Shown here piece after piece: positions 1 to 64,000 of a stretch of 64,000 nucleotides of DNA. This DNA is from Sphaerochaetaceae bacterium. Lineage in GTDB: Bacteria; Spirochaetota; Spirochaetia; Sphaerochaetales; Sphaerochaetaceae. Made by a program: the position numbers and the translations under genes. The first letter of the stretch is position 1; each line of letters begins with the position of its first letter. The stretch covers positions 749 to 64,748 of the forward strand of contig JAZLGI010000003.1 in the NCBI GenBank assembly GCA_045616225.1. The letters run 5' to 3'. The notes under the pieces were generated by a model. It was not told where the DNA came from. It worked only from the letters and a program-made list of their open reading frames with translations, and searched no databases.

Positions 1-96
1 AACGGTTGGAACTATCCTTCCAGCAAGCTGCTGATTAAAATAGTAGAGGTTTTGGAAATACCGGTAAGTATATTATTTACTCCAAGAAATTTATAA
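1..96 (+). CDS. 3' end of an ORF truncated by the window edge, possibly an XRE/Cro-type HTH protein
   Basis: Frame 1 is open from base 1 to TAA at 94-96 (NGWNYPSSKLLIKIVEVLEIPVSILFTPRNL). The PS..L.KI...L pattern resembles the recognition helix and tail of Cro/C1 HTH domains. Only 31 codons are visible. Confidence 0.3.
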   Translation, partial: NGWNYPSSKLLIKIVEVLEIPVSILFTPRNL

Positions 97-130
97 TTTG
101 AAATGTTTGTTATTTTTTAAATAGAGGGGT

Positions 131-292
131 ATGCTAAACCATAGAATGAAAAATTGGGTTTTATCAGAAAACAGCTTTGTTCTCTCAGATTTGGATACTT
201 TAAAAAACAAATTCATTGAGCTACTCAACAGTTTTTACAAAGAAAAAATAACCGGAATGAATCCGTCAGAATACAAGAACCAACACAAATGA
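131..292 (+). CDS. small hypothetical ORF (53 aa) translationally coupled to the next gene
   Basis: ATG at 131 is preceded by AGAGGGG (123-129). It translates to MLNHRMKNWVLSENSFVLSDLDTLKNKFIELLNSFYKEKITGMNPSEYKNQHK. Its TGA (290-292) overlaps the ATG (289-291) of the downstream gene in an ATGA arrangement. It is below the ORF-track length cutoff and I recognise no homology. Confidence 0.3.
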   Translation: MLNHRMKNWVLSENSFVLSDLDTLKNKFIELLNSFYKEKITGMNPSEYKNQHK

Positions 293-1692
293 CAGAAAAA
301 GGTTTTAAATCAATATCAATAGAAGACGCTGACTTATTATCTCAATATTATAGAAATTGTACTTACCAAAACTGCGAATACAGTACGGGAATTAAAGTTT
401 TTTGGAATAAGTTCTATCCTTATGAATACACAATTCAAGCAGGATGTCTCATTATTAAATATGAATCAAACAACCATACAAATTTTGACTATCCTGTTTG
501 CGGACCAAACGGAGATATAAACAAAGCCTTAGATTTCATTGATTCATATTGCTCTGAAAACTGCATAGTACCTTTGTTTTCAGACGTTCCGGATGACGGA
601 ATAACTGTACTTGCCAACAGATATCCTCATGTTGATATTTCAAAAAGCCGAGGTCTTGATGATTATATTTACAAAGCCAATGAAGTAATTACTTTTTCAG
701 GCAAAAAGTTTTCAGGACAGAGAAATCATATTAATAAATTTAACTCGGTTTATCCAAATCACATTTTCAGACCTGTAAAGCCACAAGAAGATTTGACTGC
801 TTTCTTTTCTGAATTCAAGGAAAACTTAAAAAAAGAAAACCAAGATACAGAAGAAGAATTGGAAGTTGCAGAAGCAATGTCAAAAAACTGGTGGAAAGTT
901 CCCGGAATGTTTGCAGGCTGCATGGAAGTAGAAGGCAAAATTGTTTCTGTATCTATTGGAGAGATTACAGGAAACACCATGATAATTCATATAGAAAAAG
1001 CTTTATCTTCTTTTTCCGGTATTTATCCTGCTGTTTTTTCCTCTTTTGTTTCTTTGTTTGCATCTCAGGATGTGGTTTTTGTCAACAGAGAAGAAGATAA
1101 TTATGACAAAGGGCTCAGAACCTCCAAAACTCAATATAAACCTTGTCTTATGCTTTCAAAAAAAGTTATTTCTGTTCACAGCCTTTTAGAAAACATAAAA
1201 GACATTCCTATGTTAAAAACAGAACGGCTTGTTCTTGATTCCATAACTGCAAATGATATTACTGATTACAACAAGCTTTGCCTTGATGAAAGTTTAAACA
1301 AATACTGGGGATATGATTACCATGAAGATCTTAAAGGCGAGCTTACAGAAAACTTTTTTGTAGACACTGCAAAAGAAGATTTTGAAAACCATGTATGTAT
1401 TAATTTCGCAATAAGGTATCAAAACTCTTTTATAGGGGAACTTGTATTTTACAATGAAGATTTTAAAGGTTCCGTAGAATTGGGTTGCAGATTACTCAAT
1501 TCTTTTCAACACAAGGGTTTTGCTTTGGAAGCTATTAAAAAAGCCATTGACTGGGCTCTTTATGATGCAGATTTTTCAGAAATAAAAGCAAAGTGCTTTA
1601 AAGAAAACATTCCTTCATTTAATCTTTTATCAAAAATCATGAATAAAAGCCATGAAGATGACACTTATTTCTACTTTAATACTGTCTATTGA
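289..1692 (+). CDS. fusion protein: DUF2156 (MprF C-terminal / aminoacyl-PG synthase-like GNAT fold) plus a C-terminal RimJ/RimL-like GNAT N-acetyltransferase
   Basis: 467-aa ORF. The N-terminal ~300 aa carry the DUF2156-like block FSGKKFSGQRNHINKF. The C-terminal ~160 aa (TERLVLDSITANDITDY...GELVFYNEDFKGSVELGCRLLNSFQHKGFALEAIK) read like an Acetyltransf_3 GNAT domain. Confidence 0.65.
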   Translation: MTEKGFKSISIEDADLLSQYYRNCTYQNCEYSTGIKVFWNKFYPYEYTIQAGCLIIKYESNNHTNFDYPVCGPNGDINKALDFIDSYCSENCIVPLFSDVPDDGITVLANRYPHVDISKSRGLDDYIYKANEVITFSGKKFSGQRNHINKFNSVYPNHIFRPVKPQEDLTAFFSEFKENLKKENQDTEEELEVAEAMSKNWWKVPGMFAGCMEVEGKIVSVSIGEITGNTMIIHIEKALSSFSGIYPAVFSSFVSLFASQDVVFVNREEDNYDKGLRTSKTQYKPCLMLSKKVISVHSLLENIKDIPMLKTERLVLDSITANDITDYNKLCLDESLNKYWGYDYHEDLKGELTENFFVDTAKEDFENHVCINFAIRYQNSFIGELVFYNEDFKGSVELGCRLLNSFQHKGFALEAIKKAIDWALYDADFSEIKAKCFKENIPSFNLLSKIMNKSHEDDTYFYFNTVY

Positions 1693-1748
1693 ACTCTGTT
1701 AATTGTCATTCATTTGCCGTTTTAAGCAAAAGAAAGTAGGTTTAGTAT

Positions 1749-2105
1749 ATGAAGAAAGCAGTCTTTACAATAATCATTATGCTCTTTGTCTTAGTATCTT
1801 GTTCAACTGTCAAGACATCTACAGTCACTCTTAACGGAAACCCTACAACCGGTTATCAATGGTCTTGCGAAATTAAAGACAGCTCAGTTGTCTCCTTAAA
1901 AAGCAGCAAGTATACAGCAAAAACAACAAAATCAGGAATGGTGGGAGTTGGCGGACAATGGGATTTTGTTTTCACCCCTGTAAATGACGGAAGTTCAGTA
2001 ATTGTTTTTAACTATGCAAGAAGTTGGGAAAATGAATCTATAGATTCCATTACCTATTTGGCAACAGTCAGCAACGGAAAGCTCACACTTAAACAAAGCA
2101 AGTAG
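1749..2105 (+). CDS. chagasin-family (MEROPS I42) cysteine-peptidase inhibitor lipoprotein
   Basis: 118 aa. It has a signal peptide with lipobox LVSC. The three family loop motifs are present: NPTTGYQW, VGVGG and an RxW-like ARSWE. Confidence 0.75.
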   Translation: MKKAVFTIIIMLFVLVSCSTVKTSTVTLNGNPTTGYQWSCEIKDSSVVSLKSSKYTAKTTKSGMVGVGGQWDFVFTPVNDGSSVIVFNYARSWENESIDSITYLATVSNGKLTLKQSK

Positions 2106-2175
2106 AATACCTCTATTGTTTTGCATTTTGATTGCCGTCCTTTTATAATATTTATGGTATTCAGAAGGAGTAATC

Positions 2176-3366
2176 ATGAAAAAATTAATTGTTCTTATAA
2201 TTGTTTTAACCTCTGTATTGAGTCTTTTTGCAGGTGATTGGTCATTTGAAACGCTAAACTCTCAATCACTTTTTAAAGAATCGGCTTTTGACCAATATGC
2301 TTTTTTGAGTCAACTTGGAGTAATCTACTTTCCTAAGAAAGATTCAGACGTCAAACTGCGCCTCTCAATGGCAGAAAAGACAAGTCCTGAAGATATTGTT
2401 TATATAGATGTCTCTGCAAATGAAGACCACAAAAGCAATATGTTCATTCAAGCAAAACTTGCAGAAGAACTTGGCTTAGCACATTTTACATTTGACAACG
2501 GAAAATTTCCTAAAATTGATGGTCAGATAATCCTTAAAGCTTATTGGAATTCTCTTCTTAACATGGATGGCTCCAATCAGATTTGCGGAACAGACGGTTC
2601 TTACCTTATTGGTACTGAATTTAAAATTGCAGATAAACTTTCCCTAAGTGTTGGATTGCATCATCTTTCCGGACATTTTGGAGATGAATACTTATCTGAC
2701 GCAATGGAATCCAATCTTTTTTCTCAAACTTCAGAAAAAAAAGCAAATGGAGAGGTTGAAGTCAAGAAAACATATATAGACAAAGACGGAAAAGAATATG
2801 TCTACTACGCACCTACAGAGTTTGTCAGAGACAATGAGTGGCTTATAGGAGCAGCTTATGATCTTCCTCTTGGCTTCAGGCCTTATGTAAAAATGGCTAT
2901 TCCAAGAAAGAATGCATGGATTAGACCATATATTCATACTCCATCTGGAAACAAATATGATATAGAAAGAATTGCATGGGGAGAATCACTTCCTGATCAT
3001 GCAGAAAATGAAGGTTCTCTTGCTGCAAAAGTAGAAAAGGACTTAAAAGAAGGTATTCCGTATAGGGCTTTAAGATTAAATGCCGGTTTTGACTGGAATA
3101 TGAAATTCTCATCTTTGTTTGGAGTATCTGCCGGTTTTGACGTAGAGCTAAATCAGGATTATATGTCAAAGCATATGCCTAATTCTTTTGCAAAAGATAA
3201 TCTTTGGGAATTTGAGTATTCTGCAGGTGCAAGTTTTGAGTTGTACAATGCCATAAACTCAAAGACAATGAGCATAAACTTCATCTACCATGATGGAAGA
3301 TTACCTCTTTTGAACTTCTATTATATTCACACAAATACACTTTATGTAGGAATTGGAATTCACTGA
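2176..3366 (+). CDS. putative outer-membrane protein, paralog A (unknown family with HHxSxHxGDE motif)
   Basis: 396 aa with signal peptide MKKLIVLIIVLTSVLSLFA|GDWSF. It shares HHLSGHFGDEYL, G.DG.Y..G, IRPY and the C-terminal YHDGRLPLLNFYY.H block with the ORF at 4765-5952. The C-terminal half alternates hydrophobic and polar residues. Confidence 0.65.
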   Translation: MKKLIVLIIVLTSVLSLFAGDWSFETLNSQSLFKESAFDQYAFLSQLGVIYFPKKDSDVKLRLSMAEKTSPEDIVYIDVSANEDHKSNMFIQAKLAEELGLAHFTFDNGKFPKIDGQIILKAYWNSLLNMDGSNQICGTDGSYLIGTEFKIADKLSLSVGLHHLSGHFGDEYLSDAMESNLFSQTSEKKANGEVEVKKTYIDKDGKEYVYYAPTEFVRDNEWLIGAAYDLPLGFRPYVKMAIPRKNAWIRPYIHTPSGNKYDIERIAWGESLPDHAENEGSLAAKVEKDLKEGIPYRALRLNAGFDWNMKFSSLFGVSAGFDVELNQDYMSKHMPNSFAKDNLWEFEYSAGASFELYNAINSKTMSINFIYHDGRLPLLNFYYIHTNTLYVGIGIH

Positions 3367-3367
3367 T

Positions 3368-4768
3368 ATGAAAAACAGAATAATTCTCCTGTTAGTATTG
3401 GTTTTAAGTGCAGGACTGTTAATTTGCTGCAATGATGAAGACAATATTGCAAAGACCGGATTCAGAATTGTTGAAATTGTAAAACCTGAATCTCTTACGG
3501 GAAGAGACGGTACCAATCTTACAGAGCATCCTAATTATGGCAGTTATGTTCTTCAAGCAACTAACGGAGAAGAAAAGAAGGAAGTACATTCTTCTTTGCC
3601 ACTGACACTGGATGGTATTTCTCCGGGAACTTGGACTTACACAATTAAATGCCTTGATTCAAACGGAGACGTACTTGCTGTTTCTCAATCAAGAGAAATA
3701 GAGGTTAAAGAAAATGAGTTTACCAGTATTATTGCTGATAAGTTTTCGTATCTGAACCTCCTTTTTGGAATTTCAGAAGAAGGTCTGATACGTGTCAGAC
3801 CTTTCTCAAAATCCACTATTTCTTCAAATTTAGTTATTCCTGAATTTTTGAATAATAAAGAAAATCAAGTTAAAGGCATTTCGTATGGTGGTTTTTCCGG
3901 CTGTACCGGTTTGACAGATGTCACAATTCCAAAATGCATTTCAACAATAGGAACAGGTGCATTTGAGAATTGTACTTCCCTCACAGATATTGTCATCCCG
4001 GATACAGTTTATTCTCTTGGTGCCGGTGCATTTAAGGGCTGCACAAACCTTAAGACGGTCATTATAGGAAAGAATATTCTTAAAATTGACTCAGATTTAT
4101 TCAGAGATTGTTCTTCTTTGGAAAATATATCTTTCTCTGAGAATGTTAAATCTATTGGTTCTTTTGCTTTTTACGGCTGTAAATCCCTAAAGAGTATTTC
4201 TTTATCTGACAAGATTCAACAAATAGACAGTAATGCTTTTTCAGAATGTAAAAGCTTACAAAAAGCAGTAATTCCAAATAGTACAACAGTATTAGGTTCA
4301 CGTGTATTTTACAATTGTAAAAAACTTACCGTTATTACATTGCATGACAACATCACGGGTATTGGTTATGAAGCTTTTGCTTATTGTCCAATCACAGAGA
4401 TTCATCTACCTGAAAATGAAAGGTTTACTACAATCTCTTGGGGACTATTGAAAGGTACAAGTGTTACATCTGTAGATTTACCTCAAAATATCACTGCTCT
4501 TCAAAACAGTGCTTTTGAAAACACACCAATACAAAACATAAAACTTACAGATGAAATCAAATCTATTGGTGTTAATTGCTTCAAAGATTGTACGGCTTTA
4601 AGTGAAATCTTTATTCCGGATTCCGTTAAAACCATGGAATATTGCGTTTTTGAAGGATGCAGTTCATTAAACAGAATATTGTGTCAGGCAAAAGAAAAAG
4701 ATGTAAATTTTGACAATCTTTGGAAGCAATCATGTAATGCAGAAGTAATCTGGGAGGCAGAAAAATGA
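3368..4768 (+). CDS. BspA-type leucine-rich-repeat (LRR_5) surface lipoprotein
   Basis: The ATG at 3368 lies 2 nt after the upstream stop; the track ORF from 3353 would overlap it. Lipobox LLIC|C is present. There are about 12 tandem ~23-aa repeats of the form IP..V..IG..AF..C..L..I, typical of BspA-like LRR proteins. Confidence 0.8.
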   Translation: MKNRIILLLVLVLSAGLLICCNDEDNIAKTGFRIVEIVKPESLTGRDGTNLTEHPNYGSYVLQATNGEEKKEVHSSLPLTLDGISPGTWTYTIKCLDSNGDVLAVSQSREIEVKENEFTSIIADKFSYLNLLFGISEEGLIRVRPFSKSTISSNLVIPEFLNNKENQVKGISYGGFSGCTGLTDVTIPKCISTIGTGAFENCTSLTDIVIPDTVYSLGAGAFKGCTNLKTVIIGKNILKIDSDLFRDCSSLENISFSENVKSIGSFAFYGCKSLKSISLSDKIQQIDSNAFSECKSLQKAVIPNSTTVLGSRVFYNCKKLTVITLHDNITGIGYEAFAYCPITEIHLPENERFTTISWGLLKGTSVTSVDLPQNITALQNSAFENTPIQNIKLTDEIKSIGVNCFKDCTALSEIFIPDSVKTMEYCVFEGCSSLNRILCQAKEKDVNFDNLWKQSCNAEVIWEAEK

Positions 4769-5952
4769 AGAGAACAATAATCTTTTGCTTGATTCTATTT
4801 GTTTTGACAGGTTTGTTTGCCTCGGATTTTTCTTTTAAGCCTGTAAGTATTAATCCTCTTTATGAATCCTACAAAGCAGATTCATGGAATTTTGATACAA
4901 GAGGACAGGTCATTTATCTTTTAGAAGGAAAAGGATTAAACCAAGTTCTTCTTTGCACTAAATATGAAGCAGGACGTGAAAAATATTACCTAAATTGGGA
5001 TGAAGTACAGGAAAGTTCAGAAGAATTTGTAATGGAATTGGCAGATTTCAGAGATGCTTCTGAAGGACTTGAAGAATTATATAGGGTAAAAACCGGTTTT
5101 GGTGCCGGACTTTTAAGATTCCAATACAAAGATTTCCAGATAGAAGGTGCAGTTCAGGGAGCTATTAACCTTATCTTTGATGCTAACGGAGGAACAGACT
5201 GTATTGGTTTTGACGGTATTTATTTTTTGGGTGCAAATGCTAAGTATTCTGATTTCCTAAGTGCAAGATTTGGTTTTCATCACTATTCAAGCCACTACGG
5301 AGATGAAATAGAAGAAGAATTCATGTTGAGAAATGATGAACTCAACAGAAAATATGCAGATAGATTTACCTATAGCAGATATCAAACAGGTTTTGTTTCA
5401 CGGTTGACTCAATATGTCAGGCAAGACAGTATGATAGCCGGAATAACTGTTAAACCATTAAAATGGATTAAACTTTACAGTGAAATAGATTTCCCTCCAA
5501 AGCGTATGAAAAACATAAGGCCATGGGTTTTGATTCCTAACGGAATAACGGCAACAACTTCTGACAGCAAAGCTTCAATGCAAACCCATAATGGCTTCAC
5601 AGAAGGAATTTATGAGACAGAACACGGAGAAAGAAAATATCCTTATTCTGACAAATACAAAGACATTGCCGTTAATCTTGGCATTGAGCTTTCACATGAT
5701 TTCAAAAATGTAGGAACTCTTCTTTTAGCCTATGATTTAAAGCTAAATCAAGAAGGACAAACCATGTATCAGATAGGAGCTTACAAACCGGAAAACAAAT
5801 GGGATATAGAACACAATGTTCTTCTGGCATTCTCATTTGACAACTCTCCTGTTTCTGCTGAAATAATCTACCACAACGGCAGATTTCCTCTTATGAATTA
5901 CTATTGGTATCACTGTTCTTACATATCTTTTGGTTTCTCAATTTCAAACTGA
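4765..5952 (+). CDS. putative outer-membrane protein, paralog B (same family as 2176-3366)
   Basis: 395 aa with signal peptide MKRTIIFCLILFVLTGLFA|SDFSF. Shared motifs with paralog A are HHYSSHYGDEIE, IRPW and YHNGRFPLMNYYWYH. Its start overlaps the LRR gene stop as ATGA. Confidence 0.65.
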   Translation: MKRTIIFCLILFVLTGLFASDFSFKPVSINPLYESYKADSWNFDTRGQVIYLLEGKGLNQVLLCTKYEAGREKYYLNWDEVQESSEEFVMELADFRDASEGLEELYRVKTGFGAGLLRFQYKDFQIEGAVQGAINLIFDANGGTDCIGFDGIYFLGANAKYSDFLSARFGFHHYSSHYGDEIEEEFMLRNDELNRKYADRFTYSRYQTGFVSRLTQYVRQDSMIAGITVKPLKWIKLYSEIDFPPKRMKNIRPWVLIPNGITATTSDSKASMQTHNGFTEGIYETEHGERKYPYSDKYKDIAVNLGIELSHDFKNVGTLLLAYDLKLNQEGQTMYQIGAYKPENKWDIEHNVLLAFSFDNSPVSAEIIYHNGRFPLMNYYWYHCSYISFGFSISN

Positions 5953-6008
5953 ATCTTTTCTGCATCTTACTTGAAAACTTTTTTCTTAATCGGTAATTTT
6001 TAGGTAAG

Positions 6009-6875
6009 ATGCACATAAATATATACACATGGATTGTATTGATTACTGCTATTGCAGGGGTATTTGGAACAGGTTTAGGCGGAATTGTCGGAGCTATTCT
6101 AAAAAGAGATTCAAACAGAATTGTCAGCCTTCTATTAAGTTTTGCAGGCGGTGTAATGCTTTCTGTTGTTTGTTTTGATTTGATTCCGGAAGCTTTTTTT
6201 CCGGAAGGAGCAACAGACAGCATTTCCATCTTTATTGTCATTTTGGGAATTTTCTTTGGGTATGGACTTGTCTATGCTTTAAATGCATGGATAGACAACA
6301 TAACAAACCCCGAAGTAAAACACATAAACAAAAATCACCCAAAGACAGCTGATGACTTGGATGAACTCATACACGCAGACCACCTAAAAGCTCACAAGAC
6401 CGATAAAAAAACAACAAACAGAGAATTATTTATAGCAGGAATTGTAATGGCCTGTGCCATAGCACTTCATAATATGCCTGAAGGAATGGTAATAGGAGCT
6501 TCTTTTGCAGCATCTGACAATACACTGCTTGGAGGAAGCGGTCTTTTAATTTCCATTGTAATTGGACTTCATAACATCCCTGAAGGAATGGCCGTTGTTG
6601 TTCCTCTGATAGCAGGAGGGATGAATAAAGGAAAAGCCATACTTATCACGGCTCTTTCCGGTGTTCCAACAATCATTGGTGCTTTAATTGGTTATTCATT
6701 AGGACTCATAGGACCAATTATGCTTTCACTGTCTTTAAGTTTTGCAGGCGGTGCAATGCTTTATGTTGTTTTCGGAGAGCTTTTTCCGGAAGCAATTCTT
6801 ATGTGGAAATCAAAACTTCCGGCTTTCTTTACGCTAATAGGAACTATAACAGGACTTGTTCTGGTAAATGTATAA
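6009..6875 (+). CDS. ZIP-family divalent metal (zinc) transporter
   Basis: 288 aa and polytopic. It carries duplicated ZIP signatures LHNMPEGMVIGASF and LHNIPEGMAVVVPL, plus a charged His-containing central loop. Confidence 0.85.
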   Translation: MHINIYTWIVLITAIAGVFGTGLGGIVGAILKRDSNRIVSLLLSFAGGVMLSVVCFDLIPEAFFPEGATDSISIFIVILGIFFGYGLVYALNAWIDNITNPEVKHINKNHPKTADDLDELIHADHLKAHKTDKKTTNRELFIAGIVMACAIALHNMPEGMVIGASFAASDNTLLGGSGLLISIVIGLHNIPEGMAVVVPLIAGGMNKGKAILITALSGVPTIIGALIGYSLGLIGPIMLSLSLSFAGGAMLYVVFGELFPEAILMWKSKLPAFFTLIGTITGLVLVNV

Positions 6876-6900
6876 AGCAACTTTCATACGAAAGTTGCTT
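6875..6900 (+). terminator. hairpin immediately after the ZIP transporter stop
   Basis: AAGCAACTTTC-ATAC-GAAAGTTGCTT forms an 11-bp perfect stem. The downstream T-run is weak. Confidence 0.5.
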
Positions 6901-6920
6901 TACAATTAAAGTTTAAAGTT

Positions 6921-7006
6921 CGGAGAGAGGGGGATTCGAACCCCCGAAGGCTTTTGACCTTACACGACTTCCAATCGTGCACCTTCGACCACTCGGACAT
7001 CTCTCC
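6921..7006 (-). tRNA. tRNA-Ser (anticodon GGA)
   Basis: The reverse complement is GGAGAGATGTCCGAGTGGTCGAAGGTGCACGATTGGAAGTCGTGTAAGGTCAAAAGCCTTCGGGGGTTCGAATCCCCCTCTCTCCG. It shows a 7-bp acceptor stem, T-arm GGGGG/TTCGAAT/CCCCC, anticodon loop TTGGAAG, and the long variable arm AAGG..CCTT typical of class II Ser tRNAs. No CCA is encoded. Confidence 0.9.
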
Positions 7007-7066
7007 TTGCGACGCATTGACTATATCAAAAAAACAATAACATCTTCAAGTGTCATAAGTTATTTA

Positions 7067-7660
7067 TCAGAAATCTATTCTTCCTCTCAGAGAACGAGCA
7101 AGAGTACTTGTACTTGCATATTCAAGTTCTCCGCCTATCGGAAGACCTGATGCAAGACGTGAGAGTTTTATCTGAGGATAATCTTTTAAAAGAGTCCTGA
7201 GAAAAGAAGCTGTTATATCACCGGACTCTGTTGGATTTGTAGCAATAATTACTTCTGTAAAACTACCCTCTTTTATTCTTTTCATTAAGGAGTCAAAGGT
7301 TAATTCTTTTGGGGTTACTCCATGTAGAAGGTCAATAGCTCCTCCAAGAACATGAAAAAGCCCGTTATAAGCTCCTGAACTTTGAATTGTAATAACATCC
7401 TGCGGTTGTTCAACAACACATAAAAGACTTCTGTCTCTTGAAACATCTGAACAAACAGGACATGGATCTAATTCTGTAAATGAACCGCAAACAGAACAAA
7501 TTTTTATCTTATCTTTAATCTGTGCAATGTTTTCTGAAAGATATGCATTGAAATCCGGTTTTGCAGATACAAGATAATAGGCAATTCTGTATGCACTTTT
7601 TTTTCCAATTCCCGGAAGCCGTGCAAATGCCTCCGCCAAACGGTCTATAGAATTTGTCAT
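7067..7660 (-). CDS. recR: recombination protein RecR
   Basis: 197 aa. It has the RLPGIGKKSAYRIAYYL helix-hairpin-helix, a C4 zinc finger (CSVCGSF...CPVC), and a Toprim domain. Confidence 0.95.
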   Translation of the reverse strand: MTNSIDRLAEAFARLPGIGKKSAYRIAYYLVSAKPDFNAYLSENIAQIKDKIKICSVCGSFTELDPCPVCSDVSRDRSLLCVVEQPQDVITIQSSGAYNGLFHVLGGAIDLLHGVTPKELTFDSLMKRIKEGSFTEVIIATNPTESGDITASFLRTLLKDYPQIKLSRLASGLPIGGELEYASTSTLARSLRGRIDF

Positions 7661-7962
7661 AAAGGAAGCCCTATTTGCTGTGCATAGGAACCGGCTTCCT
7701 GCTGAATTCTTGATTTTACATTTTCCAAAGCATTGTTAATTGCAGAGGCAATAAGGACTTCAAGCATCTCCGCCTGTCCTTCTTTTACAATTGAAGGATC
7801 TATCTTAATGCTTTCTATCTTCATCTCTCCTGTTGCAACAACCTCTATCATATTTCCCAGTGCATAACCGGTACACTTTATTGAAGGAAGTTTTGCTTTT
7901 GCCTCTTCTATCATTTGCTTTGTATTTTCAATGTTTTTCATAAATTCAAGTGGGTTAATCAT
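7657..7962 (-). CDS. ybaB: YbaB/EbfC nucleoid-associated DNA-binding protein
   Basis: 101 aa in the conserved dnaX-ybaB-recR arrangement, with overlapping start and stop codons on both sides. Confidence 0.9.
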   Translation of the reverse strand: MINPLEFMKNIENTKQMIEEAKAKLPSIKCTGYALGNMIEVVATGEMKIESIKIDPSIVKEGQAEMLEVLIASAINNALENVKSRIQQEAGSYAQQIGLPL

Positions 7963-9569
7963 CTTATTTCGTGTCCTTTGAATCCTATTATCAGATCGTT
8001 TGAAAAATCTGTTTCTTTGACCTGCTGAACAACAGGCTGCTCAACGGGACGCTCAACAGACTGCTCAACAGGTTGTTGTGCAGGTTGTTGTACAGGTTGA
8101 ACCGCTTCTTGACGAGGTTTTTCTGTATATGAAAGAGAGACATTTACATCTCCTGCAACTTCCTGAATTCCTCTTTTAAGATTTGTATAGTCTCTTAAAG
8201 CAGATTCATAGTAAAACTTGCTTTCAAACTCAAGTTTTATAGATTTTTCTTCCTTAACTATTTTACATACACCATTTGGAAGAACTTCCTTAAGTTTTTC
8301 TTCTGAGTATTCTTGAGTTTCCTTGACCGGCATTGCAGGGGTAGGCGTTGCTGCAAGCACAGGTGCTGTTGCAGGTGCAACTGTTTCCATTTTACTAAGT
8401 TCCGGGTTAAGCGGTGTAACAGTACCTGAAACAAGGTCATTCTTTAGTCTTGCTATCTGTTCTATTACTGTAGCATTTGATGCCAGATATCTGAGCTTTG
8501 AAAGCTTACTTACCGCAAGCTCAAGTTCAAAAGAAGGATTAAGGGAGTATCTTATATCTCTATATAGGGCAAGGAACATATCCAAAGCCGCTTCCAGTTG
8601 CTCAGAATTAAAGGCATTCAGAATACTTGCAGGAAACGAAGTAATCTGTTGTCCCAGAATATTCTCATTTCTGACACCGTTGTTTATAAGAAGAAGGTTC
8701 CTGAAATAATCTGTAAAGTCCTTGATAATCTGTTCTACACTAACTCCTTTTTCAAGCAGTTCATGAAGCTTGTCCATTGCAGCAGAAGTATCTTTCTCCA
8801 GTAAATTGCTTATTATTCCGTTAATTCTGTCTATCCCAACTAATCCCAGCTTTTCACGTATTTTGGCAAGAGTAATCTTATCATTGGAAAAAGCTACAAC
8901 CTGATCAAAAAGAGTATAAGCATCTCTCATTGAACCTGTTGCTTCCTTTGCAATCCAAAAAAGAGCCTCATCTTCTGCTTCAATTCCCATTTCCCCAGCT
9001 GCTTCTGAAAGAAGTCTCTTTATAGTATCTATTGGAATAAGCTGAAAATTAAACTGTTGACATCTACTTCTTATAGTTGCAGGAACTTTTTGAGTCTCTG
9101 TAGTGGCAAATATAAAAATTACATACTCAGGCGGTTCTTCAATTGTCTTCAAAAGAGCATTGAATGCACTCTGAGAAAGCATATGTACTTCGTCTATGAT
9201 GTAAATCTTATATCTTGAAGATGTAGGAGGGAACAAAACTTCTTCCTTGATTACTCTTACATCATTTACACCGGTATTACTGGCTCCGTCAATTTCTATA
9301 ACATCAAGGTTGTTGCCCTTGGCAATTCCCCTGCAGTTTTCACATTCACCGCAAGGTTCTGCTGTTGGTCCATGTTGACAATTCAAAGCTTTTGCCAACA
9401 ATCTTGCACTGGTTGTCTTGCCAACACCTCTTGGACCGCTGAATAGATATGCATGGGCAATTCTTCCGCTCTCAATAGCATTCTTAAGTGTTGAAACTAC
9501 AAATTCCTGACCTGCAAGTGATTCAAACTGCTGAGGTCTTCTTCTTGTTGCGGTAACTTCAAAGCTCAT
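7959..9569 (-). CDS. dnaX: DNA polymerase III subunit gamma/tau
   Basis: 536 aa. It shows Walker A GPRGVGKTT, the zinc module CGECENC, DEVHML, and SRC. The C-terminal tail is Q/P/V-rich and repetitive. Confidence 0.95.
   Translation of the reverse strand: MSFEVTATRRRPQQFESLAGQEFVVSTLKNAIESGRIAHAYLFSGPRGVGKTTSARLLAKALNCQHGPTAEPCGECENCRGIAKGNNLDVIEIDGASNTGVNDVRVIKEEVLFPPTSSRYKIYIIDEVHMLSQSAFNALLKTIEEPPEYVIFIFATTETQKVPATIRSRCQQFNFQLIPIDTIKRLLSEAAGEMGIEAEDEALFWIAKEATGSMRDAYTLFDQVVAFSNDKITLAKIREKLGLVGIDRINGIISNLLEKDTSAAMDKLHELLEKGVSVEQIIKDFTDYFRNLLLINNGVRNENILGQQITSFPASILNAFNSEQLEAALDMFLALYRDIRYSLNPSFELELAVSKLSKLRYLASNATVIEQIARLKNDLVSGTVTPLNPELSKMETVAPATAPVLAATPTPAMPVKETQEYSEEKLKEVLPNGVCKIVKEEKSIKLEFESKFYYESALRDYTNLKRGIQEVAGDVNVSLSYTEKPRQEAVQPVQQPAQQPVEQSVERPVEQPVVQQVKETDFSNDLIIGFKGHEIR
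8021..8103. repeat. degenerate 12-15 nt tandem repeats inside the dnaX 3' end
   Basis: Reiterated CTGCTCAAC(A/G)GG... and CAGGTTGTTGT units encode QPVQQPAQQPVEQSVERPVEQPVVQQ on the minus strand. Confidence 0.6.
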
Positions 9570-10330
9570 TTGATATTTCTTTCCTTACAAATAATTTCAT
9601 ATGCTTCCTGAATTTCTCTGAACCTCTTTGTTGCATATTCTTTAAATTCGTCTGCCAATCCTTTTGAAGCAATTGTATCAGGATGGAAATCAAGGATAAG
9701 CTTTCTGTAAGCCTTTTTGATTTCTTCATCAGTCGCATTCTCTTTTAATCCAAGAACTGCGTATGTTTTATTTGACTGAGAAAAACCGTATTTTCTTCTG
9801 ATACTGTCTACAATAGAATCTGATAATCTGAATGTTCTTGAAGCATAGTCTATCATTTCCTGCTCTTGCCGAGACATTTTTCCGTCAGACATGGCAATTC
9901 TGTAAAAAATATCCAACATTAACTGAAGAATCTGCTGAGAATTGGCAAATTGTTGGTAGAAGCTATTTGCAAGACTTTCAAAAGTCACATTTTGATTGAG
10001 TGCATCATTGAAAATTCCTGTTGCATAGCTATAGCTTCGATTATCTAACTTGAGATCATAAATCATGAATTCATTAACTTTTCTCTTTGCAGATTCACTC
10101 ACAGTTCCGTCTGCTTTAGCCAGTTTTGCCAGCATTGAGAAAGCTCCTACAAAGAAAGCTCTGTCAGAACCTATATAACCCGGATTTGAAGTTCTTGAGT
10201 ACTTGTTTGAAAAATCTGACGAGCTGTGAGCATGACCATTGTTCAAGGATCTGAAAAGAGTCCTTGCAAGGAAAAGCAGGAGAAGAAATCCAAAAAAACC
10301 TCCGCCACCAGGCCCAAAATAAAAGAACAT
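9566..10330 (-). CDS. DjlA-like co-chaperone (N-terminal membrane anchor, TerB-like domain, C-terminal J domain)
   Basis: 254 aa. The N-terminus is a Gly/Phe-rich hydrophobic anchor and the central region is TerB-like (LAKADGTVSESAKRKV...MSDGKMSRQEQEMI). The C-terminal J domain reads YAVLGLKENATDEEIKKAYRKLILDFHPD. Confidence 0.75.
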   Translation of the reverse strand: MFFYFGPGGGGFFGFLLLLFLARTLFRSLNNGHAHSSSDFSNKYSRTSNPGYIGSDRAFFVGAFSMLAKLAKADGTVSESAKRKVNEFMIYDLKLDNRSYSYATGIFNDALNQNVTFESLANSFYQQFANSQQILQLMLDIFYRIAMSDGKMSRQEQEMIDYASRTFRLSDSIVDSIRRKYGFSQSNKTYAVLGLKENATDEEIKKAYRKLILDFHPDTIASKGLADEFKEYATKRFREIQEAYEIICKERNIK

Positions 10331-10331
10331 A

Positions 10332-11756
10332 TTAAAGTTTGTCTATAAGCATTGAACACTTACCGCTTGGAATAGGCAGTGTTTTCTTCTTATTTTCATC
10401 AATAAGCTCAATTGTGAAGTAGTATAGTTTTTCACTCTCAAGTCTTATTTCCCAACCACGAACGTTTTTATTGCTCAAGATAGTTATGAAATTTCTCTTT
10501 AAAGATAATTGTTCTATTCCCATTGCTTCCAAGGTAGGAACAGTCCAATCTACCGTTTTTCTAGGAAGAGAAACGTTAAGACCAACAATGTTTTCTATCA
10601 TTAAAGTAATTGTCAAAAGACCAACTTGAGGCAAGAATTTCTTTGCAGGGAAAATTCCGTCATTATCTGAGGCAGGAGTACCTTCTTTGTTTGGCAAATA
10701 TGCCTCCCAAACATCTCCCTGATGTTCATCTCCCGGATTAAGAGTATCAAGAACAAAATACATGTTTCTTATTGCACATTCTCTTGCAAAAACAAATTCT
10801 CCGTATTTTTCAAGTCCTTTTACAACCATGTAAAGGTTAGAAGGAATTACTGCTCCGCAATAGCCCTTTACATTTTCATCAAAACAAGGAGATGAAACAC
10901 TCACACTAGGGAACGGGTTATCTGTCCCGAACTCTTCAGGATTTTTGAGAAGATCAATCATATGAGATGCTTTCTCGTCATTAGGAATCTCTGCAAGCAT
11001 TGTCCAATAAGCACCAATGTACTTAAGTGGAAGTTTGTTTTCATCCTTATCCAAATCATAGTAGAAATTCGTTTCAGGATCCCACATTAAATTATTTATC
11101 CTCGTCTTTAGGGAGAAATAAAGTCTTTTGTACCTGAAACTGAGCTCTTTATCGTTAAGAATGTCTCCAATGTTTGCAAGATAAAGTGCATTAAGTGCAA
11201 TAACAGAGTTAAAGTCCAAAGGATAAGCAACATTTTCCCTTGGAATATTGCCAGTAAGACATGCGGAAACAGGAACAGAGAACAAACCGTTTTCTTTAAG
11301 GAAATTTGCTTTAAGCCAATCAAAATATTTTTCCATGAAAGGAACAATGTCTTTAAGGCGTTTTTTATTTCCTATTTTGTGATAAAAATTAAACTCGATA
11401 TAGGCAAATAAAGGCAAAGTTAAACCAAACTCATTGTTTTCAGAAAAAACAGGCTTGCCGTCTTCTAAACTGTAATCAGATCTTATTGCTCCATCTTCCT
11501 CCTGTTTGGAGTAAAAATAATCAAGCATTTCAAACGGTGAGTATATCTGATTGCTGTAGTTCAGAAAAAGTGAAGACAGACTGCAATTAAACAAATTAAT
11601 TGTTTTCTGATTATTGTAGGAAACATAGTTCCCGACAAAACCGTTTTCTTCTGTCCCTGCTTTCCAGTATTCATTAATCCAAACCCAAGTTCTGTCGTAT
11701 AAATCTACAAAATCCTGATCGTAAAAATGAATGGAAGGAGTTTTTTCTTTTGCCAA
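10332..11756 (-). CDS. cytoplasmic (alpha/alpha)6-barrel glycoside hydrolase, GH63/trehalase/GDE-like
   Basis: 474 aa with no signal peptide. Overall it resembles the MGH1/GH63-type six-hairpin glycosidases. The family assignment was not verified by any search. Confidence 0.5.
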   Translation of the reverse strand: MAKEKTPSIHFYDQDFVDLYDRTWVWINEYWKAGTEENGFVGNYVSYNNQKTINLFNCSLSSLFLNYSNQIYSPFEMLDYFYSKQEEDGAIRSDYSLEDGKPVFSENNEFGLTLPLFAYIEFNFYHKIGNKKRLKDIVPFMEKYFDWLKANFLKENGLFSVPVSACLTGNIPRENVAYPLDFNSVIALNALYLANIGDILNDKELSFRYKRLYFSLKTRINNLMWDPETNFYYDLDKDENKLPLKYIGAYWTMLAEIPNDEKASHMIDLLKNPEEFGTDNPFPSVSVSSPCFDENVKGYCGAVIPSNLYMVVKGLEKYGEFVFARECAIRNMYFVLDTLNPGDEHQGDVWEAYLPNKEGTPASDNDGIFPAKKFLPQVGLLTITLMIENIVGLNVSLPRKTVDWTVPTLEAMGIEQLSLKRNFITILSNKNVRGWEIRLESEKLYYFTIELIDENKKKTLPIPSGKCSMLIDKL

Positions 11757-11887
11757 AATAATGCCTCTATCAAAAAAATAAACCCAATATCAACATCCGA
11801 AATTGGGTTACTATATACCATAGCACCAAATCTTGCACCCGTCAATAAACTTGATAACTTTAATATTATAAATATAATTACTTTGGT

Positions 11888-13738
11888 ATGGACAAAAGAT
11901 TTCTTCCGGTAAACAGAAAAGATATGGATTCTCTGGGTTGGCAAAATGCAGATATTCTCTTTCTTTCTGCAGATGCCTATGTAGACCATCCGTCTTTTGC
12001 AGGAGCACTCCTTTGCAGACTCCTGACGAGTAAAGGATACAAAGTGTGCATTGTTCCGCAACCGGACTGGAACAATCCTGATTATCTTGTTTCTCTGGGA
12101 CGGCCTAATCTCTGTTGTATGATAAGCGGAGGCAACTTAGATTCCATGGTTGCACATTATACAAGCACCAGAAAAAAAAGAAGTGATGACAAATACTCTC
12201 CTGGCGGAAAAGCAGGATTAAGACCTGACAGACCTGTAATAGCCTACACAAACCTTGTGAGAAGGGCTTTCAAAGATATGCCTGTAATCATAGGCGGTCT
12301 TGAAGCTTCTTTGAGAAGACTGGCACATTATGATTATTGGCAGGATATTGTCAAAAAATCTATTTTGTTGGATTCCAAAGCAGACTTGCTTGTATTTGGA
12401 ATGGGAGAAAAACAAACTCTGGAAATTGCTTCAAGATTAAAAAAAGGAGAACAAATAAGCACTTTCCATGACATCAAGGGAACCTGTTACTGCGTAAACG
12501 AAAAAAACAAAGATTCTCTTGGTCCATTTAAAACAATTGAACTTCCAAGTTTTGAAGCTGTTTCAGAAAGAGATAAAGTAACCAACACTCCAACTCAGAA
12601 TGGAAAACTTGCATTTGCAACGGCTTTTAACATAGCAATGCAACATGAAAATCCTTTTGATTCCTGTTGTCTTGTTCAGCCTTGCAATGGAAGAATAGTG
12701 GTTCAAAATCCTCCGGCAGAACCTTTATCTCAAAAAGAATTTGATGAACTATATGAACTGCCTTATTCAAGAACATGGCATCCTATGTATGACAAGGATA
12801 ACGGTGTTCCTGCATTAGCTGAAGTTCAGTTTTCCATAACCTCTTCAAGAGGTTGTTTTGGCTCCTGTTCTTTCTGTGCCATAACCAATCATCAGGGACG
12901 TATCATCCAAACAAGAAGTATTCAATCATTGGTTAAGGAAGCCACCGTTTTAACTCATCATCCGGACTTCAAAGGTTACATAAATGACCTAGGCGGACCA
13001 ACGGCAAATTTCCAGTGTCCTTCATGTGAAAAACAAACAACAAAAGGACCTTGTTCAAACAGAGAATGTCTCTTTCCAAAACCTTGTCCAAATGTAAAAG
13101 ATTCTCATGAAATTTACTTGGAAAAACTGCGTGCAGTAGCATCTGTTCCGGGTGTGAAAAAAGTGTTCATAAGAAGTGGAATACGCTTTGACTATCTTAT
13201 GCTTTGCACTCCTGAAAAAACAAGAGAAAAATTCATAAAGGAACTGGTGGCAAATCACGTAAGCGGTCAACTGAAAATAGCTCCTGAACATGTATCTGAA
13301 GAAGTCCTGTCTTGCATGGGGAAAAGCCCTGTGAACGTGTATGATTCTTTCAAAAAATCTTTCTTTGAAGAAAACAGAAAACAAGGCAAGAGACAGTACC
13401 TTATTCCTTACTTTATTGCAGCCCATCCGGGGGCAACTTTGGACAGTGCTGTTGAGCTTGCACTTTACATGAAAAAAGAGGGTTTTGTCCCGGATCAAGT
13501 CCAGGAATTTTATCCTACTCCTGCAACGGTTTCCACCTGTATGTATTACACCGGATTGGACCCGCGACCTGGTAAAAACCTGGTAAAAGTGTATGTTCCA
13601 AAGGGAAGAGACGCAAATCTTCAGAGGGCATTGCTCCAGTTTAACAAACCGCAAAATAAAGCTATGGTAATTGAAGCACTTAAAAAAGCAAAAAAGCCTG
13701 GTTTAATCCAGGTTTTAACCGGGAAAATTGAAAAATGA
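11888..13738 (+). CDS. ygiQ: YgiQ-family (UPF0313) radical SAM protein
   Basis: 616 aa. The characteristic N-terminal domain is present (FLPVNRKDMDSLGWQNADILFLSADAYVDHPSF). The radical SAM cluster motif is CFGSCSFC. Confidence 0.85.
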   Translation: MDKRFLPVNRKDMDSLGWQNADILFLSADAYVDHPSFAGALLCRLLTSKGYKVCIVPQPDWNNPDYLVSLGRPNLCCMISGGNLDSMVAHYTSTRKKRSDDKYSPGGKAGLRPDRPVIAYTNLVRRAFKDMPVIIGGLEASLRRLAHYDYWQDIVKKSILLDSKADLLVFGMGEKQTLEIASRLKKGEQISTFHDIKGTCYCVNEKNKDSLGPFKTIELPSFEAVSERDKVTNTPTQNGKLAFATAFNIAMQHENPFDSCCLVQPCNGRIVVQNPPAEPLSQKEFDELYELPYSRTWHPMYDKDNGVPALAEVQFSITSSRGCFGSCSFCAITNHQGRIIQTRSIQSLVKEATVLTHHPDFKGYINDLGGPTANFQCPSCEKQTTKGPCSNRECLFPKPCPNVKDSHEIYLEKLRAVASVPGVKKVFIRSGIRFDYLMLCTPEKTREKFIKELVANHVSGQLKIAPEHVSEEVLSCMGKSPVNVYDSFKKSFFEENRKQGKRQYLIPYFIAAHPGATLDSAVELALYMKKEGFVPDQVQEFYPTPATVSTCMYYTGLDPRPGKNLVKVYVPKGRDANLQRALLQFNKPQNKAMVIEALKKAKKPGLIQVLTGKIEK

Positions 13739-15075
13739 CAATATCAGAAGATAAGAAAAAATTCGGCAAATTATTGCTTGTTTCGGCTTTGCCTGTAACT
13801 CTACAGAACTTGTTACAGAACTCCCTCTCTTTCATTGATACGTTAATGATAGGTCAACTTGGAGAAGTTGAAATTGCTGCCGTGGGATTAACAAACCAGA
13901 TGTACTTTCTCATTAGTGTAATCATGTTTGGAATCTCAAGCGGAGCCTCTATTTTTACAAGCCAATACTGGGGTTCAAAAGATGAAAAAAGATTGCTTCA
14001 AACCTTTGGAGTTGCCGTCACTTTGGGTGTACTTTTTTCCTCTGTTTTTTCTGTTTTATCAATCTTTTTTCCTCATCTTCTCATGAAGATTTTCATTGAC
14101 GAAAAGACTGTAGTCAATGCAGGTTGTACTTACCTTAAATGGGTTGGAATCAGCTACATTTTCACCGCCATTTCTATGATAATTAGCATTACTTTGAGAA
14201 GCACCGGAGACATGAAAAATCCTATGCGTGCAACGTTCATTTCAATGGTGTGCAATGTCATAGGAAATTACCTTCTCATCTTTACCGCAAAACTTGGTAT
14301 TATGGGTGCTGCCATAGCCACAACATTATCCCGTTTGATAGAACTGTGTGCTTTGATTTTTCTCTTAGGAAAAAGCCAAATCAATTTTAATTTGAGGACT
14401 TGTTTTTCATACGATTTTTCATTTGTCAAAAGAATCCTCAAGACAGCTTTTCCTGTCATTCTTGATGATTCATTATGGGCTATTGGAATGACTGTCTACA
14501 AAGCCGTTTATTCCAGAATGGGAATTAGTGTTCTGGCTGCATCAAATGTTACAGAAGCAGTTCAGGATATTATCTTTGTAGTTCAGATTGGAATGGGTGC
14601 AGCCATCTCTGTTTTGATTGGAAATGAAATAGGAAAAGGCAATGAAGAACAGGCAAATAAAATGGCAAGATGGAGTATCTTCTGGGTTCTTCCGGTAAGC
14701 CTTGCTTGTGTTATTATCATGGCCTTGATTGCTCCTTTCATTCCGTATTTGTTTAACATAGATTCTTCCGTAAAGACCATTACTACTCTTGCCCTTTTTG
14801 CTATGTCTGCAACCTTACCTGTTAAATTTATGAATCACATTCTTATTACCGGTGTCTTAAGAAGCGGTGGAGATACCAAGTTTCTTTTGTTTACGGAAAT
14901 GTTCAGTATTTGGTGCATTGGAGTTCCAATGGCTTATTTGTCAGGCATTGTTCTTGCCTTGCCTCTTTGGGCAGTTTATCTGTTTGTTGCTTTGGAAGAA
15001 GTGTCAAAAGTTTTCATTTTGACCCCTAGAACGCTTAAAGGAAAATGGATAACAAACTTCACAGTAACAAGATAG
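13735..15075 (+). CDS. MATE-family multidrug/toxin efflux transporter
   Basis: 446 aa with about 12 hydrophobic segments. The MatE N-terminal signature is LPVTLQNLLQNSLSFIDTLMIGQLG. Its start overlaps ygiQ as ATGA. Confidence 0.85.
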   Translation: MTISEDKKKFGKLLLVSALPVTLQNLLQNSLSFIDTLMIGQLGEVEIAAVGLTNQMYFLISVIMFGISSGASIFTSQYWGSKDEKRLLQTFGVAVTLGVLFSSVFSVLSIFFPHLLMKIFIDEKTVVNAGCTYLKWVGISYIFTAISMIISITLRSTGDMKNPMRATFISMVCNVIGNYLLIFTAKLGIMGAAIATTLSRLIELCALIFLLGKSQINFNLRTCFSYDFSFVKRILKTAFPVILDDSLWAIGMTVYKAVYSRMGISVLAASNVTEAVQDIIFVVQIGMGAAISVLIGNEIGKGNEEQANKMARWSIFWVLPVSLACVIIMALIAPFIPYLFNIDSSVKTITTLALFAMSATLPVKFMNHILITGVLRSGGDTKFLLFTEMFSIWCIGVPMAYLSGIVLALPLWAVYLFVALEEVSKVFILTPRTLKGKWITNFTVTR

Positions 15076-15122
15076 TGATTTTTTTTATAATATATTTTAT
15101 GATTCAGGAAGGAGCTCCAAAA

Positions 15123-15866
15123 ATGAAAAAAACCATAGTGCTTTTTGTTATTTTCTTTTTAGTATGTCCTGTTATCTTTGCAGCCCAGTTTTTAGGTGCA
15201 GATCAGAGCCTTAATATCAACGGAGCATTTACTTTCATGCTCCTCAGCAACCAACTTCCAAAAACTGCAGAACAAAAGAGAGATAATCAAAGTTTTTCTG
15301 TTTATGAAGCAAACGCAATAGGTTTTAAAGTAGAAGCTCAATACGATAAAAAAGATTTTCCGGTAGATTTGTATCTCAACGGAACATTCACATTTCCCAA
15401 TAAGTATAAATTAGCTTCAAATTCAGTTAACAAATTTAATTTAGAAGCAGCAAATGCCTTATTTGATGATGCCAGAACTTATTGGACAATGACAAAAATT
15501 GCCTTTGGAGCTCTTTATGATTTAAATTTTGGTTTTGATAATGAAAAACTTCCTCTCTATTTCAAAGTGGGTGGAGGTATTAATTACAGTTATCTGCTCA
15601 CCAAAAATACTTGTACTAAAAATTCAATCAAATTTTCAGATGTTCAGAATTATGAAAGTATTGGCGTAGAAATAAAAACAGATGTTAAATACTTCATAGG
15701 AAGCAATATGTATGCGCAATTTGGATTAGATGCAGGATATTCATTCCTTGGTTTTTATTCCGATATGGTGAGATTGGGAGATGACTACCACGGAACAAAA
15801 GTTCCTATTCAATTTGCTTCCGGTTTTAACATGACAGCAAACTTAGGCTTATCTTATTCATTCTGA
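15123..15866 (+). CDS. putative small outer-membrane beta-barrel protein
   Basis: I prefer the internal ATG at 15123, which has GGAAGGAG upstream, over the track start at 15045 that overlaps the MATE gene. The signal peptide is MKKTIVLFVIFFLVCPVIFA|AQ. Beta-strand periodicity is visible and the protein ends in an aromatic residue (LGLSYSF). Confidence 0.6.
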   Translation: MKKTIVLFVIFFLVCPVIFAAQFLGADQSLNINGAFTFMLLSNQLPKTAEQKRDNQSFSVYEANAIGFKVEAQYDKKDFPVDLYLNGTFTFPNKYKLASNSVNKFNLEAANALFDDARTYWTMTKIAFGALYDLNFGFDNEKLPLYFKVGGGINYSYLLTKNTCTKNSIKFSDVQNYESIGVEIKTDVKYFIGSNMYAQFGLDAGYSFLGFYSDMVRLGDDYHGTKVPIQFASGFNMTANLGLSYSF

Positions 15867-15871
15867 ATAAA

Positions 15872-15913
15872 AAAGGCTGCAACCCAGTCAATATGACTTT
15901 TGTTACAGCCTTT
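15872..15913 (-). terminator. nested-hairpin terminator module (copy 1), downstream of pepD
   Basis: The plus strand reads AAAGGCTGCAAC-CC-AGTCA-ATA-TGACT-TTT-GTTACAGCCTTT. Read on the minus strand the C/A mismatch becomes a G-U pair and a T-run follows. It is homologous to the element at 62723-62776. Confidence 0.65.
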
Positions 15914-15930
15914 GTAATTGTTTCTTTTTT

Positions 15931-17376
15931 TTATTTGATTATCTCAAGCAAATGTTTCACGAATTCATAAAGACGCTTTGTTGAACTTATAGAAAGCTTT
16001 TCATTGACAGAATGAACGTCAAACAAATCCGGTCCAATGGAAACACTGTCCATGCCTTCTATCTTGCTGTTTATAACACCACATTCAAGACCTGCATGAA
16101 TTGCAGTAACTACAGGATCTTTACCCATTTTGTCTTTCCAGGCTTTTGCACAGAATGCAGCAAGTTCTGAATCTGGATTTGGGGTCCAAGATGGGTATCC
16201 GTCACCTATTTGAGTTTCAAAGTCATAGCAGTCAAAGATATTCTTTATTGTATTCACAAGATAAAACTTTGCACTTTCCACAGAACTTCTGACACTAACT
16301 TCTACATGGAAGCTTTCCTCATTTAACTTGGCAATTGCCAGGTTGTCTGAAGTTTCCACAATTCCTTCCAATGACTTTGAAATAGAATGAACTCCGTGAG
16401 GAACTGTGAACAGTGAATTAATAATTTCCAGGGAATCTCCAGGTAATACACCGTATTTTACATCTGACAACTCAGGCATACACTTTGAGCAGTGATGTTC
16501 TTCCGTAAAACCGGAATCCTGAATTGCGTATTCTTTTTTAATATCCTCAAAAACAGAAAGAACTTGTTTCATTATTTCTTTTTTATGCTTTGCAGAAAAA
16601 GAAACGATACAACTTGCGGTTGAAGGAATGACATTTCTTCTTGTTCCACCTTCAAAGCTACAAAGCATAAACGGGTGTCCTGCATAATCAATGGCTTTAA
16701 GCATTCTTGCCAAAGCTTTAACAGCATTAAGACGCTGATGATGAATCTCTCCGCCACTGTGTCCGCCTTTTAAACCGGAAACCGTAATTCTGACCTTTTC
16801 CCAATCTGAAGGAATCTCATCAAAAGAAACAGCATGATTTGCAACAAGATCTATACCTCCTGCACATCCTACGTAAATAACACCTTCTTCTTCACTGTCC
16901 AAGTTAATCATTTTCCTACTTTTGATTAAGCTTTCATCCAATGCATAGGCGCCATCCATTCCTGTTTCTTCTTTATAAGTAAAAATAGCTTCAAGTTTTC
17001 CGTGCTTTGCATTTGGGTCTGTAAAAACAGACATTATCATAGCTACTGCTATTCCATTATCTCCGCCAAGACTGGTATCCTTTGCTTTTAGCCAATCCCC
17101 GTCCTCATACACTTCTATAGGGTCTTTTGTAAAATCATGTTTGCTGTCAGGAGTTCTGACACACACCATATCCATATGTCCCTGAAGAGCCACTACCGGT
17201 ACATTTTCAAAGCCCGGGGTAGCATCCTTATAAACAATGATGTTACCGGTTTTGTCCTGTTTTGCCTCCAAAGAGTTATCTTTAGCCCAAGACAAGATGT
17301 ATTCTCTCATTCCGTCTTCATTTCCGCTTTCACGTGGAATGTTGCAAATCTGCTTAAAGTAATCAAATGTATCCAT
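15931..17376 (-). CDS. pepD: aminoacyl-histidine dipeptidase (Xaa-His dipeptidase, M20C)
   Basis: 481 aa. The N-terminus is typical of PepD (FDYFKQICNIPRESGNEDGMREYI). Metal-ligand blocks LQGHMDMV and GGDNGIAVA are present. Confidence 0.9.
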   Translation of the reverse strand: MDTFDYFKQICNIPRESGNEDGMREYILSWAKDNSLEAKQDKTGNIIVYKDATPGFENVPVVALQGHMDMVCVRTPDSKHDFTKDPIEVYEDGDWLKAKDTSLGGDNGIAVAMIMSVFTDPNAKHGKLEAIFTYKEETGMDGAYALDESLIKSRKMINLDSEEEGVIYVGCAGGIDLVANHAVSFDEIPSDWEKVRITVSGLKGGHSGGEIHHQRLNAVKALARMLKAIDYAGHPFMLCSFEGGTRRNVIPSTASCIVSFSAKHKKEIMKQVLSVFEDIKKEYAIQDSGFTEEHHCSKCMPELSDVKYGVLPGDSLEIINSLFTVPHGVHSISKSLEGIVETSDNLAIAKLNEESFHVEVSVRSSVESAKFYLVNTIKNIFDCYDFETQIGDGYPSWTPNPDSELAAFCAKAWKDKMGKDPVVTAIHAGLECGVINSKIEGMDSVSIGPDLFDVHSVNEKLSISSTKRLYEFVKHLLEIIK

Positions 17377-17400
17377 AATTAAGACTCCTTTTTTACCTCA

Positions 17401-18096
17401 TTAAAATAATGAATGAATTGCATGCGTTCTGTCCACATGCTTTAACATAAGTTCTCTGTTTTTTAGATCAGGCATGAATTTTCCCATCTCTGTCCAAAAT
17501 GCCTCACTATGATTAGGATGTTTCAGATGGCAAAGTTCATGAAGTACAGTCATATCAATAAGCTTTTCATCAAGACAAGCCGTCATTGCACTTATTTTAA
17601 TCTCTTTTCTGCGACAATAACAAACGCCCCATCTGCTTTTTGAATTGTTTACAGAAAAAACAGGCACATCCACTTCCAGCAAAGAACTCCAAAACGGAAT
17701 TCTATTTGAAATGAAATGCTCAAGCTGTTTTTTGTAAAATTCAAAAAGTGCTTTTCTTATTTTTTCTTTATCGTGAATGTCTTTCTGTGAAACTATTATA
17801 AGATTGTTTTCTTGATGAACAGCTTTTTTACCTTCCATTACTTTTAAAGTATAATCATTTCCCCAAAAGGGAATTAACTCTCCTGTTTCATAAGAATAAG
17901 GTTTTAACAAAACACTGTGTTTTTTAATCCAGTCTTTATTTGAAGATATAAAATCCCTTATCTCAGAGTCAGATTTTAAGGTATTGCAGCTTACTTCCAG
18001 TTGCCCTCTTGGATTAATATGCATTCTAACGCTTTTTTGTCCTGGTTTTCTTTTCAGGATAAAGCTTATGTCTTCAAAAGTTGAATACTTAGTCAT
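17401..18096 (-). CDS. YgjP/DUF45-type (M48-like) zinc metallopeptidase-domain protein
   Basis: 231 aa with an HExxH motif in the typical context LHELCHLKHPNHSEAFW. Confidence 0.8.
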   Translation of the reverse strand: MTKYSTFEDISFILKRKPGQKSVRMHINPRGQLEVSCNTLKSDSEIRDFISSNKDWIKKHSVLLKPYSYETGELIPFWGNDYTLKVMEGKKAVHQENNLIIVSQKDIHDKEKIRKALFEFYKKQLEHFISNRIPFWSSLLEVDVPVFSVNNSKSRWGVCYCRRKEIKISAMTACLDEKLIDMTVLHELCHLKHPNHSEAFWTEMGKFMPDLKNRELMLKHVDRTHAIHSLF

Positions 18097-18118
18097 TTCT
18101 TACTATTATAGCAGATAT

Positions 18119-19315
18119 ATGAAAACAGAACACCTCAGCGACACAATCAACAAAATATACATGGACAACGGTGACATAATCACCTTAATAGGAACTGCTC
18201 ACGTAAGTGCAAACAGCGTAGAAGAAGTTTCACGCGTAATTGACGAAGTTCAACCGGATAGAGTCTGCCTTGAATTAGACCAGGCCAGAATGGATAGCAA
18301 AACAAAAGAAAACGATTATTCAAACATGGACTTGGGAAAAGTTTTTAAAGAAGGAAAAACCTTTTTAGTCTTGGCAAATACTATTTTGGCTTCTTATCAG
18401 AAAAAAATGGGAACTCAGGTAGGTGGAATTACTCCGGGAGAAGAAATTCTTTCAGCCGGAAGAATTGCCAAAGAAAGAAATATTCCTGTTTCCCTTTGTG
18501 ACAGAGATATTAATACCACCTTCAAAAGAGCATGGAGAATGAGTAGCTTCACCAACAAAATAAAAATGATTGGGACTCTTCTTTCCAGTGCTTTTGACAA
18601 AGAAGAATATACGGCAGAAGAACTTGAGAATCTTAAGAACACAGACAATATCCAGGAAATGCTTAACGAAGTTGCAAAAGAACTTCCGGCTGCAAAAACG
18701 GCTCTTATTGATGAGAGAGACAGATTTTTGGCAACAAGCATTGTACAAGCACCTGGACATAACAAAGTTGCAATCATAGGTGCAGGACATGCAAAAGGTG
18801 TTATTGAAACAATAAGTAAGGTAGAAAACGGAACTCTTTCTTCAAATTTAACAGACATCTCATCTGTTCCGGCTGCTTCAAAAACCGGAAAAATTGCAGG
18901 TTGGATTATTCCTATTCTCATTATAGGCTTTGTTATTTATTCATGTCTTACTTATGGTTTTGATCAGGGAGTAAGATATTTCCTGGTTTGGGCTGGTTCA
19001 AACGCAGCCGCAACAATGCTTTTTGCAATTCTTTCTATTGCACATCCGTTAAACTGGCTTGTTGCGGCATTAAGTGCGCCAATAGCAGTAATGAACCCTG
19101 TTCTTGGAGTTGGAATTTTCACAGGTATAGCAGAAAGTAAACTTAGAAAACCAAAAGTCAAAGATTTTGAAAATCTTTCTGATGATGTTGGAAAACTCAA
19201 AGGCTGGTTCAAAAACAGAGTACTTCATGCTTTCTTAATTTTCTTCACAACCAGCCTTGGAAGCATTTTGGGAACATTTGTACTGTTCCCTGTAATGCTT
19301 AGAGTTTTGGGTTAG
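18119..19315 (+). CDS. TraB/GumN-family protein with a C-terminal membrane domain
   Basis: I prefer the ATG at 18119, because the track start at 17984 overlaps the divergent gene. Motifs are LIGTAHVS and IIGAGHAKG, followed by a hydrophobic C-terminal ~130 aa. Confidence 0.8.
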   Translation: MKTEHLSDTINKIYMDNGDIITLIGTAHVSANSVEEVSRVIDEVQPDRVCLELDQARMDSKTKENDYSNMDLGKVFKEGKTFLVLANTILASYQKKMGTQVGGITPGEEILSAGRIAKERNIPVSLCDRDINTTFKRAWRMSSFTNKIKMIGTLLSSAFDKEEYTAEELENLKNTDNIQEMLNEVAKELPAAKTALIDERDRFLATSIVQAPGHNKVAIIGAGHAKGVIETISKVENGTLSSNLTDISSVPAASKTGKIAGWIIPILIIGFVIYSCLTYGFDQGVRYFLVWAGSNAAATMLFAILSIAHPLNWLVAALSAPIAVMNPVLGVGIFTGIAESKLRKPKVKDFENLSDDVGKLKGWFKNRVLHAFLIFFTTSLGSILGTFVLFPVMLRVLG

Positions 19316-19391
19316 AGCAATTTTCAAAAATGATTTTCTCCTCGCAAATCCAAATCCATTGTCCACAAAGCTTAGTTTTGAAATTTGCTCG

Positions 19392-20738
19392 TTAATTTTT
19401 AAATCTTAGAGCATCTTTTATTTTCTGACACTTTCTCACAATTAATTTTGAATCAAAACTTTGGGAATAAGGAATCATAGCCTTTTCAAATCCCATTTCA
19501 TAAGCAGTTTTGAGTCTTCTCTCTGCAAAACTTACAGGTCTGACCTCTCCTGCCAAAGAAAGTTCTCCAAAACATAACATTTTTGCCGGTAACGTAGCAT
19601 CATTAGCTGCAGACCAAAGAGCAATTGCAATAGCAAGATCTACGGAAACATCATTTACCTTCACACCACCGGCTACATTCACATAGATATCTTTGTCAGT
19701 AAGCCTTACATTTGCATGACGCTCCAGAATTGCAGCAATTCTTGTTACCCTAGAAGAATCTATCCTGTCTGAATAAACACGGCTATAGCCCGTTTTTGCC
19801 TCTACAACAAGGGCCTGTATTTCTACCATGAATGTCCTGGAACCTTCAACTATTGCCGTAAATGCAATTCCCGGAGGAAGAATATCATCTTCCCTCTCGC
19901 TGATAAAAAAGCTTGAAGGATCTTTTACTCCTTCAAGACCTTGACTTGTCATTAAGAAAATTCCAATTTCATCTACACTTCCAAATCTGTTCTTAGCCGC
20001 CCTAATTAATCTCACACCCATGGAAGCCTGTTCAAAATACAGAACAGTATCTACCATATGTTCTACGATTTTTGGACCTGCAATTGTTCCTTCTTTTGTT
20101 ACATGCCCAATGAAAAAAACTGTAATTCCAATTCTCTTTGCAAGACTTATTATGTCCAGACAACAGGATTTCATCTGTGAAACAGACCCTGCAGAAGATG
20201 AGATTTCTTCTGACACAAGTGTTTGCAGAGAATCTATAACAGCAATTTGAGGTTTCTCTTTTTCAAGGATAGTAAGGATTCCTCCCAATCTTGTTTCGCA
20301 GCAAATATTAATCTTTTTTGTGTCAAGATTAAGTCTTTCTGCTCTCTGCCTTACCTGACTGGGACTTTCTTCTCCGGAAACATATAAAACTTTTCTATCA
20401 GAACTGCATTTGGCAACAACCTGAAGCATAAGTGTAGATTTTCCTATTCCCGGTTCTCCTCCTACAAGAATGGCAGAGGCTCTTACAATACCTCCGCCAA
20501 GAACTCTATCCAATTCTGATATTCCGCTGTCAAATCTGAATTCCGTTTCATAAGGGACATCTGACAATGCAACTGAATTTGCAGTTTGTGAGTCTTCCTT
20601 ACTAAGTTTGTTTTTTGGACTTAATTTCTCTTCTGTAAAGGAATTCCAAGCTCCACACTCAGGACATCTTCCCAACCATTTAGAGCTTGAAAAACCACAA
20701 TCAGAACAGACAAATCTAGTAATTTCTTCTTTTGCCAT
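19392..20738 (-). CDS. radA: DNA repair protein RadA/Sms
   Basis: 448 aa. It has a zinc ribbon (CSDCG...CPECG), Walker A GEPGIGKST, the KNRFG motif, and a Lon-protease-like C-terminal domain. Confidence 0.95.
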   Translation of the reverse strand: MAKEEITRFVCSDCGFSSSKWLGRCPECGAWNSFTEEKLSPKNKLSKEDSQTANSVALSDVPYETEFRFDSGISELDRVLGGGIVRASAILVGGEPGIGKSTLMLQVVAKCSSDRKVLYVSGEESPSQVRQRAERLNLDTKKINICCETRLGGILTILEKEKPQIAVIDSLQTLVSEEISSSAGSVSQMKSCCLDIISLAKRIGITVFFIGHVTKEGTIAGPKIVEHMVDTVLYFEQASMGVRLIRAAKNRFGSVDEIGIFLMTSQGLEGVKDPSSFFISEREDDILPPGIAFTAIVEGSRTFMVEIQALVVEAKTGYSRVYSDRIDSSRVTRIAAILERHANVRLTDKDIYVNVAGGVKVNDVSVDLAIAIALWSAANDATLPAKMLCFGELSLAGEVRPVSFAERRLKTAYEMGFEKAMIPYSQSFDSKLIVRKCQKIKDALRFKN

Positions 20739-20797
20739 TTTTTAATAAGCACTCCTAACTAACTATTTTTACCCTGCGCAGCCGGAGTTCTTTACAA

Positions 20798-21745
20798 TTA
20801 AAAATCAATAAGTTCTACATCAAACACAAGATAAGCGTTTGGCGGAATAATTCCAGGGTATCCGTGAACCCCATAACCCAATTCAGGAGGTATAATAAGA
20901 GTTCTCTTCTCTCCCTTACTCATTGTCTGAAGAGCTTCATTCCAACCTTCTATCACCTGTCCTACTGCAAATACTGCAGGTTCTCCCCTATGAACAGATG
21001 AATCAAAAATTCTTCCATCCATCAAAGAACCGGTATAGTGTACAGTTACATTTTGACCCATTTTAGGAGATTTTTTATGATCACCGTCTTTAATAACAAC
21101 ATATCTTAATCCTGAAGCAGTTTTCACAGCATTTGGCCAACGGTTTTTAATTTCAGAATCTATTTTTTCTATTTCCTTTCTTCTTCTTTCCATGGCCTTA
21201 TTTGCTGCAGTTTCTACCAAATCACTGAAAATTTGTTTTGTAACCTTAAAATTTTGAGCCTTTTTTCCAATTCTTTCTATTTCAACTGTAATTATTTTGT
21301 CACCTTGAACAATAGAATTTACTACATCCTGTCCTTCAACAACTTTACCAAATACAGAATGTTTATCGTTTAACCATGGTGTTTTGACATGGGTAATAAA
21401 GAACTGGCTTCCGTTTGTTCCAGGACCTGCATTAGCCATACTCATAACTCCTGGACCATCATGTCTAAGAGATGAATCAAATTCATCAGGGAAAGAATAC
21501 CCAGGTCCTCCGGTACCGTCACCCTTTGGGCAACCTCCCTGAATCATAAAGTTCTCAATTACTCTATGAAAACAAAGTCCTTCGTAGAAATTTTCACCTT
21601 CATCTTCAAGATTAAGTTCCCCTTCTACAAGTCCAACAAAATTTGCTACAGTCATTGGAACTTTCTCAAATTCAAGATTTACTACAATATCACCTTTTTC
21701 TGTCTTTATAATTGCATAAAGACCATCTTTTTCTTTATAACTCAT
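20798..21745 (-). CDS. dual-family peptidyl-prolyl isomerase (N-terminal cyclophilin, C-terminal FKBP)
   Basis: 315 aa. Cyclophilin blocks are [13 protein letters not shown] and [16 protein letters not shown] blocks are [18 protein letters not shown] and [16 protein letters not shown]. Confidence 0.9.
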
Positions 21746-21762
21746 TTTACTGCCTACATTTA

Positions 21763-22698
21763 TTAAAATTTTACTTCTTCTTCGTTATCAAAAAGATAAC
21801 CGTTTGGATCTAAAAACTGATAAATTCTTTCCAGTTCATCCGTATTATTAAAAGGAATAACTACTTTACCTTTGTTAAGTTTTCCTTTAATTTCTACTTT
21901 GCATCCACTTGCAGAAAGAAATTTTTCTTCTATTTCCATTATTTCTTCTGTTTTAATCTTCTTTTGCTTAATTAAAACTCTATTCGTATTAATTGCACGT
22001 ATTCCATTATTTAGATTACTTGCCAATTCTTCAGATTGTCTAACAGATAAGCCTTTTGAAATAATTTCAGAATAAAGTATTTCTCTTTCAGCAGGATTTT
22101 CTACACTTAATAAAGCTCTTGCATGCCCACTGGTAAAATCTCCTTTTTCAAGAGAATCAAGCATATTTGGCGCAAGATTCAACAATCTTATACTATTAGC
22201 TATGGCAGGACGGCTTTTACCAACTCTTTTAGCAAGTTCTTCCTGTTTAATTCCGGATTGTGATATAAGGTAACTATAAGCCCTGGCTTCTTCAACAGGA
22301 TTCAAGCTTTCTCTTTGAATATTCTCAATTAAAGAGACTTCCATCCTTTGTAAATCAGAAAATTCTCTGACAATACAAGGTACTTTACTGAGTCCTGCCA
22401 ATTTGGAAGCTCTATATCTTCTTTCGCCTGCAATTATTACATAGCTATTTTCAGAAATTTCTTCCACTAGAAGCGGTTGAATTATTCCTTGTGCAGCTAT
22501 TGATTGAGCCAATTCATTAAGTTTTTCCACATCAAAGACTTTTCGCGGTTGATTAGGGTTAGCTTTAATATTTGAAATGTCAATTTCAATTATTTTTGCA
22601 CCTGTTTCTTTCAATTTTTCTGTTTCAAAATTTGCGAAGGCATCATAATTCCCCATAAGAGATTCAATACCTCTGCCCAGACCTTTCTTAATTGACAC
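21763..22698 (-). CDS. parB: chromosome partitioning protein ParB/Spo0J
   Basis: 311 aa. It shows the N-terminal GLGRGIESL, ParB box [10 protein letters not shown], and an HTH ([22 protein letters not shown]). Confidence 0.92.
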
Positions 22699-23446
22699 GA
22701 TTTATAATCTCCTTAGTAAGTTTTGAATAAGCAACAGCTCCGGGACAATGCTTATCATATATAGTAATAGGAACGCCATGACTTGGAGCTTCACTTAAAG
22801 TAATATTTCTTGGAATTAAGGTATCAAAAACAACACCTTTAAAAAACTGTACTACATCTTCTACTACTTGATTGCAAAGTTTTGAACGCTTAGCATACAT
22901 TGTAAAAGCTATACCCAAAACTTTTAATTCAGGATTAAGATTTCTTCTTACTGCAGTAACCGTTTTCATAAGCATATTCAATCCTTCCATAGCAAAATAT
23001 TCACATTGCATTGGAATTACAACAAATTCAGTCCAAGTTAAAGCATTCATTGTTATTAAATCTAAAGAAGGAGGGCAATCTGCAAGAATGTAATCAAAAT
23101 CTTCTTCCAAAGGTTCTATAGCATTCTTTAAGAAGAATTCTCTTCTTTCTTCATCTACCAATTCAACAGCAAGGCCTGCCATATTAATCCCACCAACCAA
23201 ACAAAAAAGATTTTTTACCGGAGTGGCTTGTATTGAACTTTTATCTGCATTACCTGCAATTAATTCATAAACACCAGGCTTAGTTTTATCAGCAGAAACA
23301 GCACTAGAGAGATTTCCTTGAGCATCAAGATCAAGAAGCAGCACTTTGCTTCCTTTTGAAGCAAGGAATGCACCTACATTAACACAGGTAGTTGTCTTTC
23401 CAACACCACCTTTTTGGTTAATAAAAATAATTTTTTTTGCTTTCAT
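22688..23446 (-). CDS. parA: chromosome partitioning ATPase ParA/Soj
   Basis: 252 aa with deviant Walker A NQKGGVGKTT. It overlaps parB by 11 nt. Confidence 0.92.
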   Translation of the reverse strand: MKAKKIIFINQKGGVGKTTTCVNVGAFLASKGSKVLLLDLDAQGNLSSAVSADKTKPGVYELIAGNADKSSIQATPVKNLFCLVGGINMAGLAVELVDEERREFFLKNAIEPLEEDFDYILADCPPSLDLITMNALTWTEFVVIPMQCEYFAMEGLNMLMKTVTAVRRNLNPELKVLGIAFTMYAKRSKLCNQVVEDVVQFFKGVVFDTLIPRNITLSEAPSHGVPITIYDKHCPGAVAYSKLTKEIINRVN

Positions 23447-23537
23447 GTTTTAATAATACAATTAAAAAACTAAATTGTCATCATTTCTTGACTTATTCTA
23501 AAACAATTACTACGATTAGTTTTAAAAGGAAAACAAT

Positions 23538-23774
23538 ATGGAAGATTTTGAAGCAAAAATTAAAGAAGCAATAGAATTAATTAGACCATCCTTGCAAAAC
23601 GATGGTGGCGATATTCAATTTGTCAGAACAGAAGGGAAAAAAGTATTCGTAAAACTCCAAGGTGCTTGTGCCGGATGTATGATGGCTGCAATGACATTAA
23701 AAGGTGGAGTTGAAAGAATGCTTAAGTCAGAAGTTGATCCTGATATTGAAGTTGAAAACGTGACAGAATTTTAA
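23538..23774 (+). CDS. NifU C-terminal-domain (Nfu-type) Fe-S cluster protein
   Basis: 78 aa with IRPSLQNDGGDIQFV and the CxxC pair GACAGC. Confidence 0.85.
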   Translation: MEDFEAKIKEAIELIRPSLQNDGGDIQFVRTEGKKVFVKLQGACAGCMMAAMTLKGGVERMLKSEVDPDIEVENVTEF

Positions 23775-23796
23775 TGAATGTTTCACGTGAAACATA

Positions 23797-23826
23797 TACC
23801 GTCCATTAGGGCGGTATTTTTTTTCA
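23797..23826 (+). terminator. rho-independent terminator of the nfu-like gene
   Basis: ATACCGTCC-ATTA-GGGCGGTAT is followed by an 8-T run. It is preceded by a second palindrome ATGTTTCAC/GTGAAACAT at 23779-23796. Confidence 0.75.
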
Positions 23827-23885
23827 ATCGCTTTTTTAAATCTGATTGTTTTTTACAATTTAATTTTTAAAAGAAAAATTTAATT

Positions 23886-23922
23886 AAAAAACTGCATTCC
23901 AGATAGCTAGAATGCAGTTTTT
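23886..23922 (-). terminator. bidirectional-type terminator downstream of gyrA
   Basis: AAAAACTGCATTC-(10 nt)-GAATGCAGTTTTT has an A-run and a T-run flanking an 8-bp GC-containing stem. A further palindrome TGTTTCTAT-TT-ATAGAAACA lies at 23929-23948. Confidence 0.6.
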
Positions 23923-23955
23923 AGTTCATGTTTCTATTTATAGAAACAGAATCTT

Positions 23956-26418
23956 TTATTCTTCTGAGACCTCTTCAATCTCTTCTTCCTGCTGATAATC
24001 TGTACTTGTAATACTCATAACCAAATCATCTGCTTGTTTCATTTTAAAGACTATTACACCTCCGGCACTTCTACCTTGAGTTGAAATCTCCTTAACATGT
24101 GTGCGGATAGTTATACCTTTTTTAGTTATACAGACAACATCATTTTCTTCATTTACAGACAATCCTGAAACTATAGAACCTGTTTCTTGGCTTAACTTAT
24201 AAATTTGCTGTCCTCCGGTTCCTCTGTGGTGAGCCATAAAGTCTGAGTATTGAACTTGTTTTCCCTTGCCGTTCTCTGTAATCATGAGAATTTTCTTGTT
24301 TTCTTCTACTTTGAGAACACCAACAATTTCATCATCTGCAGAAAGGGACATGCCCTTAACTCCATGAGTTACTCTTCCCATAGCTCTTACTTCATCTACA
24401 TTAAATTTAAGGCCTTTTCCATTTTTACTAATGAGCATTACCTCATCACTTTCATTTACAAATACAGAGGCGAGTAAAGTATCTCCTTCATCAAGAATAA
24501 TTCCTTTAATTCCGTTCTTTCTTGCATTGATAAATGAATTAAGACTAATCTGCTTTACTATTCCTTTTCTTGTACACATAAGGAGATAGTGTTCTTCATC
24601 AAATTCTTTAAAGTTAATTATAGAAGTAATGGTCTCATTTTCTTCAAGTTTAGGAAGAATAGCCTTAATGCTTGCTCCTTTACCTGTTTTCTGACCTTCA
24701 GGAATTTCCCAAGCGTCTATTACAAAAGCTTTTCCCAGTGAAGTTATATACATGATATGGTCATGACTGTTTACGGTAAACATATGCTCAACATAGTCTT
24801 CATCTCTAAGCTGTGTTCCTTTAACGCCTTTACCGCCACGTCCTTGTGATTTATATTCCTCTGAAGGGATTCTCTTAACAAAGCCTTTATGTGTGGCAAC
24901 AATCACACATTCCTGTTTTTTAACAAAGTCTTTATCTGTAATTCCAGACACTTCCATAGGGTTGATTTCTGTTCTTCTTTCATCCCCATAGGTTTTTGCC
25001 AATTCTTGAATCTCTTGTTTCACAACAGCTATGAGTTTAAGAGGATCTTCCAAAAGACCGGTGTAGTAGGTAATTTTTGCGTACAATTCAGAAAGCTCGT
25101 CAATTATTTCCTGAGTTTCCATATGGCTAAGTCTTCCGAGACGCATCTGAATAATAGCATTTGCCTGGATTTCCGTAAGTCCAAATCTAGCTTGCAACTT
25201 TGCAGAAGCTTCTGTGTTATCGGCAGCCTTTTTAATGATATCTATGACTTCATCTATGTTTTCCAGGCCAATCTTTAATCCAAGCAAGAGGTGTTCTCTT
25301 TGTTTAGCTTTTTCTAGGTCAAACTTTGTTCTTCTTGTTACAACTTCTTCTTTATGAACAAGATAACAATGAAGCATTTCCTTTACAGACAACAATTTAG
25401 GTCTTCCGTTAACAAGAGCCAGATTGTTTGCATTAAAGTTAGATTCCAAAGCAGTATTCTTAAATAAGTGATTTACTACTATCTCAGGAACAGCTCCGCT
25501 TTTGAGCTCAATTACAAGACGAATACCTTCTCTGTCTGATTCATCTCTTACAAGAGATACATCTTTGAGAACTTCTTCTTTTCTTAACTCATCTATGTGA
25601 TCTTTAAGATCTCTCTTATTTACCTGATAAGGAAGTTCTGTAAAAACAATTGAATCGTGAGTCTTATGTTCTTCTATATGATAACGACCACGTAAAACAA
25701 TTTTTCCGCGACCTGTTTCAAAAGCATCTCTGATACCTTTCTGACCATAAATGATTCCGGCAGTAGGGAAGTCCGGTCCCTTGATATAATTCATTAGTTC
25801 CAAGACTGTAATCTCAGGATTATCAATTAACGCACAAAGAGCATCACAGATTTCCGTAAGATTGTGCGGAGCCATATTTGTGGCCATACCAACAGCAATA
25901 CCGCTTGAACCATTTGCCAACATAAAAGGGAAGGAAGACGGTAATACAGAAGGTTCCTGAAGAGAATCATCAAAGTTGTTTACAAAATCAACTGTGTTTT
26001 TCTCCAAATCTTCCAACATGAGTTCTCCTATGCGACTCATTTTGGCTTCTGTATATCTGTATGCTGCAGCAGGATCTCCGTCAATAGATCCAAAGTTTCC
26101 CTGAGGTTTGATTACCGGATATCTTAAAGAAAAATCCTGAGCAAGTCTTACCATTGCATCATAAACAGATGCATCTCCGTGAGGATGGTATTTTCCAAGT
26201 ACATCACCAACGATTCTGGCACTTTTTTTGGTACCTCCGGTTGATTTTATACCCAATTCATACATGTCATACAGAATTCTTCTATGAACCGGTTTTAAAC
26301 CGTCTCTTACATCAGGAAGAGCTCTGCTGACAATAACACTCATTGCATAGTCCAGATAGGACTTTTTCATTTCTTTTGAAAGATCAGAAACTATAACTCT
26401 GTTTTCATTATTTTCCAT
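23956..26418 (-). CDS. gyrA: DNA gyrase subunit A
   Basis: 820 aa. It has [10 protein letters not shown], the active-site Tyr context [11 protein letters not shown], and a full C-terminal beta-pinwheel region. It sits directly downstream of gyrB. Confidence 0.97.
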
Positions 26419-26429
26419 GTCCTACCTCC

Positions 26430-28457
26430 TCAAGCATCAATGTTTGCATATGTTGCATTTTCTTCTATATAAATGCGTCTTGGTTCTACTTCTTCTCCCA
26501 TTAACATAGAAAAGACCTGATCTGCTTCAACAGCATCTGAAAGATGAACCTGAGTAATAAAACGGCTCTCCGGATTCATTGTGGTATCCCATAATTGTTC
26601 AGGATTCATTTCACCGAGACCTTTATATCTTTGAATCTTATAACTCTTTTCGTCATCTGCAGTTAGATTATTTTCTGCAAGAATTTTGGTTCTGTCATCT
26701 TCATCATATGCATAAAAATCTTTGTTTTTAATTGTAATTTTATATAAAGGAGGCATTGCAAAATAAACATAACCAGCTTCTATCATAGGTCTCATGTATC
26801 TGAAGAAGAATGTGAGAAGCAATGTTCTGATATGGGAACCGTCTACATCAGCATCTGCCATAATAATAATCTTGTGGTATCTCACCTTATCTATGTTAAA
26901 AGTAGCTCCGAGGCCTGCACCGATTGAAGCTATGACAGGTTGCAGTTTCTCGTTTACGGCAACTTTTTCTTCTCTGGTTTTTTCAACATTTAACATCTTT
27001 CCCCAAAGAGAAAGAATGGCCTGTGTCCGTCTATCTCTTCCTTGGTTTGCACTACCGCCTGCAGAATCTCCCTCAACGATAAAAATTTCACGATTTGCAG
27101 GGTCTTTTTCGCTACAGTCAGATAGTTTACTAGGTAAACTACCGCCATCATTCTTTTTCCTTTCTTTTTCACGTGCTTTTTTTGCAGCAACTCTGGCTCT
27201 TGCAGAGTTCACAGCTTTATCAAGCAAAGCTTCAATAAATGCCGGATTTTCGTCAAAGAAATCGTTTAATTTTTCATAGACAAAAGACTGAACCAAGCCC
27301 TGAACAAAAGAGTTTCCAAGCTTCATCTTTGTCTGTCCTTCAAATTGAGGTTCTGTTATTTTTACAGAAACAACAGCAGAAATACCTTCCCTTACGTCTG
27401 AGTTAAATCCTTCTTTAAAGTCATCTGTAGCTATAAATTCTGCCGTTTTTTTGTCTTTTTTGAATTTATCACATTTATCAAGTTGACTTCTCACTGCATT
27501 AACAAGACCGGTGGTAAAACCAATGAGATGTTTTCCGCCTTCTCTTGTATTGATGTTATTGGCAAAGGAGTAAATTCTCTCGTCGTATCTGTCTGTATAT
27601 TGGAGAGAGAACTCAATAACTGCTTTTCCTTCTGCTTTTTCTCTTTCCCCAATAAAATAAACCGGAGCAGTCCCTTCCGGTATTATTTTGTTGTTTGAAT
27701 CCAAATAAGCAACAAAATCTTTAATTCCTCCATCAAAATGAAATTGTTTTTCTATAGGAACGTCAAAACGATCATCAACAGCATTTATGACAACACCCTT
27801 ATTCAAAAACGCAAGTTCTCTGAATCTTTCACAAAGAATATTAAAATCAAAATTATCTGATTCCATTACATGGTCTTTGTCTGTTTCACTTGTTTTTGCA
27901 TCAGGATGGAATTTAATTGTTGTTCCTACTTTATCTGTAGTACCTATGACTTTTACATTTTCTTCAGGAACACCCTGATGATATACCTGTCTGAAAATTT
28001 TTCCTTCTCTGTATACAGTGGCTTCAAGAAAATCGGAAAGAGCGTTTACTACACTGACACCAACACCATGAAGACCTCCGGACACTTTATATCCACCATC
28101 TCCAAATTTTCCGCCGGCATGTAGATTACAAAGAGCAACTTCAAGAGTACTGATCTTTTTTTCCGGATGGATATCTGTAGGAATACCTCGTCCATTATCT
28201 TCCACAGTGACAATATTTCCCTTGTCTATTCTGATGTTAATCGTATCACAAAAACCTGCAACGGCTTCATCAATACTGTTATCAACTACCTCATACACCA
28301 AATGATGCAAACCGGTGCTTCCCGTTGAGCCAATATACATTCCAGGTCTGACTCTGACTGCTTCAAGACCTTCCAGAACACGAATTTGAGCTCCGCTATA
28401 ACTACCGCTGACATGAGTAAGTTCAGTGACATCAGCTTCATTGTTTTCAATATCCAT
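26430..28457 (-). CDS. gyrB: DNA gyrase subunit B
   Basis: 675 aa. It has the GHKL ATPase (EVVDNSIDE, GGLHGVG), Toprim EGDSAGGS, and DADVDGSHI. Confidence 0.97.
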   Translation of the reverse strand: MDIENNEADVTELTHVSGSYSGAQIRVLEGLEAVRVRPGMYIGSTGSTGLHHLVYEVVDNSIDEAVAGFCDTINIRIDKGNIVTVEDNGRGIPTDIHPEKKISTLEVALCNLHAGGKFGDGGYKVSGGLHGVGVSVVNALSDFLEATVYREGKIFRQVYHQGVPEENVKVIGTTDKVGTTIKFHPDAKTSETDKDHVMESDNFDFNILCERFRELAFLNKGVVINAVDDRFDVPIEKQFHFDGGIKDFVAYLDSNNKIIPEGTAPVYFIGEREKAEGKAVIEFSLQYTDRYDERIYSFANNINTREGGKHLIGFTTGLVNAVRSQLDKCDKFKKDKKTAEFIATDDFKEGFNSDVREGISAVVSVKITEPQFEGQTKMKLGNSFVQGLVQSFVYEKLNDFFDENPAFIEALLDKAVNSARARVAAKKAREKERKKNDGGSLPSKLSDCSEKDPANREIFIVEGDSAGGSANQGRDRRTQAILSLWGKMLNVEKTREEKVAVNEKLQPVIASIGAGLGATFNIDKVRYHKIIIMADADVDGSHIRTLLLTFFFRYMRPMIEAGYVYFAMPPLYKITIKNKDFYAYDEDDRTKILAENNLTADDEKSYKIQRYKGLGEMNPEQLWDTTMNPESRFITQVHLSDAVEADQVFSMLMGEEVEPRRIYIEENATYANIDA

Positions 28458-28689
28458 TGATCTTCCTTTTCTCGCGTAAGAATTACGTTTTAATATATAT
28501 ACTGTTATGTATTATTATAAGTAAGAATAGCATTTTAGAGATTTTTCATCAACAAAAGCCAAAGTTTTTTATATTTTTTTAATTCCTTTTAAAGGAATGA
28601 ATTATGTACAAAATTTATAATTAAATCAAAAATTGATTTGCTTTTTTAAACGCCATTAACCTTGAAAGTGTGAAATTTACAATATAAAA
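28458..28689. promoter_or_regulatory. gyrB-dnaA divergent spacer at the point of gene-orientation switch (possible oriC component and promoters)
   Basis: 232 bp, very AT-rich. It contains palindrome ATTCCTTT-T-AAAGGAAT (28582-28598) and one weak DnaA-box-like TTATGTACA (28602-28610). No exact TTATNCACA was seen. Confidence 0.4.
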
Positions 28690-30084
28690 TTGGAGTCCAT
28701 GTCAGAAAACAAAGAAGTAAACTACGCAGAATTATGGGTACAGACCCTTTCTCAAATCAAAGATTCTTTATCTGCCACAGAATATGAGTCTTGGTTTTCT
28801 CGACTTAATTTCGGATATGTACAAGAAGACAAAATTGTCCTTAATGTTCCTTCTTTATACTTTAGGGACAGATTCTCGGAAACATATAAAAGACTGATAG
28901 AAAAAACAATTTCCAACCTTTCACATAAAAATTTCAGAGTAGAATTTGAAATCAAGAAATCAACTGAAAAAAAGATATCTGAAGAAAAACCTGCAGAAAC
29001 AGTAAAGACAAAAGAAGAAAAGGAAATAAAGCCAAATACTATCCTTAATCCGGCATACACTTTTGATGCTTTTGTACCTGGTGACAACAGCAACTTCGCT
29101 TATAATGCTGCTTTAGCAATAGCTAAAAATCCAGGATCTACTTTTAATCCTTGTCTCATTTACGGTGGAGTAGGTTTGGGTAAAACCCATTTGATTCAAA
29201 GCATAGGAAACTACATTCTCAATGAAAATCCAAAGGCAAAAGTTCTTTACGTAACAGCAGAGAATTTTACCAACGAATTCATTCAAACATACGCATCTGC
29301 AGAAAACAGACAAAAGTTTAAAAACAAATATAGAAAAGCTTCTGTTCTTCTTGTTGATGATATTCATTTCCTCCAGAAAAAAGAGAGTGTTCAGGAAGAA
29401 TTGTTTAACACATTTAATGACCTCTATGATACGGAAAGACAGCTGGTATTTACCTGTGACAGACCAATTGAAGAGTTAAGGGATATTTCAGAAAGACTTA
29501 AAAGCAGATTTGAGAGAGGTTTGAATATTGATTTGCTTCCGCCTGATTATGAAACAAGAGTTGCAATATTAAACAAGAAATGCATGGATAAAAAGTTTAT
29601 TATAAGCAATGAAGTCATAAATTATATTGCGGAAAACATTTCCAGCAACGTAAGAGCTCTTGAATCTTGTCTTACAAGGCTCATAGCTTACAGTTCTCTT
29701 CTTCATAAGGAAATTACACTGGAAACTGCAAAAGAACAGCTTAAACAGATTATTTTTTCAAATTCAAATGATAATACGGGTATTTCAATAGACCAGATAA
29801 TAAGAGTAGTATCCGGATATTTCAAAGTTTCTCCTTATGACATTAAGGGAAAGGCTAAAAATCAATCTATTGTGTTTCCAAGACAAATTGCAATGTATCT
29901 TTGCAGAACATTAACAGATTATTCTACAACAGAAATAGGTGCCTCCTTTGAAGGAAAAAATCATTCAACAGTAATGTATAATGCTCAAAAAATAGAAAGT
30001 CTTATCAGAACTAACGAGAAAGACATAAATAATATAATTGACAGAATTACAAAACAAATCAAAAGTGAGCTTAAAAATAACTGA
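28690..30084 (+). CDS. dnaA: chromosomal replication initiator DnaA
   Basis: 464 aa from TTG at 28690; the alternative ATG at 28699 is preceded by GGAG. It shows Walker A GGVGLGKTHL and the C-terminal DNA-binding signature PRQIAMYLCRTLTDYSTTEIGASFEGKNHSTVMY. Confidence 0.97.
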   Translation: MESMSENKEVNYAELWVQTLSQIKDSLSATEYESWFSRLNFGYVQEDKIVLNVPSLYFRDRFSETYKRLIEKTISNLSHKNFRVEFEIKKSTEKKISEEKPAETVKTKEEKEIKPNTILNPAYTFDAFVPGDNSNFAYNAALAIAKNPGSTFNPCLIYGGVGLGKTHLIQSIGNYILNENPKAKVLYVTAENFTNEFIQTYASAENRQKFKNKYRKASVLLVDDIHFLQKKESVQEELFNTFNDLYDTERQLVFTCDRPIEELRDISERLKSRFERGLNIDLLPPDYETRVAILNKKCMDKKFIISNEVINYIAENISSNVRALESCLTRLIAYSSLLHKEITLETAKEQLKQIIFSNSNDNTGISIDQIIRVVSGYFKVSPYDIKGKAKNQSIVFPRQIAMYLCRTLTDYSTTEIGASFEGKNHSTVMYNAQKIESLIRTNEKDINNIIDRITKQIKSELKNN

Positions 30085-30286
30085 ACATTACTTGTCAGAA
30101 ACCTGTTGATAAACTTGTTAAATAAAAATATATGAAAAAACATTAACAAGTTATGCACAATTTGTCATTTTTTTATAGTCAAATATTATAAAGAATTACT
30201 AGGTTATGAACTGTTTTTATGATACTATTACTACTACTGATTAAAAATAAGTTACTAATAGAAGAAGTTGATAACGGGAGTTTATT
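30085..30286. promoter_or_regulatory. dnaA-dnaN spacer with a single consensus-type DnaA box
   Basis: TTATGCACA lies at 30151-30159 within ACAAGTTATGCACAA (30146-30160). The flanks are AT-rich. Confidence 0.45.
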
Positions 30287-31390
30287 ATGAAATTTATCTG
30301 TACAAAAGAATCTATATTAAAAGAAATTTCAAATGCCAATGATTTTACAGCTCAAAGAAATACTCTTTCTGTTTTAGCCTGTGTATGTCTTATTTTAAAC
30401 GACAACAGTCTTATCATAAAGGCAACAGACCAAAAAATGGGTTATGTTTCAGAAATTTCAGTTCAGGGTATTGAAAACGGTTCAATTACTGTAATGTGCG
30501 ATAAATTTTTGGATATTATTAAAAACCTTCCTAATAACGACATTATTTTTGAAGAAGAGGATGATAAATTAATAATTAAGCCTCAAGACGAATCTATGGA
30601 TTTTAAACTGAGAACAACAGATGCTTCTTCATTCCCTGTTATATCAATTCCTGAAGAAGGTGACTTTTTTTCAGTTCCGCAGAAAGATTTAACAGACATG
30701 ATTAATCAGGTAAGTTTTGCAGTAAGTGATGATGAATCAAAATTTGCCATGAACGGTGCTTTGTTTGAAAAAGACGGAAACGGAATCATTATGGTTGGCA
30801 CAGATGGAAGAAGACTTTCTTATATCAACAGAAAAATTGCAAATCCTATTCCTTCTTTTTCAAGTGCAACTATTCCTTCAAAATTCCTCGGAATTATCAG
30901 AAAACTTTCTGTTAATGAAGGTAGTTTTGACATTTGTGTAAGTTCGCTTTCTATTTTTATCAGATTTGGCAGTTGTACTATTTTTTCAAATCTTATTAAA
31001 AATGAATTTCCGGCTTATAGAAGAGTTATTCCTGAAAATCAAACAAAGACTTGTATTGTTAACATAAAAGCTCTTGAAGAGGCTTTAAAGCGTGTCTCAA
31101 TTCTTGCAGAAAGCAAGTACAAGAAAATTATCATTGAATTTGCAGAGAACGAGATGACTATCAGCTGTGAAGAAAACGACTTTGGTGCAGGAAAAGAATC
31201 TATAAAATGCAGTTATTACGGAGAGCCTCTTAAATGTGCTATGAATTATCTTTATCTGCTTAATCCAATTAAGGTTATGGAAGGTCAAGATGCAAAGATT
31301 TCATTCACAGAAAGTAGCAAACCGTTTACAGTTACATCTGCAGATGGCAGAGATTACCTTCATGTAATCATGCCAATGAATCTTAACTAA
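30287..31390 (+). CDS. dnaN: DNA polymerase III beta sliding clamp
   Basis: 367 aa, positioned directly after dnaA with a typical N-terminus (MKFICTKESILKEI). The stop overlaps the recF start as TAATG. Confidence 0.95.
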   Translation: MKFICTKESILKEISNANDFTAQRNTLSVLACVCLILNDNSLIIKATDQKMGYVSEISVQGIENGSITVMCDKFLDIIKNLPNNDIIFEEEDDKLIIKPQDESMDFKLRTTDASSFPVISIPEEGDFFSVPQKDLTDMINQVSFAVSDDESKFAMNGALFEKDGNGIIMVGTDGRRLSYINRKIANPIPSFSSATIPSKFLGIIRKLSVNEGSFDICVSSLSIFIRFGSCTIFSNLIKNEFPAYRRVIPENQTKTCIVNIKALEEALKRVSILAESKYKKIIIEFAENEMTISCEENDFGAGKESIKCSYYGEPLKCAMNYLYLLNPIKVMEGQDAKISFTESSKPFTVTSADGRDYLHVIMPMNLN

Positions 31391-32478
31391 TGAAAGTAAA
31401 TAAGCTCACATTCAGAGGTTTCAGAAATCTTACAGACTGTGAGCTGAATACAAAAGCAAAACAAATAATTCTCACAGGTGAAAACGGACAAGGAAAAACC
31501 AACCTTTTGGAATTGGTTTACATTCTTTGTTATGGTTCTTCTTTCAGAACACAAAACCTAAAAGATTGCATAAAATACAGTGAAAATCAGTTTTTATTGA
31601 AATGTGAATTTACAGATTCAGAAAATCTTTCCAGGGAAATAGAAATAGTTTTTTCGCAGACCGGAAAATCCATAAAACTTGACGAAAAGGAAATTCATGA
31701 CAGAAAAGAACTGATTTACTGTCTTCCTTGTATTGTTTTTTCTCATGATGATATTGAATTTGTGAGGGGAGAACCGGAAAACAGAAGAAGATTCTTTGAC
31801 CAAACAATGACAATGTATGACTCTCAATTTTTTGATCTTTTGAGAAAATACAAGTACATTCTCAGGCAAAGAAACGTTGCAATAAAAGAAAAACAGACAG
31901 AGATACTGAGTGTATTGGATGAAAAATTAGCAGAGTACGGTTTACTCCTCATGAAAGAAAGATCTGCAGTATGTTCATCATTTGATGCTATTTTTCCTGA
32001 TATTTACCGAGCAGTGTCCTTAGATGATAAAAACATAAAAATTACTTACAGACCATCCTGGAATCCTAATTTTTCTTTAGAAGATGTTAAAAAATATCTT
32101 TCTGAACAAAGAGAAACAGATTTGAAAATGGGTACTTCCACAAGTGGTCCTCATAGAGACAGATTTATAATCTCTGACCAAAACGGGCTTTTTGTAAACG
32201 GAGCTTCTACCGGTCAAATGAGACTGGCTTCTCTTGTCTTCAGAAGCGCTCAGGCTGCTTTTTACAGACAAAAAACGGGAATAGACCCTATTTTTCTTAT
32301 AGATGATGTTTTGTTGGAATTAGATCCTCAGAAGAGAGCTAGATACCTTACTTACCTAGGACATTATAATCAGGCTTTCTTTACTTTTTTGCCAGATGAA
32401 AAATACTTTTCTTCTTACGGTTTGGATTGTACCATGTACAATGTTGAAAAAGGAGAATTTCTTGCCTCATCCAAATGA
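31390..32478 (+). CDS. recF: DNA replication and repair protein RecF
   Basis: 362 aa with Walker A GENGQGKTNLLE, an SMC-like signature region, and Walker B IFLIDDV. Confidence 0.95.
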   Translation: MKVNKLTFRGFRNLTDCELNTKAKQIILTGENGQGKTNLLELVYILCYGSSFRTQNLKDCIKYSENQFLLKCEFTDSENLSREIEIVFSQTGKSIKLDEKEIHDRKELIYCLPCIVFSHDDIEFVRGEPENRRRFFDQTMTMYDSQFFDLLRKYKYILRQRNVAIKEKQTEILSVLDEKLAEYGLLLMKERSAVCSSFDAIFPDIYRAVSLDDKNIKITYRPSWNPNFSLEDVKKYLSEQRETDLKMGTSTSGPHRDRFIISDQNGLFVNGASTGQMRLASLVFRSAQAAFYRQKTGIDPIFLIDDVLLELDPQKRARYLTYLGHYNQAFFTFLPDEKYFSSYGLDCTMYNVEKGEFLASSK

Positions 32479-32803
32479 CAAAATTTACAACAGAATAGAA
32501 CCCGAAGATCCTGTTACATCTGCAGATTTCTTAAAACAGATTCTGGATAGATATCATATAGATTTCAATAATCCGGCAAGGCATATTATTTCACAATGGA
32601 AAGAACTGGCAGGTCCTGCCATAGGTAATTATTCTGAATGTGTTGGTTATTCAAAAGGAGTTATTGAGGTTGTCTGTAGCCATCCTGCTTACCTTCAATT
32701 GGTAAAAATGAGCAAAAAAGAAATCTTAAAAAATGTAAATTCTGTCTTTCCTGAGTTAAAAGTCACAGATATGAGAGTATCTGTAAAAACAACTGATACT
32801 TGA
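32441..32803 (+). CDS. DUF721 (DciA-like) protein
   Basis: It sits in the conserved position after recF, and the sequence W..LAGP.I...S....Y..G.IEV...HPAYLQ fits DUF721. The start is uncertain: ATG 32441, or TTG 32462 six nt after AAGGAG. The track start at 32396 would overlap recF by 83 nt. Confidence 0.7.
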   Translation: MLKKENFLPHPNDKIYNRIEPEDPVTSADFLKQILDRYHIDFNNPARHIISQWKELAGPAIGNYSECVGYSKGVIEVVCSHPAYLQLVKMSKKEILKNVNSVFPELKVTDMRVSVKTTDT

Positions 32804-32900
32804 CATAAAGAAAAATAACAGGTTAAACTCAGTTGCTTGAGTTGTAAAAACTTAGTTTATATGAAAATCCCGCGCAAGCGATAAAAAATGGAGATGCCGC

Positions 32901-33068
32901 ATGAGTTATAAAGGCAAGAGACCTTATCAGCCAAGTAAGGTTAAAAGAAACAGAAAATTTGGATTCAGAGCACGTATGGCAACAAAGGGTGGCCGTCTGG
33001 TATTAGCCAGAAGAAGAGCAAAAGGCAGACACAGTCTCACAGTTGCTGATGAGAAAAAGCCTTACTAA
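32901..33068 (+). CDS. rpmH: 50S ribosomal protein L34
   Basis: Hand translation gives [55 protein letters not shown] (55 aa), which carries the classic L34 motif. It is missing from the ORF track because it is shorter than 60 aa. Confidence 0.9.
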
Positions 33069-33402
33069 GAATCAAATACTCAGATTAAAGACAGATATTG
33101 ACAATACGTTCAAAGCAGGAAAAAGGGTCTCCCGTTCCTGCTTTAAGTTGTATGTGGCTAAAAATAATTTATCATTCAACAGACTTATTGTAATACCTGT
33201 GAGACACTATGGAAATTCAATCCAGAGAAATACAATCCGTAGACAGGTTAAGGAAATATTCAGAACCAATCAGGATAAATTAAAGACTGGATATGATTTT
33301 GCATTCGTCGTGTATCCTGGCAAATCTTTATCTTATGAAGAGAAAAAACAGACAATCATAACTCTGTATGAGCAAGCAGAAGTCTTAGAGGCTTCTGTTT
33401 AG
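33049..33402 (+). CDS. rnpA: ribonuclease P protein component
   Basis: It occupies the conserved rpmH-rnpA-yidC position, is basic, and contains the RNR-like block [18 protein letters not shown] 33049 (or TTG 33043) overlaps the rpmH 3' end. Confidence 0.85.
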
Positions 33403-33443
33403 TTGTAAGAAGCCAGATACTACAAAAAAAACCGGAGAATTAT

Positions 33444-35228
33444 ATGGGTAAAGGTACATTAATTGCTGTTGCTGTTTGTTTAATAATACTTATTGTAGGA
33501 ACAATGTTTCAGACAAACAACGCTGCAGCTGTAAAGACTTCAGCAGAAGTAGTTGAAAATGTTCAGGATAATCCTGTCGTAAATTCTAATTCCTACTGTA
33601 AAGCAACAGTAGATTCTGCAAAAGCTGAAACATTTAAATACGAGACAGATTTATTTGAAATTGTTTTTGACACAAAGGGTGCAAGTATTAAGTCTTTGAC
33701 AATGAAAGAGCATGCCAATGCAGATGGAGAGCATGTAGATCTAATTTTCAAAGGAAAAGATGACCATAACGCATTCCTCACTTATTGGGGTGATGATTTA
33801 ACTCAACCTATTGACGATATTTTCGTTTATGAAGTAGCAGGTGATAAGGTTATCTTCAAAAAGTCCTATGTTGCAAACAACGGTACACCTTTTGATTTAA
33901 TTAAGACATTTGAATTCAGAGACGGTGAATATCTCTTTGCTGTTCATGTAGAAATAGAAGCTGCAAATGATCTTGGATTTGGAGATTATGAATACTCAAT
34001 TGGATTTGAACCGCAGGTTGGTCCGGAATTTGGAGTTCTGAAAAACAATAACTATGACTACAGGCGTATCTATGCAAATCTGATTAAAGACAACGGCAAG
34101 CTTAAAAAGTCTACAGTCAGCTATAAGGACGGAGAGTTCTATACAGTAAAACACATGAAGTGGTTTGCTCTTACAGGTAAGTATTTTGCAGCTGTAGCTC
34201 TTCCTGAAAATTCAGACAAGATAGCTTACAAATACACAGCACTTCAAGGACAAACAGATGAAGTTTCACAAACAAACAGCTTCTTTGTTTCTGTTCCTGA
34301 GAAAAACTCAACAATATACTTCTATTGCGGACCTCAGCTTAAGTCATATCTTAAGAGCTACTACAATGGTTCTGATAATGCTTGGGGCTTAAGGAATACA
34401 GAACTTGACAGAGTTCTTGAAGGTGGCAGTGCAATCAGTTGGCTTGAAAATATTCTCAAGTGGTGTTTGAAGATGATTCATAAAGTAGTTCCAAACTACG
34501 GTATTTGTATCATTATTCTTACAATTCTTCTTAAGTTTGCCCTTTGGCCTCTTACAAAGAAGAGTACAGAATCTACTTCCAAGATGTCTCAGCTTCAGCC
34601 ATTGGTTCAGGAAGTTCAGAAGAAATACCCTGATAATCCTCAAAAGCAAAATCTTGAAATGCAGGCTCTCTATAAAAAATATGGTGTAAGTCCTCTTGGA
34701 GGATGTCTTCCAATGCTTATTCAGTTCCCGATACTTATTGCTTTCTACGGACTTTTAAATAAGCACTTTGAACTTAGAGGAGCTATGTTTATTCCTGGAT
34801 GGATTCCGGATCTTTCTCTTCCTGATGTTGTTGCAACATTGGGATTCAGAATTCCTTTACTTGGAAACGAAATCCACCTTATGCCGCTTATTTACACAGT
34901 AAGTATGATTTATTCAATGAAGATTTCTCAAACAAGTCAGCCAAACAGTCAGCAGCAGTCTTCAATGAAATTCATGACTTACGGAATGCCTATAATGTTC
35001 TTCTTTATTCTTTACAGTGCTCCGTCAGGATTGTTTGTTTACTGGACATGCCAGAATATCCTTACCATTCTGCAGCAGATTACATCTAATAAGAAAATGA
35101 AGACAGTTGAACTTAAGCCTTTGGAAGCAAAAGATGCAGAAAAAGAACCGGAAGCTATCAGAAAGTATAAAGAAAAGCTTGCAAGACTTGAGGAAGAATC
35201 AAAGAAAAACAACAAGAAGGGAAAATAA
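33444..35228 (+). CDS. yidC: membrane protein insertase YidC
   Basis: 594 aa. It has an N-terminal anchor, a large periplasmic domain, and the conserved core NYGICIIILTILLKFALWPLTKKS...KMSQLQP. Confidence 0.92.
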   Translation: MGKGTLIAVAVCLIILIVGTMFQTNNAAAVKTSAEVVENVQDNPVVNSNSYCKATVDSAKAETFKYETDLFEIVFDTKGASIKSLTMKEHANADGEHVDLIFKGKDDHNAFLTYWGDDLTQPIDDIFVYEVAGDKVIFKKSYVANNGTPFDLIKTFEFRDGEYLFAVHVEIEAANDLGFGDYEYSIGFEPQVGPEFGVLKNNNYDYRRIYANLIKDNGKLKKSTVSYKDGEFYTVKHMKWFALTGKYFAAVALPENSDKIAYKYTALQGQTDEVSQTNSFFVSVPEKNSTIYFYCGPQLKSYLKSYYNGSDNAWGLRNTELDRVLEGGSAISWLENILKWCLKMIHKVVPNYGICIIILTILLKFALWPLTKKSTESTSKMSQLQPLVQEVQKKYPDNPQKQNLEMQALYKKYGVSPLGGCLPMLIQFPILIAFYGLLNKHFELRGAMFIPGWIPDLSLPDVVATLGFRIPLLGNEIHLMPLIYTVSMIYSMKISQTSQPNSQQQSSMKFMTYGMPIMFFFILYSAPSGLFVYWTCQNILTILQQITSNKKMKTVELKPLEAKDAEKEPEAIRKYKEKLARLEEESKKNNKKGK

Positions 35229-35923
35229 TGACAAGAGAATTTGAAGGTAAAACAGAACAAGATGCTATTAACAAAGCCATTGAAGAGCTTCATATTGAAA
35301 GAGAAGACTTTGATGTTGAAATCATTGATAATGGTAATAGAGGACTTTTCAAGAGAAGTAATGTCAAAATAAGAGTTCATATAGAAGGTGAGGAACTTTC
35401 TCAGGAAGAATCAGATTTGTCTTACGAAGAAGACGCAGAAGATGAGCCGGATCTTGAAGTTGATGAAAACTTTGAAAAAGAGGTTTGTGACTTCATTGAC
35501 GGTGTAATTAGTCACATGGGTTATGAGAGTAAGACTGTGGTTTCTTCAAGAAAGGGAAGAAAAGTCAACCTTAACATAGAAAGTGATTCTTCAAATATTA
35601 TCATAGGAAGAAAGGGTAAGAATCTTGATGCTATTCAGGTTCTTGCAAATGTATTTGCAGGAAAAACAGATTCTGAGAGAAAAATTATTGTTGATTCAGA
35701 AGGTTATAGAATACGTCATGAAGAGCAGATTATTCGTGAGGCATACAGAATTGCCCAGCAGGTAAAGAAGAGCGGACGTAGCCGTCTTTTGGAACCTATG
35801 AATCCTTACGAGAGAAGACTTGTGCATACAGCTCTCAATGACGTAACCGGAATTGAAACAAAGAGTGAAGGTGAAGGTCTCTATAAACAGGTAAGGATTA
35901 TAAGCAAACGTTCTTACCACTAA
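35228..35923 (+). CDS. jag: Jag/KhpB RNA-binding protein (Jag_N, KH, R3H)
   Basis: 231 aa immediately after yidC with a 1-nt overlap. The KH-like block is IIGRKGKNLDAIQ and the R3H block is ERRLVHTAL. Confidence 0.85.
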   Translation: MTREFEGKTEQDAINKAIEELHIEREDFDVEIIDNGNRGLFKRSNVKIRVHIEGEELSQEESDLSYEEDAEDEPDLEVDENFEKEVCDFIDGVISHMGYESKTVVSSRKGRKVNLNIESDSSNIIIGRKGKNLDAIQVLANVFAGKTDSERKIIVDSEGYRIRHEEQIIREAYRIAQQVKKSGRSRLLEPMNPYERRLVHTALNDVTGIETKSEGEGLYKQVRIISKRSYH

Positions 35924-35943
35924 TACATGACGAAAAAATAAAA

Positions 35944-35979
35944 AAGAGGTTGTTGCAAGTAATTAGCAACAGCCTCTTT
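35944..35979. terminator. bidirectional terminator hairpin between jag and the convergent ATPase gene
   Basis: AAGAGGTTGTTGC-(10 nt)-GCAACAGCCTCTT forms a 13-bp stem with one G-U position, flanked by an A-run and a T-rich stretch. Confidence 0.6.
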
Positions 35980-36009
35980 GCTTTTATAAAAGAACGTATT
36001 AGTTGTTTT

Positions 36010-37260
36010 TCAGCAAATAAGTGATACAGGACAGTACCAGGCAGATTCGTTAATTGGCATGAGTTTTTCGCAGCTGTCAATTACAAGCCCCGGTGCAATT
36101 TCCTTTTTATATATTTTGAGTGATGAAAAATTCTTTGTAGGATTTGAAGGGGATATTCCTTTTTTTATCTCAATAGGGTATATGGTATCGTTTTGTACAA
36201 ATAAAAGATCTATTTCTTTTTGTCCCATTGTCCTAAAGTAATATAAATTGTCCGGACTTGTTCCTGTTGCTGTAAAGCTTTTTACAATTTCACTGACAAC
36301 AAATGTTTCAAAAAAAGCACCTGCCATATTGCTTTTTTCCATCATTTCCGAAGTTGGCCACTTGCACAGATAAGAACAAAGACCGGTGTCCATGAAGTAG
36401 AGTTTAGGGCTTTTTATAATGCTTGTTGATGCATTTTTCATGTAAGGATGGAGCATGAAAACAATTCCGGAAGTTTCAAGAATGGACATCCATCTTTTAC
36501 AGGTTTTTACATCAATTCCAACATTTCTGGAAATATCATCCCAGTTAATTTCCTGAGCTGTTCTCATTGCACACAATGCAAGAAAATTTCTGAATTGAAA
36601 TTCAGATGTGGTGGAAATGAGAAGTTTAACATCCTTTTCAATGTAAGTGTTTACATAGGATTTAAAAAATAAATCTCGGTTGATTTTTGAACTTATGAGT
36701 TCAGGCATTCCACCGGTAAAAATTTCTTCAAAAAGCTCTAACCGGTTTCTGCTTTTTGGTCGTTGTTCCTGTTGTTTTCTTGTAAGTACTTCAATTCTAG
36801 GATTGAATTCTTGCCCCTGCCGCCTGTCTTTTTCGTTCATTGACAAGGAATACATATGAAGAACAGCAGTTCTTCCTGCTAGGGTTTCTACTGTTGATTT
36901 CATTAATTCAAGCTGGTTTGAACCTGTAAGAATGTACATAAGCGGAGCTTTTTGATTTTTTTTAAGGCACTCATATTTTTTTTCATCAATATTTATTTTT
37001 ATTTGACTGAGGAGTTGAGGTGCTTTCTGAATTTCATCAATTATCACAGGATATGGATGTACCTGTAAGAAAAGTTTTGGGTTTTGTTGAGCAAGGAACA
37101 GTTGTTCACTGTCATCCAGTGTTACTGTTTCTATTTCGTTTCCAAACAAATGTTTGACAGTAGTACTCTTACCAACCTGTCTTGCTCCGTAAATTGTTAT
37201 ACAACAAAAGGAATCAGCTGCTTCTTTGATTGTCTGCTCAATATTTCTCGGATAGTACAT
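36010..37260 (-). CDS. AAA+ ATPase with DUF4143-type C-terminal domain (AAA_14 family, unknown function)
   Basis: 416 aa with Walker A GARQVGKST and Walker B-like VIIDEIQK. The C-terminal region is typical of DUF4143 (GAFFETFVVSEI...YFRTMGQKEIDLL). Confidence 0.8.
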   Translation of the reverse strand: MYYPRNIEQTIKEAADSFCCITIYGARQVGKSTTVKHLFGNEIETVTLDDSEQLFLAQQNPKLFLQVHPYPVIIDEIQKAPQLLSQIKINIDEKKYECLKKNQKAPLMYILTGSNQLELMKSTVETLAGRTAVLHMYSLSMNEKDRRQGQEFNPRIEVLTRKQQEQRPKSRNRLELFEEIFTGGMPELISSKINRDLFFKSYVNTYIEKDVKLLISTTSEFQFRNFLALCAMRTAQEINWDDISRNVGIDVKTCKRWMSILETSGIVFMLHPYMKNASTSIIKSPKLYFMDTGLCSYLCKWPTSEMMEKSNMAGAFFETFVVSEIVKSFTATGTSPDNLYYFRTMGQKEIDLLFVQNDTIYPIEIKKGISPSNPTKNFSSLKIYKKEIAPGLVIDSCEKLMPINESAWYCPVSLIC

Positions 37261-37310
37261 ATTTTGTTTTTTTCCTTGGCTAAAATTTAGTTGATTGGAG
37301 CATAAAAATC

Positions 37311-37346
37311 AATATGAAAATGGGAGTCCACTCCCGTTTTCATATT
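37311..37346. promoter_or_regulatory. long near-perfect palindrome in a divergent promoter region
   Basis: AATATGAAAATGGGAGT-CC-ACTCCCGTTTTCATATT has 17-bp arms with one mismatch. No gene ends nearby, so a terminator role is unlikely. Confidence 0.5.
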
Positions 37347-37365
37347 AAAATCTGTCAAAAATTCC

Positions 37366-37434
37366 TGTTATGTTTTGTTATGATTTTTTTATTTTGTTAT
37401 TATTTGTTATGAATTGTTATTATCTGTTATGAAT
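37366..37434. repeat. helically phased TGTTAT repeats (20-bp unit TGTTAT-N4-TGTTATGAWT x3)
   Basis: TGTTAT starts at 37366, 37376, 37395, 37405, 37415 and 37425. The units at 37395-37414 and 37415-37434 are 19/20 identical. Confidence 0.6.
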
Positions 37435-37534
37435 TCTATCTTTAACAGAATTAACATTTGCAATTTGTTTTCAAACAATTCGGTAATATTCAATAAGTTC
37501 TCTTTTGTTGTCTGTTTATCTTTTAAATGCTAGT

Positions 37535-38560
37535 ATGGTTGTCATGAAGAACAAGGTTGGAAAAGTTTTTGGAATTGGAAATCCTCTTATTGATGTCTAT
37601 TCTCCTGTAAGTGATGAAGAATTGTCTTCTCTCGGTCTTTTTAAGGGTACTATGAACCTTATTTCAATTGAAAAAAGACTTGAGCTTACAGAATTTGTAA
37701 AGAGTAAAAAACCTGTTTTCAATTGTGGAGGATCTTGTCCAAATACAATTATTTCCTTGGCTTCTTTGGGGATAGATACAATCCTTGGCGGAAAAGTAGG
37801 TAAAGATGAATGGGGTTCTATCTATAAATCAAAACTTGACAGCTTTGGAGTTGGGAATAATCTTGCTGTTTCTGAAAATGTTACCGGTTCTTCCATTATT
37901 TTGGTTACTCCTGATTCAGAAAGAACAATGAATACATACCTTGGAGCCAATAGAGATTATAATTCAGATGATGTCATAGAAGACAGTGTTGCCGGTTCTG
38001 ATTTCTTTCATTTTACCGGATATATGTGGGACACGGAAAACCAAAAAGAGGCTATAAATAAAGCAATGGCAATTGCGAAGAGAAACAATGTAATGATTTC
38101 TTTTGATATTGCTGATCCTTTTGCAGTAGGAAGATATAGAGACTCTTTTGTGGAGCTTATTAAAAACAATTGTGATGTAGTTTTTGCAAATAAAGAAGAA
38201 GCCAGAAGTCTGGTTGATAAGTATGATCCTTATGAATGTTGTAAGACAATAGGAAAGATGTGCAGTATTGCAGTTGTAAAGAACGGAAAGAAAGGTTCTT
38301 ATGTTAGCCTTAATCAGAAAGTCTATGAAATTCCGGTAAAAGGTCCTGTAACTCCAGTAGATACAACAGGGGCAGGAGATAACTACGCTGCAGGTTTTTT
38401 ATATGGACTTTGTCATGGGTTAGATGTGGAGAGTTCTGCAACAATAGCTTCAATTTTAGCAGGTGAAATAATAAGTCAGGTTGGCGCTCAGTTTTCAAGT
38501 GAAAAGGCTCTGGAGCTTAAAAAAGCTTTTGAGTCAGAAGCTTGGAAGACCTGGCAGTAA
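37535..38560 (+). CDS. PfkB-family carbohydrate/nucleoside kinase (adenosine-kinase-like)
   Basis: The signature is DTTGAGDNYAAGFLYG, with the N-terminal GIGNPLIDV. The start is ATG 37535 or 37544; the track start at 37505 is a TTG. Confidence 0.85.
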   Translation: MVVMKNKVGKVFGIGNPLIDVYSPVSDEELSSLGLFKGTMNLISIEKRLELTEFVKSKKPVFNCGGSCPNTIISLASLGIDTILGGKVGKDEWGSIYKSKLDSFGVGNNLAVSENVTGSSIILVTPDSERTMNTYLGANRDYNSDDVIEDSVAGSDFFHFTGYMWDTENQKEAINKAMAIAKRNNVMISFDIADPFAVGRYRDSFVELIKNNCDVVFANKEEARSLVDKYDPYECCKTIGKMCSIAVVKNGKKGSYVSLNQKVYEIPVKGPVTPVDTTGAGDNYAAGFLYGLCHGLDVESSATIASILAGEIISQVGAQFSSEKALELKKAFESEAWKTWQ

Positions 38561-38645
38561 TGGTGTCTTGCTTTTTTCAAATCTAAGTTTCTTTTTCCTT
38601 TTAAATAATAGAATTAGCTTGTTTTTCCTGTTTTTATCAACACAC

Positions 38646-38895
38646 TATTGCACAAGTTATGCACAAGTTGTTGGCAATGGTTTTTTTAACATTAAAGTAC
38701 AAGTGTCTACGTCACAAAAACACTCTTAATTCAGAATTTGTTACCTGCGTTATTAACTCTTTATTTTAAAAGGAATTAAAAATTTTGTTAAGTTAATTTT
38801 TTGTATAAAAATTTATATAACTTTTACAGTAAAAAACATTAGATTTTTACAGATTTATTGATTGTTTGTACTGATTTATGCACAAGTTATACACA
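38646..38895. promoter_or_regulatory. two tandem pairs of DnaA-box-like 9-mers flanking an AT-rich ORF-free spacer (candidate oriC element or DnaA-box cluster)
   Basis: The 9-mers are TATTGCACA 38646-54, TTATGCACA 38657-65, TTATGCACA 38876-84 and TTATACACA 38887-95, all in the same orientation. Three fit TTATNCACA exactly. About 210 bp of very AT-rich DNA lies between the pairs. Confidence 0.4.
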
Positions 38896-39678
38896 AGAAT
38901 TCTGTTCAAGAATAGTTTGGGCTGCTCCTATTGCATAAATTGCTGCTGTTTCACATCTTAATATGTTTGTTTTCAGTAAAACAGGCTTCATTCCTGCCTG
39001 AAGAAGCATAGTACATTCCTCATTGGTAAGACCACCTTCTGAACCAATCAGAATGCCTGTAACACCATCAAAACCATTTAAAATGCTGTAGAGGCTTTCT
39101 TGTTTCTCTCCTGTGTTACTTTGATGAAGGAATATACCTATTTCCTTTTTGTTTAGAGACTGTGCTTTTTTAATTAAGTCTTCATAAACCTGACTTATAT
39201 CTATTACTCCTTCAACAGTTGTAGGAACCAAAGACCCGCTTTGTTGAATGGCTTCCTTGATAACAGAATCATATCTTGTTAATTTTGATTCTTCTTTTCC
39301 TGAAAAATCTGCAACACAGTTTTTACTTCTGACAAGTACTATTGTTTTTACTCCGGCTTCTGTTGCCATTCTTATGATATCGTCTGTTTTTCTTCCTTTA
39401 GGAATGCATTGATAGAGAATTATAGTTTTTTCAGGTCTGTCTTGAGGGAGTGTGTCTGTTTGCTCTTCTTCATGATCTGTTTTTTCAGATGACAGTGAAA
39501 CAGAAGTTTTTGTTATGGATAAAACTTCAAGATTCCAAAGTTGTCCAAGAGAATCTCTTCCCAGAATTTTCTGTCCGGACTTTAATCTTAGAACATTTAC
39601 AATATAGTTGTATTGTTTTCCGGTTAATTCAAGAAGAGACTCTCCATTGTAGCTAGGGGGAAGAAGGTAAATTCTCAT
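38887..39678 (-). CDS. rsmE: 16S rRNA (uracil1498-N3)-methyltransferase RsmE
   Basis: 263 aa with an N-terminal PUA-like domain and the C-terminal SPOUT block ILIGSEGGLTNEE...LKTNILRCETAAIYA. Confidence 0.85.
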   Translation of the reverse strand: MRIYLLPPSYNGESLLELTGKQYNYIVNVLRLKSGQKILGRDSLGQLWNLEVLSITKTSVSLSSEKTDHEEEQTDTLPQDRPEKTIILYQCIPKGRKTDDIIRMATEAGVKTIVLVRSKNCVADFSGKEESKLTRYDSVIKEAIQQSGSLVPTTVEGVIDISQVYEDLIKKAQSLNKKEIGIFLHQSNTGEKQESLYSILNGFDGVTGILIGSEGGLTNEECTMLLQAGMKPVLLKTNILRCETAAIYAIGAAQTILEQNSCV

Positions 39679-41414
39679 TAAAGTGGTTTTGTAGCTTTTT
39701 CCAGATAATTGAGACTCTCAGGATAGACAAGGTCTTTAAGAGTTTCATAACACCATTTATGGTAATCATTAACGGTAGCTATTTCTTCTTCTGAAAGCAT
39801 TGATTTATCAATAAGCCTTCTTTCATAAGGACAGCATGTAAGAACTTCAAAAGTGTAGAATTGACCAAATTCTGTTTTGAATGCCTCTGTTACTGCAACA
39901 AGGTTTTCAATTCTTATACCGTGTTTTCCTTCTTTGTATATTCCCGGTTCATCACTTAGAATCATTCCTTTTTCAAGTGCCGTTTCTGCAGAGGCTTTGT
40001 GAATAGATATTCTCTGAGGACCTTCATGAACAGATAATCTAAAACCAACTCCATGTCCTGTTCCATGGAAATATGTCATTCCTTCTTGCCAAAGGAATTG
40101 ATGGGCTAGAATGTCTAACTGATGACCGTTTGTTCCATATGGAAAGATTTGGTTTGCCAATGCAAGATGACCTTTAAGAACAAGTGTATAATCATGTATT
40201 TCTTCTTCTGTAGGTTCTCCAAAAAGAAGGGTTCTTGTAATGTCTGTTGTTCCGCAGGAGTATTGTGCTCCGCTGTCCAAGACCAACAAACCGTTTCCTT
40301 CTATTGGTACATCTGTTTCTTCTGTGGCACTGTAATGAACAATAGCTCCATGTTCTTTGTATCCGGCAATTGTTGAGAAAGAAAGTCCCAAACAATCTTC
40401 TTCACACATTCTTTCATCTTCAAGAGCCTGTGCAATTGATAATTCTGAGAAGTCATATTCATTTCTGTCTACAAGTGCAAGGAAATTGACCATGGCGATA
40501 CCGTCAAGAATATGGGCAATTCTCATTCCTTCCATTTCTTTTTCATTTTTACAGGCTTTAAAATCTGTTGAGTATTCACGACCTTCTGAAATCTTTGCAT
40601 TTTTAAGAGCATTGAAAAGCTGCATATTTACTCTTGCAGGATTAAGCCTTACAGTACAATTTTTTATTTCTGAAAGAACTTCTGTAACTTTTTCATAAGG
40701 AAGGACTTCATAATCTTCATTTGCAATGTCTATATTGGAAAAACGGCAAACAGGTGTAAAAAGCTTTGCACAGTTCTTTCCAATAAGCAAGTGGGCTAAG
40801 AAAACAGGAGTATCTGCAATATCGCTTCCTCTTAAATTGAGAATCCATGCAATATCATCAAGACTTGAGATTATGGTGAAATCTTCATTGTTTTGAGTCA
40901 TTTGTTCACGTATTCTGTTAATCTTTTGAATAGGAGATTCACCGCAATCTTCATCTGTCATTCTCAATACAGGATTTTGCGGCATTTGAGGACGGTCTGA
41001 CCATATCTTGTTTATAAGATCTTCTCCTGCAGCAAGGTTAATGTTGTGACTAAGGTAATCTCTCTGCTCTTTTACCATAAGAGTTTCTGATGCAATTCCT
41101 GCTTTCATTCCTTTTAGAAAGTCTTTTGGGTCTGTTGCATCAGGACCATCAAGTTTTCTCATTTCAAAGCAAGTATCTTTGATTTGATCTGCACATTGTA
41201 CAAAGTAACGTGAATCTACCCAAATTACTGCTTGAGACATTGTAACTACAACAAAACCTGCACTTCCTGTAAAGCCGCTTATAAAAGCTCTTGTTCTCCA
41301 GCGTTCACTTACATATTCACTTTCATGAGGGTCTGTTCCGTTAATTATCCATGCATCAAGTCCGTTTAACTTCAGTTGCTCTCTCAGAGCTTCTACTTTC
41401 TGATTAATTGTCAC
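39678..41414 (-). CDS. pepP: Xaa-Pro aminopeptidase (M24B, three-domain aminopeptidase P type)
   Basis: 578 aa. It has creatinase-like N-terminal domains and the M24 metal-ligand blocks LVLDSGAQY, DITRT, HGTGHGVG, SDEPGIY and GIRIENL. Confidence 0.85.
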   Translation of the reverse strand: MTINQKVEALREQLKLNGLDAWIINGTDPHESEYVSERWRTRAFISGFTGSAGFVVVTMSQAVIWVDSRYFVQCADQIKDTCFEMRKLDGPDATDPKDFLKGMKAGIASETLMVKEQRDYLSHNINLAAGEDLINKIWSDRPQMPQNPVLRMTDEDCGESPIQKINRIREQMTQNNEDFTIISSLDDIAWILNLRGSDIADTPVFLAHLLIGKNCAKLFTPVCRFSNIDIANEDYEVLPYEKVTEVLSEIKNCTVRLNPARVNMQLFNALKNAKISEGREYSTDFKACKNEKEMEGMRIAHILDGIAMVNFLALVDRNEYDFSELSIAQALEDERMCEEDCLGLSFSTIAGYKEHGAIVHYSATEETDVPIEGNGLLVLDSGAQYSCGTTDITRTLLFGEPTEEEIHDYTLVLKGHLALANQIFPYGTNGHQLDILAHQFLWQEGMTYFHGTGHGVGFRLSVHEGPQRISIHKASAETALEKGMILSDEPGIYKEGKHGIRIENLVAVTEAFKTEFGQFYTFEVLTCCPYERRLIDKSMLSEEEIATVNDYHKWCYETLKDLVYPESLNYLEKATKPL

Positions 41415-42391
41415 TTTGTTCTCCTTTTGTTAAAACTGGTCATAGGTCTTTTTACGGAACGCAGTATGGCTATTATTCCAATTACAATCATTCCAAAACA
41501 AAGAATTTGTCCCATTGAGATATTTAAAAGACTTTTAAATAGGGCTGTTGGTTCTGTTTCTTTTCCCAAAGCAATAATAAAACCCAGTTGACTGTCCGGT
41601 TCTCTGAAATATTCAATAATGAATCTGAATAATCCATATCCTACAAAATAAAAACCTGTAATGAATCCAGGACCGTATTTCTTTTTGTTTCTCCAAGGTC
41701 TTATCACAAAGTAAATGATGAAAAACAAGATAATACCTTCAAAAAGGGCTTCATAAAGCTGCGAAGGGTGTCTCGGAAGATTTACCGTTTCTCCAATTTG
41801 ATAACTTAATCCGGCTTTGTCTGCTGCTTGGCGAACCCATTCTAATGTTGTAGAAAATTCAGGGGCATTTGGAAAAATCATACCAAAAGAAGTTCCCGTA
41901 CATCTTCCCCAAAGCTCTCCGTTTATGAAATTTCCCAATCTGCCGAATGTGTATCCAAGCGGGACTGCAATGAGAACAAGGTCTGCAATATCGCCAAATT
42001 TAAATCCTGTTTTCTTTGAATAAATCAACGCTGCAATTGCCGCACCAATTACTCCTCCATGGTAACTCATTCCAGGAAGACCTATGAATTTACCGTTTCT
42101 GAATGGCCAGAAAATCATCCAAGGATGCAACCAATAGTAAGCATTCCCTTCATACAAAAGACAGGAAACAAGTCTGGCACCCAGAATTAAACCAACAATG
42201 AGATAAGTTATCAAAGTAAGAAGATTGTCAGAATTCATGTGGTCTAAGGCACCTTCCTTAGTACATTGTTGAAGCATAATGAAGTATGCAATTGTGAAAG
42301 CCACAATGTACATGAGTGCATACCATCTTACCGGTAGAAAAGAGAAAACATAAGGACTAATCCAAGAAGGGAAATTCACAAATGTAAACAT
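41411..42391 (-). CDS. lgt: prolipoprotein diacylglyceryl transferase
   Basis: 326 aa and polytopic, with Lgt signatures YHGGVIG and GRLGNFINGELWG. Confidence 0.92.
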   Translation of the reverse strand: MFTFVNFPSWISPYVFSFLPVRWYALMYIVAFTIAYFIMLQQCTKEGALDHMNSDNLLTLITYLIVGLILGARLVSCLLYEGNAYYWLHPWMIFWPFRNGKFIGLPGMSYHGGVIGAAIAALIYSKKTGFKFGDIADLVLIAVPLGYTFGRLGNFINGELWGRCTGTSFGMIFPNAPEFSTTLEWVRQAADKAGLSYQIGETVNLPRHPSQLYEALFEGIILFFIIYFVIRPWRNKKKYGPGFITGFYFVGYGLFRFIIEYFREPDSQLGFIIALGKETEPTALFKSLLNISMGQILCFGMIVIGIIAILRSVKRPMTSFNKRRTK

Positions 42392-42473
42392 ATTTGAATT
42401 TTAATGATAGTAGTTAGCTATTTCAATTGATTTGAGAGTTGGAGACATCATTTAAAATGTGTATATTGTAACT

Positions 42474-43940
42474 ATGAAAAAAATAATTCTGTTTTTTGCA
42501 TTAATGATGTTTATTTTTCCTGTCTTTTCGGGAGCTACTCCGGAAGAAACTAAGGATATAATTCAAAATCTTCCTTCTTATGTTGAGCAAAAACATGGGG
42601 TGGTTTCTTCTTCTTTTGCTTCTTCGGGTTCATCATCTTCTTCTACTGGAAATTCAATAATTGAAAGAGATATGGCTCAGCTTGAGAGACTTTATAAATA
42701 TGTAGAAAAAAACTATTTGTACGATATAGATTACAATTCAGTTTATCATGCAATGGCCAATGCTCTCTTGGAGTCTCTTAATGACAAGTATTCTTATTAC
42801 GTTGCTCCGGAAGATTCCAAAGATTATGAAGAACAGGCTATGGGAAAGTATGGTGGTATAGGCATTTATTTTCTGACAAATATGTATGAGGAGAAAACAG
42901 ATGAGGGTCAGATAATAAACGGCTTTCAGGTTTCTCAGGTTTTCCCAAATACTCCTGCAGCCAAAATGGGAATGATGGCAAAAGATGTTATCATTGCAGT
43001 AGATGGAGAACCTGCTTCAGAAATGACTTCAAATGAATGTGCATCAAAAATGAAAGGTGATGTAGGTTCAAATGTAACGCTTACAATTTTCAGAAACGGG
43101 TCTTCATTTGATATTACTCTTACAAGAGAGATAATCTATACTCCTACTGTAGAATATGAAATGATAGACGAGGAGAATGCATATCTCAGTATTCTTGAAT
43201 TTTCAGCCGATACTGCTTCAAAGATAGAACAGGCATTGAAAGATCTTTCCTCACAGGGTATGAAAGGTTTAATAATTGATCTTAGAAACAATCCTGGAGG
43301 AGATGTAGATATTACTCTTGATATTGCAGATATGTTTATCAGAGATAATGTTCTTTTGAAGGTTTATCACAAGGATTCTTCTAAAAATGTCGTTTATCAG
43401 GCAAGTTCTTCAACAATTGTAGATCCTAATGTGAAAGTTGTGATTTTAATAAATGAAGGGTCTGCAAGTTCTTCTGAAATTTTTTGTTCAACAATGAGAG
43501 ATAACGGCAGAGCTGTTCTTGTAGGAGCTACCTCTTATGGAAAAGGAGTAATGCAACTTGTAACTTCATTTGGAGAATCTTATATCTCTGTTACCAGTGC
43601 AGAATTTGTTCCGCCTTCAGATAATCCTATTCACGAACAGGGTGTAAAGCCTGATTATCCTGTTGAATCTATAATTCTCAATGAGGATGAGATTGAATCT
43701 TATAGAGAATTTATTAAGTCCGGTGTTGCAGAAGAACATATTAAACAGTTTCCTGATTGTACTCCGGGAAATATAAGATGGTTTGTAAACAGAAACAGAA
43801 ATACAGGTCTAAGAGATGAGGTTCTGCAAATAGTACTTAGAAATACTTACTATGCACAGGGAAAAGATAATATTAAAACAGATATAGAATTTGATCCGCA
43901 ACTTAACAAGGCTTATCAACTTCTGATTGAGAAAAAATGA
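42474..43940 (+). CDS. ctpA: S41-family C-terminal processing peptidase
   Basis: I prefer the ATG at 42474 (MKKIILFF signal peptide); the track start at 42459 is a GTG. It has a PDZ region, the DLRNNPGG block, the catalytic-Ser context NEGSASSSEIF, and SYGKG. Confidence 0.85.
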   Translation: MKKIILFFALMMFIFPVFSGATPEETKDIIQNLPSYVEQKHGVVSSSFASSGSSSSSTGNSIIERDMAQLERLYKYVEKNYLYDIDYNSVYHAMANALLESLNDKYSYYVAPEDSKDYEEQAMGKYGGIGIYFLTNMYEEKTDEGQIINGFQVSQVFPNTPAAKMGMMAKDVIIAVDGEPASEMTSNECASKMKGDVGSNVTLTIFRNGSSFDITLTREIIYTPTVEYEMIDEENAYLSILEFSADTASKIEQALKDLSSQGMKGLIIDLRNNPGGDVDITLDIADMFIRDNVLLKVYHKDSSKNVVYQASSSTIVDPNVKVVILINEGSASSSEIFCSTMRDNGRAVLVGATSYGKGVMQLVTSFGESYISVTSAEFVPPSDNPIHEQGVKPDYPVESIILNEDEIESYREFIKSGVAEEHIKQFPDCTPGNIRWFVNRNRNTGLRDEVLQIVLRNTYYAQGKDNIKTDIEFDPQLNKAYQLLIEKK

Positions 43941-44809
43941 AAGAAAGAAACGCTGTACTTATAATGCTTTTTGCCTCTTTTCTTTGGGGATTGACTTTTG
44001 CTTTTCAAAGCCAGGCTTCTGAGACAATAGGCCCTTTTATGTTTAATGGAATCAGAATGTTTCTTGGTGTTCTTGTTTTGTCTCCGCTTTTTATTAAGAT
44101 AACAAGACGGCACAAAGGAAATGAGTCTTATTTCAGACATCTTTTTGTTGGAGCAGGTTTGAGTGGAATTGCAACTGCTGCGGCTTGTGTAGTTCAACAA
44201 TACGGGATTGGTTTTTCTTCGGCAGGAAAGTCCGGTTTCTTAACTTCTCTTTATACCTTGTTTGTTCCTATTATTTCTGTCTTTTTAAAGAAGAAGATAG
44301 AGCTTAAAACTTGGATTTGTGTCGCAATAGGGGTTTTGGGAGTATTTCTTTTGTCTTATACGCCAGGAGAAGGTTTTGGTCCAGGAGATCTTTGGTTGGT
44401 ATTCTGCGGATTTCTTTTTGCAGTACAAATGATGATAATTGACCACTATGTTCCTTATGTAGAAGGAATAGAATTTTCCTGTTTCCAATTCTTTGTCAGT
44501 GGAATGATTTGTCTGTCATTGGGTTTAATTGTGGAGCCTTTTGAGTTTTCAATGGTGAAGTCAAGTTTGAGTCCTCTTCTTTATTCCGGAATTATGAGTT
44601 GCGGAGTTGCTTATACTCTTCAGATTATTGGTCAGAAATGGGTAAGTCCCACAAAAGCAACCTTGGCTCTAAGTCCTGAAAGTGCTTGGGCAGCAATTGG
44701 AGGTGTAGTTATTCTCAATGAGACAATGACAACAAAAGAAATGATAGGTTGTGTGTTAATCTTTTCTGCAGTTCTTTTATCTCAGTTAAAGTTTTCCGGT
44801 AAAAAATAA
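43937..44809 (+). CDS. EamA/DMT-family transporter
   Basis: 290 aa with about 10 hydrophobic segments arranged as two EamA-like halves. Its start overlaps the upstream gene as ATGA. Confidence 0.8.
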   Translation: MKERNAVLIMLFASFLWGLTFAFQSQASETIGPFMFNGIRMFLGVLVLSPLFIKITRRHKGNESYFRHLFVGAGLSGIATAAACVVQQYGIGFSSAGKSGFLTSLYTLFVPIISVFLKKKIELKTWICVAIGVLGVFLLSYTPGEGFGPGDLWLVFCGFLFAVQMMIIDHYVPYVEGIEFSCFQFFVSGMICLSLGLIVEPFEFSMVKSSLSPLLYSGIMSCGVAYTLQIIGQKWVSPTKATLALSPESAWAAIGGVVILNETMTTKEMIGCVLIFSAVLLSQLKFSGKK

Positions 44810-45265
44810 ATGGATAAGAATTTAAAAGACTGCATATTTCAGGCAGAACGTTTTCTTACACTCAGAGAACACAACGAAAAAGAGTTAAAAGATAAGCTAA
44901 AACACAAAGGTTTCAACGAAGATGTCATTCTTAAAACCATTGAATTCTTAAAAGAAGAAGATGAGTTATCAGAAGAAAGATACATAAGAGCTTTTATACG
45001 ATCAAATAACAGCAGACATCCTGAAAGTTTAAACATTATTCTTCAACGTCTTGCTCAAAAGGGTGCAGACAGAACTCTTTCAAAGAAAATAGCAAAAGAA
45101 ATATACACAGAAGAATATGAAGAAAACCTGGCTTCCTCTTGTTTTATCAAAAGCCTTAAGAAAACAGCAGATGAGCAGAAAATCAAACAGAAAATGGTAA
45201 AAGCCGGCTTTTCTTTATCCAAAGCAAACAACTTACTTAAAGCCGAAAAAAAACAGGTTTTCTGA
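44810..45265 (+). CDS. recX: RecX-like regulatory protein
   Basis: 151 aa, all-helical and basic. The pattern A...L..RE..EKEL.DKLK.KGF.E.VI..TIEFLKEE..L.E.RY fits RecX repeats. The assignment is moderate. Confidence 0.6.
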   Translation: MDKNLKDCIFQAERFLTLREHNEKELKDKLKHKGFNEDVILKTIEFLKEEDELSEERYIRAFIRSNNSRHPESLNIILQRLAQKGADRTLSKKIAKEIYTEEYEENLASSCFIKSLKKTADEQKIKQKMVKAGFSLSKANNLLKAEKKQVF

Positions 45266-45285
45266 TTAACAAAAAACCTGTTTTT
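45249..45285. terminator. bidirectional terminator between recX and gpmI
   Basis: AAAAACAGGTTTT-(11 nt)-AAAACCTGTTTTT has an A-run and T-run flanking the stem. It overlaps the recX stop codon. Confidence 0.65.
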
Positions 45286-45297
45286 AACAACAAAATA

Positions 45298-46965
45298 TTA
45301 GTTCCAGTTAATTATACAAGGGTCGTAATCACTTGGGGCTTTGAATCCCAAAAGCTCAATACAAGTGGTTGCAATACTGCTTATTCCAAGACCTGTATTA
45401 AGTTCTTTACTGTATTCGTTATTGTAACAAGGGTCAAAGAGAATACATGGAACAGGATTAAGGGAATGGCTTGTTTTTGCTTTAGGTTCTCCGTTGGCGT
45501 TTGTAGAGACACTGCCATCTTTCTTATGCTCAAACATATCATCTGCATTGCCGTGATCTGCAGTAATCAGAAGAATACCTCCGGCTTTCTCAACAGCATC
45601 TTTAATTCTTCCAATCTGAAGATCAAGACCTTCCATTGAGCATACTACTGCTTCAAATACTCCGGTATGTCCTACCATATCACCGTTTGGGAAATTCATT
45701 TTAATGAAATCCCACTTTTTACTTTCTATTTCACTTATTACTCTGTCTGCAATTTCTGCACATTTCATCCAAGGACGTTCTTCAAAAGGAACAATGTCAG
45801 AAGGAATTTCTACATATTCTTCAAGCTTTTCATCAAATTTTCCGCTCTTGTTTCCATTGAAGAAATAAGTTACATGGCCAAATTTCTGAGTTTCTGAAAT
45901 TGAGAATTGTTTTACAGAACTTGCACAAAGATATTCTGCCATTGTTTTATCAATTGCAGGAGGGTTTACTAAAAATTGACTTGGTATATGAAGATCTCCG
46001 TCGTATTCCATCATTCCTGCATATTCAATTGCAGGAACTCTCTTTCTGTCAAATTCTTTGAGGTCTTTGGCTTCAAATGCTTTTGAAATTTCCAAAGCTC
46101 TGTCTCCTCTGAAGTTAAACAGAACAAAACTATCTCCGTCTTCTACAGTTCCTACAGGTTTACCGTTTTCTGCAATTACAAACGGAGGAAGATCCTGATC
46201 TATAGCACCTGTTTCTGTTCTTAATACAGAAATTGCATCATGGGCATTGGCAAACTGTCTGACTTCTCCCAAAACATGTGTTTCCCATCCTTTCTTTACC
46301 ATGTCCCAATTGGCATTATAACGATCCATTGTAATGACCATTCTTCCGCCACCTGATGCAATTTTTGCATCAAAAGAACCATCAGAAGAAAGTTCTGCAA
46401 GAAAATCTGCGAAAGGATCAAAATAATCTAAGGCGCTGGTAGGGTCAACGTCACGGCCGTCCAATAGGGCGTGAACTCTAACTTTCTTGACCCCTTCTTT
46501 CTTAGCCTGAATAATCATGTCCTTAAGATTTTTGATGTGAGAGTGTACATTTCCATCTGAAAGAAGTCCAAGAAAATGAAGGGTAGAGTTATTGTTCTTA
46601 ACATTGGCGACAAGTTTTTTCCAGGTATTACCTTCAAACATTGCCCCTGTTTCAATAGAAGATGCAACAAGTTTTGCACCCTGTGCAAACACTCTTCCGC
46701 AACCCATTGCATTATGACCAACTTCGCTGTTTCCCATATCTGCATCTGAAGGAAGACCAACTGCAGTGCCATGGGCCTTAAGTTTTGTCCAACTACATGT
46801 ATCAAAGAGCTTATCAAGGTTCTTTGTCATGGCCTGTTTTACAGCATCACCATCTTCATATTTTCCAAATCCCACACCATCCATAATAAGAAGGACAACA
46901 GGTCCTTTACGTGAGATTTTTCCGTTCTTTTTTAAAGCATCTACCATAAGAAATTCCTTTGTCAT
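45298..46965 (-). CDS. gpmI: 2,3-bisphosphoglycerate-independent phosphoglycerate mutase
   Basis: 555 aa with LLIMDGVG, MGNSEVGH, and the ITADHGNA metal and phospho-Ser contexts. Confidence 0.9.
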   Translation of the reverse strand: MTKEFLMVDALKKNGKISRKGPVVLLIMDGVGFGKYEDGDAVKQAMTKNLDKLFDTCSWTKLKAHGTAVGLPSDADMGNSEVGHNAMGCGRVFAQGAKLVASSIETGAMFEGNTWKKLVANVKNNNSTLHFLGLLSDGNVHSHIKNLKDMIIQAKKEGVKKVRVHALLDGRDVDPTSALDYFDPFADFLAELSSDGSFDAKIASGGGRMVITMDRYNANWDMVKKGWETHVLGEVRQFANAHDAISVLRTETGAIDQDLPPFVIAENGKPVGTVEDGDSFVLFNFRGDRALEISKAFEAKDLKEFDRKRVPAIEYAGMMEYDGDLHIPSQFLVNPPAIDKTMAEYLCASSVKQFSISETQKFGHVTYFFNGNKSGKFDEKLEEYVEIPSDIVPFEERPWMKCAEIADRVISEIESKKWDFIKMNFPNGDMVGHTGVFEAVVCSMEGLDLQIGRIKDAVEKAGGILLITADHGNADDMFEHKKDGSVSTNANGEPKAKTSHSLNPVPCILFDPCYNNEYSKELNTGLGISSIATTCIELLGFKAPSDYDPCIINWN

Positions 46966-47013
46966 CAGACATTATGATAATAACTGTAACTCGTTTTTTG
47001 TTAAAGGAGTCAG

Positions 47014-47754
47014 TTAAAGTTTAATTGAGTTATATTTACAAATAACAAAAACAAGCAAAAGTACAACAATCAAAGCATTGAGTGTAATGAGTACTGCTGA
47101 GGCAGTTTGGAAAGTAAAGAAACCCCAGGTTATTATTGTTATTACTATACCAACCAAATGCCTGACACTTTGACTTCCGATTGGATCAGAGAACAGAAGA
47201 ACAAGAAAAATAAACAGATTTATTACTGTGCTCAAAGAGAAAACAAGGATTACCCAGAAGTTTTCAACAAAATTCACATTACCCTGAATCTTTGGAAGAT
47301 AAGCAGAAAAAGCTATTGCCGTAATTACAGAACCAAGGATAAAGGAATTTACCGTTGTCTTTGACTTATTGTGAGATAGAATTCCGTATCCTGACAGCAT
47401 TAGGTTCATAAAAAAAGAACATTCCAAAATGTTTCTCTCGGTTTGAAGTGTTCCAAAATGCAAGTGTAATGAAATATCTGAATAATAATAAATAAACAGA
47501 AAAACAGCTATTTGAAATACAACGAAAAACAAAGAGAGAAAAGGAGAACTTTGATTAAGATTCTCAATAAGTTTTGAGTAATACAGAATTATAAACAAAA
47601 ACAATACTGCCTCTATTATCCCGTAAAAAAACAAAACAGGGTTTGATGAAAAATTATTACTTTCTGAGAAATTCAATATGCATAAACCTATGGCCGCGAC
47701 TGTGATAATTAAGTGTAAAAACAAAATAAGGGTTTGAAGAAAATAGTTTTTCAT
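47014..47754 (-). CDS. polytopic membrane protein of unknown function
   Basis: 246 aa with about 7-8 hydrophobic segments. Its start overlaps the stop of the upstream GH13-like gene as ATGA. I see no recognisable motif. Confidence 0.55.
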   Translation of the reverse strand: MKNYFLQTLILFLHLIITVAAIGLCILNFSESNNFSSNPVLFFYGIIEAVLFLFIILYYSKLIENLNQSSPFLSLFFVVFQIAVFLFIYYYSDISLHLHFGTLQTERNILECSFFMNLMLSGYGILSHNKSKTTVNSFILGSVITAIAFSAYLPKIQGNVNFVENFWVILVFSLSTVINLFIFLVLLFSDPIGSQSVRHLVGIVITIITWGFFTFQTASAVLITLNALIVVLLLVFVICKYNSIKL

Positions 47755-50700
47755 TGACCATTTCCTCTTAAATTGTTCAAACGATATCCTGATTTATTGT
47801 TACGTTTAAGCCAATAATTGAGTTTCTTTTCATATTCTTCATCAGGAAGGATATCTCCGTTATTAGCAGCATTTACCAACTGAACCAGATAGAGACAGTC
47901 CTGCATATCTTCTCCGCGGTACCATATAACTCCCTGGTATTCATTGGCTCCTACAAGACTGCAGAAACTTTCATCTTCCAAAAGTTTTGCAAAATCAAGC
48001 TGATACTCACAAACCATAATTGCAGACTTGTTAATTAAAGATTTAGGCAAATCAAAGAAACGGTCAAGCATGAGTTTGTTTGCAACGGAAACTGCATCTG
48101 AGATTTTTGCATCACGAGGTAGAAATGCTTTTATCATAAATGCGGCAATTGCAATAGGGACAAGTTCATTTTGAATAATAAGATTTCCGTTTGAGAAAAC
48201 TTTTGTATGGCAAATTGCGTCTATTCTGTTAATAACATCAAGTATTTCCGAAGGTCTTACACTGTACTGGGTGAGACCAATTCCTTCCAGTGTGTTGTTC
48301 AGTTCTTCTACATAAGTATAATAAGAACCCAAAGTTTGCATTAAATTCTTTTTGGTTACTGAAGAACCTCTTCCTGTCAAAAGAGTTCTGAGCTCTTTTG
48401 CGAATTTTTGATTTTTCAAAGGCTCGGCTGTCTCAAAAAATGGTTCAAGGTAGAGTAGTTGTATTTCTTTTTCTATATCTTCTACTCCGCGACCATTAAG
48501 ACGGCTGTAAAGTTTTTCATAAACGCCATAAACATCTTCTACCTCATGAATTCCCAAAAGAACACGAGTCTGATATCCATCCAATGAGACCCAGTAACCT
48601 TCTTCATAAATTTTGACAGAAGGAACAATATAATAAAGATTTTCAAGGAAATCTTTGTAAACCATAAAACTTCTGACTTTTCTGGTTAATCTTAAACTCT
48701 TTGCAAGGGATACTGTTTCTATATGTCGTTCATTTCCTTTTTTGATTAACTTTGGAGAACTTATGTTAATGTTTCCTTCTGAATGTTCATAACGGTTATT
48801 ATAAAGAACCAAAGTCATCTGGTTGTCATCACCGTTCGTGTATGCGTATATATCGTTGACAATATTTCCGTTGTTAATTACGTCAAACTGCTGATAATTT
48901 CTACATTCTGAAAAAAGGTATCTGAGTTTCAACAAAGGGAATATTCTTCTTTCATGTTCCCTTATTAAATTTTCATCAGGTGTTTCATTCCAATAGGCAC
49001 GCTGGTATTCCATGCCGTATTTTTCTCTGAAACCTTCTATTTGACCATGCCCAAACATAGGAAGTCCCGGCATTGTTGCCAAAACAGTACAGACTCCAAA
49101 GTATTTGTCACCGTTTCCAAACTGTGCAATTGCTGTTTCTTCGTCCGGATTATTCATGAAATTAACATAACGTTTTAATATTTCCGGATCATAGACAAGT
49201 GTTGATTTTATAGAGTCTATATACTTTCTGTTGTCCTGGTTTTTAAGCATATGCATGAAGGCACTGTTATAGACTCTGTGCATTCCCAGGGTTCTTACAA
49301 AATATCCTTCCATCATCCAGAAAGCTTCTGCAAGTAAGAGAGTATCAGGAAGTTCAGAAGCAATTCTGTCTACAACTTCACGCCAAAACTCAATTGGAAT
49401 TCTTTTGTTGAATTCTTCATCTGACATTTCATGGTTTATTCTTCCTGCAACATCTCCACCTGTTCCAGGTTTTGGATACCAAAGACGCTGGATATGTTTT
49501 TTTGCAAGTGTCATTGCTGCATCAAATCTAATAATAGGGAAGGCTCTAGCCACATCAAGAATTTGCTGTATTACAGCTTCTCTTGTTTGAGGATTAAGAA
49601 AATCAAGTTGAGCTGTATCATTCCAAGGCATGGTAGTACCGTCATTGCCATGGAAGATGTAGGAGATTTTGCCTGTGTTGAGATCTTTTTTCTGGAAGGT
49701 AACAGCTGCATCTGTTCTGTTAAAATAATGATCTTCTATTCTTATTTCAAAACTTGGATCATCAGACAGGTTTTCTCCGGTGTATGAATAGGCCGGATAC
49801 GGAGGATAATCTTGCTGGATAAAATACTCACTGTGGTCTTTCATCCAAGTGCTGTCCAATCCTGTATGATTTGGAACCATGTCGCTTGCCAATCTTATAC
49901 CACGGATGGAACACCTGTGCTTTAAATTATTAAGAGCGTCCCAACCTCCTATTCTGGAGGATATTGAATACCCTTTAAGAGAATAGGCAGAGGATTCTGC
50001 GTCAGGATTTCCACAGAGGTTTTTTATTTTCTTTGAAGCGGGACTTCTTTCCCATAATCCTATTAACCACAAGGCAGTGAAACCTCTGTCTTTAAGAGAA
50101 TCTAATTCTTCATCCGGTATACTGTCCAAGGTAGAGATGTCTCTTTGATATTTTTTAGAAAGCTGGTCAAGCCAAACCAAAGTACTCTTTGCCATCATGA
50201 CAACATTTGGCATCCAATTTCTGTCTTCAGAAAAAGATTCAATATCAGAATTGTCAAAAAACGGTAACTCTACATTGCCAGGAGTTCCTTCAAAATGGGG
50301 TTTTGATTCTTCATTGATAAAATCAATTGCTTTTAAAAGTTGGGTTTTCAATGATTCAGGAAGAAGATCTTTCCAATTTTCAAGGATGAAGTTTATTTGA
50401 TCAGACAGCGAATTAGGATGAAGACGGGCAGGCTTTGTCAGAAATGTGAAGAGATCTGTATCAGAACTTTGAGTTACTGAAGAACCTTTAAGATATCCGC
50501 CTAACATAGCATTAAAAGCTTTTGTGCCGGAAGGAAACAAAAGACCATCTTCTGATGTCATTGTCTTCATTGCGGAAAGCAAGGCAGGATTAGCCTGAAA
50601 TACCTGATGTACAAAAAAGCTTCTTATTGTTTCTTCTGTGCTATTGTATTCATTCAGAAGAGTAGGGAACATCTTGTTGTAGAAGTCCAAGACTTTTTTA

Positions 50701-50984
50701 CAATCTTCATTCTTTTCTGCAAGGACTGTTATTCTGCTGAAAGGATTTGACTCCGTTACGGAAAGATATTCATTTATTACTGTTTGGTAAATCAAATGGA
50801 GAATTGCAGATGCATGCAGTTTTCCTGCTGCTACCTGATCTTCGTTCTTTTTATTGTAAAGCAGAGCTACTTCCTGAGCCTGACGATACATTGTTATGAA
50901 TTCTTCTTCTGTCTCAAAAATAGGAGTCAAAAGAGTCATTGTATTTCTGCTTTTTGCCGATATTCTAAAATCTCTGTTTTCCAT
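47751..50984 (-). CDS. large alpha-amylase-family (GH13-like) glycoside hydrolase with long N- and C-terminal extensions
   Basis: 1077 aa with no signal peptide. GH13 regions are I DMVPNH, II IRFDAAMTL, III LLLAEAFW, and an atypical IV FMNNPDEE. Confidence 0.75.
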   Translation of the reverse strand: MENRDFRISAKSRNTMTLLTPIFETEEEFITMYRQAQEVALLYNKKNEDQVAAGKLHASAILHLIYQTVINEYLSVTESNPFSRITVLAEKNEDCKKVLDFYNKMFPTLLNEYNSTEETIRSFFVHQVFQANPALLSAMKTMTSEDGLLFPSGTKAFNAMLGGYLKGSSVTQSSDTDLFTFLTKPARLHPNSLSDQINFILENWKDLLPESLKTQLLKAIDFINEESKPHFEGTPGNVELPFFDNSDIESFSEDRNWMPNVVMMAKSTLVWLDQLSKKYQRDISTLDSIPDEELDSLKDRGFTALWLIGLWERSPASKKIKNLCGNPDAESSAYSLKGYSISSRIGGWDALNNLKHRCSIRGIRLASDMVPNHTGLDSTWMKDHSEYFIQQDYPPYPAYSYTGENLSDDPSFEIRIEDHYFNRTDAAVTFQKKDLNTGKISYIFHGNDGTTMPWNDTAQLDFLNPQTREAVIQQILDVARAFPIIRFDAAMTLAKKHIQRLWYPKPGTGGDVAGRINHEMSDEEFNKRIPIEFWREVVDRIASELPDTLLLAEAFWMMEGYFVRTLGMHRVYNSAFMHMLKNQDNRKYIDSIKSTLVYDPEILKRYVNFMNNPDEETAIAQFGNGDKYFGVCTVLATMPGLPMFGHGQIEGFREKYGMEYQRAYWNETPDENLIREHERRIFPLLKLRYLFSECRNYQQFDVINNGNIVNDIYAYTNGDDNQMTLVLYNNRYEHSEGNINISSPKLIKKGNERHIETVSLAKSLRLTRKVRSFMVYKDFLENLYYIVPSVKIYEEGYWVSLDGYQTRVLLGIHEVEDVYGVYEKLYSRLNGRGVEDIEKEIQLLYLEPFFETAEPLKNQKFAKELRTLLTGRGSSVTKKNLMQTLGSYYTYVEELNNTLEGIGLTQYSVRPSEILDVINRIDAICHTKVFSNGNLIIQNELVPIAIAAFMIKAFLPRDAKISDAVSVANKLMLDRFFDLPKSLINKSAIMVCEYQLDFAKLLEDESFCSLVGANEYQGVIWYRGEDMQDCLYLVQLVNAANNGDILPDEEYEKKLNYWLKRNNKSGYRLNNLRGNGQ

Positions 50985-50986
50985 TT

Positions 50987-51499
50987 TTAACTCCTGTTAA
51001 TGAATTCTTTCATCTTGCTTAGCGCCGTTGTTTTAAACTTATCGTTAAGGATAGCTAAATCCAAATCCGGGAATTTGCCTAAAACAAATGATGCAACATC
51101 TTGTTTATCAGGTCTGCCAACTCCAATCCTCAGTCTTGGAAAATCAGATGTTCCAAGATGTTGGTTTATGCTTCTTAATCCGTTGTGACCCCTAAGACCT
51201 CCTCCGTTTTCAAGTAGGATATCTCCTATTTGTTTTTCTATATCATCATGAACAACGAGAATGTCTTTTGGTTTTACGGAGAAAAAAGAGGCAGCCTCAG
51301 ATACTGCCAATCCGCTTTCATTCATAAATGTCTGAGGCTTCAGATATACAGTATCCGAATCCTTGATAAAGAGTGAATGAAACTTGCTTTGCCAAGATAA
51401 AGGCAAATCCAGACTGTCTGCAAAAATCCAAGCTGCATTGTGTCTGGTTAATTTATATTGAGATCCGGGATTTCCTAAGAAAACCACTAGTTTTGACAT
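50987..51499 (-). CDS. pth: peptidyl-tRNA hydrolase
   Basis: 170 aa with LGNPGSQYKLTRHNAAW, VVHDD and GGLRGHNGLRS. Confidence 0.9.
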   Translation of the reverse strand: MSKLVVFLGNPGSQYKLTRHNAAWIFADSLDLPLSWQSKFHSLFIKDSDTVYLKPQTFMNESGLAVSEAASFFSVKPKDILVVHDDIEKQIGDILLENGGGLRGHNGLRSINQHLGTSDFPRLRIGVGRPDKQDVASFVLGKFPDLDLAILNDKFKTTALSKMKEFINRS

Positions 51500-51549
51500 A
51501 CCATATTACATAATACTTCCAACAGGACTTGCAGACAAGTAAGAACAAG

Positions 51550-52269
51550 TCATATTCCTGCAAGTCGTTTAGATGTACTGAAATGTCCTTGTAAATCTAC
51601 GCTTATTGTTAATTCCATTTTTGAGGCAGGACAAAGCCAAGAGTAGGTTCCTACCGGAAGAATAAGTTCAGGAGATAATCCATCATTTGTTGAAAAAGAA
51701 ATATCATTTCTATTCTCTGCAATCCATTTTCCGTTGGGAAGAATTATTTCTCCAATATTGTACTTTTTTTTTCTTTGAAAAGACTTCTCCGATAGTTCTC
51801 CGTTTAATGTATCTTTGAGAAAAGTGATGGAATCTATATCACGGTAATCAGAACTGCATAGAGATGCCAAATTCTTTAATTTTACAGTGTTGATTTGTCT
51901 GGTTGTTTTCCTATCCTGTTCAATGAGATATCCGCACAGAACACCGTCATTTGGATTAAGGACAACACAGGACTTGTTTTCCAAGGGACAAATCATTGCT
52001 CCAAGAGGATTTAGATTATCCAACGGATAAGCACAAACAAAAACAGATTCTCCTCTCATTACTTCAATAGATACCCTTCTTTGTTCAGTTCCCAAATGGA
52101 GAGATTTTATTTCGTCACCACAAGTCCATTTTAAAGTATACCAAAGCAGAGACGACGAATCTTTTTCCCATTGATGAACAGGAATGACGACTTCCAGAGT
52201 TGTTGAATCAGGATTTATACTACAAGAGGTTAAAACCAAAAGACCGATAAAAAGCAATATTTTTTTCAC
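51550..52269 (-). CDS. lipoprotein of unknown function
   Basis: 239 aa with signal peptide and lipobox LVLTSC. I see no recognisable domain. Confidence 0.55.
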   Translation of the reverse strand: MKKILLFIGLLVLTSCSINPDSTTLEVVIPVHQWEKDSSSLLWYTLKWTCGDEIKSLHLGTEQRRVSIEVMRGESVFVCAYPLDNLNPLGAMICPLENKSCVVLNPNDGVLCGYLIEQDRKTTRQINTVKLKNLASLCSSDYRDIDSITFLKDTLNGELSEKSFQRKKKYNIGEIILPNGKWIAENRNDISFSTNDGLSPELILPVGTYSWLCPASKMELTISVDLQGHFSTSKRLAGI

Positions 52270-52300
52270 ATAAGTATATGTTAAAAAAATAACGCAATGC

Positions 52301-52828
52301 TCAATTATTTCTGAGAAGCAACCTGTAAGACATTCTGAAAGAACGGAGAATTTCTCTTACTTCAGGACTGGCATAATCTGCATAAGTCCATGGAAGAATC
52401 TGATAATCTTTATCTTGATAAATGAGGGTGACTTCTCCGTAAACTCCTTCTGACAAAGGAATTCTGTGGGATCTGTCTTTACAAGTTGCCAAAATAAAAT
52501 TAGCCAAAGACATTATTCCAGGGTCTATGTTTATTCTTCTTCCTGAAGAATTTTCAAAAAAATGTTCTATCTCATTTGTTTTGATTTTGATTTTTGCCAG
52601 CTCAGAAGGATTAATCAGAGTCCGGAACATAATAAAGTATCTTACGGGGTGACCGCTCATTTCCTTGTCATAATAGTCTGTATAAGGAAAATCCATGGCA
52701 GGTGTTTCTATGAGAACAGGCCCGAACTCATCTGTTAATCTCTGAATAAGTTCCTTTCTTTTTTCTTCGTATGAAGAGAGAATCCCAATTACTAAAGCTG
52801 TTTTTTCAAACGGTCTTGCTGTTGCCAT
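52301..52828 (-). CDS. DUF4416-like protein
   Basis: 175 aa. The pattern FG......P.MDFPYTDYYDKEM......RYF..F..LI.P.ELA.IK..TN.IE matches my recollection of DUF4416. This was not verified. Confidence 0.55.
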   Translation of the reverse strand: MATARPFEKTALVIGILSSYEEKRKELIQRLTDEFGPVLIETPAMDFPYTDYYDKEMSGHPVRYFIMFRTLINPSELAKIKIKTNEIEHFFENSSGRRINIDPGIMSLANFILATCKDRSHRIPLSEGVYGEVTLIYQDKDYQILPWTYADYASPEVREILRSFRMSYRLLLRNN

Positions 52829-52833
52829 TATTA

Positions 52834-54033
52834 TTACTTTACTGTTGCCAATCCACCCATTGAAGTTTCTTTGTAAATAGGAGGAATTGCATTTCCGGTT
52901 TCCATCATTACGGAAATAATGTTATCAAAACTAACTCTGTGCCTGCCATCAGAAAGAAGGGCATAAGTTGCATGGTTTAAAGCTCTTGCAGTTGCCATTG
53001 CATTTCTTTCTATGCACGGTATCTGAACCAATCCAAGCATAGGATCGCAAGTTAAACCAAGATGGTGTTCAAGTCCTAATTCTGCTGCATACTCAATTTG
53101 GAAGATAGTGCCTCCCAAGATTTGAGTAGCTGCGGCACTGGCCATGGCACAGGCAACTCCAACTTCTCCCTGACATCCAACTTCTGCTCCGCTTATTGAG
53201 CCATTGTATTTGACAACATTTCCGAAAATTCCTGCGGTAAGCAAAGCTCTGTATATTTTCTTGTCAGGTATTTCGTATTGTCTCTGAAGATAATAGAGAG
53301 TAGCCGGAAGAATTCCGCAGGAACCGCAAGTTGGGGCCGTTACAATTACACCACCGCTGGCATTTTCTTCAGAAACTGCCAAAGCATAACTCAGAGCTTT
53401 TGCAGTAGCTCCCAAAGGTCCTGAGAAATTGTAGGCTTTAGAGTGAAAACTATCTGCTTTTCTCTGAAGTTTAAGACCGCCTTTTAATACTCCTTCTGCC
53501 TCCAGCCCTCTGACAATTGAAGCTTTCATAGTTTTCCAGACAGTTTCCATGTAATCCATAATATCTGCGCCTTCATATTTCAAAGCAACTTCCCAAAACT
53601 GAAGTCCTTCTTTGTCGCAGTAGGCTAAAATCTTTTCCATTCTGGATAAAAGCTGTGGATAAACTTCATTTGTCTGTGCATTGAAATCTTCAGATGTAAC
53701 AACTTTTCCACCGCCAATAGAGTAGTAAGTCTCCTGAGTAATTATATTTCCTGCCGCGTTATAAGCAATGAATCTGAGGGCATTTGGATGCAGAGGAAGA
53801 GTTTCCTGAGGATGCCATTCTATCTCTATTCTCTTATTTGCGAACTCTTCAAGAATTGCAGTATCTGTAAAGTGGCCTCTTCCTGTAAGTGCAAGGCTGC
53901 CGTAAAGTTTGCACTTATAGTGATCTGCACCGTCATTTTCAGAAAGAAACAATTGAGCGGCTAAACGAGGTCCCATGGTATGACTGCTGCTGGGACCTGT
54001 TCCTATTCTGTATAACTCTCTTAAAGATTCCAT
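52834..54033 (-). CDS. sdaA: L-serine ammonia-lyase (iron-sulfur dependent, single-chain)
   Basis: 399 aa. The N-terminus is YRIGTGPSSSHTMGP, followed by LTGRGHFTD, with Cys ligands in TAPTCGSCGILPA. Confidence 0.85.
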   Translation of the reverse strand: MESLRELYRIGTGPSSSHTMGPRLAAQLFLSENDGADHYKCKLYGSLALTGRGHFTDTAILEEFANKRIEIEWHPQETLPLHPNALRFIAYNAAGNIITQETYYSIGGGKVVTSEDFNAQTNEVYPQLLSRMEKILAYCDKEGLQFWEVALKYEGADIMDYMETVWKTMKASIVRGLEAEGVLKGGLKLQRKADSFHSKAYNFSGPLGATAKALSYALAVSEENASGGVIVTAPTCGSCGILPATLYYLQRQYEIPDKKIYRALLTAGIFGNVVKYNGSISGAEVGCQGEVGVACAMASAAATQILGGTIFQIEYAAELGLEHHLGLTCDPMLGLVQIPCIERNAMATARALNHATYALLSDGRHRVSFDNIISVMMETGNAIPPIYKETSMGGLATVK

Positions 54034-54043
54034 AAAAAACTAC

Positions 54044-56563
54044 TCACTTTACAACAAAATTAACAAGTTTGTCAGGCACGACAATTTCTTTGATTATTGT
54101 CATTCCGTCTGTGTATTGTTTAACTTTCTCGTTTGCTTTTGCCAATTCAAGAACTTTATCTTTTGCCATACCTTTTTCCAAGGAAAGTTTTGCTCTTACT
54201 TTTCCGTTAATCTGTACGACTACTTCTATCTGTGAATCTACTGTGAGATTTTCATCAAATTTTGGCCATTGTGCATTGGCAACACTTGGTTCATGTCCGC
54301 ACTTTCCCCAAAGCTCTTCTGCAAGATGAGGAACATAAGGACTCAGAAGAAGAACAAACGGTTCCCATGCTTCTCTTGGAAGATTCTGGAGTTTGTAAAG
54401 GTCGTTGACATAAATCATCATTTGGCTGATTGCCGTGTTAAAGTTAAGAGTTGCAGTATCCTCTGTGACTTTCTTGATGGTTCTATGGAGACTCCTGATT
54501 ATTTCTTCAGGAGCTTTTTCTTCTGTTAAAGTTCTTTCATCTGCAAGACGCCAGATTCTGTCAATAAAACGCCAAACTCCTGCAATACCTGTTGTTGACC
54601 AAGGTTTTGATACTTGAAGTGGTCCCATGAACATTTCATACATTCTCATTGTGTCTGAGCCGTATTCTTTTTCTACTTCATCCGGATTAATGACATTTTT
54701 AAGGCTCTTTGACATCTTTGCGATTACTCTTTCCAGATGTTCACCGGTTTCCTTATCTACAAATGTTGTGTCATTTACAACTTCTACCTGATCTGTAGGA
54801 ACAAGACTCTTGTTTTTTCTCTGGTAAGCATAGGCTGTAATCATTCCCTGGTTAACCAATCTCTGGAAAGGTTCAGGTGTTGAAACAAGACCCAAGTCGT
54901 AAAGTACTTTGTGCCAGAATCTTGCATAAAGAAGGTGTAAAACAGCGTGTTCCGTTCCTCCAATATAGAGGTCAACCGGCATCCAGTATTTTTCTTTTTC
55001 TTCATCTACAAAACGGTTTGGATTTTTTGGGTCTATGTATCTGAGATAGTACCAACAGCTTCCGCCCCATTGAGGCATTGTGTTTGTCTCTCTTTTTGCA
55101 TCAGCTCCACATACAGGGCATTTGCAATTTACCCAGTCTGAGATATTGGCAAGAGGACTTTCACCTGTTCCTGAAGGCTGATAACTTTTTACTTCAGGCA
55201 GTGTGAGAGGAAGATCTTCCTCCGGGACTGTTACTGAACCGCAGTGAGGGCAGTGAATTAATGGAATTGGTTCTCCCCAGTATCTCTGACGTGAGAAAAT
55301 CCAGTCTCTGAGTTTAAAGTTTACAGTCTTATGTCCAATCTTTCTTTCTTCCAGGAACTCTATCATCTTGGCAATAGCATCTGCTTTATTGAGTCCGTCA
55401 AGAAAACCGCTGTTGACATGTAGTCCGTCTTCTGTCCAAGCCTGAGTTTGAACATCTACTTCACTTTTTAGAACTTCAATAATTGGAAGATTGAACTTTT
55501 TGGCAAATTCCCAGTCTCTTGTATCATGAGCAGGAACTGCCATGATTGCTCCTGTTCCATAGGAAATAAGTACATAATCTGCAATCCATATTGGAATTTC
55601 TTTTCCGTTTACAGGATTTATTGCATAACTGCCGGAGAAAACGCCTGTTTTTTCTTTTGCAAGGTCTGTTCTGTCCAAATCACTTTTTTTTGCTGCTTGG
55701 TCTATGTAAGCTTCTACAGCTTCTTTTTGAGATGCAGAGGTAAGTTCATGAACAAGAGGGTGTTCAGGGGAAATGACCATGTAAGTTGCACCAAAGAGAG
55801 TATCACATCTTGTTGTAAAGACTTCCAGCTGTTTGTCTGTCCCTTTGACGTTAAAAAGAACTGAAGCGCCTTCACTTCTTCCAATCCAGTTTCTCTGCAT
55901 TAATTTTACAGATTCCGGCCAATCAACAAGATCTAAGTCATCTAAAAGACGCTGAGCATAAGCTGTAATTTTCAGAACCCACTGTCTTATGTTCTTTTTT
56001 TCAACCTGATGCCCGCATCTCTCACATTTGCCGTCTTTTACTTCTTCATTTGCAAGACCTGTTTTACAGTTTGGACACCAGTTGATAGGTGCTTGGCTTT
56101 CGTAGGCAAGTCCTTTTTCATAAAGCTTTTCAAAAATCCATTGAGTCCACTTGTAGTAATCAGAATCACAAGTAGAAATTTCACGATCCCAATCATAGCA
56201 GAACCCCAGGCTTTTGATTTGCCTTCGGAATGTATTGATGTTTTTTGTTGTTGTAATTGCAGGATGAGTTCCTGTCTGAATAGCGTAGTTTTCTGCAGGG
56301 AGTCCAAAAGAATCAAATCCCATTGGATGAAGGACATTGTATCCGTTCATTCTGAGGTAGCGACAGTATATGTCTGTTGCCGTATATCCTTCCGGATGAC
56401 CTACATGTAATCCTGCTCCTGACGGATAAGGAAACATATCAAGGACGTAAGCTCTTTTTTCTTTTGGAAAAGAAGGGTCTTCTGTAACTTTGAAGGTCTT
56501 GTGATCTTCCCAATACTTCTGCCATTTTGGCTCTATTTTATCAAATGGATAACTCATAGCCAA
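54044..56563 (-). CDS. leuS: leucine--tRNA ligase
   Basis: 839 aa. It has a HIGH-type motif (HVGHPEGY), the KMSKS motif, and the CP1 editing insertion with zinc-type CPNC...CERC. Confidence 0.97.
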
Positions 56564-56679
56564 ATCCTATTCGTTATTAAGGTTTAGGTCAATGAAATGT
56601 CTGTTCTTATAATAGCAACCAAGAGGGAAAAATCATGTCACGTTGCGGCAGTTTCTTTTTTTTGTTAAAATATCGGGAT

Positions 56680-58497
56680 ATGGCAGAGAAGACGGAAAAG
56701 TTTGTAGAGTATGACGAAAGCACCGTTCTGCATATGTCTGCCCTGGAGCATATAAGACTTCGTCCGGGCATGTACATTGGCAGACTTGGAAACGGTTCCC
56801 ACATAGATGATGGTATTTACATTCTTATGAAGGAAGTTGTAGATAACAGCATAGATGAATTCATCATGGGATGCGGAACCAAAATTACCATAAGACTTGA
56901 AGACAAAAAAGTATCTGTCAGAGATTATGGAAGAGGAATCCCTCTGGGCAAAGTTGTTGAATGTGTCTCTGAAATCAATACAGGTGCAAAATACAATAAT
57001 GATGTATTTCAATTTTCTGTTGGTCTTAACGGAGTAGGTACAAAGGCAGTGAATGCCCTTTCTTCATGGTTTCATGTAAAATCTTTCAGAGACGGGAAAT
57101 ATTGCGAAGCTTTCTTTGAAAAGGGAGTTTTGAAAGATAAGTTTGAAGGATCTACAACAGAACCTAACGGTACTCTCACGGAATTTATTCCGGATTCTGA
57201 ACTGTTTGGGAATTATGCATTTAACAATGACTACATAGTAAGCAGAATGGAAAGCTATGCTTACCTTAATACAGGGCTTACACTTGATTTTAACAAACAG
57301 ATTTTCAAGTCTCAAAACGGTCTTCTGGATCTTTTGGAAAAAGAGGTTCAGGATAAGGGCATTTATTCAATAATAAACCATAAATCAAAGACCTTGGATT
57401 TTGCTTTTACTCACACTTTGGAATACAGCGGTGAAACGTATTTTTCTTATGTAAACGGGCAATACACTTCAGATGGAGGAACACATCAGGCAGCCTTTAA
57501 AGAGGGTATTCTCAAAGGAATAAATGAATATTTCAAAAAAAATTGGGCTCCCCAGGATGTGAGAGAAGGAATAGTGGGGGCTATTGCCATAAAGGTTCAA
57601 ACACCTGTATTTGAAAGCCAAACAAAAAACAAACTGGGAAACACAGAGATTCGTTCTGAGATTGTAGAAGAAGTAAAATCTGCTGTTGTTGATTTTCTTT
57701 ATAAACATCCGGAAGATGCCCAGAGACTTAATCAGAAGATTCTCACAAATGAAAATATAAGAAAGAAACTCACTGAGGTTAAAAAAATAGCAAAGGAAAA
57801 CGCCAAAAGAGTTTCTATTAATATTCCAAAGCTAAAAGACTGTAAATTTCATCTGGGACAGACCGGTTCTCATGCAGATTTAGGAGAAAGATCCATGATT
57901 TTCCTTACTGAGGGGGATTCTGCTTCAGGTACTCTTAATACTGCCAGAGATGTAACTACGCAGGCAGTGTTCAGTCTTAAGGGAAAACCTCTCAATACCA
58001 ACGGGATGACAATGAGTGAAATGTACAAAAACGTTGAACTCTACAATGTTATGGCTGCTTTGGGAATAGAAAACGGCATTGAAGGTTTAAGATACGGAAA
58101 GATAATATTTGCCACAGATGCAGATATAGACGGATACCACATCAGAATTCTTCTTCTTACATATTTTCTTTCTTTCTTTGAGGATTTGATTCATACAGGA
58201 AGAGTATGGATTCTTGATACTCCTTTGTTCAGGGTCAGAAATAAAAACGTCACGACCTACTGCTACAGTGAAGAGGAAAGAGACAATATGATGAAGCAGA
58301 TAAAAGGTTGTGAAGTAACAAGATTCAAGGGTCTGGGAGAAATAAGTGCCAAGGAATTCGGACAATTTATCGGAGAAGATATGCGTCTTATTCCTGTTAC
58401 AATTCAGAGTATTGCAGAGGCTAAAAAGGCAATGAATTTTTACATGGGAAACAATACTCCTGAACGACGCGATTTCATTATGGAAAACTTAATTTGA
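56680..58497 (+). CDS. parE: type IIA topoisomerase B subunit (topoisomerase IV ParE-like)
   Basis: I prefer the ATG at 56680; the track start at 56635 lacks support. It shows GHKL motifs EVVDNSIDE and GLNGVGTKAVNALS, Toprim EGDSASG, and DADIDGYHI. It is a second B/A pair besides gyrBA. Confidence 0.85.
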   Translation: MAEKTEKFVEYDESTVLHMSALEHIRLRPGMYIGRLGNGSHIDDGIYILMKEVVDNSIDEFIMGCGTKITIRLEDKKVSVRDYGRGIPLGKVVECVSEINTGAKYNNDVFQFSVGLNGVGTKAVNALSSWFHVKSFRDGKYCEAFFEKGVLKDKFEGSTTEPNGTLTEFIPDSELFGNYAFNNDYIVSRMESYAYLNTGLTLDFNKQIFKSQNGLLDLLEKEVQDKGIYSIINHKSKTLDFAFTHTLEYSGETYFSYVNGQYTSDGGTHQAAFKEGILKGINEYFKKNWAPQDVREGIVGAIAIKVQTPVFESQTKNKLGNTEIRSEIVEEVKSAVVDFLYKHPEDAQRLNQKILTNENIRKKLTEVKKIAKENAKRVSINIPKLKDCKFHLGQTGSHADLGERSMIFLTEGDSASGTLNTARDVTTQAVFSLKGKPLNTNGMTMSEMYKNVELYNVMAALGIENGIEGLRYGKIIFATDADIDGYHIRILLLTYFLSFFEDLIHTGRVWILDTPLFRVRNKNVTTYCYSEEERDNMMKQIKGCEVTRFKGLGEISAKEFGQFIGEDMRLIPVTIQSIAEAKKAMNFYMGNNTPERRDFIMENLI

Positions 58498-58510
58498 GGA
58501 GGTGTCTGCT

Positions 58511-60511
58511 ATGTCAAATGCTAAAGATTTGTTCAGACAGAACTTTATTGAATATGCCTCCTATGTAATCAAAGACAGGGCAATTCCTGATATCAAGGAC
58601 GGTCTTAAGCCTGTACAAAGGAGAATTCTCCATACTCTTATAGAGATGGATGACGGAAGATTTCAGAAAGTTGCAAATGTAGTAGGGTCTACAATGCATT
58701 ATCATCCTCATGGAGATGCTTCAATTAAAGAGGCTCTTGTAAATCTTGCAAACTGTGATTTGTTCATAGAAAAGCAAGGTAATTTCGGAAACTTCATGAC
58801 TGGAGATCAAGCAGCCGCAGGAAGATACATAGAGTGTCGTTTGCTTCCTTTTGCAAAGAAGGTTCTCTATAATCCTGAGATTACAGAATATGTAGAATCG
58901 TATGATGGAAGAAGTAAGGAACCTGTACTATTTCCTGCTAAAATTCCTGTTGTCTTGATTCAGGGTACAGAGGGAATAGCTGTTGGTATGTCTACAAAAA
59001 TTCTCCCTCATAATGCTTTGGAAGTTATTGATGCTCAGATTGCTGCTCTAAAAGGAGAGAGTTTTTCTCTGTTTCCTGATTTTCCGGGTGGAGGCATCAT
59101 GGATGTCTCAGATTATCAGGATGGTCTTGGTTCTGTTGCAGTAAGAGCAAAACTTGATACTTCAAACCCTAAGAAAATAATAATTGAAGAACTTCCTTAC
59201 GGAGTGGACAGCGAAAAGATGATTCACTCCATTGAAGAGGCAATTAAAAAAGGCCGTTTAAAGATTCAAAGTGTAAGTGATTATACTGCTGAAAAGGTAA
59301 ATATAGAAATTTGTCTTGCAAAAGGAACTTATACAAAAGATGTTGTAGATGCACTTTATGCCTATACCCTTTGCCAGCAGAAGATATCTGTAAATTGTCT
59401 TCTGATAATGGACAGACTTCCTCATGTGATGACGCTTACAGATGTCATCAAGTATCATTCAGACCACATACTTGCTGTTTCCAAAGCAGAACTTGAGGTA
59501 GAAGAAGGTCATCTGTTTGACAAGCTTCATACAAGGACTCTTGAAAGAATATTTATAGAAGAAAGAATCTATAAACGCATTGAACAGAAGAGAACACAGG
59601 AAGCCGTTGAGGAAGCTGTGAGAACAGGCTTTGAACCTTATAAAGACCAACTTGTAAGAGAGATTACAAAGGATGATATAGAACGTCTTTTAAAAATCCC
59701 AATCAGACGAATATCATTATTTGATATAGAAAAGAATCTTTCTGAAATAGATCAAATCAATGAAGATTTAAAAAAGTGTAAATACAATCTAAATCATCTC
59801 ACGGAGTATTCAATTAACATTCTTAAGGATATAAGAAAAGACCTTGAAGATGAGTTGCATGTCAGAAAGACTCAAATTGCAGATTTTAACCTTGTTGGTG
59901 TCAGAGAAGTTGCAAAACGTGATATGGATTTGAGATTTGACGACACAACAGGATACGTAGGAACCGGTGTGAAGAGTGGAGAAATAATCTCTAAAGTATC
60001 GGAATTTGACAAAATTCTTGTGATTCAGAAAGACGGAACTTACTATTGTTCTCCGGTTGCAGATAAGACTTTCATAGGTAAAGAAATAGCATACATTGGA
60101 CTTTGTGATAAAAATATTCTTGAGGATCAGGTCTTTACTATTATTTTCCAGGATAAGAAGACAAAGGTAACATACATTAAACGTGTAAAGTTTAATTCCG
60201 GCTTTATTATGAACAAAGCCTACAACCTTCTTCCTGATCCTCAAAACAACTCAATGAAAAAGCTCTCTGTTTTGCCAAATGCAGAAGTAACCGTGTCATA
60301 TAAAGGAAAGGGATTAAAAATTACGGAATCTACATTCTTCTTTACAGATTACACTCCAAGGGGGGCAAAATCACAGGGTGTCCAACTGACAAAGAAAGAA
60401 ATTGCATCCATAAGGATTAAGCCTGTAAGGTTAATAACCAGGCAACCTGAAGCAGAAGTTGTTACAGAGCCTAAGGAGAAGGATGAAGATGAGCTTCCAA
60501 GCCTTTTCTGA
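58511..60511 (+). CDS. parC: type IIA topoisomerase A subunit (topoisomerase IV ParC-like, short C-terminal domain)
   Basis: The ATG at 58511 lies 8 nt after GAGGAGG. It has LKPVQRRILH and the active-site Tyr context AAGRYIECRL. At about 666 aa it is much shorter than gyrA (820 aa). Confidence 0.85.
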   Translation: MSNAKDLFRQNFIEYASYVIKDRAIPDIKDGLKPVQRRILHTLIEMDDGRFQKVANVVGSTMHYHPHGDASIKEALVNLANCDLFIEKQGNFGNFMTGDQAAAGRYIECRLLPFAKKVLYNPEITEYVESYDGRSKEPVLFPAKIPVVLIQGTEGIAVGMSTKILPHNALEVIDAQIAALKGESFSLFPDFPGGGIMDVSDYQDGLGSVAVRAKLDTSNPKKIIIEELPYGVDSEKMIHSIEEAIKKGRLKIQSVSDYTAEKVNIEICLAKGTYTKDVVDALYAYTLCQQKISVNCLLIMDRLPHVMTLTDVIKYHSDHILAVSKAELEVEEGHLFDKLHTRTLERIFIEERIYKRIEQKRTQEAVEEAVRTGFEPYKDQLVREITKDDIERLLKIPIRRISLFDIEKNLSEIDQINEDLKKCKYNLNHLTEYSINILKDIRKDLEDELHVRKTQIADFNLVGVREVAKRDMDLRFDDTTGYVGTGVKSGEIISKVSEFDKILVIQKDGTYYCSPVADKTFIGKEIAYIGLCDKNILEDQVFTIIFQDKKTKVTYIKRVKFNSGFIMNKAYNLLPDPQNNSMKKLSVLPNAEVTVSYKGKGLKITESTFFFTDYTPRGAKSQGVQLTKKEIASIRIKPVRLITRQPEAEVVTEPKEKDEDELPSLF

Positions 60512-61184
60512 TTTAAAGAACAGAATACTTTACGAAGACAACCACATTATTGTCGTAAACAAGCTACCCGGAGAGATTGTTCAGGCAGATAAGACCGGTG
60601 ACAGAACTCTTATGGATGATGTTAAAGACTTCATCAAGCAAAGAGACAATAAACCCGGAAATGTCTTTTTGGGTTTGCCGCACAGATTGGACAGACCCAC
60701 GAGCGGAATTGTTATCCTTGCCAAAACAAGCAAAGCCTTGGAACGACTCTCGGAGATGTTCAGAGACGGGAGTGTAGACAAATACTACTGGGCTGTAGTT
60801 GACAAACCAATGCCCCATGAAAGCGGCAGATTAACTCATTGGATAAGAAGAAACGAAAAAGAAAACAAAAGTTATGCTTATACAGATGAAAAACAAAATA
60901 CAAAGAAAGCAGAACTGGACTACAGAATTCTGGCTAAGAGTGAAAAATACTACTTATACGAAATAAAACTCCTCACTGGAAGACATCATCAGATAAGAGC
61001 GCAGTTTGCGGCCTGCAATGTTCACATTAAAGGTGATTTGAAATATGGATTTCCAAGATCCAATCAAGATGGCGGTATTTGTCTTCATTCCCATGAAGTT
61101 TGTCTACTTCACCCTGTAAGCAAAAAAGAAATAAAAGTAATCGCAGACCCTCCTGAAGAACGTATTTGGCAACTTTTTGATTGA
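60489..61184 (+). CDS. RluA-family pseudouridine synthase (no S4 domain)
   Basis: The catalytic motif is HRLDRPTSG, together with TGRHHQIR. The start is 60483 or 60489, after AAGGAGAAGG, and it overlaps the parC 3' end. Confidence 0.85.
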   Translation: MSFQAFSDLKNRILYEDNHIIVVNKLPGEIVQADKTGDRTLMDDVKDFIKQRDNKPGNVFLGLPHRLDRPTSGIVILAKTSKALERLSEMFRDGSVDKYYWAVVDKPMPHESGRLTHWIRRNEKENKSYAYTDEKQNTKKAELDYRILAKSEKYYLYEIKLLTGRHHQIRAQFAACNVHIKGDLKYGFPRSNQDGGICLHSHEVCLLHPVSKKEIKVIADPPEERIWQLFD

Positions 61185-61346
61185 ATTGATTACAAAACCT
61201 CAATTTTCATAGCATTTTTTTATGTTTAAAGAAATTGTTTAGATTTAGATTCAGTTACATATAAAGTTGACAGCCTTATTTTTATGGCTTACCATGAATA
61301 TCGGGTTTTGATGCCCATAGCGCACTAAGAAAAATAGGAGAACAGT

Positions 61347-62699
61347 ATGAACGCTTACATTGAAAGTGTTATCGCTAACGTTAAGGCAAAGCATAAGGAT
61401 GAGCCAGAATTTGTCCAGACAGTAGAAGAAGTTCTTTCTTCACTTTCACCTGTTGTAGATGCACATCCAGAGTATGAGAAGGCAGACCTTCTTAACAGAA
61501 TGTGTGAACCAGAGAGAATGTTCACATTTAGAGTTGTATGGACAGATGATGCAGGAAAGACTCACACAAACATTGGTTATCGCTGCCAGTTCAACGGAGC
61601 CATTGGACCTTATAAGGGTGGTCTTAGATTCCAGCCAAACGTATATCCTGGAATTATTAAGTTCCTCGGTTTTGAGCAGACATTCAAAAACTCACTCACA
61701 GGACTTCCTATGGGTGGTGGAAAAGGTGGTTCAGACTTTGATCCAGCCGGCAAATCAGATGCAGAAGTCATGCGTTTCTGCCAGAGCTATATGACAGCTC
61801 TTTACAGATACATTGGTCCGGATGTAGACGTTCCTGCAGGAGATATGGGTGTTGGCGGAAGAGAAATTGGTTATCTCTATGGTCAGTACCGCAGACTCAA
61901 GGGTGTTTGGGAGAACGGAGTTCTCACAGGTAAGGGATTCAGCTATGGTGGATCACTCATCAGACCTGAAGCAACAGGATACGGAGCAATTTATTATCTT
62001 TGTGAAGTTCTCAAACATGAGAATGACAAGATTGAAGGAAAGAGACTTGCTATCTCCGGTTACGGCAACGTAGGTTGGGGAATCATGAAGAAGGCTATGC
62101 AGCTTGGTGCAAAGGTTACATACTTTGCAGGTCCGGATGGATACATTCATGATCCAGAAGGTGTTACAACAGAAGAGAAGCTCAACTTCATCCTTGAGAT
62201 GAGAGCAAAAGATCCAATGCACTGCAAACCATATGCAGATAAGTTCGGTTGTGAATTTGTTCCTGGTCAGAAGTGCTGGGGCGTAAAGGACGTAGATGTC
62301 TATATGCCTGCTGCAACACAGAATGATGTTAAGATGGAAAGTGCAGAGAAGATTGCTGCCAGTGGCGTAAAGTATTATATAGAAGTTGCTAATATGCCAA
62401 CAACAAATGATGCTCTTAACTTCCTCAGACAGCAGAAGCACATGATTGTTGCTCCTTCAAAGGCTGTAAATGCAGGTGGTGTTGGTGTTTCAGGTCTTGA
62501 AATGTCACAGAACTCAGAGCGTCTTGTTTGGACAGCAGAAGAAGTAGATTCACAGCTTCACAAGATGATGACAAACATCCACAAAGTTTCTGCAGAAGCT
62601 GCTGAGAGATACGGCTTTGGTTATGACCTTGTTGCCGGTGCAAATATTGCAGGCTTCCAGAAGGTTGCAGATGCAATGATGGCTCAGGGTTTGTTCTGA
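61347..62699 (+). CDS. gdhA: NADP-specific glutamate dehydrogenase
   Basis: 450 aa with LPMGGGKGGSDFDP and GYGNVG Rossmann motifs. The sequence is hexameric-GDH-like throughout. Confidence 0.95.
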   Translation: MNAYIESVIANVKAKHKDEPEFVQTVEEVLSSLSPVVDAHPEYEKADLLNRMCEPERMFTFRVVWTDDAGKTHTNIGYRCQFNGAIGPYKGGLRFQPNVYPGIIKFLGFEQTFKNSLTGLPMGGGKGGSDFDPAGKSDAEVMRFCQSYMTALYRYIGPDVDVPAGDMGVGGREIGYLYGQYRRLKGVWENGVLTGKGFSYGGSLIRPEATGYGAIYYLCEVLKHENDKIEGKRLAISGYGNVGWGIMKKAMQLGAKVTYFAGPDGYIHDPEGVTTEEKLNFILEMRAKDPMHCKPYADKFGCEFVPGQKCWGVKDVDVYMPAATQNDVKMESAEKIAASGVKYYIEVANMPTTNDALNFLRQQKHMIVAPSKAVNAGGVGVSGLEMSQNSERLVWTAEEVDSQLHKMMTNIHKVSAEAAERYGFGYDLVAGANIAGFQKVADAMMAQGLF

Positions 62700-62722
62700 T
62701 AATATTATTGCAAAATAAAATT

Positions 62723-62776
62723 AAAGGCTGTAACAAAGTCAGATTTTCTGACTGAATGTTGCAGCCTTATCTTTTT
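62723..62776 (+). terminator. nested-hairpin terminator module (copy 2), downstream of gdhA
   Basis: AAGGCTGTAACA-A-AGTCAGA-TTT-TCTGACT-GAA-TGTTGCAGCCTT is followed by ATCTTTTT. It is homologous to the reverse complement of 15872-15913. Confidence 0.75.
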
Positions 62777-62827
62777 GGCCAAAAGCATATCAAACATTAC
62801 AGCAATTTTCAAAAACAATCCTTATTT

Positions 62828-63035
62828 AGTGCTTAAATAAGAATATCCTTTGTTTAAGCACTTTTTTTCTGAAGAAAATAGTGCCTTAATTCTGATTTGC
62901 AAAAATAAGGCACTAAAAACCAGGAAATTTAAGTGCTTAAAACTCAAAGAACTCTTTTTAAGCACTTCAGAAGTAAAAATAACAGTGCTTAAAAATGGAA
63001 AGACTAAAAAAAAGTACTCCTCATAAATCCATTTT
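62828..63035. repeat. 4 x 52-bp tandem array in which each unit forms a stem-loop (AGTGCTTAA...TTAAGCACT)
   Basis: AGTGC starts at 62828, 62880, 62932 and 62984, exactly 52 bp apart. The hairpins are 62828-62862 (10 bp), 62879-62915 (10 bp), 62931-62967 (12 bp) and 62984-63018 (7 bp with a G-U pair). Only the stem arms are conserved, and unit 2 carries a compensatory change (GTGCCTTA/TAAGGCAC). Confidence 0.7.
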
Positions 63036-63231
63036 TCTGTCCCGTTTTGGCGTTCCTTGCACGCATTTTAGCTGAACAGATTAAGACCTACCTTTTAAAA
63101 GAACGCTTACACTCATTGCGTTGTAAGTTAGATTGGACCGGTGATTATGATTTTTTTAGACACTAAAGAAGAAGGAAAAAGTATTATAAGAGGTTTAAAA
63201 ATTATATAGAAATGATATTTGTTTTGTAGAG

Positions 63232-63264
63232 GCAAAACACTAAATCTAGTGTTTTGCTTTTTTT
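63232..63264 (+). terminator. strong hairpin plus T-run about 107 nt upstream of nrdJ (terminator/attenuator; its core also resembles an NrdR box)
   Basis: GCAAAACACTA-AATC-TAGTGTTTTGC (11-bp stem) is followed by TTTTTTT. The inner 16-mer ACACTAAATCTAGTGT (63237-63252) matches the palindromic NrdR-box pattern acaCwAtATaTwGtgt at about 14 of 16 positions. Confidence 0.55.
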
Positions 63265-63370
63265 GTATGCCCTACTGGTATTGTTTTTTGGTATTGCTTT
63301 TAATATCGGCTTATGGTAGTCTTGGTAACGGTGGAAATTGCCCACTTTACTATTTTTATTGGAGAGAAAG

Positions 63371-64000
63371 ATGACACACCTTACACCACTTGGAAGAAAA
63401 ATTTTTCTAGATCGTTATGCTGTAAAAGATGTAAAGAAAGAAACTCTTACCGAAGGAGATCTTGTTGTTGCAGTCAGTAATAATGTAACCGGTCAGAGGG
63501 AAATAGGACACGTGCTTTCAATAGATAATGATGATGTAAAAGTTTTGTTGGAAGACGGAAGAGAAATAAAAACAACAAAAGAAGGTGTAGATAAGCCTAT
63601 AGAAGTAGAACCGGAACAGATGTTTGACCGTGTTGCAAAAGGAATTGCAAAACAGGAAAAACCTGAAATAAGAGATAGATGGACAGATGAATTCAGATGG
63701 CTTTTAGATGACTTTAAATTTGTCCCAGGCGGTAGAATTCTCACAGGTGCCGGAACAGACCAGAATCTTACATATTTTAATTGTTATGTAATTCCTTCTC
63801 CAAAAGATTCAAGAAGAGGAATCATAGAGAGCCTTGGAAATATGACTGAGATTATGTCCAGAGGTGGCGGTGTAGGAATGAATCTTAGCTCTTTGAGACC
63901 ACGCTATGCTTATGTCAAAGGTGTTAACGGACGTTCAAGCGGCAGTGTTTCTTGGGGAGGACTTTTTAGTTTTGTTACAGGTCTTATAGAACAGGGAGGT
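63371..64000 (+). CDS. nrdJ: adenosylcobalamin-dependent (class II) ribonucleotide reductase, 5' part running off the window
   Basis: Hand translation from ATG 63371 (GGAGAG at 63361-66) stays open to base 64000. It gives MTHLTPLGRKIFLDRYAVKD...FKFVPGGRILTGAGTDQNLTYFNCYVIPSPKDSRRGIIESLGNMTEIMSRGGGVGMNLSSLRPRYAYVKGVNGRSSGSVSWGGLF, which are the characteristic NrdJ N-terminal blocks. It is absent from the ORF track because there is no stop in the window. Confidence 0.85.
   Translation, partial: MTHLTPLGRKIFLDRYAVKDVKKETLTEGDLVVAVSNNVTGQREIGHVLSIDNDDVKVLLEDGREIKTTKEGVDKPIEVEPEQMFDRVAKGIAKQEKPEIRDRWTDEFRWLLDDFKFVPGGRILTGAGTDQNLTYFNCYVIPSPKDSRRGIIESLGNMTEIMSRGGGVGMNLSSLRPRYAYVKGVNGRSSGSVSWGGLFSFVTGLIEQGG

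Follow-up and report, generated by a model that had tools for sequence, protein, structure and literature searches.

An origin-proximal cluster of predicted DnaA boxes conserved across Sphaerochaetaceae: a candidate control site for replication initiation

In the 64-kb stretch of Sphaerochaetaceae DNA analysed here (henceforth the window), we found a non-coding element of about 260 bp (positions 38634-38895), 8.5 kb from dnaA, which contains five same-strand predicted DnaA boxes within 262 bp. These comprise one single box and two tandem pairs in an 11-bp register, with the pairs placed at either end of a region that includes an AT-rich core and a near-palindrome. The architecture is conserved family-wide, its tandem pairs recur in relatives only here and in the dnaA-dnaN spacer, and the element lacks the hallmarks by which we recognised an origin in that spacer. 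Based on these sequence features, our leading and still tentative reading is that the element is an origin-proximal, non-origin DnaA-binding locus, most likely a control site for replication initiation. On this reading DnaA would bind the boxes, a second protein would bind the core, the DNA between the pairs would loop, and the effect on initiation would be negative.

Sites outside the origin through which DnaA is controlled are known in detail from E. coli (datA and DARS) and B. subtilis (DnaA-box clusters, or DBCs), and the element is a compact, family-wide candidate from Spirochaetota, where, to our knowledge, no non-origin DnaA-box cluster has been characterised. A full-text literature search on Sphaerochaeta, DnaA and origin returned nothing relevant, and we found no earlier description of the element. 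It belongs to a known kind of locus (i.e., a DnaA-box cluster outside oriC), with a conserved architecture that differs from those of datA, DARS and the B. subtilis clusters.

Architecture of the element and its conservation

The original prediction described four same-orientation 9-mers forming two tandem pairs with an 11-bp start-to-start spacing, and both their coordinates and their sequences proved correct. Specifically, box pair 1, TATTGCACA-AG-TTATGCACA, occupies 38646-38665 on the forward strand as two head-to-tail 9-mers in 11-bp register (38646-38654 and 38657-38665), while box pair 2, TTATGCACA-AG-TTATACACA, lies 230 bp after it in the same orientation at 38876-38895 (members at 38876-38884 and 38887-38895). 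A fifth box on the same strand had been overlooked: TTATCAACA at 38634-38642, with one mismatch to TTATCCACA, begins 12 bp ahead of the first box of pair 1. Three of the four paired boxes do fit the relaxed consensus TTATNCACA, and these are three of only five matches to it in the entire window; box counts across the window likewise agreed that this is its densest cluster. The last box was said to overlap the stop codon of rsmE, and indeed the last 9-mer of pair 2 corresponds to the last two codons and the stop (38887-38889) of that gene on the opposite strand (ORF 38887-39678, minus). The extended 15-mer ACAAGTTATGCACAA (38652-38666), reported to be shared with the dnaA-dnaN spacer, recurs there at 30146 and again, as ACAAGTTATACACAA, at 38882, which amounts to three matches in the window against 0.6 expected. 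A repeat search additionally found that the two ends of the element form a 44-nt direct repeat, 70% identical and 230 bp apart.

We assessed how often such an arrangement would arise by chance using Markov simulations, in which 0.007 tandem pairs per 64 kb were expected when one mismatch was allowed over the two boxes together. Given this rarity, the presence of a second same-strand pair 230 bp away and the conservation of the arrangement in relatives, chance can be excluded as an explanation. Single 9-mers alone were not significantly enriched (5 observed vs. 3.1 expected), and the signal is one of clustering, register and conservation, not of single-box count. One further loose tandem match, at 13153 (minus strand), lies within coding sequence and was judged to be a chance occurrence.

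The DNA between the pairs had been described as very AT-rich. Its left part (38666-38752, about 87 bp) has kept its length between clades and not its sequence, as judged from ungapped stacks and from alignment, and is followed by the AT-rich core proper at 38753-38857 (+96 to +200 of the element), which has a GC content of 13% compared to 36% for the window. Consensus blocks within this core include a GAATTA-type block at 38772-38782 and an 18-bp near-palindrome, AAAATTTATATAACTTTT, at 38808-38825, which is the most conserved block outside the boxes and has the family consensus AAAAnTTATATAAnTTTT. Its relaxed form, AAnnTATATAnnTT, has a single occurrence in the window and in relatives is almost confined to the element; we thus rejected the idea of a widespread operator, the palindrome being essentially unique to the element. 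The GC content of the core is about half that of the surrounding locus in all 36 lineages (e.g., 0.32 vs. 0.56 in lineage L017), and its AT-richness persists even in genomes with 55% GC, although by itself this is no proof of unwinding.

Two further ideas about the core were considered. The first, a central IHF site, gained no clear support: the IHF consensus WATCAANNNNTTR is absent from the centre of the element, the palindrome does not match it, and we saw it only in Sphaerochaeta, overlapping the box in TTATCAACA-AG-TTA of pair 2. The second, a continuous DnaA array between the pairs (231 bp = 21 x 11), was rejected, since weak boxes in the 11-bp register were no better than average (mean of 2.45 matches out of 8 in register vs. 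2.37 overall). A search for intrinsic curvature gave mixed signals: the autocorrelation of A-tracts had maxima near 10, 20 and 33 bp together with others at 5 and 14 bp, in sequences that are related to one another.

Relatives were represented by 80 loci around YidC homologues, with the element measured in 36 of them and the distance between the pairs in 29. The YidC of the nearest relative is 68% identical to that of the window, while among species representatives in the genome collection the highest value is 61%; these loci place the window within Sphaerochaetaceae, among gut and rumen lineages. A backbone of gyrA-gyrB and dnaA-dnaN-recF-yidC-jag is syntenic in all loci, and the element was found downstream of jag in 36 loci, wherever the sequence extends far enough, including clades in which YidC is only 44-61% identical to the window's. 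Conservation of the box pairs in relatives had been set beforehand as a check on the prediction, and an equivalent of pair 1 was present in every one of these loci (36/36). In the closest relative (L081, YidC 68%), no element was found in the pfkB-rplM spacer, and the contig stops before the element could be located.

The layout common to the family begins with at least one upstream single box and a tandem pair, after which come about 90 bp without alignable sequence between clades, about 100 bp of AT-rich DNA, the near-palindrome AAAAnTTATATAAnTTTT, about 55 bp more, and another tandem pair oriented like the first. Of the 29 measurable loci, 23 have their pairs 230-233 bp apart (the exceptions being 242 bp, found twice, 208, 214 and 229/250 bp), and in both the window's clade and the Sphaerochaeta clade the distance from the second box of pair 1 to the start of the palindrome is 156-158 bp; in other words, the spacing is fixed while the intervening sequence is mostly unalignable. 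An upstream box-like 9-mer is present in most relatives; counted from the second box of pair 1, it lies at -23/-21 in the window's clade and at -34 in the Sphaerochaeta clade. At the level of sequence, all eight aligned members of the L003 clade retain TATTGCACA(A/G)GTTATGCACA, with one A/G change in the linker, and so does the window; the overlap of pair 2 with the rsmE stop codon is found in the L003 clade as well.

The arrangement is also specific. Taking two boxes in 11-bp register as a tandem pair when neither had more than one mismatch, we counted 124 such pairs in 1.25 Mb of relatives' DNA, of which 73 lie in the dnaA-dnaN spacer, 51 in the element and none elsewhere. The concern voiced with the original prediction, namely that the motif might be equally dense in many AT-rich spacers, is therefore not borne out, as 124 of 124 pairs fall into one or the other of these two places. 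Together with the conservation of the pairs, this outcome speaks for a real functional element. The 11-bp unit (i.e., TTATNCACA followed by AG or GG) from which the element's pairs are made also builds the arrays of the family's dnaA-dnaN spacer.

A control-site model and its analogues

In the origin of E. coli, a 2-bp gap between 9-mers supports cooperative head-to-tail binding of DnaA. Each tandem pair of the element might similarly bind a DnaA dimer or a short oligomer with high affinity, and the two pairs, about 231 bp apart, would flank an AT-rich and easily deformed core in which the palindrome could be recognised by a dimeric or architectural protein. Together with the fixed span, this core and its palindrome suggest a defined nucleoprotein complex with the two loaded ends held together: bending or looping of the core may join both DnaA-loaded ends into one compact complex, which would sequester DnaA and/or promote the inactivation of DnaA-ATP. 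As the element is only about 6-14 kb from the unwinding site, it would be duplicated almost at once after initiation, thereby doubling the sink and discouraging re-initiation. The parts of the element are sharply delimited (the pairs, the 231-bp span, the core and the palindrome) and could be mutated separately. Several observations count against the control-site reading: next to the B. subtilis clusters, five boxes make a small sink; boxes on either side of AT-rich DNA also resemble an origin; the palindrome does not match the IHF consensus; the curvature signal is mixed; the skew data described below are limited; and L081, the closest relative found, lacks the element in its pfkB-downstream spacer.

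The closest working analogues of such a control site appear to be the B. subtilis DnaA-box clusters and E. coli datA. In B. subtilis, the gcp-ydiF cluster lies between the 3' ends of convergent genes, a location that was called uncharacteristic for transcriptional regulation, and only box density and affinity were reported to be critical for the clusters, with no fixed geometry (PMC2533591); jointly, the DBCs restrain or delay initiation in a position-dependent manner (PMC3245932). The element resembles these clusters, and DBC[gcp-ydiF] especially, in that both are non-coding box clusters outside but near the origin and that gcp-ydiF, too, is found between convergent 3' ends; the high local density of boxes in an intergenic region outside oriC by which a DBC is recognised is likewise seen in the element. 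By contrast, the two share no sequence homology, and the boxes of the element, just five in number, follow a rigid 1+2 ... 2 layout that spans a fixed 231 bp and includes an AT-rich core and a palindrome.

E. coli datA stimulates the hydrolysis of ATP bound to DnaA, and its loss leads to untimely initiation. Minimal datA comprises 187 bp near oriC, in which boxes 2, 3 and 7 are essential, box 4 is stimulatory and the spacing of the one architectural-protein site is critical, and a DNA loop has been postulated to join the DnaA molecules bound to its boxes (PMC10380432). Like the element, datA is small, non-coding, close to oriC and equipped with few boxes; its essential boxes flank the architectural-protein site, and a spacing that is critical in datA has its counterpart in the conserved spacing of the element. 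The general description of datA, i.e., a few boxes within about 200 bp near but outside oriC, would also suit the element with its five boxes within 262 bp. The differences are that the two loci are not homologous and belong to different phyla, that the element's central palindrome does not fit the IHF consensus, that the element is longer (about 260 bp vs. 187 bp), and that its boxes are all in one orientation and form tandem pairs.

The E. coli DnaA-reactivating sequences DARS1 and DARS2 are, like the element, non-coding box clusters, and they act on DnaA and not as an origin; their function needs boxes I and II to be head-to-head (PMC10380432). No head-to-head boxes were found in the element, all of whose boxes are on the plus strand and head-to-tail, in the window as well as in relatives. 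A DARS-like role is consequently unlikely.

Genomic neighbourhood and transcription

In the window, the element occupies a 326-bp spacer between the stop of a pfkB-family carbohydrate kinase gene at 38560 and that of rsmE at 38887. The left neighbour (37505-38560, plus strand; Pfam PF00294) and the right neighbour, which encodes an RsmE-type 16S rRNA methyltransferase (38887-39678, minus strand; Pfam PF04452 and PF20260), both have their 3' ends toward the element. The gene order of the region is parA-like, gyrA and gyrB (all minus), followed by dnaA, dnaN, recF, dciA, rnpA, yidC and jag (all plus); after jag come a DUF4143 ATPase gene (minus), pfkB (plus), the element, rsmE, pepP and lgt (all minus), and an S41 peptidase gene (plus). 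The pfkB gene of the window is inverted relative to most relatives. It had been argued that convergent neighbours leave the spacer with no need for a promoter, which holds in the window and in most clades but not in the clade of L022, L027, L030 and L036, where rsmE is on one side of the element and the 5' end of pfkB on the other.

The neighbours themselves differ between clades. On the left we found pfkB (window), an S41 peptidase gene (L003 clade) or an EPSP-synthase-family gene (Sphaerochaeta and low-GC clades), and on the right rsmE, a sigma-54 activator gene, or a gap and then feoB. In L012 and L026 the element is inverted and located directly after jag. Its distance from dnaA, on the other hand, is confined to 5.7-14.3 kb downstream in every relative locus, and in the window it lies 8.4 kb from the DnaA-trio array of the dnaA-dnaN spacer. 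Given that the neighbours vary and the orientation flips, yet the distance from dnaA is kept, the function of the element would seem to be tied to the proximity of the origin and not to a neighbouring gene, which points to an autonomous unit linked to the origin region.

These observations bear on an alternative that we consider unlikely, namely that the element is a DnaA-controlled transcription feature: either a promoter in the core that drives an unannotated small RNA or peptide, or a DnaA roadblock or insulator against read-through. DnaA acts as a transcription factor at several box clusters in other bacteria (PMC2533591; PMC13438810), the palindrome contains TATA-rich hexamers, the element is upstream of pfkB in the four loci named above, and no intrinsic terminator was detected in the window's spacer, meaning that read-through into the element is possible. 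However, the hexamers lack the conserved final T of a -10 element, scans of the element in L017, L020 and L069 gave no sigma-70-like promoter, and the two weak matches in the window are at unconserved positions and fewer than expected by chance. In L017 and L020, moreover, the upstream gene has a terminator hairpin of its own, which ends directly at the first box, and in general it is the neighbours that change between clades while the element does not. A promoter at the palindrome was rejected in the absence of a sigma-70-like match at a conserved position.

The searches for a product of the element gave a similar picture. There was no Rfam family or tRNA match at the element, and folding the alignment (plus strand, L003 clade only) yielded a consensus RNA structure of -4.8 kcal/mol with zero compensatory pairs; a structured non-coding RNA was accordingly rejected, there being neither covariation nor an Rfam match. 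The original prediction saw no credible ORF in the spacer, and we agree: the ORFs of at least 20 aa are short, overlap the boxes and lie in unconserved sequence. With no conserved ORF, a small protein was also rejected.

The replication origin and origin-related readings

The dnaA-dnaN spacer of the window contains the boxes TTATCAACA (30104-30112, minus strand) and TTATGCACA (30151-30159, plus strand), and then a probable unwinding module at 30193-30239 (plus strand). The latter is made up of GAATTACTAGG, a degenerate box TTATGAACT (30204-30212), a 9-bp spacer and the DnaA-trio array ATA CTA TTA CTA CTA CTG (30222-30239; bottom strand 3'-TAT GAT AAT GAT GAT GAC-5'), downstream of which are AT-rich DNA and the start of dnaN at 30287. 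The order of motifs in the dnaA-dnaN spacer is the same in every clade: arrays of boxes on the minus strand come first, then boxes on the plus strand, GAATTAcTAnG and a TTATNCACA box; after a further 9 bp or so follow CTATTATTACTATTATTACT, AT-rich DNA and the beginning of dnaN. Exactly this box plus DnaA-trio sequence has been listed for Sphaerochaeta globosa Buddy at 1661-1700, with the B. subtilis module in the same notation (Table S2 of PMC8287927), and under the rule given for the basal unwinding system (BUS) a box must be followed within 16 bp by three or more DnaA-trios, each reading NAN on the bottom strand and ideally GAT or AAT (PMC8287927). The dnaA-dnaN spacer follows this rule in all clades. 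Judged by its sequence, the module is the box/spacer/DnaA-trio of a basal unwinding system of the B. subtilis type, and the unwinding origin most likely lies in this spacer.

At the element, no conserved trio array was found beside any box, either in the window or in relatives; a weak run noticed by eye after pair 1 in the window (ATG GTT TTT TTA, 11 bp past the box) is conserved in no relative. We also examined the skew of third-codon GC (GC3), for which the best change point in the window falls at 24-33 kb, a change at 38.9 kb being 11.3 log-likelihood units below the best point and 4.9 below 30.3 kb. When 29 loci were pooled and gene-strand effects separated, the replication-strand term of GC3 was +0.088 from jag to the element and +0.073 beyond it, i.e., there was no polarity switch at the element, with the proviso that these data are supportive only, being short-range (+-10 kb in relatives, 64 kb in this genome) and confounded by gene-strand effects and related sequences. 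The original prediction offered two possibilities, the true origin or the second half of a split origin, and a DnaA-regulatory cluster. Since the trio module is found elsewhere, with none at the element and no skew switch there, the true origin is not upheld, and a regulatory cluster is the better fit.

A different question is whether the element could be an auxiliary or latent origin, acting as a partner of the dnaA-dnaN module by looping, or as an origin-like site that fires conditionally or on a plasmid. We regard this, the main rival reading, as rather improbable, although several features would suit it: the succession of boxes, a core of about 100 bp that is AT-rich and further boxes, the five good boxes as against three in the window's dnaA-dnaN spacer, and the maintenance of the element near dnaA in relatives. 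The gyrB-dnaA spacer contains no boxes, which means that the usual upstream half of a bipartite origin is missing, and bipartite origins provide a precedent for a divided one. The element also shares with the BUS of oriC a cluster of tandem head-to-tail boxes adjoining AT-rich DNA, but it has no conserved trio array beside any box, nor did we see a compositional polarity switch, for which the skew has limited power; the pooled GC3 replication term has the same sign on both sides. Furthermore, a distance that ranges over 5.7-14.3 kb, together with the flip in two lineages, is awkward for a fixed looped complex, and the flanking genes mostly converge, such that outgoing forks would meet both head-on.

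Another precedent for a second origin-like region near the first is oriCII of Pseudomonas, which is dispensable for, and unused in, normal chromosomal initiation, overlaps the gidA promoter, regulates gidAB-parAB and replicates autonomously on a plasmid (PMC13438810). Both oriCII and the element are conserved second box regions some kilobases from the dnaA-linked origin, but the element is mostly promoter-free and situated between the 3' ends of genes. A particular form of the origin hypothesis, and in our judgement a distinctly unlikely one, is a second origin-like replicator in Sphaerochaetaceae, in which the DnaA-loaded ends would be clamped round the AT-rich core by a palindrome-binding protein; it could act as a back-up or condition-specific origin, or as the obligatory, looping distal half of the origin. 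If true, this second replicator would represent a split or dual chromosomal origin in Spirochaetota.

The box variant follows the clade at both loci, being TTATGCACA in the window's clade and TTATCCACA in Sphaerochaeta, in the element and in the dnaA-dnaN spacer alike, and the preferred fifth base co-varies between the two loci (G in the window's clade, C in Sphaerochaeta). Such a joint shift is what would be expected if one protein reads both. We consider it very unlikely that some protein other than DnaA binds the repeats, or that they are left over from a mobile or recombination element. Admittedly, it is (T)GCACAAG, not TTAT, that is kept best within the unit, and two variants that each depart from the DnaA consensus at two positions, TATTGCACA and AATTGCACA, are conserved; yet the same 11-bp unit also forms the origin arrays between dnaA and dnaN and is found nowhere else in the 1.25 Mb, and the boxes of Sphaerochaeta are perfect TTATCCACA. 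As for a mobile element, there is one copy per locus, in a syntenic position and with no adjoining transposase or integrase.

The notion that the element is the sole true oriC, with the dnaA-dnaN boxes serving just to regulate the expression of dnaA or dnaN, could appeal to its AT-rich centre and to its rank as the densest box cluster in the window, but can practically be dismissed: a box and trio module of an experimentally validated type is present in the dnaA-dnaN spacer of all clades and published for Sphaerochaeta, the GC3 change fits best at 24-33 kb (with 38.9 kb worse by 11.3 log-likelihood units), the skew does not change sign at the element across 29 loci, and replication would run head-on into the transcription of dnaN, recF, yidC and jag. 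In this genome the element holds more good boxes than the probable origin spacer, and origin predictors that count boxes could choose the wrong locus.

Gene content and probable unwinding module of the origin region

A gene of the DciA family (PF05258, a helicase-loading factor) was detected on the + strand directly 3' of recF (window 32396-32803), giving the origin cluster the order dnaA-dnaN-recF-dciA, and its counterpart occupies the same place, directly 3' of recF, in the closest relative found (L081, 9024-9359). The typical gene set of an origin region is completed by a ParA/MinD-family ATPase gene beside gyrA (window 22688-23446, - strand, immediately left of gyrA). The dnaA-dnaN spacer itself carries an unwinding module of the textbook type, namely a box followed by DnaA-trios (window 30193-30239; trios CTA TTA CTA CTA CTG). 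The box adjoining the trios in the window is degenerate (TTATGAACT, two mismatches), and the relatives have a perfect TTATGCACA or TTATCCACA at this position. In one relative (L059) the spacer is enlarged to 628 bp (1306-1934); of its 18 perfect TTATNCACA boxes, most are strung together as two to four units in 11-bp register.

Apparent rearrangement between jag and the DnaA-box element

In most relatives pfkB directly follows jag on the opposite strand, whereas in the window it is inverted (region 36010-38560) and separated from jag by a DUF4143/AAA_14 ATPase gene (36010-37260, - strand). In the closest relative, L081, pfkB likewise lies on the + strand, with a DUF4143 gene in the vicinity. 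The inverted pfkB together with the DUF4143 gene looks like a lineage-specific rearrangement with an endpoint at the element.

Clade-specific sequence within the element

The left half of the element varies in sequence, with the exception of a 46-bp block, CCTTCCCAnCTTGG(T/C)ACTAATCAnnTGAgTAGTAGAtttTAATT (columns 67-112 of alignment A2), that is specific to a single clade (L003, L004, L011, L014, L017, L020, L025 and L033). This block includes TGGCAC/TGGTAC and TAGTAG motifs and is absent from the window. In the Sphaerochaeta clade (L057, L062, L063, L067, L069 and L078), the first box of the second tandem pair is a conserved variant, TTATCAACA-AG-TTA, that also fits the IHF consensus WATCAANNNNTTR. 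This match recalls E. coli oriC, where an IHF site overlaps box R1, but may just as well arise incidentally from the tandem-box sequence.

Additional features of the relatives' loci

One Sphaerochaeta relative (L063) carries a cobalamin riboswitch directly 3' of jag (12380-12568, + strand; 93 bits), which has no relation to the DnaA-box element. The Sphaerochaetaceae origin cluster is also clearly present on five contigs (L002, L006, L009, L018 and L021) publicly titled as Segatella copri, Bacteroidaceae, Coriobacteriaceae or Phocaeicola massiliensis; errors in the binning or labelling of metagenome bins probably account for these titles.

Follow-up and report, generated by a model that had tools for sequence, protein, structure and literature searches.

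Eight alternating half-sites with rigid 17-nt spacers between gdhA and nrdJ of an uncultured spirochaete

Palindromic-unit clusters, iteron arrays and the gdhA–nrdJ spacer

REPs are dispersed elements with short loops that occur in tens to hundreds of copies, and BIMEs carry conserved linker motifs. REPs have been described as short extragenic palindromes that are often clustered (PMC12306157, PMC3733652); most bear a GTAG or CGTC tag, which marks their two super-families, and they are tied to RAYT transposases (PMC3733652), and BIME-2/REP clusters bind gyrase, IHF and Pol I as DNA (cited in PMC12306157) and also form RNA hairpins. The array described here lies in the spacer between gdhA and nrdJ, within a window of 64,000 nt, the whole stretch of DNA that was analysed. 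It resembles REP/BIME clusters in that extragenic palindromic units of about 35 bp lie head to tail in one spacer behind a gene and form stem-loops, the 35-bp units being set against a REP criterion of an extragenic palindrome of about 14–40 nt. It differs from them in its unrelated 17-nt loops and linkers, and in that the 64 kb contain one such locus and no transposase gene. The unit ends (AGTGC, GCACT; flanks TTT, AAT, TTA, AAC) carry no GTAG/CGTC tag, and BIME-type conserved linkers are absent from the array, with an identity of 0.31 against 0.29 for random sequence.

Iterons are the repeats of replication origins, and the sopC centromere array of F consists of 12 copies of a 43-bp repeat, every one of which includes a short inverted repeat. 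Such phased arrays of plasmids and phages adjoin the gene of their binding protein (rep, sopB, parB) on a mobile replicon; they are mostly direct or whole-unit repeats, and dimers bind their inverted-repeat cores. The gdhA–nrdJ array shares with them recognition words at an integral helical-turn register (52/5 = 10.4 bp), looser DNA between the words and inverted-repeat cores, but it is flanked by housekeeping genes, has no adjacent rep or par gene, and its half-sites alternate at 2.5 turns. An ori-like example with a word related to that of the array was seen in a viral locus (L122). Intrinsic terminators combine a stable, short-looped stem with a U-tract. Groups of hairpins that follow a stop codon have been put forward as terminators (PMC8355165). 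The array likewise places several hairpins downstream of a stop codon, the first of them with a proper T-tail, but three of the four lack a U-tract, only unit 1 passes a terminator scan, and the arms agree in sequence from unit to unit although termination has no need of this. The array works most like a BIME-2 palindromic-unit cluster or a phased iteron/centromere array and is a member of neither; it belongs, as a variant, to the known kind of phased repeat or palindromic-unit arrays.

Several other described elements were compared with the array and rejected. The NrdR box (acaCwAtATaTwGtgt) is a 16-bp palindrome that is usually paired about 31–32 bp apart at nrd promoters. The array lies upstream of nrdJ and its arms share CACT/AGTG with this box, but its words, AGTGC-N25-GCACT or GCACT-N17-AGTGC, lack the 16-bp palindrome, and the true box, ACACTAAATCTAGTGT, is conserved in the nearest relative (L100), which lacks the array. 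CIRCE, the HrcA operator TTAGCACTC-N9-GAGTGCTAA, stands upstream of chaperone genes. The array half-site TTAAGCACT resembles TTAGCACTC, but it is one base longer, the spacer is 17 rather than 9 nt, there are four units rather than one and no chaperone genes are neighbours; we judge the resemblance to be coincidental. CRISPR arrays are made of direct repeats of 24–48 bp with unique spacers of similar length, usually together with cas genes. Here the conserved words measure 9–11 nt and point in alternate directions, with spacers of 17 nt, and no cas domain is encoded in the window. Integron attC sites are imperfect R''/L''...L'/R' palindromes of 55–140 nt with extrahelical bases and RYYYAAC/GTTRRRY cores, accompanied by a cassette ORF and a nearby intI. 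The units of the array are 35 bp with perfect stems, their GCTTAAA/TTTAAGC has no crossover C/G, and no integrase is encoded in the window.

Geometry, conservation and folding of the array

The array (Table 1) is real and non-random. AGTGC starts at 62828, 62880, 62932 and 62984, which confirms the exact fourfold 52-bp period of the initial annotation. The inverted arms start at 62854, 62906, 62958 and 63010, with GCACT ending at 62862, 62914, 62966 and 63018. Copies of AGTGCTTAA(A) in alternating orientation thus follow one another at a constant step of 26 bp (n = 8), and loops and linkers are therefore all exactly 17 nt in the half-site register. At 10.4 bp per turn, 52 bp correspond to 5 helical turns and 26 bp to 2.5. 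Five of the eight half-sites are exact AGTGCTTAA, two are the symmetric variants of unit 2, and one, the last of the array, is decayed. The next in-register positions on both sides of the array gave no match to a further half-site, so the array comprises exactly eight sites. This sharpening to eight alternating half-sites with rigid 17-nt spacers goes beyond the initial annotation; the equality of loop and linker length had been under-used before.

Table 1. Coordinates of the array, its units and the neighbouring features in the window
Feature	Position	Strand	Description
gdhA	61347..62699	+	NADP-glutamate dehydrogenase, 450 aa; PF02812, PF00208; P0001 100% identical
gdhA intrinsic terminator	62724..62776	+	long compound stem and T-run; -28.7 kcal/mol, z = -5.3
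Whole array	62828..63018		eight half-sites, consensus AGTGCTTAAA, alternating orientation, seven 17-nt spacers between them
Unit 1	62828..62862		35-bp palindrome AGTGCTTAAA-N15-TTTAAGCACT, 10-bp stem; T7 after it on the + strand
Unit 2	62880..62914		symmetric variant AGTGCCTTA-N17-TAAGGCACT; arm positions 6 and 8 changed on both arms
Unit 3	62931..62967		AAGTGCTTAAAA-N13-TTTTAAGCACTT, perfect 12-bp arms
Unit 4	62984..63018		decayed edge unit; left arm exact AGTGCTTAA, right arm AAAAGTACT with 3 mismatches
nrdJ control region	63159..63301	+	half-box GACACTA at 63159; NrdR box ACACTAAATCTAGTGT at 63237-63252
nrdJ 5' part	63371..64000	+	ribonucleotide reductase; PF00317, PF02867; cut by the window end

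The exact 9-mer AGTGCTTAA occurs five times in the 64 kb, both strands considered, and all five copies lie within the array. With one mismatch allowed, the window gives 15 matches in total where 23.9 +/- 4.6 are expected, and the 10 that lie outside the array are not commoner than chance. Tandem Repeats Finder missed the array because its repetition is confined to the arms.

Between units, identity reaches 0.76–0.89 in the arms, 0.38 in the loops and 0.31 in the linkers, against 0.29 expected from base composition, which agrees with the earlier observation that the arms alone are conserved. Gapped comparison of loops and linkers in both orientations (72 comparisons) revealed no homology (best p 0.016), and no recurring motif was found in the loops. 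Dyad symmetry inside the 17-nt spacers amounts to 20 of 56 Watson–Crick positions (p = 0.13), with loops no better than linkers; the 17-nt loops are statistically indistinguishable from the 17-nt linkers. Among the arms, AGTGCTTAAA is present in three identical copies and TTTAAGCACTT in two. The arms of units 1 and 3 and the left arm of unit 4 have the same sequence over 10–11 nt, and in units 1 and 3, which are 104 bp apart, this identity extends to both sides. The loops and linkers of units 2–4 are A-rich on the + strand (90 A vs 65 T). A strong 10.4-bp AA/TT peak across the array is largely made by the arms and becomes marginal once these are masked (p about 0.03–0.09), and A-tract curvature was rejected on this ground.

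A compensatory mutation had been described in unit 2, and two pairs are indeed changed on both sides, but covariation is limited to this unit and is equalled by 67 of 500 column shuffles. The change is an anecdote and, as covariation, statistically weak.

The stems measure 10, 10, 12 and 7 bp in units 1–4, as described before; loops of about 13–17 nt were recovered for units 1–3, but that of unit 4 is 21 nt. Folding energies of unit 1 are -14.3 (+) and -12.1 (-) kcal/mol as RNA and -8.3 as DNA, and with its T7 tail, the T-run already noted on the + strand, it is terminator-like. Unit 2, with a 10-bp stem TAGTGCCTTA/TAAGGCACTA, reaches -13.8 (+) and -17.5 (-) kcal/mol, its - strand hairpin being followed by AUUUUCUU, and unit 3 reaches -11.1 (+) and -12.0 (-) kcal/mol. 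The core arms of units 1–3 form Watson–Crick pairs only. In unit 4, AGTGCTT pairs with AAGTACT over 7 bp on the + strand only, including the one G-U wobble reported earlier; its energy is -5.5 kcal/mol (z = -1.9) on the + strand and -0.4 as DNA, with no hairpin on the - strand. Units 1–3 fold at z = -3.5 to -6.0 and beat shuffles both as RNA and as DNA, and unit 4 is marginal. Since the energies favour the + strand in units 1 and 4, the - strand in unit 2 and neither in unit 3, no transcript strand is indicated.

The full region, too, is more stable than its shuffled versions on either strand (z = -4.1 and -5.5). As every arm can pair with the others, the global fold predicted for it is degenerate, nested or local. 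Arms match perfectly within units 1–3 and, between units, only where the right arm of unit 3 meets the left arm of unit 4. The hairpin-unit register is set apart from the alternative register solely by this intra- versus inter-unit matching. The earlier interpretation, selection on structure rather than on sequence, is not supported in that form: the arms are sequence-identical in unit 1, unit 3 and the left side of unit 4, the covariation comes from one unit, neither G-U pairing nor energy consistently favours a strand, and loops cannot be told from linkers.

Genomic context and searches for relatives

With parAB and a canonical parS, gyrBA, dnaA, dnaN, recF, yidC and jag, the window represents the replication-origin region of its genome, whose G+C content is 36%. 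MAGs of Spirochaetales or Sphaerochaetaceae are the nearest relatives that bear a name. The array is preceded by parE, parC, rluA and gdhA and followed by nrdJ. The gdhA–nrdJ spacer, previously given as 670 bp, measures 671 bp, and the array starts 129 nt past the gdhA stop codon. As had been pointed out, gdhA possesses its own strong terminator; this precedes the array, which is thus dispensable for ending gdhA. On the other side, about 140 bp separate the end of the array from the first nrdJ control word (63159), so that the array is outside the nrdJ operator. A putative nrdJ promoter, read by eye, consists of TTGCTT at 63256–63261, 17 nt and TGgTATTGT ending at 63284. The segment 63202–63252 aligns to 10056–10105 of L100, the nrdJ upstream region of the nearest relative, with an identical NrdR box. 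Because the array is missing from L100, where the nrdJ operator is conserved, it is not part of an ancestral nrdJ/gdhA control.

No + strand sigma-70-like promoter able to transcribe the array was found, and a consensus-level - strand promoter predicted at 63230–63201 could read into units 4–2. The segment 63019–63160 folds no better than shuffles and gave no structured RNA. A domain scan of the roughly 46 window ORFs of at least 150 aa, from which four ORFs nested inside annotated genes were excluded, detected no transposase, integrase, Rep, Cas or extra Par domain. These ORFs are housekeeping genes or have no assigned function, and no candidate array-binding protein is among them. The sole par genes in the window are the chromosomal parAB, with canonical parS, 39 kb from the array.

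Further candidates were rejected at this level. Hidden coding conflicts with a 52-bp period that is not a multiple of 3, and the four spacer ORFs (47, 47, 51 and 58 aa) are unrecorded as called genes. A sigma-54/NtrC-type enhancer was dismissed because the spacing of TGGC-N8-GC at 63047 does not suit a -24/-12 promoter. A DnaA-box cluster was dismissed because the boxes of the genome are the standard TTATNCACA; the array word departs from this at two specified positions, and the word of unit 2 at more.

Syntenic loci differ among themselves. L100 carries rluA, an 81-aa ORF and nrdJ; L101 and L026 carry rluA, a different gdh, a PPDK_N gene and nrdJ; and L102–L105 carry rluA, pgm, an 89%-identical gdhA and nfeD. 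The array is absent from all seven of these loci, with no covariance-model match, so it sits at a synteny breakpoint and is lineage-specific. Behind the orthologous gdhA terminator, in a different spirochaete lineage, tandem hairpins occur in L102 (one) and L103–L105 (two), with common arms GTTTTCATCAAAA/TTTTGATGAAAC, unrelated loops and a 42-bp period, polymorphic between strains. They are like the array in architecture but different in sequence. A 78-bp hairpin-bearing insertion was also seen behind the gdhA of L109. In related bacteria, as these cases show, hairpin arrays with shared arms emerge and turn over at positions of this kind.

The window gave no sign of a dispersed family, one of the options initially raised: outside the array, neither the exact word nor covariance model R1, run with filters off, picked up a copy in the 64 kb, and the model had no match in 27 related loci. 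The spacers of the nearest relatives, which are 77% identical in nrdJ DNA and 79–80% in ParC protein, share nothing with the array, so that alignment of orthologous spacers gave no counterpart. No array of the same architecture was detected in 185,579 representative genomes, a set that does not include the source genome, or in viral contigs. Within these genomes, AGTGCTTAA-N17-TTAAGCACT gave 17 single hits in unrelated phyla, most of them ordinary long terminator-like palindromes that begin with the array word by chance. Three (L009, L011, L012) hold several copies of the word at irregular spacing in unrelated contexts, and we judge them to be picked by the pattern rather than homologous.

A viral, plasmid or phage origin was likewise rejected. 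The N17 pattern had zero matches in viral contigs. Looser viral patterns returned unrelated hairpins, a dispersed palindrome of a giant virus, iterons clustered in an ori-like way in L122 and, in L151, an array of tandem hairpins. The architecture of the gdhA–nrdJ array was seen in none of these, and blastn revealed no similarity to plasmid or phage records. Rfam at the gathering threshold recognised one tRNA in the whole window and left the array unmatched; below the threshold, the array attracted only eukaryotic miRNA and snoRNA noise. In the literature the motif was met only in primers and eukaryotic sequences. It was absent from 80 metagenomic nrdJ loci (at most 85% protein identity over the N-terminus), which share only the NrdR box with the window spacer.

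Same-species contigs in Logan assemblies, found via the SDH and RluA proteins, are 1.3–2.1 kb long and end before the array, and exact-protein look-ups with GdhA and one RluA start variant returned nothing on record. Co-transfer with gdhA was rejected, as DNA similarity to L001, which encodes a 97%-identical GdhA, stops 7 nt past the stop codon; at other gdhA loci, too, the downstream DNA differs from that of the window.

A possible phased binding array and its alternatives

The array is one locus of one uncultured lineage, and we infer its function from sequence. Tentatively, we read it as a DNA-level, phased multi-site binding array for a putative sequence-specific protein, a possibility put forward with reserve. 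Four dyad-symmetric 35-bp sites, each with 10-bp arms AGTGCTTAAA and a free centre of about 15 bp, would stand 52 bp apart centre to centre; since 52 bp make five turns of B-DNA (10.4 bp), four bound dimers would share the same rotational setting and could touch. The dimers may build a nucleoprotein complex of about 200 bp, which would occupy the otherwise untranscribed DNA that separates the gdhA terminator from the NrdR-controlled nrdJ promoter. The likeliest roles would be, on the one hand, that of a roadblock or insulator or of an upstream regulatory site and, on the other, that of a surviving iteron-, centromere- or res-like binding array of a mobile element whose genes are gone. The list of candidates first proposed already included an operator-like array of this type; its BIME/REP option fared worse, given the lack of a copy in the 64 kb or in relatives, of the tag, of conserved linkers and of a transposase in the window.

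Because the arms are identical across units while the DNA between them is randomised, something appears to read the sequence AGTGCTTAAA, and a protein reading duplex DNA would fit this. A function of structure only is disfavoured, because the arms would have drifted by compensatory change, and gene conversion is disfavoured because the spacers would also have been homogenised. In bacterial intergenic DNA, roughly 1 indel occurs per 10–20 substitutions. If the units arose by duplication, their spacers are substitution-saturated without an indel where neutral decay predicts 5–10, so that spacer length appears to be constrained; under our own assumption of a 1:10–1:20 ratio, the probability of the zero-indel outcome is well below 1%. 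The duplex-DNA model is favoured because helical phasing explains why loops and linkers are equally long, for which RNA hairpins give no reason. The large (13–21 nt) unstructured loops without self-complementarity and the lack of a preferred strand are a poor fit to a functional RNA hairpin, and the location downstream of a strong terminator, with no + strand promoter found, was also counted for a DNA-level reading, as was the purely Watson–Crick pairing in the core arms of units 1–3. Motif clusters of this general kind may serve as protein-binding arrays elsewhere, for example in L122, where opposed iteron-like sets of AAGCACTA/TAGTGCTT lie directly after Prim-Pol and VapE-like genes; as the search pattern selected for its motif, L122 is an analogy only. 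Several observations speak against a binding array. The arms of a palindrome are 2.5 turns apart, on opposite faces of the helix, where a compact dimer would contact both only with difficulty, and the symmetric double change of unit 2, for which protein binding has no need, fits hairpin pairing or template-switch correction better. No candidate protein and no second site were found in the 64 kb, the array is absent from L100, and AA/TT periodicity outside the arms is only marginal.

Two alternatives are kept alive by the hairpins of L102–L105 and L109. If the units act single-stranded, the array could be a lineage-specific REP/BIME-like cluster, or a terminator, insulator or 3'-end stabiliser of the gdhA mRNA, in which unit 1 would end + strand read-through and unit 2 would end - strand transcripts; we regard this as somewhat unlikely. 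It agrees with the three units that fold significantly better than shuffles as RNA and DNA, with the intrinsic-terminator-like score of T7-tailed unit 1, with unit 2 being best on the - strand (-17.5 kcal/mol, then AUUUUCUU) and keeping its pairing despite changes on both arms, and with pairing that is perfect within three units and only once between units. L102 compared with L103–L105 shows a like architecture, in strain-variable copy number, behind the orthologous gdhA terminator. Yet no other copy is present in the 64 kb (word, covariance model) or the 27 related loci, and by a Poisson estimate, which assumes a genome of some 2.8 Mb, a family exceeding about 200 copies would almost surely repeat in the window. 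A high-copy dispersed family in the source genome is therefore unlikely, whereas the estimate does not weigh against a low-copy one. Tag and conserved linkers are missing, as is an IS200/RAYT-type gene in the window; the 13–21 nt loops and A/T-rich stems are unlike terminators, and a T-tail follows unit 1 only. The array begins 129 nt past the stop codon, behind a strong terminator, with 17-nt gaps, where a limit of less than 15 nt defines hairpin clusters (PMC8355165). An RNA model also leaves the equal, indel-free lengths of loops and linkers unexplained. Less probable still is a relic without function: an old local amplification, located at a synteny breakpoint prone to recombination, in which mutation rather than selection would have homogenised the arms, through template switching in quasi-palindromes and short-tract conversion between arms. 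Quasi-palindrome correction yields symmetric arm variants, and the variant seen in unit 2 would be such a product; the rluA–nrdJ locus is different in every lineage examined, the array is lineage-specific with its edge unit 4 decaying, and other gdhA 3' spacers gain or lose hairpin-bearing segments between strains. Against this, conversion tracts that homogenise 10-nt arms yet leave adjacent 17-nt spacers random are implausible, neutral decay should give indels where all seven spacers are exactly 17 nt, and the arms of units 1 and 3 remain identical over 10–11 nt on both sides at a distance of 104 bp.

A small RNA, or a decoy or sponge whose repeated stems or A-rich loops and linkers titrate an RNA-binding protein, is very improbable. 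The fold of the region on both strands (z = -4.1, -5.5), the A-richness of the loops and linkers of units 2–4 on the + strand and the predicted - strand promoter at 63230–63201, which could read into units 4–2, would suit it, but Rfam left the array unmatched at either threshold, the loops, which proteins usually contact in RNAs of this type, are unconserved with no recurring motif, the global fold is degenerate, and the element is not conserved in relatives. Also improbable, if to a lesser degree, is an undescribed protein that polymerises on alternate half-sites as a zig-zag filament, with dyads at loop and linker centres; such a filament would be an insulator or roadblock between a strongly expressed and a tightly repressed gene. 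In a more radical variant, the array could be a ruler-spaced repeat-spacer array made by an active insertion mechanism. Rigid 17-nt spacers of unrelated sequence are predicted by the filament and by the insertion mechanism alike.

As a single-locus, single-genome feature, the array is for now of limited general importance. If it is a binding track, as we tentatively favour, it would offer a compact case in nature of non-conserved DNA under rigid helical phasing, and could serve as pull-down bait for an undescribed DNA-binding protein of this uncultured lineage of spirochaetes. Were it a hairpin cluster, it would add a case where arm sequence and unit length alone survive; with the polymorphic hairpin pairs behind gdhA in L102–L105, it would then point to a rapid turnover of such arrays at the 3' ends of genes.

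Replication-origin and nrdJ control regions

The window covers the region of the chromosomal replication origin, with parB, parA, a perfect parS, dnaA, gyrA/gyrB and dnaN in one segment. The sign of the GC skew switches near 28–30 kb, and four DnaA-box-like words are clustered further along the sequence. Near the end of the window, the NrdR box of nrdJ sits within a palindrome with 11-bp arms, which is followed by a T-run. The NrdR-box block is kept in L100, the closest syntenic relative, and several distant loci have related words 5' of nrdJ.

Coordinates of the features described in this part
Feature	Locus	Position	Remark
parB and parA	window	21763–23446	minus strand
parS ATGTTTCACGTGAAACAT	window	23778–23795	perfect
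gyrA/gyrB and dnaN	window		within origin region 21763–31390
dnaA	window	28690–30084	
DnaA-box-like words TTATNCACA	window	38634–38895	
gdhA stretch of similarity	window	61347–62706	
gdhA stretch of similarity	L001	4000–5360	sample ERZ1767625
nrdJ control region	window	63159–63301	
half-box GACACTA	window	63159	upstream of NrdR box
NrdR box ACACTAAATCTAGTGT	window	63237–63252	
13-nt tandem TGGTATTGYTTTT	window	63276–63301	two copies
hairpin	L009	339–399	Peregrinibacteria MAG, groES–groEL spacer
hairpin	L011	3029–3107	Pseudomonadota MAG, upstream of rplY
hairpin	L012	368–466	Chloroflexia MAG, intergenic
hairpin 3' of gdhA	L102	5429–5475	
hairpins 3' of gdhA	L103–L105	5429–5515	L105: 2293–2380
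second tandem repeat	L103	~7090–7200	band7–mgtE spacer
78-bp insertion	L109	~5398–5475	3' of gdhA
opposed repeat sets	L122	8992–9250	viral contig
tandem hairpins	L151	600–735	122-kb viral contig
palindrome TTAAGCACTCCTAGAGGAGTGCTTAA	L162	4754, 7517	example copies, giant-virus MAG

Similar words and repeats in unrelated MAGs and viral contigs

Three unrelated MAGs have intergenic hairpins with (A/G)GTGCTTAA(G) occurring two to four times in the arms; those of L011 and L012 are alike over ~35 nt. Any relation of these hairpins to the window array is unproven, because the search pattern that retrieved them itself selects this word. They matched no Rfam family, a mir-17 match being spurious.

Viral contigs yielded repeats of several kinds. 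In L122, AAGCACTA/TAGTGCTT occurs eight or more times, in two opposed sets flanking an (ATT)n tract, directly 3' of Prim-Pol/PriCT and VapE-like genes and 5' of a VRR-NUC gene; the arrangement is that of an iteron-bearing replication origin in a phage or satellite. L151 carries five small tandem hairpins AAAGTGCTTAATYGGCACTTT with a period of ~32 bp and variable linkers, and the adjoining ORFs had no match in Pfam or PHROG. The 26-nt palindrome TTAAGCACTCCTAGAGGAGTGCTTAA, surrounded by a longer conserved inverted repeat, is dispersed in many copies through giant-virus MAGs (L136–L171; GVMAG-M-3300009180-16 and IMGVR 3300027763_003431).

Hairpins behind gdhA and possible horizontal transfer of the gene

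In another Spirochaetales lineage (L102–L105), one or two tandem hairpins lie 3' of the gdhA terminator, sharing the arms GTTTTCATCAAAA/TTTTGATGAAAC around unrelated loops; the presence of the 42-bp hairpin unit differs among strains. Their architecture is the same as that of the window array, but their sequence is different. The MAG of L103 also holds a second, younger tandem repeat (2.5 copies of about 41–46 bp), every unit of which contains the hairpin TTATTCTGgaatttCAGAATAA. Compared with L108 and L110, L109 has an insertion that encloses two small hairpins between duplicated ACCATA flanks and looks like a miniature mobile insertion.

The window gdhA is 87% identical in DNA and 97% in protein to that of L001, where its genomic context differs; the similarity runs from 1 nt before the ATG to 7 nt past the stop codon. 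GdhA of ~87–91% identity also occurs in MAGs labelled Lachnospiraceae, Oscillospiraceae, Kiritimatiellia and Spirochaetales. This pattern suggests that gdhA is often transferred horizontally.
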